From a virus (lineage: Duplodnaviria; Heunggongvirae; Uroviricota; Caudoviricetes), in IMG/VR virus record IMGVR_UViG_2534681697_000019: a stretch of 6,563 bases of DNA, one strand, 5' to 3'. The position numbers were made by a program, and so were the translations under genes. Within the stretch, counting starts at the first letter, position 1. Every line of letters begins with the position of its first letter. This document shows positions 1 to 6,563 of this stretch, one piece after another. The notes under the pieces were generated by a model. The model was not told where the DNA came from, did no database searches, and saw only the letters and a list, made by a program, of their open reading frames with translations.

Positions 1-228
1 GGGAAGTTTGTTGCTTATGATTATGCAGCATGGCTAAACCCCGGATTTAAATATGCAGCCTATAAAGTCCTGGATGACTACTTCACCGGAGAACTTCAGC
101 ATCGCAACAGATTAAGTGCGCAGCTCAATATGAAGTGTCATGAGTTTGATCAGAAAAAAGATATGGCGAGCTTCTGTGGACAAGGGCTGGCGGCATGGCG
201 CTATACGAAGCCAGTGTTGGTCTCTTAG
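1..228 (+). CDS. 3' portion of a phage gene whose 5' end lies outside the window; possibly KilA-N/antirepressor-like
   Basis: Frame 1 is open from the window edge to TAG at 226-228 (GKFVAYDYAAWLNPGFKYAAYKVLDDYF...). The AAWLNPGF-type motif resembles the conserved A-WLSPEF region I recall from KilA-N domains. Family assignment is from memory only. Confidence 0.35.
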   Translation, partial: GKFVAYDYAAWLNPGFKYAAYKVLDDYFTGELQHRNRLSAQLNMKCHEFDQKKDMASFCGQGLAAWRYTKPVLVS

Positions 229-278
229 ATTCACACCCTGGCTAACCAGCTGCAGATAACGATCCCCGGGCTTCCGGG

Positions 279-536
279 ATGAGTGATCGTGTCATTGAAT
301 GCGCCTCCAGAGCGGGGCGCGACTTCTCAGAGTTCATGAAAGGCGAGAAGGGCATGATGGAAGCATTGGCCTCGGTGGATGAGTTTGGCGAGCAGCTGCG
401 CCTCAACGGCTGTGTCAATCATCACTTTGTTAGCTACATGATGCGGAACTCGATCATGCAGGCATTCATGGACATGGCAAAAGCCGAGAGGAAAGAAGAG
501 CGCCGGCGTAAGCGAGCGGAAGCAAAAGCGAAGTAG
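279..536 (+). CDS. hypothetical small phage protein (85 aa) with a strongly basic Lys/Arg-rich C-terminal tail
   Basis: ATG-initiated ORF with coding-like codon usage, lying between two same-strand phage genes. No family recognised. The preceding RBS is weak. Confidence 0.4.
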   Translation: MSDRVIECASRAGRDFSEFMKGEKGMMEALASVDEFGEQLRLNGCVNHHFVSYMMRNSIMQAFMDMAKAERKEERRRKRAEAKAK

Positions 537-637
537 CCATTACAAAGCCCATCTACGGGTGGGCTTGATAATGGCTTATACCCTACACGGGATAACTTAA
601 CTGATATCCCTTTTAACGGATAAACGGAGCACAAATA

Positions 638-1111
638 ATGGCAAAGCTCACCGACAAACAAGAGCTGTTTGCCCGTGAGTACCTGAAAGATCTGAACGGC
701 ACACAGGCAGCTATCAGGGCGGGCTACAGCGAGAAGACCGCCAATGAGCAGGCATCTCGATTATTAGCAAATGTTAATGTTCAAAAATTCGTTGCTGAAC
801 TTAAATCCGCCCGCGTTGAGCAGACGGGTATAGATGCCGCCTATGTTCTTCGTAGATTGGTTGAAATCGACCAGATGGATGTGCTCGACATTCTCCTGCA
901 AAACGGTGAGCTAAAGCCCATTAAAGACTGGCCTAAGGTATGGCGCACAACGCTATCAGGAATGGATGTCGTGGAGATGGTATCCGCAGATAGCGCCGCA
1001 CTTCTGAAGAAAATCAAATGGCCTGATAAGGTTAAAAACCTTGAGTTGCTTGGGCGTCATGTTTCTGTTCAGGCGTTTAAAGACAACGTCAAAAATGAAG
1101 TGACTGGCTGA
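638..1111 (+). CDS. phage terminase small subunit (Terminase_2/P27-like), native 3' end replaced by the IS
   Basis: GGAG about 7 nt upstream of ATG 638. The N-terminus MAKLTDKQELFAREYLKDLNGTQAAIRAGYSEKTA is the characteristic HTH start of Terminase_2-family small subunits. The stop TGA at 1109-1111 is the first three bases of the IS left inverted repeat, so the true C-terminus is missing. Confidence 0.75.
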   Translation: MAKLTDKQELFAREYLKDLNGTQAAIRAGYSEKTANEQASRLLANVNVQKFVAELKSARVEQTGIDAAYVLRRLVEIDQMDVLDILLQNGELKPIKDWPKVWRTTLSGMDVVEMVSADSAALLKKIKWPDKVKNLELLGRHVSVQAFKDNVKNEVTG

Positions 1112-1172
1112 GGTAGCCTGAGTTTAACGGACACTCCTTCCTGAAATAGAATGGCATCAGAAGGAGCTAATA

Positions 1173-1475
1173 ATGAGCAGAAAAACCCAACGTTACTCTA
1201 AAGAGTTCAAAGCCGAAGCTGTCAGAACGGTTCTTGAAAATCAACTTTCGATCAGTGAAGGCGCTTCCCGATTATCCCTTCCTGAAGGCACTTTAGGACA
1301 ATGGGTTACCGCCGCCAGAAAAGGGCTCGGTACTCCTGGTTCCCGCACGGTGGCTGAACTGGAATCTGAAATTCTGCAACTGCGTAAGGCGTTAAATGAA
1401 GCTCGCCTTGAGCGAGATATATTAAAAAAAGCAACAGCGTATTTTGCACAGGAGTCGCTGAAAAATACGCGTTAA
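1173..1475 (+). CDS. IS3-family transposase OrfA (HTH DNA-binding / leucine-zipper part), IS600-like
   Basis: 100-aa ORF with a GGAG RBS (AGAAGGAGCTAATA-ATG). Sequence is typical IS3-family OrfA with an HTH and a heptad Leu repeat (LESEILQLRKALNEARLERDIL) ending near the slippery site. Confidence 0.9.
   Translation: MSRKTQRYSKEFKAEAVRTVLENQLSISEGASRLSLPEGTLGQWVTAARKGLGTPGSRTVAELESEILQLRKALNEARLERDILKKATAYFAQESLKNTR
1424..1470 (+). other. programmed -1 ribosomal frameshift signal of the IS: A7 slippery run plus downstream stem-loop
   Basis: A_AAA_AAA at 1424-1430, with AAA AAA in the orfA zero frame, followed by G. Six nt downstream, a 9-bp stem GCGTATTTT (1437-1445) pairs with AAAATACGC (1462-1470) around a 16-nt loop. 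Confidence 0.6.
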
Positions 1476-1510
1476 TCGAACAATGGCGACAACAATTTCC
1501 CATTGAAGCG

Positions 1511-2329
1511 ATGTGTCAGGTATTTGGTGTATCCAGGAGCGGTTATTACAACTGGGTACAGCATGAACCCTCAGACAGAAAACAAAGTGATGAGCGGCTA
1601 AAACTGGAGATTAAGGTGGCACATATCCGCACTCGCGAAACATATGGAACCCGGCGGCTCCAGACGGAGCTGGCAGAGAATGGCATCATCGTTGGTCGTG
1701 ACCGACTGGCACGTCTTCGTAAGGAGCTAAGGCTACGCTGTAAGCAGAAACGCAAGTTCAGAGCGACTACGAACCCGAACCACAATCTGCCAGTTGCGCC
1801 AAATCTGCTGAACCAGACGTTCGCTCCTACAGCACCAAATCAGGTCTGGGTGGCGGACCTGACGTATGTTGCCACACAGGAGGGATGGTTGTACCTCGCT
1901 GGCATCAAAGATGTTTATACGTGCGAAATTGTCGGCTACGCCATGGGAGAGCGCATGACAAAAGAGCTGACAGGTAAAGCCCTGTTTATGGCGCTCAGGA
2001 GCCAGCGCCCACCTGCCGGGCTAATCCACCACTCTGATCGAGGTTCACAGTACTGCGCATACGATTACCGGGTCATACAGGAGCAGTTTGGTCTGAAAAC
2101 ATCAATGTCGCGTAAAGGTAACTGTTACGACAACGCTCCGATGGAAAGCTTCTGGGGAACGCTGAAAAATGAGAGCCTGAGCCACTATCGTTTTAATAAC
2201 CGGGATGAAGCCATCTCAGTAATACGGGAATACATTGAGATTTTCTACAATCGTCAGCGTCGTCACTCTCGTCTGGGGAATATCTCCCCGGCAGCCTTCA
2301 GGGAAAAATATCATCAGATGGCTGCTTAA
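1511..2329 (+). CDS. IS3-family transposase OrfB (DDE catalytic domain), expressed as an OrfAB fusion by -1 frameshifting
   Basis: 272-aa ORF in the -1 frame relative to orfA. That frame is open from the slippery site at 1427 through 1511 (…KSNSVFCTGVAEKYALIEQWRQQFPIEAMCQVFGVSRSGYY). DDE-type motifs are visible (WVADLTY, HHSDRGSQY, NAPMESFW). Confidence 0.9.
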   Translation: MCQVFGVSRSGYYNWVQHEPSDRKQSDERLKLEIKVAHIRTRETYGTRRLQTELAENGIIVGRDRLARLRKELRLRCKQKRKFRATTNPNHNLPVAPNLLNQTFAPTAPNQVWVADLTYVATQEGWLYLAGIKDVYTCEIVGYAMGERMTKELTGKALFMALRSQRPPAGLIHHSDRGSQYCAYDYRVIQEQFGLKTSMSRKGNCYDNAPMESFWGTLKNESLSHYRFNNRDEAISVIREYIEIFYNRQRRHSRLGNISPAAFREKYHQMAA

Positions 2330-2353
2330 AAAAAGAACAAATGGTAGTGTCCG

Positions 2354-2920
2354 CTATTGCCAGTACACCTCAGCTTCATCAATAATCAGAAGGGGGTTAA
2401 CACGGCCACTGGTTTCTTTACCACCACCCAGTTTTCTGCGAATGGCGCGGGTTACATTCCCCTTATTTCTTCCCGGATTATTAATTTCCAGCGCATATGC
2501 TATTTCAAGGAGGCATTCCGTTACGCTCGAATGTGCCGGAGCAAGAGTCACCATCCAGGCATTAGCTGTCCTGCGACAATATTCCCGGGCAGCAAAGGTT
2601 TTTCCGACACCCGGTACGCCAACAACGACACTGATAATCCCGAGTGAGCGCACTGTTTTAAACAGCTCATGCAAATCACAAAATGTCTGGGTCTTCACAA
2701 CACCAGGGGTACCTGACAAGTTCTGTCCCTTCTGCCAGACCTGATACCATTTCTGTAATTTGTCATGCATACCTTCGACATTACCGTTGTACTCTCCTTT
2801 ACGCAGAGCCGAGAGTGTTGCCGGAGACATTCCGGCTTCATCAGCAATATCTTCCTGAGACTTGTCGCCCTCGTTAATCAAAGCGTTAATAGTGTTGAAA
2901 ACATCATCAATATCAGTCAT
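2354..2920 (-). pseudogene. Mu B-like AAA+ transposition ATPase, truncated by the IS insertion (about 184 native residues plus 4 IS-derived codons)
   Basis: GAGG RBS 7 nt before ATG 2920. Walker A GVPGVGKT is present, and the product aligns with Mu B as I recall it (YNGNVEGMHDKLQKW against YNGDNERVSQMLQRW; ...LLIIDEA against ...LVIIDEAD). The reading frame enters the IS right end within the Walker B motif and stops at 2354-2356. No C-terminal continuation exists on the other side of the IS. Confidence 0.8.
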
Positions 2921-2964
2921 AGTATTTCCTCGGTTATTTCAAATCAGCTTTGTTTCCTTTATTT

Positions 2965-2993
2965 AACAGTCCGTTCCCGCGGACTGTTTTTTT
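2965..2993. terminator. hairpin in the A-B intergenic spacer; intrinsic-terminator-like on the + (antisense) strand
   Basis: 9-bp stem AACAGTCCG (2965-2973) pairs with CGGACTGTT (2980-2988) around a 6-nt loop, followed on the + strand by a T7 run (2987-2993). On the coding (-) strand the hairpin is followed only by the A/U-rich stretch UUAAAUAAAGG. Confidence 0.35.
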
Positions 2994-2995
2994 AT

Positions 2996-5080
2996 TCAGG
3001 CCAGCGGATCATCTTCTTCCTGCATGGCAAAAAGTTTTTGCATCCCCAGCCGGAAATCGCGTTCAAATTCTTCGTCATGCTCTTCTTCATATTCCGGTTG
3101 CTGAACTGCCACCACATTACCAACCGGGCGATAAACATTACTCAGCCAGGGTTCAGCCTGTTTGTGTTCCAGAATCTGAATACCTTCATCTTCAGCATCA
3201 CGAATTTTTTCCTCAGCGCGTTTGCGCATTCCTTTAATACGCTGCTGTTGTTTGTGATATTCAGCACTGACAGCAAAGGCTGCGCGTTTATTGCCGTTCC
3301 ATATCGCCTCACAGATAAAGCTGCCGTCCTTGCGACGTACCGTAATTCGCTCGGCGTCATGAATGTCATAACTGATAAGCACTTTGCGACCGTGTTCGTC
3401 ACGCAACTCCGGCGCGTAGTAAATATTGTTCAGCCACTGAATTTCGCAGCGTCTTACCGGTCGTTCCACCATTGGGCGGAACATGTCGCGCAGCTCAAGA
3501 TCACTCAGCCACTCAATTTCGGTGTCTTCTTCTGCCAGGCGTTTTTTTCTGAACTCTGCCGGGCTGTAATGCCGTCCGTTCGGTTTCATCGGCAGCTCAG
3601 AATGCGGGCGGTTGTTGTACCATTCCACGCCTTCACGAATAGCCTCAATAAGCTCCGCCCACGATGGCAGCTCGCGCATTGCCGCTTTCTGGCGGTCGTT
3701 CAGAGGCTTGTCCTGTTGCAGGGAGTTAAACGCTGAACGCAGATCACGGTTAAGTACACGCAACGATTCCCGGTCAGCACCCTTGCCAAAATAGGTGCGA
3801 TACCTCCTGGCTATACGCATCGGCAGTGTCCGGTTCAGGCGTTCAATAATGCCGCGTCCCTGTGGATTACCGGCAATACCGGTAGGGTGTTTAATCCCCA
3901 GGCGTGGCAGAATACCCACGACCTCTTTGTCCAGCATGTCAGCCGTTTCACCGGAACCGTTATCCGAGTAATACAGGAACGGTTTTCCGTGGTTGCGAAT
4001 GCCGTGCTGTATCGCACCGGCAACGGCGAACACGTTTTCGGCAAGGTCAAGACTCCAGCCAACAACAAACCGTGTTCCACCATCGATCACAAACGTGACT
4101 TCCGGTGAGAATGGACGCCCGTGGATCGGATGCGCACATTTCAGCTTCATACCGTGACCGTCACCAATCCAGACATAATTCACCGGCATAGCTGTCCAGT
4201 CGCGGCGGGTGAATCCTTCAAGCTGACGGTATTCACTGCCGGTAACGCGCCCTTTTTGTTTCACCACTTCCGGCAGTTTTTTCATGGCATACCGGACAAC
4301 ATCATAGGAAGGCATCACCTCCAGCATGTACGGTTCGTCCGCATGGCGACGCTGCCATTCTGCGACAAAATCCTCGTAGGCTTCTGACATGGGTCTGCCG
4401 TTCACCTAGCGATACTGCGCCAGAAATTCAGGCAGCCAGCTGATTTCTTCCGGTTTTATTTCGTCGCGTTTTCCCGGTGCCAGTAACAGCAGCCGTTCGG
4501 CGGCGTTCTGCGACTGGTTGTATTTCAGAACCCACTGGTAAAGTGGATCGCGGCTGATAGTACGATTAGCGCCACGTTTTGCATTGGCGTTAACTGCGGC
4601 CTGTTGCAGGCGCTCCGGCAGCTCACCTTTACGGGCTTTTTCAACAAGAAAGTTAATGGCTTTCAGTCGCCCGAGGTTACCGGCGCTTTCCAGCTTCAGC
4701 ACTTCCACCACCAGCGCAGCCCTTGCTTCAGATACCCGACGCTGGTTTTCGGTCAGCGCATTCAGGCGTTCTTCCATCAGTTGTGGCGAACCGCGATATG
4801 CTTCGATTGCCTGGACAGCATCAGGATTGCGTGTTTTTCTGGTAACAGCTTTCACTTCAGAAACATTGTTCTCTGTAGCCACCAACTGTGCCACATAGCG
4901 TTCACGCAGTGCCTTTTGAATAACAATAGGTAAAGAGTTTATTTCGCACTCAACAACACGTCCCTTAACCCCAGCTTTAAGACGTGTCTGCCATGACTCT
5001 TTTTTAGCTTTCTTATGCAAACCCGCAAGTGAACTAGGTAATCCACAAAATGAAGCTAATTCAGTCATTGGAACCCACAT
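2996..5080 (-). pseudogene. Mu A-like DDE transposase, interrupted by a single in-frame TAG at 4406-4408
   Basis: GGAGG RBS 4 nt before ATG 5080. N-terminus MWVPMTELASFCGLPSSLAGLHKKAKKESWQTRLKAGVKGR matches the Mu A enhancer-binding winged-helix domain as I recall it. DDE-like motifs follow the break (VWIGDGHG, YYSDNGSG, GRGIIERLN), and the C-terminal region resembles Mu A (HDAERITVRRKDGSFICEA). One frame is continuous except for the TAG (…LAQYR-TAG-VNGRPMSEAYEDF…), giving a 224-codon N-terminal segment (4409-5080) and a 469-codon C-terminal segment (2996-4405). Confidence 0.85.
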
Positions 5081-5315
5081 TTTTCCTCCGTGAGCGACGT
5101 TCATATCTGGTTGGCCAAATAACCTCTGGTTGAACTCCAATAGCTTGCGCAATAATCCCTTCTCCCTTTAAATAGGGGACTCGCAAAGTATTACCTAACG
5201 TTCTTGGCCTTAAATTATTTTCTCTCGATAAGCGAGACAAATTAGTACCACGCTTCTCAAGCTCAGCCTTGATATCAGCGGAATCCCAATCCTCACCTAA
5301 AATCACGATTAACAC
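5061..5315 (-). CDS. Ner-like DNA-binding regulator of a Mu-like phage
   Basis: Product aligns with Mu Ner as I recall it (EDWDSADIKAELEKRGTNLSRLSR...LKGEGIIAQAIGVQPEVIWPTRYE against RDWHRADVIAGLKKRKLSLSALSR...PKGEQIIANALETKPEVIWPSRYQ). There is no in-frame ATG; the start is GTG at 5315 or GTG at 5306. The gene's 3' end overlaps the transposase start by about 20 nt. Confidence 0.75.
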   Translation of the reverse strand: MLIVILGEDWDSADIKAELEKRGTNLSRLSRENNLRPRTLGNTLRVPYLKGEGIIAQAIGVQPEVIWPTRYERRSRRKNVGSND

Positions 5316-5446
5316 CCCACGCGCTTTCTATGGCAAACTCTATGACTCATGCGTGTAACTCACGAGAGTTACTCAACTGTGTGTGGTTGGAATATTAGAT
5401 ATTAACTAAGTAAATATCAACTGGTTAATTTCATTGGGAGGTTGAT
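5316..5446. promoter_or_regulatory. divergent early/repressor promoter-operator region of the Mu-like element
   Basis: On the - strand: -35 TTGATA (+ coordinates 5415-5420), 17-nt spacer, -10 TAATAT (5392-5397), directed toward ner-A-B. On the + strand: -35 TTGGAA (5387-5392), 18-nt spacer, -10 TAAATA (5411-5416), directed toward the repressor gene. Downstream of the leftward promoter lie three 13-bp-spaced TNACTCA repeats (5343, 5356, 5369) and an 18-bp palindrome GTAACTC-ACGA-GAGTTAC (5355-5372). Promoter and operator roles are inferred from position and pattern only. Confidence 0.45.
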
Positions 5447-5953
5447 ATGATCCAAGATCAAGAATGGGTGCCTGCTAGTGAACTCCTCGGTGTTGGCGGT
5501 TTACCCACATCCCTTGCAGGACTCCATAAGCGAGCAAGAAATGAGGGGTGGGAAAAACGTTCAGTTACAACACCCGGAGTTAGAGGAAGGGCCTTTGCGT
5601 ACCGATTGCAAGACTTGCCTGAACACGTCGCTGCAATTGTTAGCGGTCAGTTGCAAACAGCAACCAAACCATCAAACAAGGCCTCAAAAGCTAATGAGTT
5701 AATGAAAATAATGGATTCTCTAAGCGAACAAGAAAAAGAGATCGTGATCCATACGCTCAAACGAAAAGGTGTTGAAAAGTTGCTCGAATTTTGCAGCCAA
5801 GAAAACCAAGAGTTGATTAGTTTAACGGGTATTCGAAGATTAGCTGCTTTAAGCCTAAATAACCTGTCAGAACAAAAGGTTAGAGAGATTTTGGCGGGAA
5901 ATGAAGCTGAGGCCGATCTCATCCAACTAACCAACAAGGCAGTTAGCATATAA
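5447..5953 (+). CDS. Mu c-like phage repressor
   Basis: GGGAGG RBS 5 nt upstream of ATG 5447. The N-terminal domain EWVPASELLGVGGLPTSLAGLHKRARNEGWEKR...GVRGR is visibly paralogous to the transposase N-terminus encoded at 5080 (WVPMTELASFCGLPSSLAGLHKKAKKESWQTR...GVKGR), the arrangement known for Mu repressor and Mu A. It is transcribed divergently from ner-A-B, toward the prophage end. Confidence 0.8.
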   Translation: MIQDQEWVPASELLGVGGLPTSLAGLHKRARNEGWEKRSVTTPGVRGRAFAYRLQDLPEHVAAIVSGQLQTATKPSNKASKANELMKIMDSLSEQEKEIVIHTLKRKGVEKLLEFCSQENQELISLTGIRRLAALSLNNLSEQKVREILAGNEAEADLIQLTNKAVSI

Positions 5954-6047
5954 TCAGCTAGCTGTGCTTAACTTACTTGGTCCATTTCTACAACTTCTGA
6001 TAAGCTAGTTTTAAAAGCCTTTAAAAGGTCAAAATAAACAAGACGCT

Positions 6048-6180
6048 TTATCTTGAATGTTTTATTGTTCTGAACAAACTAAACGGCCCTTGCCCATTTT
6101 ATCTTGAATACAACTAGTAGCTAAGTTATTGAATCCAACCAAATCCCGTCTTTTTTAATCTCTTCCCGGTTATCTTGAAT
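6048..6180. repeat. three direct copies of TTATCTTGAAT: candidate transposase-binding sites at the Mu-like left end
   Basis: Exact 11-mers at 6048-6058, 6099-6109 and 6170-6180, with conserved flanks (cTTTATCTTGAATg, tTTTATCTTGAATa, gGTTATCTTGAATa), plus a degenerate copy GTTATTGAAT at 6125-6134. They lie 14-146 bp inside the inferred terminus, comparable to the L1-L3 layout of Mu attL. Confidence 0.55.
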
Positions 6181-6197
6181 AAATTACCTAGTCATAG

Positions 6198-6461
6198 GAT
6201 CTACATTTTCTCGCAAGTCGAATGGATACCTCAAAGCTGGATTTGATTCTGGTCGAAGGGTTTAAGCATGAAGAGATCGCAAAGATTGTGCTGTTTCGCG
6301 ATGGAGCCGGACATCGACCGGAAGAATTAGTGATAGACAGACATGTTATTGCTGTAGCCAGTGATGTGTCACTTAATCTTGATGTCGCGTTACTGGATAT
6401 TAATGATGTTGGGGGGCTGGCTGATTTTGTGGTGGAGTGGATGCAAAATCAGGACGGATAA
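6198..6461 (+). pseudogene. mobB: 3' fragment of molybdopterin-guanine dinucleotide biosynthesis protein B gene, 5' part removed by the prophage insertion
   Basis: Translation DLHFLASRMDTSKLDLILVEGFKHEEIAKIVLFRDGAGHRPEELVIDRHVIAVASDV...DFVVEWMQNQDG matches the C-terminal half of E. coli MobB as I recall it. The P-loop N-terminal half is absent, and homology stops at about 6198 where the Mu-like end begins. Stop codon TAA at 6459-6461. Confidence 0.8.
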
Positions 6462-6525
6462 GCAAGAGTAGGCTGGATCAGACGCAGCCAGCGTCGCATC
6501 CGACCTTTTTCTGCACCAGCGCAAA

Positions 6526-6551
6526 AAGGCCCAGTCTTCCGACTGGGCCTT
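6526..6551 (-). terminator. GC-rich hairpin intrinsic terminator, probably bidirectional
   Basis: 11-bp stem AAGGCCCAGTC (6526-6536) pairs with GACTGGGCCTT (6541-6551) around a 4-nt loop TTCC. On the - strand the stem is followed by TTTGCGC, giving a T5 run with the stem end. On the + strand it lies about 65 nt after the mobB stop and is followed by the less U-rich CTGCTTAATTT. Confidence 0.6.
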
Positions 6552-6563
6552 CTGCTTAATTTG

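What the first reader, a model, noticed from the sequence alone, without database searches (positions are those of the whole stretch)
1109..2372. The IS600-like element is a rearrangement joint between a lambdoid late-region fragment and a Mu-like early region
The left flank is a terminase small-subunit gene (+ strand) whose stop codon comes from the IS. The right flank is a Mu B-like gene (- strand) cut within its Walker B motif. The missing C-terminal part of B is not on the other side of the IS, and the 3-bp flanks (GGC and GCT) do not form a clean target-site duplication. The simplest explanation is recombination between two IS copies, or an IS-mediated adjacent deletion or inversion, fusing two unrelated prophage remnants.
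Basis: partly seen in the sequence, partly recalled or inferred. Interest (0 to 1): 0.45.

Follow-up and report, generated by a model that had tools for sequence, protein, structure and literature searches.

The report
IS600 copy with mismatched flanks
An ordinary IS600 insertion sequence in a draft Shigella boydii contig joins half of a lambdoid-phage terminase gene to half of a Mu-like phage B gene, but in a closed genome of the same lineage these two junctions lie on separate IS600 copies 3.4 Mb apart, so the join is probably an assembly artefact.

Summary
Bases 1109-2372 are a complete 1264-bp IS600. Its first three bases (TGA) stop a terminase small-subunit gene at codon 157 of 184. Its right end cuts a Mu B-like ATPase gene after IIDEA (residue 183 of 316). 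The flanks are GGC and GCT, whereas four other IS600 copies carry clean 3-bp duplications.

The window is the start of a 6971-bp draft contig of Shigella boydii ATCC 9905 (AERN01000031.1), which ends in the rrn repeat. In the closed chromosome CP026875.1, near-identical across the loci compared, both junctions exist base for base but on two different IS600 copies. These copies lie 3.4 Mb apart in direct orientation. One is a simple insertion in terS (GGC/GGC). The other sits at an internal B-to-gp46 deletion of the Mu-like prophage.

The reciprocal joint is absent. In the same draft, the terS 3' end lies behind a third IS600 flank (ykgM'). A real origin therefore needs two large inversions. 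These would probably unbalance the replichores, and IS-internal markers do not fit any crossover placement.

Best reading: a contig chimera through the collapsed IS600 repeat (about 0.6). Real IS600-by-IS600 recombination is about 0.33. Either way this is known biology of low interest.

The parts
1..228 (+). 3' part of a lambdoid-prophage KilA-N/ORF11CD3 gene. It is cut short by a TAG at 226-228 that arises from four clustered substitutions at 223, 226, 232 and 235.
   Evidence: Pfam ORF11CD3 2e-08. The gene runs to window position 282 in CP026875.1 and in E. coli VL7S7. The variant is absent from 5,426 E. coli genomes.
279..536 (+). 85-aa conserved phage protein of unknown function.
   Evidence: PHROG 875, 3.2e-54. 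The same gene order is seen in L001 and L003.
638..1108 (+). Terminase small subunit gene, native codons 1-157 of 184.
   Evidence: Pfam Terminase_2 2.5e-38. The intact 184-aa gene and the empty site GAAGTGACTGGCGCTGACGG are in L020.
1106..1108 (.). GGC, the left copy of the 3-bp target duplication of the terS insertion. Its partner is missing from the window.
   Evidence: CP026875.1 has GGC|IS600|GGC at the same site.
1109..2372 (+). Complete IS600 (IS3 family), 1264 bp. Its first three bases, TGA, provide the stop codon of the truncated terS.
   Evidence: 100% identity to annotated IS600 copies. Boundaries confirmed by copies with clean duplications.
1109..1135 (.). Left terminal inverted repeat of IS600.
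   Evidence: pair I1.
2346..2372 (.). Right terminal inverted repeat of IS600.
   Evidence: pair I1.
1173..1475 (+). IS600 orfA (100 aa, HTH_Tnp_1).
1424..1470 (+). Programmed -1 frameshift region: slippery A AAA AAA (1424-1430) followed by a 12-bp-stem hairpin (1437-1448 / 1459-1470).
   Evidence: Read from the sequence. Hairpin is pair I6. RefSeq annotates 'programmed frameshift' for identical copies.
1511..2329 (+). IS600 orfB (DDE/rve catalytic domain), in the -1 frame relative to orfA.
   Evidence: Pfam rve 3.2e-26, HTH_21, rve_2, rve_3.
2373..2920 (-). 5' part of the Mu B-like AAA+ transposition ATPase gene. Native residues 1-183 of 316 are present, and five IS-encoded residues and a stop follow (ORF 2354-2920).
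   Evidence: The intact gene is in L002.
2996..5092 (-). Mu A-like transposase gene, inactivated by an in-frame amber codon at 4406-4408 (CAG in the intact homologue).
   Evidence: Pfam Mu-transpos_C and HTH_Tnp_Mu_1. PHROG 310. Comparison with L002.
5061..5315 (-). ner-like repressor gene.
   Evidence: Pfam HTH_35 9e-27. PHROG 769.
5447..5953 (+). Mu c-like repressor gene.
   Evidence: Pfam HTH_Tnp_Mu_1. PHROG 7148, 8.2e-64.
5954..6196 (.). Left end of the Mu-like prophage, with three TATCTTGAA repeats at 6049, 6100 and 6171 that are probable transposase-binding sites.
   Evidence: Similarity to other Mu-like prophages inserted elsewhere stops at 6196-6200. Repeats found (by count alone not above chance). 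The same motif occurs at the right end in L015.
6197..6461 (+). 3' fragment of mobB, the chromosomal gene split by the Mu-like prophage.
   Evidence: Pfam MobB. The other mobB fragment lies beyond mom in CP026875.1.

Best explanation
The element is a standard, apparently intact IS600. The S. boydii lineage carries many copies of it. At least two matter here.

- Copy 1 is a simple insertion into terS of a lambdoid prophage, with target duplication GGC.
- Copy 2 sits inside a Mu-like prophage inserted in mobB. It marks an internal deletion from B codon 184 to the end of gp46.

The window's contig joins the left junction of copy 1 to the right junction of copy 2. The most likely reason is computational. 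Reads from the 1.26-kb multi-copy IS600 were collapsed or chained, and the draft assembler walked in from one copy's flank and out into another copy's flank.

Shown: the identity of the element, both junctions, their separate locations and orientation in a closed relative, and a second discordant IS600-crossing contig in the same draft.

Inferred: that ATCC 9905 has the same chromosome arrangement as CP026875.1, and hence that the join is an artefact.
For: (1) The window equals bases 1-6563 of the 6971-bp draft contig AERN01000031.1, from S. boydii ATCC 9905. The contig runs through 5S rRNA and stops 195 nt into 23S rRNA. It starts inside a prophage segment shared with other prophages.

(2) In the closed chromosome CP026875.1, terS5'-GGC|IS600|GGC-terS3'-terL lies at about 4.2595-4.2608 Mb. 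B'-IS600 lies at about 0.8376-0.8417 Mb. Both IS copies are on the minus strand.

(3) Direct repeats 3.42/1.74 Mb apart cannot recombine into this joint without breaking the chromosome into two circles.

(4) Four other assemblies of the lineage (one further NCBI draft and three Logan assemblies of sequencing runs) all break at the IS ends (L005, L008-L010, L013, L014, L019). They give no independent support for the join.

(5) A second contig of the same draft crosses IS600 with flanks ykgM' and terS3'. This again disagrees with CP026875.1, where ykgM'-IS600 is followed by an IS911 remnant.

(6) Copy-specific markers in CP026875.1 are G221T in copy 3, and an extra G near nt 547 plus an IS66-family insert in copy 2. 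All are absent from both draft IS copies, which equal the consensus apart from one homopolymer indel. No placement of crossovers reproduces this pattern.

(7) The draft consensus is locally unreliable. Four substitutions within 13 bp at 223-235 occur in no other genome searched.
Against: Real IS600 flank swapping does occur in this clade. The same ykgM'-IS600 left junction has three different right flanks in three closed genomes and the draft.

The two discordant draft contigs share copy 1. They are mutually compatible with two successive inversions: copy 1 with copy 3, then the resulting hybrid with copy 2.

The two strains are not identical. There are 7 substitutions in 13 kb of the lambdoid prophage.

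The draft breaks contigs at much smaller repeats, such as contig 71 of 2720 nt. Crossing IS600 might therefore rest on mate-pair evidence that I cannot see.

The IS-internal markers are single bases and could be private to CP026875.1 or long-read errors.
Confidence: 0.6

Rival explanations
1. The joint is real. In ATCC 9905, homologous recombination between IS600 copies rearranged the chromosome. First came an inversion between copy 1 (terS) and the oppositely oriented copy 3 (ykgM'). Then came an inversion between the resulting hybrid and copy 2 (Mu-like B'). The products are terS5'-IS600-B' (the window), ykgM'-IS600-terS3' (contig 72) and a predicted gp46'-IS600-Y joint.
For: Both junctions are base-for-base the pre-existing ones, as recombination inside the IS predicts. 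Copy 3 lies on the opposite strand to copies 1 and 2, so the two-step path is topologically possible. Contig 72 shows exactly the first predicted product. IS600 right flanks differ among closed genomes of the clade. Recombination between IS copies is a documented source of deletions in Shigella pINV (PMC5629016, abstract).
Against: It needs two large inversions relative to a relative that is near-identical in every locus compared. The second would shift about 1 Mb between replichores, giving roughly 31:69, if oriC lies near mobB as in K-12. That synteny is shown only for trkH-hemG-rrnA-mobB...polA. The IS-internal markers do not fit any crossover placement. The third joint could not be found. 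Support comes only from one draft assembly.
Confidence: 0.33
2. IS600-mediated adjacent deletion or inversion by intramolecular transposition. One IS end keeps its original flank and the other end attacks a new target, fusing the two prophages.
For: A missing target duplication is what such events leave (for the contrast with simple insertions).
Against: Intramolecular transposition creates one new junction at a new target. Here both junctions already exist, to the base, at two separate IS600 copies in CP026875.1 and in four other assemblies of the lineage. The distances involved are 1.7-3.4 Mb.
Confidence: 0.03
3. Simple IS600 insertion into a phage in which terS and B are natural neighbours, or with shifted IS boundaries that hide a duplication.
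For: None found.
Against: Intact terS is followed by terL and portal. Intact B is followed by small early genes and gam. The genes converge on opposite strands. The IS boundaries are fixed by four copies with perfect 3-bp duplications.
Confidence: 0.01

Closest known systems
IS600 (IS3 family), the abundant Shigella/E. coli insertion sequence
   Same: 1264 bp and 100% identical to annotated IS600 copies. It has imperfect terminal inverted repeats, orfA/orfB with an A AAA AAA slippery site and downstream hairpin, and a DDE (rve) catalytic domain. Simple insertions carry 3-bp target duplications.
   Different: Nothing in the element itself. Only this copy's two flanks do not belong together.
Hybrid IS joints left by homologous recombination between IS copies in Shigella (inversions, deletions)
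   Same: There is no target duplication, and each flank matches one side of a different insertion. The same clade shows one IS600 left junction with several right flanks. IS-IS recombination causing deletions in Shigella pINV is described in PMC5629016.
   Different: The parental copies are direct repeats on opposite sides of the chromosome in the closed relative. A single event cannot give this joint, and no reciprocal joint exists in the assembly.
Repeat-collapse chimeric contigs in short-read draft assemblies (general knowledge, not a tool result)
   Same: The contig is short and bounded by repeats (prophage repeat and rrn). It crosses a high-copy 1.26-kb repeat longer than the reads of that era. 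It disagrees with a long-read closed genome, and other assemblies break at the same spot.
   Different: The chimera is not proven, because no read-level data could be examined.
Bacteriophage Mu early region (c, ner, A, B) and Mu-like prophages of E. coli/Shigella
   Same: The gene order c / ner-A-B is the same. The B homologue is 41% identical to Mu B. A carries Mu-type DNA-binding and C-terminal domains. Repeats lie next to the prophage end.
   Different: It is a defective remnant. A has an amber codon and B is truncated. In the closed relative everything from B to gp46 is deleted.

Membership tests
IS600 / IS3 family insertion sequence | Near-identity over the full length to known IS600 | tested here: met
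   100% over 1264-1265 nt to copies annotated as IS600 family in RefSeq. ISfinder itself was not available.
IS600 / IS3 family insertion sequence | Terminal imperfect inverted repeats | tested here: met
   1109-1135 and 2346-2372, with TGAGGT termini.
IS600 / IS3 family insertion sequence | Two overlapping reading frames (HTH orfA, DDE/rve orfB) joined by a programmed -1 frameshift | tested here: met
   Pfam HTH_Tnp_1 and rve. orfB is in the -1 frame. A7 slippery run at 1424-1430 plus a hairpin. Frameshifting itself was not assayed.
Simple (primary) IS600 insertion | Identical 3-bp direct duplication of the target on both sides | tested here: not met
   GGC versus GCT in the window. Controls GGC/GGC, TGC/TGC, CTG/CTG and TAC/TAC are clean.
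Simple (primary) IS600 insertion | The two flanks are the two halves of one interrupted sequence | tested here: not met
   The left flank is terS and the right flank is Mu-like B, on opposite strands. The empty sites are in L020 and L002.
Biological IS-by-IS recombination joint (inversion) | Each junction identical to a junction of a separate parental copy | tested here: met
   Both are found in CP026875.1 at copies 3.4 Mb apart.
Biological IS-by-IS recombination joint (inversion) | Parental copies in inverted orientation and a reciprocal joint in the same genome | tested here: not met
   Copies 1 and 2 are direct repeats. The terS 3' end in the same draft is joined to ykgM', not to the B/gp46 side.
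Biological IS-by-IS recombination joint (inversion) | Physical linkage of the two flanks in genomic DNA (spanning reads or PCR) | not testable with these tools
   No read data are accessible. Only one draft contig shows the linkage.
Mu B-type AAA+ transposition ATPase (right-flank gene) | Homology to Mu B with Walker A and Walker B motifs, encoded directly downstream of a Mu A-type transposase | tested here: met
   PHROG 296 at 2.5e-88 and 41% identity to Mu B for the intact homologue. GVPGVGKT and LLIIDE are present. The A gene lies upstream. The window copy lacks residues 184-316.
Terminase small subunit, Terminase_2 (left-flank gene) | Pfam PF03592 match, located directly upstream of a terminase large subunit | tested here: met
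   Pfam 2.5e-38. terL follows in L003 and L020. The window copy lacks the last 27 codons.

The most novel reading that the evidence does not exclude
ATCC 9905 really carries the joint. Two successive IS600-by-IS600 inversions would then have scrambled about 1.7 Mb of its chromosome relative to a near-identical sister strain. This would link a lambdoid late-gene remnant to a Mu-like early-gene remnant and leave a strongly unbalanced replichore pair. It would be a recent, datable example of how far IS-driven rearrangement can go in Shigella.
Probability: 0.33. Interest if true: 0.2.

Novelty: already known. Interest (0 to 1): 0.1.

Why it matters
It matters little for biology. IS600, defective lambdoid and Mu-like prophages, and IS-mediated rearrangement are all well known in Shigella.

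The practical lesson concerns interpretation. An IS with mismatched flanks in a short draft contig should not be read as a rearrangement until it is checked against a closed genome or against reads.

If the joint were real, it would add one more strain-specific inversion pair to an already long list, with an unusual replichore imbalance.

Tried and rejected
(1) I looked for the whole window in 5,426 complete E. coli genomes. No record covers 80% or more of it, and matches are piecewise only.

(2) One apparent hit to window 1-2372 in strain VL7S7 was two unrelated pieces joined by the tool, an IS600 copy and a KilA-N region 4 kb away.

I got round this through the listing of cluster members ids.

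(4) I tried to test the third joint predicted by the double-inversion model through the 103-aa ORF next to copy 3. That exact protein is on record only in CP026875.1, so the test was uninformative.

(5) I tried to find the ATCC 9905 contig carrying baseplate J. Its exact protein occurs in 304 index blocks, and only long contigs were returned.

(6) I searched the literature for the assembly method of AERN01 and for the organism name of CP026875.1. Only the strain name for GCA_000193915.2 was recovered. CP026875.1 is taken to be S. boydii because its exact proteins carry S. boydii names.

(7) BLAST extensions of 10-19 nt beyond the IS ends in some E. coli hits suggested a shared target. On inspection the flanks were unrelated apart from chance matches.

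(8) I considered and rejected adjacent deletion by intramolecular transposition, natural adjacency of terS and B, and shifted IS boundaries (see the rival explanations).

(9) A genome contigs or metagenome scan was not run. The joint cannot be written as a pattern of 600 nt or less, and the collection holds one genome per species.
Full report
**What is in the window**

The window reads, left to right, as follows.
- The 3' end of a KilA-N gene (1-228) and an 85-aa phage gene (279-536).
- A Terminase_2 small-subunit gene (638-1108).
- A complete IS (1109-2372).
- On the minus strand, a Mu-type early region: the B 5' part (2373-2920), A (2996-5092), ner (5061-5315) and, diverging on the plus strand, a c-like repressor (5447-5953).
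- The prophage left end (to 6196) and the 3' fragment of mobB (6197-6461).

The IS is 1264 bp. Its imperfect terminal repeats are 1109-1135 and 2346-2372. It has an HTH orfA and an rve orfB in the -1 frame. An A AAA AAA slippery run lies at 1424-1430, followed by a 12-bp-stem hairpin (pair I6). The element is 100% identical to copies annotated as IS600 in closed E. coli genomes.

**Checking the observation**

- terS stops at the IS-borne TGA after 157 of 184 codons. The empty site in E. coli FDAARGOS_943 reads GAAGTGACTGGCGCTGACGG.
- B is native up to ...LLIIDEA (residue 183 of 316), immediately after Walker B. Five IS-encoded residues follow.
- The intact homologue matches PHROG 296 'DNA transposition protein' at 2.5e-88 and is 41% identical to Mu B.
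- The flanks are GGC and GCT. Four other IS600 copies with the same boundaries carry perfect 3-bp duplications (GGC, TGC, CTG, TAC). The boundaries therefore cannot be shifted, and the mismatch is meaningful.
- terS and B are not natural neighbours. In FDAARGOS_943 both are intact and 478 kb apart. terS is followed by terL and portal, and B by small early genes and gam.

**Where the window comes from**

Exact-protein look-ups with the two truncated proteins show that the window is bases 1-6563 of a 6971-bp draft contig, AERN01000031.1. This is assembly GCA_000193915.2, Shigella boydii ATCC 9905. The contig continues through 5S rRNA and stops 195 nt into 23S rRNA. This is rrnA, next to mobB as in K-12. 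Its left end lies inside a prophage segment (about 1-624) shared with other lambdoid prophages. The contig is therefore two short unique stretches joined by a multi-copy IS and bounded by repeats.

**The closed relative**

Only one closed chromosome carries both truncated proteins: CP026875.1. Its exact proteins carry S. boydii names. In it the two junctions are present base for base, but on two different IS600 copies.

Copy 1 lies at about 4,259,516-4,260,779 on the minus strand. It is a simple insertion: terS5'-GGC|IS600|GGC-GCTGACGG-terS3'-terL-portal.

Copy 2 lies at about 837,625-841,651, also on the minus strand. It lies in the Mu-like prophage in mobB.
- On one side is B', with the junction identical to the window.
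- On the other side are the last 96 nt before baseplate J, followed by gp48, tail-fibre genes, mom and the other mobB fragment.
- Its flanks are TGA and GCT, so it marks an internal B-to-gp46 deletion of that prophage.
- It is also interrupted at IS nt 104-111 by a 2754-bp IS66-family element with an 8-bp duplication, and it has one extra G near nt 547.

The window differs from CP026875.1 by no substitutions across the Mu region (5.3 kb). On the terS side it differs only by the four clustered changes at 223-235.

Both junctions pre-exist, so the joint can only arise by exchange inside the IS. That exchange is either homologous recombination or in-silico collapse. Intramolecular transposition (adjacent deletion) is excluded.

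Copies 1 and 2 are direct repeats separated by 3.42 Mb one way and 1.74 Mb the other. A single crossover would cut the chromosome into two circles.

The predicted reciprocal joint is absent. In the same draft, contig AERN01000072.1 carries terS3'-terL-portal behind an IS600 whose left flank is ykgM' (rpmE2 5' end). In CP026875.1 that ykgM' junction belongs to a third copy at about 4.770 Mb on the plus strand. There it is followed by an IS911 remnant and a 103-aa recombinase fragment.

**Can the draft be biologically right?**

Yes, but only by two inversions.
1. Copy 1 recombines with the oppositely oriented copy 3. This gives ykgM'-IS-terS3', which is observed in contig 72.
2. The resulting hybrid recombines with copy 2. 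This gives terS5'-IS-B', which is the window.

A third joint is then predicted: gp46'-IS600::IS66-recombinase fragment. I could not test it.

Three points favour this reading.
- The ykgM'-IS600 junction has different right flanks in three closed genomes, so such swaps do happen in the clade.
- The two strains are not identical, with 7 substitutions and 5 single-base indels in 13 kb of the lambdoid prophage.
- The draft breaks contigs at smaller repeats, so its IS crossings might rest on mate-pair data.

Three points count against it.
- The final arrangement would move about 1 Mb from one replichore to the other, giving roughly 31:69. This assumes oriC lies about 0.1 Mb from mobB as in K-12 (my knowledge). 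Local synteny trkH-hemG-rrnA-mobB...polA is shown.
- The copy-specific markers (G221T in copy 3, extra G in copy 2) appear in neither draft IS. I enumerated crossover positions for both possible orders of the two events, and each predicts at least one marker in one of the two contigs. This is weak evidence, because the markers are single bases.
- Four other assemblies of the lineage break at the IS ends and give no independent support.

The draft also shows local consensus trouble. Four substitutions within 13 bp create a stop in KilA-N. They are found in none of 5,426 E. coli genomes nor in CP026875.1.

**Verdict**

The IS is ordinary IS600. The mismatch of its flanks is real in the sequence as given.

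The most likely origin of the join is a chimeric contig through the collapsed IS600 repeat (about 0.6). Real double inversion in ATCC 9905 remains possible (about 0.33). Adjacent deletion and natural adjacency are rejected.

What the closed genome does show is (a) a simple IS600 insertion in terS and (b) an IS600-marked internal deletion of the Mu-like prophage. Both are routine for Shigella. Novelty: already known. Interest: low.

Noticed in passing
window 4406-4408 (minus strand): The Mu A-like transposase gene carries an in-frame amber codon (TAG; CAG in the intact homologue of E. coli FDAARGOS_943) with an adjacent synonymous change. The same stop is in CP026875.1. The prophage is therefore transposition-dead, independently of the B truncation.
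   Followed up: yes
window 223-235: Four substitutions lie within 13 bp (223 T, 226 T, 232 C, 235 A). They create a premature TAG in the KilA-N gene. They are absent from CP026875.1, from VL7S7 and from all 5,426 complete E. coli genomes searched. This looks like a local consensus error of the draft rather than biology.
   Followed up: partly
window 5954-6461; L015 380-420 and 14640-14700: The Mu-like prophage is inserted in mobB. The left end is at 6196, with three TATCTTGAA repeats inside it, and the motif recurs at the right end. The flanking duplication appears to be ATCC, or 5 bp with one mismatch (GATCC/AATCC). Both ends start TA rather than Mu's TG. I did not resolve the exact end.
   Followed up: partly
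L006 11711-14464 (CP026875.1, about 0.839 Mb): A 2754-bp IS66-family element is inserted inside IS600 copy 2 at IS nt 104-111, with an 8-bp duplication (GCCGAAGC). The window's IS lacks this nested insertion.
   Followed up: yes
L012 1-3300 (AERN01000072.1): A second contig of the same draft crosses an IS600. Its flanks are ykgM' (AAA) and the terS 3' end (GGC). Its IS copy has one extra A at IS nt 52. The contig starts 358 nt inside an IS911 copy.
   Followed up: yes
L017 11323-12586; L021 and L023 6095 onwards: The ykgM'::IS600 left junction is shared by three closed genomes (CP026875.1, CP026824.1, CP027027.1). It has two different right flanks, an IS911 remnant or an integrase fragment. 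In CP027027.1 a further IS is inserted inside the IS600. The insertion is old and was rearranged afterwards.
   Followed up: partly
L004 6566-6971 (just beyond the window end): 5S rRNA (6566-6681, minus strand) and the last 195 nt of 23S rRNA follow mobB. The contig ends inside the rrn repeat. Window 6525-6556 holds a GC-rich hairpin (GGCCCAGTC...GACTGGGCC) between mobB and the 5S gene, probably a terminator.
   Followed up: partly
L002 (E. coli FDAARGOS_943, 360.9-380.8 kb): An intact, 99.5% identical copy of the Mu-like prophage early region (window 2370-4916) sits at a different chromosomal site near metG. The repressor/ner region (window about 4917-6097) is not alignable there. This indicates a different immunity module on an otherwise near-identical phage.
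   Followed up: no

What the first reader, a model, noticed from the sequence alone, without database searches (positions are those of the whole stretch)
4403..4411. One in-frame amber codon splits an otherwise intact Mu A-like transposase at the DNA-binding/catalytic domain boundary
The - strand frame is open from ATG 5080 to the stop at 2996 except for a single TAG at 4406-4408 (…LAQYR-TAG-VNGRPMSEAYEDF…). The DDE-like motifs and the C-terminal region downstream look undegraded, so the lesion is recent, a sequencing error, or functionally tolerated. If real, the locus would make only a 224-aa fragment carrying the DNA-binding domains. Such a fragment could in principle bind the element ends or operator without catalysis and act as a transposition inhibitor; this is a hypothesis only. 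The GTG immediately after the TAG has no convincing RBS, so independent expression of the catalytic part is not supported.
Basis: partly seen in the sequence, partly recalled or inferred. Interest (0 to 1): 0.55.

Follow-up and report, generated by a model that had tools for sequence, protein, structure and literature searches.

The report
Amber-killed transposase in dead Mu-like prophage
A single C-to-T change at a cytosine-methylation hotspot turned a glutamine codon into a stop codon in the transposase gene of an already crippled Mu-like prophage of Shigella boydii; this is ordinary gene decay, not a new regulatory device.

Summary
The minus-strand frame from ATG 5080 to the stop at 2996 (694 codons) has one internal stop, TAG at 4408-4406 (codon 225). 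The window is the start of a Shigella boydii ATCC 9905 draft contig. The same TAG occurs in a closed related chromosome (CP026875.1) and in contigs from at least seven other sequencing runs, so it is not a sequencing error. Every intact homolog examined has CAG (Gln) there, or Arg in two distant ones.

The ancestral context CGC-CAG-GTG is a Dcm site (CCAGG). The mutated base is its methylated inner cytosine, the classic 5-methylcytosine deamination amber hotspot.

The stop does not lie at the DNA-binding/catalytic boundary. It aligns with MuA R194, inside end-binding subdomain I-gamma, about 60 residues before the catalytic domain.

The prophage is defective anyway:
- The MuB-like gene is cut at residue 183 of 316 by IS600.
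- The middle of the prophage is missing in the closed genome.
- The host is an IS-ridden, pseudogene-rich Shigella.

The inhibitor idea is not excluded, but nothing supports it. The fragment lacks a complete end-binding module, sits behind an intact repressor gene and is confined to one clone. Verdict: an ordinary prophage pseudogene of low interest.

The parts
4406..4408 (-). Amber codon TAG, codon 225 of the Mu A-like transposase gene. Ancestral codon CAG (Gln).
   Evidence: Translation. Intact homologs L001, L002, L003 and L010-L013 all carry CAG. Gln in 15 and Arg in 2 of 17 homologs.
4405..4409 (-). CTAGG, a former Dcm site CCAGG. The mutated base at 4408 is the methylated inner cytosine.
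   Evidence: Homologs VL40 and RM9088 have CGCCAGGTG. Only 3 of 266 possible nonsense substitutions in the gene lie on Dcm-methylated cytosines. The hotspot mechanism is described in PMC12606429 and PMC2715241.
2996..5080 (-). Mu A-like DDE transposase pseudogene, 694 codons including the amber. DDE residues: D307 (4162-4160), D373 (3964-3962), E413 (3844-3842).
   Evidence: Intact homologs are 693-698 aa.
4406..5080 (-). 5' ORF encoding the 224-aa N-terminal fragment. It holds I-alpha (winged helix, residues 1-60), an I-beta-like helical region and only helix 1 of the I-gamma-like module. Strong native SD (GGAGG).
   Evidence: PDB 1tns at E 1.8e-9, hhalign to MuA, AF2 model of homolog P0010, SD dG -9.5 kcal/mol.
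2996..4390 (-). 3' ORF from ATG 4390 (M230), 464 aa. It holds the rest of I-gamma, the catalytic core and the C-terminal domain. Annotated as EFW56592.1 'Phage transposase [Shigella boydii ATCC 9905]'. AGGUG lies 11 nt upstream of the ATG.
5061..5315 (-). ner-like early regulator gene (84 aa, HTH_35), intact. Its end overlaps the start of A.
   Evidence: Pfam E 9e-27. Identical to the RM9088 protein.
5447..5953 (+). Mu c-type repressor gene (168 aa, HTH_Tnp_Mu_1), intact.
   Evidence: Pfam. Same length as the RM9088 homolog, with 8 substitutions.
6048..6194 (.). Left end of the prophage. Three direct TTATCTTGAAT repeats (6048, 6099, 6170) are likely transposase end-binding sites. The terminus ...CA is at 6193-6194.
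   Evidence: Repeats: 3 found against 0.10 expected. Homology to other Mu-like prophages stops at 6196-6200. The mobB reading frame resumes at about 6195.
2373..2920 (-). MuB-like AAA+ gene truncated after residue 183 of 316, inside the Walker B motif IIDEA|D.
   Evidence: Comparison with the intact B of VL40. Pfam AAA_22.
1109..2372 (+). IS600 (1264 bp, TGAGG...CCTCA) with orfA 1173-1475 and orfB 1511-2329. Its flanks are ggc and gct, so there is no 3-bp target duplication.
6195..6461 (+). 3' part of mobB, the host gene into which the prophage inserted.
   Evidence: Pfam MobB on the 79-aa ORF. Sequence reading.

Best explanation
The TAG is a plain inactivating nonsense mutation, Q225*, CAG>TAG. 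It lies in the transposase gene of a defective Mu-like prophage inserted in mobB of the Shigella boydii ATCC 9905 lineage.

Origin (inferred). The ancestral sequence CGC-CAG-GTG contains the Dcm site CCAGG. Dcm methylates the inner cytosine. Deamination of 5-methylcytosine gives thymine, and if very-short-patch repair misses the T:G mismatch the result is CTAGG, which is exactly what is seen.

Consequence (inferred from MuA biology). Translation from the native start stops after 224 residues. The product has the enhancer/operator-binding I-alpha domain and the I-beta region but only the first helix of I-gamma. It lacks the complete end-binding module, the DDE core and the MuB/ClpX-interacting tail, so it cannot transpose.

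The element is dead independently of this lesion. The B gene is cut by IS600 and the central part of the prophage is missing. The mutation is therefore neutral, or mildly beneficial, decay in a genome known for IS expansion and pseudogene accumulation. It has no dedicated function.
For: Shown:
- There is a single internal stop.
- All close intact homologs have CAG, and the position sits in a conserved motif with Y223, R224, G228 and R229 invariant.
- The identical allele occurs in a closed chromosome and in contigs from at least 7 further runs.
- The mutated base is the inner C of CCAGG. Only 3/266 possible nonsense substitutions (3/62 G:C>A:T transitions) in this gene fall on such cytosines.
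- The hotspot and VSP repair are documented in PMC12606429 and PMC2715241.
- hhalign puts Q225 at MuA R194, probability 96.8%. The AF2 model of a homolog places residue 225 in a loop between helices 216-223 and 231-245. I-gamma spans 174-247 and, with I-beta, forms the end-binding module (PMC3362531).
- B is truncated at 183/316 by IS600 without a target duplication. In CP026875.1 the far side of that IS600 is Mu-like baseplate J/gp48, which implies a large internal deletion.
- Of 1871 homologs, the best 120 listed are almost all full-length, mostly 693-698 aa.
- Shigella genomes carry 229-348 IS copies and at least 199 pseudogenes, including nonsense mutations (PMC7373316).
Against: - The gene has only this one lesion plus one private amino-acid change (A453S). 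Decay of A is therefore minimal, and a role for the fragment cannot be excluded from sequence alone.
- Dcm activity in this strain was not checked, because dcm and vsr lie outside the window.
- A chance hit on a Dcm cytosine has probability 1-5%, not zero.
- A second lineage has a related A gene cut by an IS66-family element at codon 220. This could hint at non-random truncation.
Confidence: 0.8

Rival explanations
1. Selected inactivation (prophage domestication). The nonsense mutation was favoured because it stops the transposase from triggering lethal replicative transposition on derepression. This locks the remnant and its repressor, which may confer immunity, in the chromosome.
For: The c repressor and ner genes are intact, while both transposition genes A and B are knocked out by independent lesions. 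A related E. coli lineage has A cut by an IS66-family element at codon 220.
Against: This cannot be told apart from neutral decay with one clone and one event. Once either A or B is lost, the second loss is neutral. Only about 7 nt differ from an intact allele, too few for any test of selection.
Confidence: 0.12
2. First reader's hypothesis. The 224-aa N-terminal fragment is made and acts as a trans-dominant inhibitor or immunity factor. It would occupy the operator/enhancer (through I-alpha) or the end sites of related Mu-like elements without catalysis.
For: The fragment keeps a strong native SD (dG -9.5 kcal/mol) and an I-alpha winged helix homologous to MuA I-alpha and to Mu repressor. DNA-binding-only transposase derivatives that inhibit transposition exist in other systems, such as IS1 InsA, IS3-family OrfA and P-element KP (from my own knowledge, not checked here).
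Against: - The stop removes three of the four helices of the I-gamma-like module, so the end-binding module is incomplete. I-gamma is intolerant to any insertion in MuA (PMC3362531).
- The gene lies in the early operon, which the adjacent intact repressor is expected to silence.
- The stop is not conserved. Homologs have Gln or Arg and are full-length.
- The allele was found in one clone only.
- An apparent second case in S. sonnei is a contig edge that begins with CAG.
Confidence: 0.05
3. The gene is still functional. Either the UAG is read through by a suppressor tRNA (a supE-type tRNA-Gln would restore the wild-type residue), or reinitiation at ATG 4390 yields a working C-terminal protein.
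For: The ancestral codon is CAG, so a Gln-inserting amber suppressor would give wild-type protein. ATG 4390 has an AGGUG 11 nt upstream (dG -6.7 kcal/mol), and the UAG is only 15 nt away, which is compatible with termination-reinitiation.
Against: Amber suppressors are laboratory alleles and none is known for this strain; this was not testable here. A protein starting at M230 lacks I-alpha, I-beta and helix 1 of I-gamma, so it cannot recognise the element's ends. B is truncated, and the element lacks its middle and possibly its right end, so even full-length A would have nothing to mobilise.
Confidence: 0.03
4. Sequencing or assembly artefact: the true codon is CAG.
For: The window comes from an old draft assembly, and its left third may be a chimeric join through IS600.
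Against: The same TAG, in 100% identical DNA, is present in a closed chromosome of another isolate and in independently assembled contigs from at least seven other runs.
Confidence: 0.01

Closest known systems
Phage Mu transposase MuA (gene A) and its homologs in Mu-like prophages of E. coli, Shigella and Salmonella (e.g. Sp18 of O157:H7 Sakai)
   Same: - The N-terminal winged helix is shared with the repressor.
- The I-beta/I-gamma region is alignable.
- The DDE triad aligns with D269/D336/E392.
- A Mu-transpos_C domain is present.
- The c-ner-A-B gene order is kept, and three end repeats lie near a ...CA terminus.
   Different: Identity to MuA itself is only about 25-30%. The gene is interrupted by an amber codon at the position of MuA R194. 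Its partner B is truncated, so the element cannot be active.
Laboratory Mu A amber mutants (Mu Aam)
   Same: These are nonsense mutations in A that abolish transposition and replication and are conditionally rescued in suppressor hosts (from my own knowledge). Here too the lesion is CAG>TAG, which a Gln-inserting suppressor would fully restore.
   Different: Here the allele arose naturally and is fixed in a wild Shigella clone. It sits in a prophage that is defective for other reasons as well.
Dcm-site 5-methylcytosine deamination amber hotspots (lacI, Coulondre et al. 1978) and their avoidance by Vsr very-short-patch repair
   Same: A C>T change at the second C of CCAGG creates an amber codon from CAG, the same sequence change as the lacI hotspots.
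   Different: This is a single natural event, so a raised rate cannot be shown. The Dcm status of the strain was not verified.
Truncated or DNA-binding-only transposase derivatives that inhibit transposition (Tn5 Inh, IS1 InsA, IS3-family OrfA, P-element KP)
   Different: Those inhibitors are produced by conserved, dedicated expression routes and keep a complete binding or multimerisation module. Here the stop is an unconserved point mutation that breaks the I-gamma module.
IS-driven genome degradation and pseudogene accumulation in Shigella (Hawkey et al. 2020, PMC7373316)
   Same: The host is a Shigella. IS600 truncates the neighbouring gene. Nonsense pseudogenes are a documented part of the process.
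   Different: Nothing differs; this locus is one more example.

Membership tests
MuA-type transposase of transposable (Mu-like) phages | N-terminal winged-helix I-alpha domain homologous to the phage repressor N-terminus | tested here: met
   phmmer to PDB 1tns at E 1.8e-9 and to Mu repressor 1g4d at 9e-6. Pfam PF02316 at E 7e-11. Foldseek of a homolog model to 1tns and 1qpm, probability 1.00.
MuA-type transposase of transposable (Mu-like) phages | RNase-H-fold core with a DDE triad | tested here: met
   The BLASTP alignment to MuA places D307 and D373 opposite D269 and D336. E413 lies in the matching ...ER... motif next to E392. Retroviral integrase core hits were also found.
MuA-type transposase of transposable (Mu-like) phages | Mu transposase C-terminal (beta-barrel) domain | tested here: met
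   Pfam PF09299 at E 2e-18, residues 531-591.
MuA-type transposase of transposable (Mu-like) phages | Bipartite I-beta/I-gamma end-binding module | tested here: inconclusive
   hhalign aligns the whole N-terminal 380 residues to MuA at probability 96.8%. Structural support is weak: Foldseek to 4fcy has probability 0.9 and to 2ezk 0.54, and the model has pTM 0.35.
MuA-type transposase of transposable (Mu-like) phages | Early-operon context (c, ner, A, B) next to an element end with repeated transposase sites | tested here: met
   Homologous intact prophages have the same order.
MuA-type transposase of transposable (Mu-like) phages | Uninterrupted reading frame giving a protein of about 695 aa | tested here: not met
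   TAG at codon 225. It is a pseudogene of the family.
MuA-type transposase of transposable (Mu-like) phages | Transposition with 5-bp target duplication | not testable with these tools
   The right end of the prophage is not in the window or in the fetched loci.
Dcm 5-methylcytosine deamination hotspot mutation | C>T at the second cytosine of CCWGG | tested here: met
   Ancestral CGCCAGGTG against window CGCTAGGTG.
Dcm 5-methylcytosine deamination hotspot mutation | Host has an active Dcm methyltransferase | not testable with these tools
   The dcm/vsr locus lies outside the window, and the rest of the genome could not be fetched.
Transposase-derived transposition inhibitors (Tn5 Inh, InsA, OrfA, KP) | The short form is produced by a conserved, dedicated route shared by family members | tested here: not met
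   The stop is absent from all homologs examined. Homologs are full-length.
Transposase-derived transposition inhibitors (Tn5 Inh, InsA, OrfA, KP) | The short form retains a complete DNA-binding or multimerisation module | tested here: inconclusive
   I-alpha is complete, but the I-gamma-like module is cut after its first helix. I-beta alone may bind weakly.
Transposase-derived transposition inhibitors (Tn5 Inh, InsA, OrfA, KP) | Demonstrated inhibition of transposition | not testable with these tools
   This needs an experiment.
Programmed stop-codon readthrough or natural suppression | Stop codon conserved among homologs, and/or a cognate suppressor tRNA in the host | tested here: not met
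   Conservation is not met.

The most novel reading that the evidence does not exclude
The I-alpha/I-beta fragment of a Mu-like transposase is a recurrently selected, domesticated anti-Mu factor. Independent lesions in different Escherichia/Shigella lineages cut the gene at almost the same spot, just after helix 1 of I-gamma: an amber at codon 225 here and an IS66-family insertion at codon 220 in E. coli. The repressor is kept in both. The resulting protein would bind the enhancer/operator or end half-sites of incoming Mu-like phages and block transpososome assembly.
Probability: 0.04. Interest if true: 0.5.

Novelty: already known. Interest (0 to 1): 0.1.

Why it matters
It matters little for biology. 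It is one more nonsense pseudogene in a degraded prophage of a Shigella genome, and the two halves are already in public annotation.

It does have three small uses:
- It is a clean natural example of the CCAGG>CTAGG 5-methylcytosine amber hotspot.
- It shows the order in which a Mu-like prophage is disarmed: both transposition genes are lost while the repressor and ner are retained.
- It is a reminder that gene callers will report the two halves as separate 'DNA-binding protein' and 'transposase' genes.

Only if the N-terminal fragment proved to be a working anti-Mu factor would it become interesting.

Tried and rejected
- An exact 48-mer spanning the TAG, searched in the species-representative genome collection, found nothing. 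Shigella isolates are evidently not represented there. The exact-protein look-up worked instead.
- phmmer of residues 58-377 against PDB sequences gave no MuA I-beta/I-gamma hit. The profile-profile alignment was needed.
- Foldseek of the AF2 model supported I-alpha well, but I-beta and the transpososome chain only weakly, and gave no I-gamma hit. The domain mapping therefore rests on hhalign plus the helix pattern of the model.
- I suspected that 464-aa 'transposases' of S. sonnei and S. flexneri shared the amber. The S. sonnei one is a contig edge that begins with CAG. The S. flexneri protein could not be looked up.
- A literature search for the accession and strain found nothing about this locus.
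- A search for papers on truncated-transposase inhibitors returned nothing directly usable, so that comparison rests on my own knowledge.
- The sequencing-error, programmed-readthrough and split-gene readings were considered and rejected for the reasons given under the rival explanations.

Full report
**1. The observation.**
On the minus strand the frame from ATG 5080 to the TGA ending at 2996 is 694 codons long. It has one internal stop, TAG at 4408-4406 (codon 225), followed at once by GTG. The flanking peptide is ...LAQYR*VNGRPMSEAYEDF.... A 2.1-kb frame broken once is not a chance ORF. The product matches three things:
- Pfam HTH_Tnp_Mu_1 (residues 7-125) and Mu-transpos_C (531-591);
- the solved MuA I-alpha domain (1tns, E 1.8e-9);
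- retroviral-integrase cores.

BLASTP against MuA aligns D307 and D373 with D269 and D336, and places E413 in the motif next to E392.

**2. Where the window comes from, and whether the TAG is real.**
The window is identical to the first 6563 nt of AERN01000031.1, a contig of the Shigella boydii ATCC 9905 draft genome. The 464-aa downstream product is the deposited protein EFW56592.1, 'Phage transposase [Shigella boydii ATCC 9905]'.

The exact 224-aa upstream product is also encoded in the closed 5.16-Mb chromosome CP026875.1. It is encoded too in contigs assembled independently from SRR1811688 (the same contig in five samples), SRR3793777 and DRR015921. The run contigs are 100% identical to the window across the stop, and CP026875.1 matches at 99.98% with its one gap elsewhere. 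A sequencing error is excluded, and the allele is fixed in a clone.

**3. What homologs carry at this position.**
Three intact E. coli alleles have CAG: VL40 and FDAARGOS_943 (698 aa) and RM9088 (694 aa). So do four further intact loci.
- In an alignment of 17 more distant homologs the residue is Gln in 15 and Arg in 2. It sits in a conserved motif in which Y223, R224, G228 and R229 are invariant.
- A search with the C-terminal part found 1871 relatives. Nearly all of the 120 listed are full-length, mostly 693-698 aa.
- From nt 211 onward the window gene differs from the VL40 allele at only seven positions: four synonymous changes, the C>T nonsense change, one private replacement (A453S) and one polymorphic replacement.

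The lesion is therefore a single, recent CAG>TAG transition in an otherwise undecayed gene.

**4. How it probably arose.**
The ancestral sequence CGC-CAG-GTG contains CCAGG, a Dcm site, and the mutated base is its inner cytosine (CCAGG>CTAGG, window 4409-4405 on the minus strand). The repaired gene has six Dcm sites. Of 266 single-base changes that would create a stop, only three lie on a Dcm-methylated cytosine. Among the 62 G:C>A:T transitions that create a stop, the figure is three of 62.

C>T at the second C of CCAGG is the classical amber hotspot of lacI. It is explained by deamination of 5-methylcytosine to thymine and is normally countered by Vsr very-short-patch repair (PMC12606429, PMC2715241). 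This origin is an inference, because I could not verify that the strain has dcm.

**5. Where the stop falls in the protein.**
The title of the finding places it at the DNA-binding/catalytic boundary. A profile-profile alignment of the N-terminal 400 residues with MuA (probability 96.8%) puts Y223-R224-Q225 opposite MuA Y192-L193-R194.

MuA subdomains, from PMC3362531:
- I-alpha covers residues 1-76.
- I-beta runs to residue 173.
- I-gamma covers 174-247.
- I-beta and I-gamma together form the end-binding module.
- I-gamma tolerates no insertions.

An AlphaFold model of homolog P0010, which has the same numbering, shows helices 216-223, 231-245, 250-254 and 259-267, with residue 225 in the loop after the first. 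Foldseek confirms I-alpha strongly and the rest only weakly.

So the stop lies inside the I-gamma-like module, about 60 residues before the catalytic domain. The 224-aa fragment has I-alpha and the I-beta region but not a complete end-binding module.

**6. The surroundings.**
The locus is the left end of a Mu-like prophage inserted in mobB.
- The terminus ...CA is at 6194 and mobB resumes at about 6195.
- Three TTATCTTGAAT repeats lie 14-146 bp inside the end, against 0.10 expected by chance.
- An intact c-type repressor gene is at 5447-5953.
- An intact ner-like gene is at 5315-5061, followed by A.
- The MuB-like gene (2920 downward) is cut after residue 183 of 316, inside its Walker B motif, by IS600 (1109-2372). 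The IS600 has no 3-bp target duplication.

In CP026875.1 the far side of that IS600 is Mu-like baseplate J/gp48. This implies loss of the whole middle of the prophage. The element is therefore defective irrespective of the amber.

Shigella chromosomes carry 229-348 IS copies and at least 199 pseudogenes. Nonsense mutations are a recognised part of that degradation (PMC7373316).

**7. Could either half be expressed usefully?**
- The native start has a strong SD (GGAGG, dG -9.5 kcal/mol).
- The ATG five codons further on (4390, M230) has AGGUG 11 nt upstream (dG -6.7), formed partly by the UAG itself.

Low-level reinitiation is conceivable. But a protein starting at M230 lacks I-alpha, I-beta and helix 1 of I-gamma, so it could not recognise the ends.

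The upstream fragment would be made only when the early promoter is derepressed, and an intact repressor gene sits next to it. A Gln-inserting amber suppressor would restore the wild-type protein. Such alleles are not expected in wild isolates, and I could not scan the genome for one.

**8. Verdict.**
The best explanation is an ordinary nonsense pseudogene, probably created by 5-methylcytosine deamination, in a prophage remnant of an IS-ridden Shigella (confidence about 0.8).
- The inhibitor hypothesis is not excluded, but no evidence supports it (about 0.05).
- Selected disarming of the prophage is possible but indistinguishable from drift (about 0.12).
- Suppression or reinitiation giving function is unlikely (about 0.03).
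- Sequencing error is refuted.

Novelty is nil in kind, and interest is low.

Noticed in passing
window 1-2372 versus 2373-6563; L004 and L014 (CP026875.1): In the closed relative CP026875.1 the terminase-small-subunit/IS600 junction (window 1108/1109) lies at 4.25 Mb and has a clean ggc/ggc target duplication. The Mu B'/IS600 junction lies at 0.83 Mb. The window's join of the two through IS600 is therefore either an IS600-IS600 recombination in ATCC 9905 or a chimeric draft assembly through a multicopy 1264-bp repeat.
   Followed up: partly
window 4870-5953 (A codons 1-70, ner, c): The A gene is mosaic. Its first ~150 nt, together with ner and c, are of the RM9088 type (6 differences in nt 1-150), against 119 differences from VL40. 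From nt ~210 onward it is almost identical to VL40 (7 differences). The immunity module, including the I-alpha domain of the transposase, seems to be exchanged as a unit, as expected if I-alpha must match the operator/enhancer.
   Followed up: partly
L017 6001-6802 (also L018-L021): In another E. coli lineage (13 contigs) a closely related A gene is cut at codon 220 by an IS66-family element. The result is a 225-aa product ending ...EFLGNRLI. This is an independent truncation five codons from the amber. It was found through a length-biased search, so the coincidence is weak evidence of anything.
   Followed up: partly
window 6195-6461: The Mu-like prophage is inserted inside mobB at about codon 85, leaving a 3' fragment with a spurious 79-aa ORF. 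Downstream the contig runs into the rrnA operon (5S rRNA follows at 6564 onward in L015).
   Followed up: partly
L004 13870-16625 (CP026875.1): In the closed genome the IS600 next to B' itself carries an IS66-family insertion, with window 1212-1219 duplicated on both sides. This is an IS nested within an IS, and it is absent from the ATCC 9905 contig.
   Followed up: no
window 638-1111: The terminase small-subunit gene (Terminase_2) of a different, lambdoid-type prophage is truncated by IS600. Its stop codon is the TGA of the IS600 terminus.
   Followed up: partly
L009 1-20 and several short Shigella/E. coli contigs (P0045, P0047, P0054, P0072): Many draft-assembly contigs of related prophages begin or end within codons 219-229 of A. 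The S. sonnei contig starts exactly at codon 225, with CAG. This probably marks a repeat or mosaic boundary that breaks short-read assemblies, and it creates many 'partial' proteins of about 220 aa in databases that mimic truncations.
   Followed up: partly

What the first reader, a model, noticed from the sequence alone, without database searches (positions are those of the whole stretch)
5061..5953. Intact repressor-Ner-operator module retained in an immobilised prophage: possible superinfection-immunity cassette
B is truncated and A carries a stop, yet the c-like repressor, the Ner-like gene, the divergent promoters and the operator repeats all look intact with good RBSs. The repressor and transposase N-terminal domains are clearly paralogous in the sequence itself. 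In Mu, repressor and transposase compete for the same operator/enhancer; by analogy this remnant could still confer repressor-based immunity to related Mu-like phages without being able to transpose.
Basis: inference. Interest (0 to 1): 0.45.

Follow-up and report, generated by a model that had tools for sequence, protein, structure and literature searches.

The report
Decaying Mu-like prophage immunity region
This is the left-end control region (repressor, operator, Ner) of a dead Mu-like prophage in a Shigella boydii-type chromosome; both genes are intact, but 85 bp of the control DNA between them is missing, so it looks like ordinary prophage decay, not a preserved immunity device.

Summary
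The genes are real. 5447-5953(+) encodes a Mu c-type repressor and 5061-5315(-) a Ner homologue. The transposase A carries a CAG>TAG stop, and B is cut by IS600. The repressor and the transposase N-terminus are paralogous (48% over 52 aa).

The claim that the promoters and operators are intact fails. The c-ner spacer is 131 bp in the window and in one near-identical S. boydii assembly. In all 20 other copies examined it is 214-223 bp, including intact E. coli prophages. The missing 85 bp lies between two direct TGGTTAATTTC repeats. The loss removed:
- two of four conserved GTTAATWTC half-sites;
- the AT-rich stretch between the two site clusters;
- the best repressor-directed promoter candidates.

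The early promoter (TTGATA-17-TAATAT) survives.

There is no sign of selection on the repressor. dN/dS against an intact relative is similar for c (0.15), A (0.06) and B (0.10). The Shigella copies are too alike to test. A sister S. boydii lineage, at what appears to be the same mobB/rrnA/hemG locus, has lost the repressor's DNA-binding domain.

Verdict: an ordinary decaying prophage remnant. Immunity in trans is not excluded, but it has no support and one argument against it. Low interest.

The parts
5447..5953 (+). c-type (Mu Rep-like) repressor gene, 168 aa, reading frame intact
   Evidence: Pfam HTH_Tnp_Mu_1 E 5.6e-9. phrog_7148 E 8e-64. 1G4D E 1e-5 and 1TNS E 3e-5. Same length as in intact prophages. 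The exact protein is named in Shigella boydii.
5316..5446 (.). Shortened c-ner control region: 131 bp instead of 214-223 bp
   Evidence: Alignments A1 and A2. Census of 22 copies (window included): only the window and L005 are short.
5422..5432 (+). TGGTTAATTTC: the single hybrid copy left after the 85-bp deletion between two direct copies (deletion junction)
   Evidence: In L003 the two copies are at 9891-9901 and 9976-9986, 85 bp apart. Alignment A1.
5392..5420 (-). Early-promoter (Pe) candidate TTGATA-17-TAATAT, reading into ner-A-B
   Evidence: Consensus scan. PWM score 12.3, conserved in all five relatives scanned; only 5 sites score 10 or more in 31.8 kb.
5398..5406 (-). Half-site GTTAATATC, between the -10 and -35 of Pe (candidate repressor / transposase I-alpha site)
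   Evidence: Motif search: 2 hits in the window against 0.11 expected. All 4 hits in L001 fall in the spacer, 0.2 expected. Conserved in relatives with 56-69% identical repressors.
5424..5432 (+). Half-site GTTAATTTC, just upstream of the Pe -35; inverted partner of 5398-5406
   Evidence: (I2).
5355..5372 (.). Palindrome GTAACTC-ACGA-GAGTTAC downstream of the predicted Pe start; candidate Ner site (low confidence)
   Evidence: Read from the sequence. The right arm GAGTTACTCA is invariant in relatives; the left arm varies.
5061..5315 (-). ner-like gene, 84 aa from the GTG at 5315 (81 aa if the GTG at 5306 is used); overlaps the start of A
   Evidence: Pfam HTH_35 E 9e-27. 1NEQ E 6e-15. 100% identical protein in RM9088 and in all Shigella copies.
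4406..5080 (-). MuA-like transposase, N-terminal 224 codons, ending in an amber stop at 4406-4408
   Evidence: HTH_Tnp_Mu_1 E 8e-12. CAG>TAG against L001, L002 and L003. tblastn shows one stop in a 694-aa alignment.
2996..4405 (-). Rest of the transposase gene (catalytic core and C-terminal domain), in frame after the stop
   Evidence: Mu-transpos_C E 1.4e-18. phrog_310 E 6.5e-149.
2354..2920 (-). MuB-like ATPase gene, truncated at about residue 184 of 316-317 by IS600
   Evidence: AAA_22. phrog_296. tblastn covers residues 1-184 of 317. Same 188-aa product annotated in S. boydii ATCC 9905.
1109..2372 (+). IS600 (IS3 family), which cuts off the prophage after B'
   Evidence: 99-100% identical to IS600 copies annotated in E. 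coli genomes and in the loci. Pfam HTH_Tnp_1 and rve.
5954..6196 (.). Prophage left end (attL) with three TTATCTTGAAT repeats at 6047, 6098 and 6169; candidate transposase end-binding sites L3, L2, L1
   Evidence: Repeat family D1. Similarity to independent insertions stops at 6196-6200.
6197..6461 (+). 3' part of host gene mobB, interrupted by the prophage
   Evidence: Pfam MobB, profile positions 89-133 of 133.

Best explanation
The region is the lysis-lysogeny control module of a Mu-like transposable prophage: repressor c, then the operator/enhancer, then ner-A-B. The immunity type has not been studied experimentally, and the phage is not Mu or SfMu. The prophage sits in mobB of a Shigella boydii-type chromosome and has been reduced to about 3.8 kb.

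In intact relatives, the 214-223-bp spacer holds two clusters of inverted GTTAATWTC half-sites. One cluster brackets the early promoter Pe. The other overlaps the best candidate promoter for c. An AT-rich stretch separates them. This is the same layout as the Mu O1-O3/enhancer region.

In the window, slippage or recombination between two direct 11-bp copies of a half-site deleted 85 bp. The c-proximal cluster, the AT-rich stretch and the candidate c promoter are gone. Pe and its own pair of sites remain.

Shown: the deletion, what it removed, and the intact reading frames.

Inferred:
- The half-sites are the repressor / transposase I-alpha sites.
- c is now poorly transcribed or not transcribed.
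- The remnant therefore most likely sits in a Pe-on state autoregulated by Ner, making Ner and a 224-aa transposase fragment. It does not sit in a repressor-maintained immune state.
- c and ner are intact because the decay is recent, not because they are selected.
For: - 85-bp deletion: seen only in the window and L005, against 20 other copies from several insertion sites and from intact prophages.
- Its end points are two direct TGGTTAATTTC copies.
- The four half-sites are the only matches in 15.9 kb of the intact RM9088 prophage locus, 0.2 expected. They are conserved in phages whose repressors are only 56-69% identical, and the DNA-binding domains of those repressors are highly conserved.
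- Pe scores 12.3 in every relative.
- The best c-directed sites (TTGAAA-16-GATATT, 9.4; TTGATA-17-GAAATT, 9.3) lie inside the deleted segment in L003, L001 and L013.
- The best c-directed sites left in the window score 7.2 or less. Sites scoring 7 or more occur about once per 560 bp. Transcription from them would start in or after the ribosome-binding site or the ATG.
- No plus-strand site scoring 8 or more lies within 2.5 kb upstream of c.
- Other decay in the same copy: amber codon in A, B cut by IS600.
- Sister S. boydii genomes at what appears to be the same locus lost c residues 1-53 together with ner, A and B.
- dN/dS is similar for c, A and B.
- In Mu, Pc and Pe are divergent, and the enhancer consists of two clusters of MuA sites separated by an IHF site and overlapping O1-O3 (PMC3820752, PMC3145075).
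Against: - Promoter prediction from consensus is weak evidence. Repressor promoters are often poor matches.
- In the two Salmonella relatives the candidate c promoter is not clearly conserved, so the true promoter could lie elsewhere and survive.
- The repressor acts in trans, so loss of sites in cis does not by itself abolish immunity.
- No binding site was verified experimentally.
- c and ner carry no inactivating mutation in any of the copies that still have them. This is also what recent decay predicts, and part of the sample was collected by exact identity to c or Ner.
Confidence: 0.6

Rival explanations
1. One reading: the remnant is a working superinfection-immunity cassette. The c gene is still transcribed from an unrecognised or weak promoter. 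The repressor acts in trans on the operators of incoming phages of the same immunity type and blocks their early transcription and transposition.
For: - The c reading frame and its strong ribosome-binding site are intact.
- The remaining pair of half-sites still brackets Pe.
- Phages of this immunity type are active in E. coli at many insertion sites.
- c-ner is retained in remnants at three different loci: mobB, zraP/zraS and metA/aceB.
Against: - The best candidate c promoters and half of the conserved sites are deleted.
- No c-directed promoter-like site above background remains.
- There is no differential purifying selection and no power among the Shigella copies.
- A sister lineage lost the repressor's DNA-binding domain.
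- The left end is retained in remnants simply because IS-mediated deletions started inside the prophage.
Confidence: 0.22
2. The remnant is fixed in the Ner state and interferes by another route. Pe drives Ner and a 224-aa transposase fragment that carries the enhancer-binding and end-binding domains but no catalytic core. These either titrate the sites of an incoming Mu-like phage (a dominant-negative transposase fragment), or Ner acts as a host regulator in the way EnrR does.
For: - Pe is intact and strong.
- ner is intact.
- The A fragment ends at codon 225, after the DNA-binding domains.
- Ner is as similar to the H-NS antagonist EnrR (7F9H, E 3.5e-15) as to Mu Ner (PMC9023278 listed).
Against: - Pure inference; no expression or binding data.
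- The Ner protein is 100% identical to that of intact phages, so nothing marks it as domesticated.
- The amber codon is confined to one small S. boydii lineage (5 contigs).
Confidence: 0.08
3. The short spacer is an assembly or sequencing artefact: two repeats collapsed.
For: The deletion lies between direct repeats.
Against: - The repeats are only 11 bp, far shorter than a read.
- The same junction is present in the complete assembly CP026875.1 (L005), which differs from the window upstream of IS600 (an IS66 insertion and different flanking genes). That makes at least two independent records.
Confidence: 0.02

Closest known systems
Bacteriophage Mu immunity/early control region (c/Rep, operators O1-O3 overlapping the transpositional enhancer, Pe and Pc, ner)
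   Same: - Gene order and orientation: c diverges from ner-A-B, next to the left end.
- The repressor DNA-binding domain is paralogous to the transposase I-alpha domain.
- Ner homologue present.
- A spacer of about 220 bp with two clusters of sites separated by an AT-rich stretch in intact relatives, compared with the description in PMC3145075.
- Three repeated end sites in attL.
   Different: - Low sequence identity to Mu itself. Only the DNA-binding domain aligns (E 1e-5). No DNA match to Mu or SfMu in the phage collection.
- The candidate sites (GTTAATWTC inverted pairs) are not the Mu operator sequence.
- The window copy has lost one of the two clusters and the candidate c promoter.
Intact Mu-like prophage of E. 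coli RM9088 (NZ_CP042298.1, inserted next to nrfA) and its relatives at other sites
   Same: Same immunity type. c is 95% and Ner 100% identical at protein level; A is 97.6%. The attL end is the same.
   Different: That prophage has a 223-bp spacer with all four half-sites, a full-length A (694 aa) and a full-length B (317 aa).
SfMu, the described Mu-like phage of Shigella flexneri (PMC4406740)
   Same: A transposable phage in Shigella. The paper also reports remnants in several serotypes.
   Different: Most SfMu proteins (46 of 55) are more than 90% identical to Mu, and its c and Ner resemble those of D108. The window element gives no DNA match to Mu-type phages. Its best phage matches are Yersinia vB_YpM_5/6 (90%, A gene only) and Mu-like inserts in Stx phages.
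Cryptic-prophage repressors that still give immunity (a general class of domesticated prophage functions, reviewed in PMC8987985)
   Same: A repressor gene with an intact reading frame in a prophage that can no longer move.
   Different: The defining signs of domestication were not found here: no preferential conservation, and no intact expression signals.

Membership tests
Mu c/Rep-type repressor | N-terminal winged-helix DNA-binding domain homologous to the MuA I-alpha domain | tested here: met
   Pfam HTH_Tnp_Mu_1 at 36.9 bits against a 23.3 cut-off. 1G4D E 1e-5 and 1TNS E 3e-5. 48% identity to the element's own transposase N-terminus.
Mu c/Rep-type repressor | Outermost gene at the left end, transcribed divergently from ner-A-B | tested here: met
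   ORF map. The same order is annotated in intact relatives.
Mu c/Rep-type repressor | Binds operators that overlap the early promoter and the enhancer | not testable with these tools
   Only candidate sites are available: conserved GTTAATWTC half-sites that bracket Pe.
Ner (HTH_35) early regulator | Ner-type DNA-binding fold, first gene of the early operon, just before A | tested here: met
   HTH_35 at 93.3 bits against a cut-off of 25. 1NEQ E 6e-15. The ORF ends 20 nt inside the start of A.
Mu-type operator/enhancer region | Two clusters of sites separated by a bendable spacer, lying between c and ner | tested here: not met
   Present in 20 other copies (4 half-sites, 214-223 bp). The window has one cluster in 131 bp.
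Mu-type operator/enhancer region | Divergent promoters for the early operon and for c | tested here: inconclusive
   Pe is found. No c-directed site above background remains in the window, and the candidates seen in relatives lie in the deleted 85 bp. This is prediction only.
Functional Mu-like transposable prophage | Intact transposase A, intact B, and both ends | tested here: not met
   Amber codon at codon 225 of A. B is truncated by IS600. Nothing of the prophage lies beyond IS600 in the window.
Domesticated immunity cassette | Stronger purifying selection on, or preferential retention of, the repressor compared with the rest of the remnant | tested here: not met
   dN/dS is 0.15 for c, 0.06 for A and 0.10 for B'. 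The Shigella copies differ by 0-1 substitutions in c, so there is no power. c is truncated in sister genomes L018-L021.
Domesticated immunity cassette | Repressor expressed, and protection against phages of the same immunity type | not testable with these tools
   Needs transcript mapping and phage challenge.

The most novel reading that the evidence does not exclude
The remnant is not inert. After losing the repressor promoter, it constitutively makes Ner and a 224-aa catalytically dead transposase fragment from the surviving early promoter. These two DNA-binding proteins interfere with incoming Mu-like phages of this group by occupying their enhancer and ends. This would be a transposase-fragment type of immunity rather than repressor immunity. 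Alternatively, the repressor is still made and works with a minimal one-cluster operator.
Probability: 0.07. Interest if true: 0.45.

Novelty: new member of a known kind. Interest (0 to 1): 0.15.

Why it matters
It matters little beyond bookkeeping. The case shows that intact reading frames in a prophage remnant do not make an intact module: here the non-coding control DNA is the damaged part. The comparison also gives a testable map of the control region for an unstudied Mu-like immunity group that is active in E. coli and Salmonella and present as remnants in Shigella. The map has four GTTAATWTC half-sites in two inverted pairs, a conserved Pe and a candidate Pc. If the remnant did protect S. 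boydii from related phages, that would be one more example of a cryptic prophage serving defence, which is a known theme.

Tried and rejected
1. SfMu or Mu identity: rejected. There is no DNA match to Mu-type phages, and SfMu is more than 90% Mu-like.

2. Computed against intact relatives, all genes are equally constrained, which reflects phage history. Among the Shigella copies there are 0-1 substitutions, so there is no power.

3. A census of c integrity from the exact-protein look-up is biased, because all hits are intact by construction. It was repeated with Ner as bait and with the truncated variant P0023.

4. A Mu-style c promoter on the ner side of Pe: no plus-strand site above background there in any relative.

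5. Read-through into c from upstream: the nearest plus-strand site scoring 8 or more is about 2.5 kb away.

6. Scans of genome contigs and metagenome contigs for the deletion junction found nothing. The junction is known only from the window and L005.

7. IHF site: a WATCAANNNNTTR match at 5415-5427 overlaps the Pe -35, but it is not conserved in the Salmonella relatives. It was given no weight.

8. The palindrome at 5355-5372 as a Ner site: only its right arm is conserved. Kept as a low-confidence candidate.
Full report
**What is in the window.**

The ORF map, Pfam and PHROGs give this layout:
- lambdoid phage genes, including a small terminase subunit (638-1111);
- IS600 (about 1109-2372);
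- a MuB-like ATPase gene cut at about residue 184-188 (2354-2920, minus strand);
- a MuA-like transposase gene interrupted by one in-frame stop (2996-4405 and 4406-5080, minus strand);
- a Ner-like gene (5061-5315, minus strand);
- a 131-bp spacer (5316-5446);
- a repressor gene (5447-5953, plus strand);
- a 243-bp prophage left end with three TTATCTTGAAT repeats;
- the 3' part of the host gene mobB, from about 6197.

No complete E. coli genome holds the whole window. The truncated B product is annotated in Shigella boydii ATCC 9905, and the exact repressor is named in S. boydii. The S. boydii-type assembly CP026875.1 (L005) is 99.98% identical to window 1212-6563.

**Checking the observation.**

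- The repressor matches the Mu DNA-binding domain family, the solved Mu repressor domain (1G4D) and the MuA I-alpha domain (1TNS).
- It is 48% identical over 52 residues to the N-terminus of the element's own transposase, E 4e-14. Seventeen columns are invariant across the repressors and transposases of four related phages.
- Ner matches HTH_35 and solved Mu Ner.
- The stop in A is a single CAG>TAG change at 4406-4408.
- B is cut by IS600.
- A strong early-promoter-like site, TTGATA-17-TAATAT, reads towards ner.

**The control region is not intact.**

I aligned the spacer with six other Shigella copies and with the intact E. coli RM9088 prophage. RM9088 is 95% identical in DNA and is the only one of 5426 complete E. 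coli genomes with this immunity region. The window and L005 lack 85 bp.

A census of 22 copies (the window included) was collected with the repressor and with Ner as baits. The copies come from several insertion sites and include intact prophages. The result:
- 214-223 bp and four GTTAATWTC half-sites in 20 copies;
- 131 bp and two half-sites in the window and L005 only.

The deletion lies between two direct copies of TGGTTAATTTC, 85 bp apart, which is the signature of slippage or short-homology recombination.

**What the deleted DNA is.**

In the intact RM9088 locus, the four half-sites are the only matches to GTTAATWTC in 15.9 kb, against 0.2 expected. They form two inverted pairs:
- one pair brackets the -10 and -35 of the early promoter;
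- the other pair overlaps the only plus-strand sigma-70-like site in the spacer, TTGAAA-16-GATATT.

An alignment with phages whose repressors are only 56-69% identical (one E. coli copy, two Salmonella copies) shows what is conserved: the four half-sites, the early-promoter hexamers, and a T-rich block TTATTTTTGAWATTAAC. The DNA between them has diverged. The repressor DNA-binding domains of these phages are much better conserved than the rest of the protein. That fits the half-sites being their targets.

The layout matches what is described for Mu. The enhancer is two clusters of MuA sites separated by an IHF site and overlaps the O1-O3 operators (PMC3145075). Pc and Pe are divergent promoters (PMC3820752).

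**Promoter scoring.**

A position-weight scan gives:
- 12.3 for the early promoter in every relative;
- 9.3-9.4 for the best repressor-directed sites in L003 and L001, and 8.4 in L013, all inside the segment missing from the window.

In the window, the best repressor-directed sites score 7.2 or less. Sites scoring 7 or more occur about once per 560 bp. Transcription from those sites would start within or after the ribosome-binding site or the start codon. No plus-strand site scoring 8 or more lies within 2.5 kb upstream.

The deletion therefore removed the c-proximal site cluster, the spacer between the clusters, and the likely repressor promoter. This last step is a prediction. In the two Salmonella relatives the candidate promoter is not clearly conserved.

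**Is the module selectively retained?**

Against RM9088, dN/dS is 0.15 for c, 0 for ner, 0.06 for A and 0.10 for the B remnant. All the genes carry the same history of purifying selection as parts of a working phage, so the damage to A and B is recent. Among the Shigella copies, c and ner differ by 0-1 substitutions, B' by 1-2, and attL by 0-1. There is no power to detect selection after immobilisation.

The state of each copy:

| Copies | c | ner | Spacer | A | B |
|---|---|---|---|---|---|
| Window, L005 | intact | intact | 85 bp deleted | amber stop | cut by IS600 |
| L003 | intact | intact | full | intact | frameshifted |
| L007 | intact | intact | full | 25-aa in-frame deletion | frameshifted |
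| L004, L006, L010 | intact | intact | full | 25-aa in-frame deletion | intact |
| L008, L009 | intact | intact | full | intact | intact |
| L018-L020 (S. boydii; flanked by the rRNA gap and hemG, as at the mobB locus) | lost N-terminal DNA-binding domain | lost | lost | lost | lost |

L021 carries the same truncated c on a 4.4-kb contig that shows no host flank. In L018-L021, one deletion runs from inside c to the baseplate gene. The repressor is therefore not protected from loss. In the other remnants it survives together with A and B, as expected when IS-mediated deletions start inside the prophage and the left end simply remains.

**Most likely state and mechanism.**

The module works like the Mu switch, and by the tested features its proteins belong to the Mu c and Ner families. 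In this copy, the surviving parts are Pe with its own pair of half-sites, ner, and the first 224 codons of A. The c gene has a strong ribosome-binding site but no recognisable promoter.

My best reading, at confidence 0.6, is ordinary decay. The remnant cannot transpose. It probably makes little or no repressor, and it probably sits in a Pe-on state limited by Ner.

The repressor acts in trans, and phages of this immunity type are active in E. coli, with at least six insertion sites carrying intact c-ner-A (B only partly fetched in five). But it now depends on an unrecognised promoter.

A more speculative reading (0.08) is interference by Ner and the catalytically dead transposase fragment. 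Ner is as similar to the H-NS antagonist EnrR (7F9H) as to Mu Ner. It is also 100% identical to the Ner of intact phages, so nothing marks it as domesticated.

An assembly artefact is unlikely. The repeats are only 11 bp, and the junction occurs in two records that differ upstream.

**Comparison with what is known, and novelty.**

The element is not SfMu. Most SfMu proteins (46 of 55) are more than 90% identical to Mu (PMC4406740), whereas this element gives no DNA match to Mu-type phages. Its transposase gene is 90% identical to Yersinia phages vB_YpM_5/6.

It is a new, uncharacterised member of the Mu-like immunity modules. The window holds a damaged copy of it. The useful by-product is a predicted site map for this immunity group.

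Interest is low (0.15). The finding is a decaying prophage in a genome full of insertion sequences. The feature that made it look special, an intact control region, is not there.

Noticed in passing
window 4361-4683: Within A, 27-29 of the substitutions against the other Shigella copies cluster in about 320 bp (about 5-9% divergence), while the rest of the remnant differs by 0-2 per gene. Over 2370-4916 the window is 99.5% identical to the prophage of E. coli FDAARGOS_943, which has a different immunity region. The remnant is therefore a mosaic: recombination or gene conversion between Mu-like prophages.
   Followed up: partly
window 1-2372 vs L005 1-6900: In the window, IS600 joins the Mu remnant to lambdoid genes (terS 638-1111). 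In the otherwise identical L005, the DNA beyond IS600 is Mu baseplate/tail genes, and an IS66 element sits inside IS600. This points to an IS600-mediated rearrangement that differs between close relatives.
   Followed up: no
L018-L021 (S. boydii; L018-L020 flanked by the rRNA gap and hemG, as at the mobB locus): One deletion fuses the 3' two-thirds of c (a 115-aa product without the DNA-binding domain) to the Mu gp47-like baseplate gene. Tail-fibre genes and mom are kept. This is the opposite pattern of retention from the window.
   Followed up: partly
L004, L006, L007, L010 (corresponds to window about 3447-3504): A 75-bp in-frame deletion (25 aa) in the C-terminal part of the transposase is shared by four Shigella genomes. 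L003 and L007 carry a frameshifted B.
   Followed up: no
L008, L011, L012 (zraP/zraS-purD locus); L029, L031 (metA-aceB locus): The same immunity region occurs in remnants at two further chromosomal sites: an identical repressor protein at zraP/zraS, and a c gene 99.2% identical in DNA at metA/aceB. This phage type therefore inserted repeatedly in Shigella/E. coli lineages.
   Followed up: partly
window 5415-5427: TATCAACTGGTTA matches the IHF core consensus WATCAANNNNTTR and overlaps the -35 of the early promoter. It is conserved in the E. coli and Shigella copies but not in the Salmonella relatives.
   Followed up: partly
window 5064-5315: The Ner-like protein is as similar to EnrR (7F9H), a genomic-island protein that counteracts H-NS, as it is to Mu Ner (E 3.5e-15 against 6e-15).
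   Followed up: no
L009, at the position of window 5315: A one-base insertion (an extra C) at the annotated GTG start of ner lengthens the called ORF to 96 aa. The true Ner start may be the GTG at 5306, which has a better ribosome-binding site.
   Followed up: no
window 279-536: An 85-aa ORF in the lambdoid part has no Pfam match.
   Followed up: no

What the first reader, a model, noticed from the sequence alone, without database searches (positions are those of the whole stretch)
6048..6197. Mu-like prophage end inserted in mobB, marked by three TTATCTTGAAT terminal repeats
MobB homology (lacking its P-loop half) begins abruptly at about 6198, immediately after ...CCTAGTCA. The 200 bp inside this point carry three exact 11-bp direct repeats with conserved flanks. 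Position and number mimic the L1-L3 transposase-binding sites of Mu attL, but the sequence is unlike the Mu end consensus as I recall it, so this looks like a distinct Mu-like lineage with its own end-recognition sequence. The junction is only resolved to within a few bp.
Basis: partly seen in the sequence, partly recalled or inferred. Interest (0 to 1): 0.5.

Follow-up and report, generated by a model that had tools for sequence, protein, structure and literature searches.

The report
Mu-like prophage end with transposase sites
This is the left end of a decayed Mu-like (Sp18-related) transposable prophage inserted in the gene mobB, and its three repeats are very probably the sites where the phage's own transposase binds; it is an ordinary element whose end-recognition sequence differs from that of phage Mu.

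Summary
TTATCTTGAAT occurs exactly three times in the window (6048, 6099, 6170), all within the last 150 bp of a Mu-like prophage.

The junction is now exact. The phage ends at 6196 (…CCTAGTCATA) and mobB codon ~88 resumes at 6197. Over 15 independent insertions of related prophages stop at this same base.

In complete relatives the motif occurs three times at each end, inverted between ends. Core starts are 17/88/139 (left) and 17/39/74 (right), matching the register of Mu L1, R1 and R2. The core is invariant where the flanks are unalignable.

Close relatives (Yersinia phage vB_YpM_5, Sp18-like Mu_JNE082796) carry a different repeat, TTTGATAC, at the same positions. Across 12 elements the repeat type tracks one ~75-residue helix-turn-helix-like segment of the transposase, placed where MuA subdomain Iβ lies. 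It does not track the repressor or Iα module.

Corrections: the termini are 5'-TA…TA-3', not TG…CA. The target duplication in this family is 4 bp, not 5 bp. The window's copy is dead (transposase nonsense codon, MuB cut by IS3).

Verdict: new member of a known kind, modest interest.

The parts
6195..6196 (+). Terminal dinucleotide TA of the prophage left end. The last phage base is 6196.
   Evidence: Homology to the RM9088 prophage runs to 6196 and mobB homology starts at 6197. Seven E. coli insertions, and then 12 further loci, all end …GTCATA before diverging.
6170..6191 (-). L1: the outermost transposase-binding site, positions 6-27 from the end. The invariant core is 6170-6180 (TTATCTTGAAT on +, ATTCAAGATAA read inward).
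   Evidence: Exact repeat. The core starts at position 17 in all 13 distinct left ends, and at position 17 of the right end too. This is the same register as Mu L1/R1.
6099..6109 (-). L2 core (positions 88-98 from the end)
   Evidence: Exact repeat. The position is fixed at 88 in 13 distinct left ends while the flanks diverge.
6048..6058 (-). L3 core (positions 139-149 from the end)
   Evidence: Exact repeat. The position is 139 or 140 in 12 of 13 distinct left ends. In the remaining one it is replaced by unrelated sequence that looks to me like an IS1 end.
6128..6169 (-). L1-L2 spacer segment resembling Mu nucleotides ~30-71. In Mu this is the L1-L2 spacer; that it is where HU binds is my recollection.
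   Evidence: Alignment of the window's left end with the Mu left end. I count about 29 of 42 identical bases by eye. HU binding to the Mu L end is stated in PMC3145075. A role here is inferred.
5447..5953 (+). c-type repressor gene, transcribed toward the end
   Evidence: Pfam HTH_Tnp_Mu_1, E = 5.6e-9. 95% identical to the RM9088 repressor.
5061..5315 (-). Ner-like regulator gene
   Evidence: Pfam HTH_35, E = 9e-27
2996..5080 (-). MuA-type transposase pseudogene, with an in-frame stop at 4406-4408 where RM9088 has Gln225
   Evidence: ORFs. Pfam HTH_Tnp_Mu_1 and Mu-transpos_C. Aligned with the intact RM9088 protein. 24% identical to MuA over the full length.
4511..4738 (-). Codons ~115-190 of the transposase: the helix-turn-helix-like segment that co-varies with the end repeat (Iβ-like module)
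2373..2920 (-). MuB-type ATPase gene, 3' part lost. The 188-aa open reading frame (2354-2920) runs on into the adjoining IS3 copy.
   Evidence: Pfam AAA_22 and a 188-aa ORF, against 316-317 aa in relatives.
1109..2372 (+). IS3-family element, probably IS3 by my recollection. It joins the prophage remnant to an unrelated lambdoid prophage piece (1-1108).
   Evidence: orfA/orfB ORFs. A 1264-bp block matches L032 and L037 at 99.8-99.9%. The left flank is annotated in E. coli as KilA-N and terminase small subunit.
6197..6461 (+). 3' half of mobB (codons ~88-175), the insertion target

Best explanation
Window 6048-6196 is the left end (attL) of a Mu-like transposable prophage. The phage belongs to the family that includes E. 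coli Sp18-like phages and Yersinia phage vB_YpM_5, and it is inserted in codon ~88 of mobB.

The three ATTCAAGATAA cores (read inward from the end) are the L1, L2 and L3 binding sites of the phage's own MuA-type transposase. By analogy with Mu, transposase monomers bound at three sites on each end pair the two ends in a transpososome. They nick at the terminal 3'-A and join it to target DNA, here with a 4-bp stagger.

Specificity for this core most likely resides in an Iβ-like helix-turn-helix segment, residues ~115-190. This segment has been exchanged as a module between sub-lineages together with the end repeats.

Shown: the exact terminus, the number, position and conservation of the sites at both ends, the 4-bp duplications, and the co-variation.

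Inferred: physical binding, which domain reads the core, and a role for HU at the spacer.

The copy in the window is an immobile remnant. It is also inherited, because the same junction is found in other assemblies.
For: 1. **Mu gene order and MuA/MuB/c/Ner homologues** lie next to the end.
2. **The same terminal base** is seen in more than 15 independent insertions at unrelated loci, including nrfA, narI, fliH and a yhfX-like alanine racemase gene.
3. **Both ends carry the motif.** In the complete prophages of RM9088, STEC346 and VL40 the core occurs three times at each end, inverted between ends. Core starts are 17/88/139-140 and 17/39/74. The STEC346 locus has six exact sites against 0.21 expected by chance.
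4. **Phylogenetic footprint.** Across 13 distinct left ends and 3 right ends, TTCAAGATA is almost invariant (one right end has a single C-to-T change in R1) while the flanks approach zero information.
5. **Same register as Mu.** L1, R1 and R2 of Mu occupy 6-27, 6-27 and 28-49, and R1-R2 are 22 bp apart in both.
6. **Co-variation.** Elements with ATTCAAGATAA are 74-100% identical to the A-type reference in residues 115-190 and 36-39% identical to the B-type reference. Elements with TTTGATAC show the reverse (33-47% and 57-100%). The flanking segments are 58-100% identical in all 12 (at least 80% in 11 of them). The Iα segment and the repressors assort independently.
7. **Prediction tested.** A Salmonella transposase with an A-type segment has three ATTCAAGATA repeats. 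E. coli and metagenome transposases with B-type segments have three TTTGATAC repeats.
8. **Domain placement.** The segment lies between Iα and the catalytic core. Its model matches MuA in the Mu transpososome and the isolated Iβ subdomain. In the MuA-like transposase TnsB, Iβ contacts the end-distal part of the site, positions 20-30 (PMC9371665). This fits a core at 17-27.
Against: - No binding experiment exists.
- The sequence does not match the Mu 22-bp consensus, and the transposase is only 24% identical to MuA.
- The 12 elements are related, so the co-variation is not 12 independent events.
- The termini are TA and the duplication is 4 bp, so the details of Mu chemistry may not transfer.
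- The right end and the 5' half of mobB of this particular insertion were not seen.
Confidence: 0.85

Rival explanations
1. The three repeats are operator-like sites for the phage repressor (or for the homologous Iα domain of the transposase) rather than end-binding sites. They would serve immunity or enhancer function.
For: The repressor gene ends only about 95 bp from the innermost repeat. Both the repressor and the transposase N-terminus carry the Mu DNA-binding domain PF02316.
Against: - Among elements with the identical core, the repressors are only 26-46% identical between immunity types, and the Iα segments are 29-40% identical to the RM9088 type. Some are closer to those of TTTGATAC elements.
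- The same core is present three times at the right end, about 35 kb from the immunity region.
- In Mu the operators lie between c and ner, not outside c (my recollection).
Confidence: 0.05
2. The repeats are bound by a host protein (an IHF-, Fis- or HU-type architectural factor), or are merely structural, with transposase recognition residing elsewhere in the end.
For: Mu ends do use host HU, and the L1-L2 spacer resembles that of Mu.
Against: - A host-factor site would not switch to a different sequence (TTTGATAC) in phages of the same hosts, in step with a transposase segment.
- The number, orientation and spacing copy the Mu transposase sites.
- By my recollection of the IHF consensus, the core does not resemble it. 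I did not scan for it.
Confidence: 0.05
3. Chance repeats, or a mobB duplication or rearrangement, rather than a transposition junction.
For: Only one end is in the window. The prophage is rearranged by IS3.
Against: - Three exact 11-mers are rare by chance.
- The identical terminus is found at many unrelated loci.
- The identical mobB junction is found in 7 assemblies.
- mobB identity starts abruptly at a base that fits an uninterrupted mobB.
Confidence: 0.02

Closest known systems
Phage Mu attL/attR with MuA-binding sites L1-L3 and R1-R3
   Same: - Three sites per end.
- L1 and R1 lie at positions 6-27 and R2 at 28-49, with the inner half of each site the best conserved.
- A wide L1-L2 gap whose sequence resembles that of Mu.
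- The same neighbouring genes (c, ner, A, B).
- A transposase with an Iα domain, a DDE core and the Mu-transpos_C domain.
   Different: - No match to the Mu site consensus.
- The transposase is 24% identical to MuA.
- Termini are TA rather than CA.
- The duplication is 4 bp rather than 5 bp.
- R3 is in direct orientation, whereas the Mu R3 sequence reads inverted.
- L2 and L3 start at 88 and 139 rather than about 111 and 151 (Mu facts from PMC3145075).
Sp18-like Mu-like phages of E. coli (Mu_JNE082796 in LC727881.1; PMC10132054) and Yersinia phage vB_YpM_5 (MT374853.1)
   Same: - The transposase from residue ~200 onward is mostly 78-100% identical in 50-residue windows, falling off in the last ~75 residues.
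- The same right-end register (cores at 18/40/75).
- A 4-bp duplication, annotated by the depositors of LC727881.1.
- vB_YpM_5 shares the outer terminal sequences TATGA…GGTAA and TAAAGCGCGCAAAAT.
   Different: - Their repeats are TTTGATAC, not ATTCAAGATAA.
- Transposase residues 115-190 are only 33-39% identical.
- The Sp18-like left end starts TG, not TA.
- No record in the deposited-phage collection matches the window's 242-bp end.
Tn7 / CRISPR-associated transposon TnsB binding sites
   Same: - Several 22-bp transposase sites, unevenly spaced at each end.
- MuA-like Iβ and Iγ domains.
- Modular end recognition (PMC9371665).
   Different: - An unrelated element with an 8-bp terminal sequence and a 5-bp duplication.
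- No sequence relationship to TnsB was tested here.

Membership tests
Mu-like transposable phage end (attL) | Early-region gene order next to the end: repressor pointing outward, then ner, transposase A and ATPase B pointing inward | tested here: met
   ORFs and Pfam hits. The same order is annotated in the relatives.
Mu-like transposable phage end (attL) | MuA-type DDE transposase (Iα DNA-binding domain, rve-like core, Mu-transpos_C) | tested here: met
   Pfam PF02316 and PF09299. 1tns E = 4.4e-9 for residues 1-61. Full-length alignment to MuA at 24% identity.
Mu-like transposable phage end (attL) | The same terminal nucleotide in independent insertions at unrelated chromosomal sites | tested here: met
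   All junctions end …GTCATA.
Mu-like transposable phage end (attL) | Several copies of one repeat near both ends, inverted between ends | tested here: met
   Three plus three copies in RM9088, STEC346 and VL40. The window itself holds only the left end.
Mu-like transposable phage end (attL) | Short target-site duplication flanking the element | tested here: met
   CTTA (RM9088, checked against K-12 nrfA), ATTC (STEC346) and TTCA (VL40). Not testable for the window's own insertion.
Mu-like transposable phage end (attL) | The transposase physically binds the repeats | not testable with these tools
   Only indirect evidence: co-variation with transposase residues 115-190.
Phage Mu proper (Muvirus mu, D108) | Termini 5'-TG…CA-3' | tested here: not met
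   Both ends are 5'-TA…TA-3'.
Phage Mu proper (Muvirus mu, D108) | 5-bp target duplication | tested here: not met
   4 bp in three of three complete relatives, and in the depositors' annotation of LC727881.1.
   Side-by-side end sequences show no such motif in the window's sites.
Sp18-like / vB_YpM_5-like Mu-like phages | Closely related transposase core and the same end architecture | tested here: met
   Mostly 78-100% identity in 50-residue windows from residue ~200 to ~625; same right-end register; 4-bp duplication.
Sp18-like / vB_YpM_5-like Mu-like phages | TTTGATAC end repeats with the matching B-type segment at residues 115-190 | tested here: not met
   The window has ATTCAAGATAA repeats and an A-type segment that is 38% identical to the B-type reference.

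The most novel reading that the evidence does not exclude
Within one family of otherwise nearly identical Mu-type transposases, nature has exchanged a ~75-residue Iβ-like recognition module together with the six cognate end sites. This gives two (or more) orthogonal transposase/end pairs that also work with a 3'-TA terminus and a 4-bp stagger. If true, it is a ready-made natural specificity swap. It could be used to study how MuA-type transposases read their ends and set the target stagger, and to build orthogonal mini-Mu tools.
Probability: 0.6. Interest if true: 0.4.

Novelty: new member of a known kind. Interest (0 to 1): 0.3.

Why it matters
For annotation, this fixes the prophage boundary to the base and explains why mobB is truncated in this lineage. 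mobB is inactivated by an old, inherited insertion.

For transposition biology, the family offers a natural comparison. Transposases of the two repeat types are mostly 78-100% identical from about residue 200 up to the last ~75 residues. They differ in one small DNA-binding segment and in the sequence of all six end sites. Their termini (TA) and target stagger (4 bp) also differ from those of Mu.

None of this changes the known picture of how Mu-type elements work.

Tried and rejected
- **Deposited phages.** A sensitive blastn search (11-base words) of the 242-bp end against 50,697 phage records gave no match.
- **IMG/VR.** Exact searches for the window's mobB junction, and for the predicted right-end/mobB junction, gave nothing. 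The source genome's right end was therefore not found.
- **STEC388 and FDAARGOS_943.** These prophages are cut by IS elements or recombined, so they gave no duplication data.
- **L037 copy in zraP.** Its two flanks lie about 117 bp apart in K-12. This is an adjacent deletion and says nothing about the duplication.
- **06-00048.** Its right end is a genuine Mu end, so it is a hybrid and was excluded.
- **Sequence search of solved structures.** It mapped only Iα and the catalytic core, not Iβ or Iγ.
- **Rfam.** Nothing credible in 5300-6563.
- **Literature.** Searches found no description of these ends, and two Mu reviews or structure papers were not held.
- **Mu half-sites.** I could not confirm from held papers which half-site MuA Iβ contacts. 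I used the TnsB structure paper as a proxy.

Full report
**What is in the window.** The ORF list and Pfam scans show the following features, left to right:
- a lambdoid prophage piece with a terminase small subunit (1-1108);
- an IS3-family element (1109-2372);
- a truncated MuB-type ATPase gene (to 2920, − strand);
- a MuA-type transposase split by an in-frame stop (2996-5080, −);
- a Ner-like gene (5061-5315, −);
- a c-type repressor gene (5447-5953, +);
- about 240 bp of non-coding DNA;
- the 3' half of mobB (6197-6461, +).

This is the Mu left-end gene order, with the end pointing right. In the window's transposase a stop codon replaces Gln225 of the intact relative, so this copy is dead.

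**The observation.** TTATCTTGAAT occurs exactly at 6048, 6099 and 6170 and nowhere else. It is the only 11-mer present three times. Such an event appeared in 9 of 2000 first-order Markov simulations.

**The junction.**
- Every one of 5426 complete E. coli genomes matches the mobB part from window 6197 onward. None holds the whole query.
- Aligned with DH5α mobB, identity starts at G6197, which is codon ~88 of 175.
- A 94.7%-identical prophage in E. coli RM9088, inserted at the 3' end of nrfA, matches up to 6196.
- Seven E. coli insertions at different loci end …GTCATA and then diverge. So do 12 further loci from Shigella flexneri SFBU1023, strain ECMA0423 and IMG/VR contigs.
- The left end is therefore …CCTAGTCATA, with 6196 as the last base.
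- The identical mobB junction is present in seven NCBI assemblies. One of them is 99.98% identical to window 1212-6563. The insertion is therefore old and inherited.

**Both ends.**
- In RM9088 the motif, allowing one mismatch, occurs at seven places in 46 kb against 0.51 expected. Three are at the left end and three, inverted, at the right end. One is a stray copy inside a tail-fibre-region gene (DUF4376).
- STEC346 and VL40 have exactly six TATCTTGAA sites each, three per end.
- Read inward, the left end is TATGACTAGGTAATTT-ATTCAAGATAA… and the right end is TAAAGCGCGCAAAATT-ATTCAAGATAG…
- Core starts are 17, 88 and 139/140 on the left, and 17, 39 and 74 on the right, all in the same orientation relative to the end.
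- Across 13 distinct left ends and 3 right ends, TTCAAGATA is almost invariant (one right end has a single C-to-T change in its R1 core) and the positions are fixed. Sequences between the sites are in places unalignable.

**Comparison with Mu** (the Mu sequence was fetched; the Mu site coordinates are my recollection).
- L1 and R1 of Mu occupy 6-27 and R2 occupies 28-49. The cores here fall in the inner half of the same registers, and R1-R2 are 22 bp apart in both.
- The right terminus resembles that of Mu (TAAAGCG-CGCA against TGAAGCGGCGCA).
- The L1-L2 spacer (window 6128-6169) is about 70% identical to Mu nucleotides ~30-71, by my count.
- The differences are these. The site sequence is unrelated to the Mu consensus. 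R3 is direct here but reads inverted in Mu. L2 and L3 lie closer to the end. The transposase is 24% identical to MuA.

**Termini and duplication.**
- Both termini are 5'-TA…TA-3'.
- The left end aligns without gaps to the Sp18-like left end TGTAACCAGG…, so position 2 is a true G-to-A difference.
- The flanks give 4-bp duplications: CTTA in RM9088 (K-12 nrfA reads GGCTTAACAG), ATTC in STEC346 and TTCA in VL40.
- The depositors of LC727881.1 annotated a 4-bp 'duplication due to insertion' for the related Mu_JNE082796.
- Mu cleaves at CA and makes 5-bp duplications (PMC3145075).

**What reads the repeats.**
- Yersinia phage vB_YpM_5 (80% identical transposase) and Mu_JNE082796 (73%) carry three TTTGATAC repeats per end. 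These start at 18/113-122/164-165 on the left and 18/40/75 on the right. PMC10132054 describes the Mu-like phages of that study (which I take to include Mu_JNE082796) as similar to Sp18.
- A sliding comparison of transposases shows three zones:
  - residues 1-60 (Iα) vary among elements that share the same repeat;
  - residues ~115-190 are 74-100% identical within a repeat type and 33-47% identical between types;
  - residues 96-114 and 191-275 are 58-100% identical in all 12 elements compared (at least 80% in 11 of them), and in the eight full-length transposases conservation continues (mostly 78-100% in 50-residue windows) until the last ~75 residues.
- The repressors of ATTCAAGATAA elements are only 26-46% identical across types.
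- I then used partial transposases found in the protein database as a test. The A-type segment from Salmonella (P0007) goes with three ATTCAAGATA repeats spaced 71 and 52 bp apart. The B-type segments (P0010, P0025, P0038) go with three TTTGATAC repeats.
- The ends and this segment thus stay together while the immunity region between them is exchanged.

**Which domain.**
- Sequence search of solved structures maps only Iα (1tns, residues 1-61) and the catalytic core.
- An AlphaFold model of window residues 66-224 was built from a 29-sequence alignment (mean pLDDT 72.9, about 90 over residues ~50-100 of the model).
- Foldseek against the PDB gave no hit.
- In the MuA-like transposase TnsB, Iγ and the linker contact positions 5-19 of the site and Iβ contacts positions 20-30 (PMC9371665). 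A core at 17-27 read by an Iβ-like module fits this geometry.
- The conserved Iγ-like part would then go with the outer terminal sequences, which vB_YpM_5 shares with the window's lineage. This last step is inference.

**Verdict.** This is the left end of a Mu-like prophage in mobB, with three transposase-binding repeats of a non-Mu sequence. It belongs to a known kind of element, and its relatives are already in databases. I found no paper describing these ends. The points worth recording are the exact boundary, the TA termini, the 4-bp duplication, and the natural exchange of an Iβ-like recognition module together with its sites.

Noticed in passing
L024 3721 (IMGVR_UViG_2636415416_000003); window equivalent 6368: A second, independent insertion of a 98%-identical phage left end in mobB. 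It lies 171 bp downstream of the window's junction and in the same orientation. Two hits in one ~530-bp gene among about 17 insertion sites may point to a local hotspot.
   Followed up: partly
L014 (E. coli 06-00048, NZ_CP015229.1), right end near 35300: This prophage has the ATTCAAGATAA-type left end and an A-type transposase, but a genuine phage Mu right end (…CGTGCGCCGCTTCA) and no target duplication. It is probably a recombinant of two resident Mu-like prophages, and it should be unable to transpose.
   Followed up: partly
L003, L012, L013 junctions; LC727881.1 35673-35676 and 75645-75648: This phage family makes 4-bp target duplications and uses 3'-TA termini. Sp18-like left ends keep CA, read as TG on the inward strand. 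Mu makes 5-bp duplications and has CA termini.
   Followed up: yes
window 1-2372: An IS3-family copy (1109-2372) joins the truncated MuB gene to an unrelated lambdoid prophage fragment (KilA-N, terminase small subunit). The near-identical assembly CP026875.1 has a different left junction, so this region is rearranged between strains.
   Followed up: partly
window 4406-4408: The transposase has an in-frame stop where the intact relative has Gln225. The prophage is a fixed, immobile remnant.
   Followed up: yes
L037 1778 and 10750 (GCA_002950035.1, CP026877.1): A 9-kb, IS-riddled copy of the same phage sits in zraP. Its two flanks are about 117 bp apart in K-12. This means an adjacent deletion rather than a simple insertion.
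   Followed up: yes
L018 and L020 left ends, about position 135 from the end: In one Shigella flexneri / ECMA0423 copy the L3 site is replaced by sequence that looks to me like an IS1 end (GGTAATGACTCCAACTTACTGATAG).
   Followed up: no
window 6462-6563: Downstream of mobB there is a REP-like palindromic sequence and a terminator-like hairpin (GGCCCAGTC…GACTGGGCC). Extra matches elsewhere in E. coli genomes may come from this stretch. This rests on direct reading.
   Followed up: no
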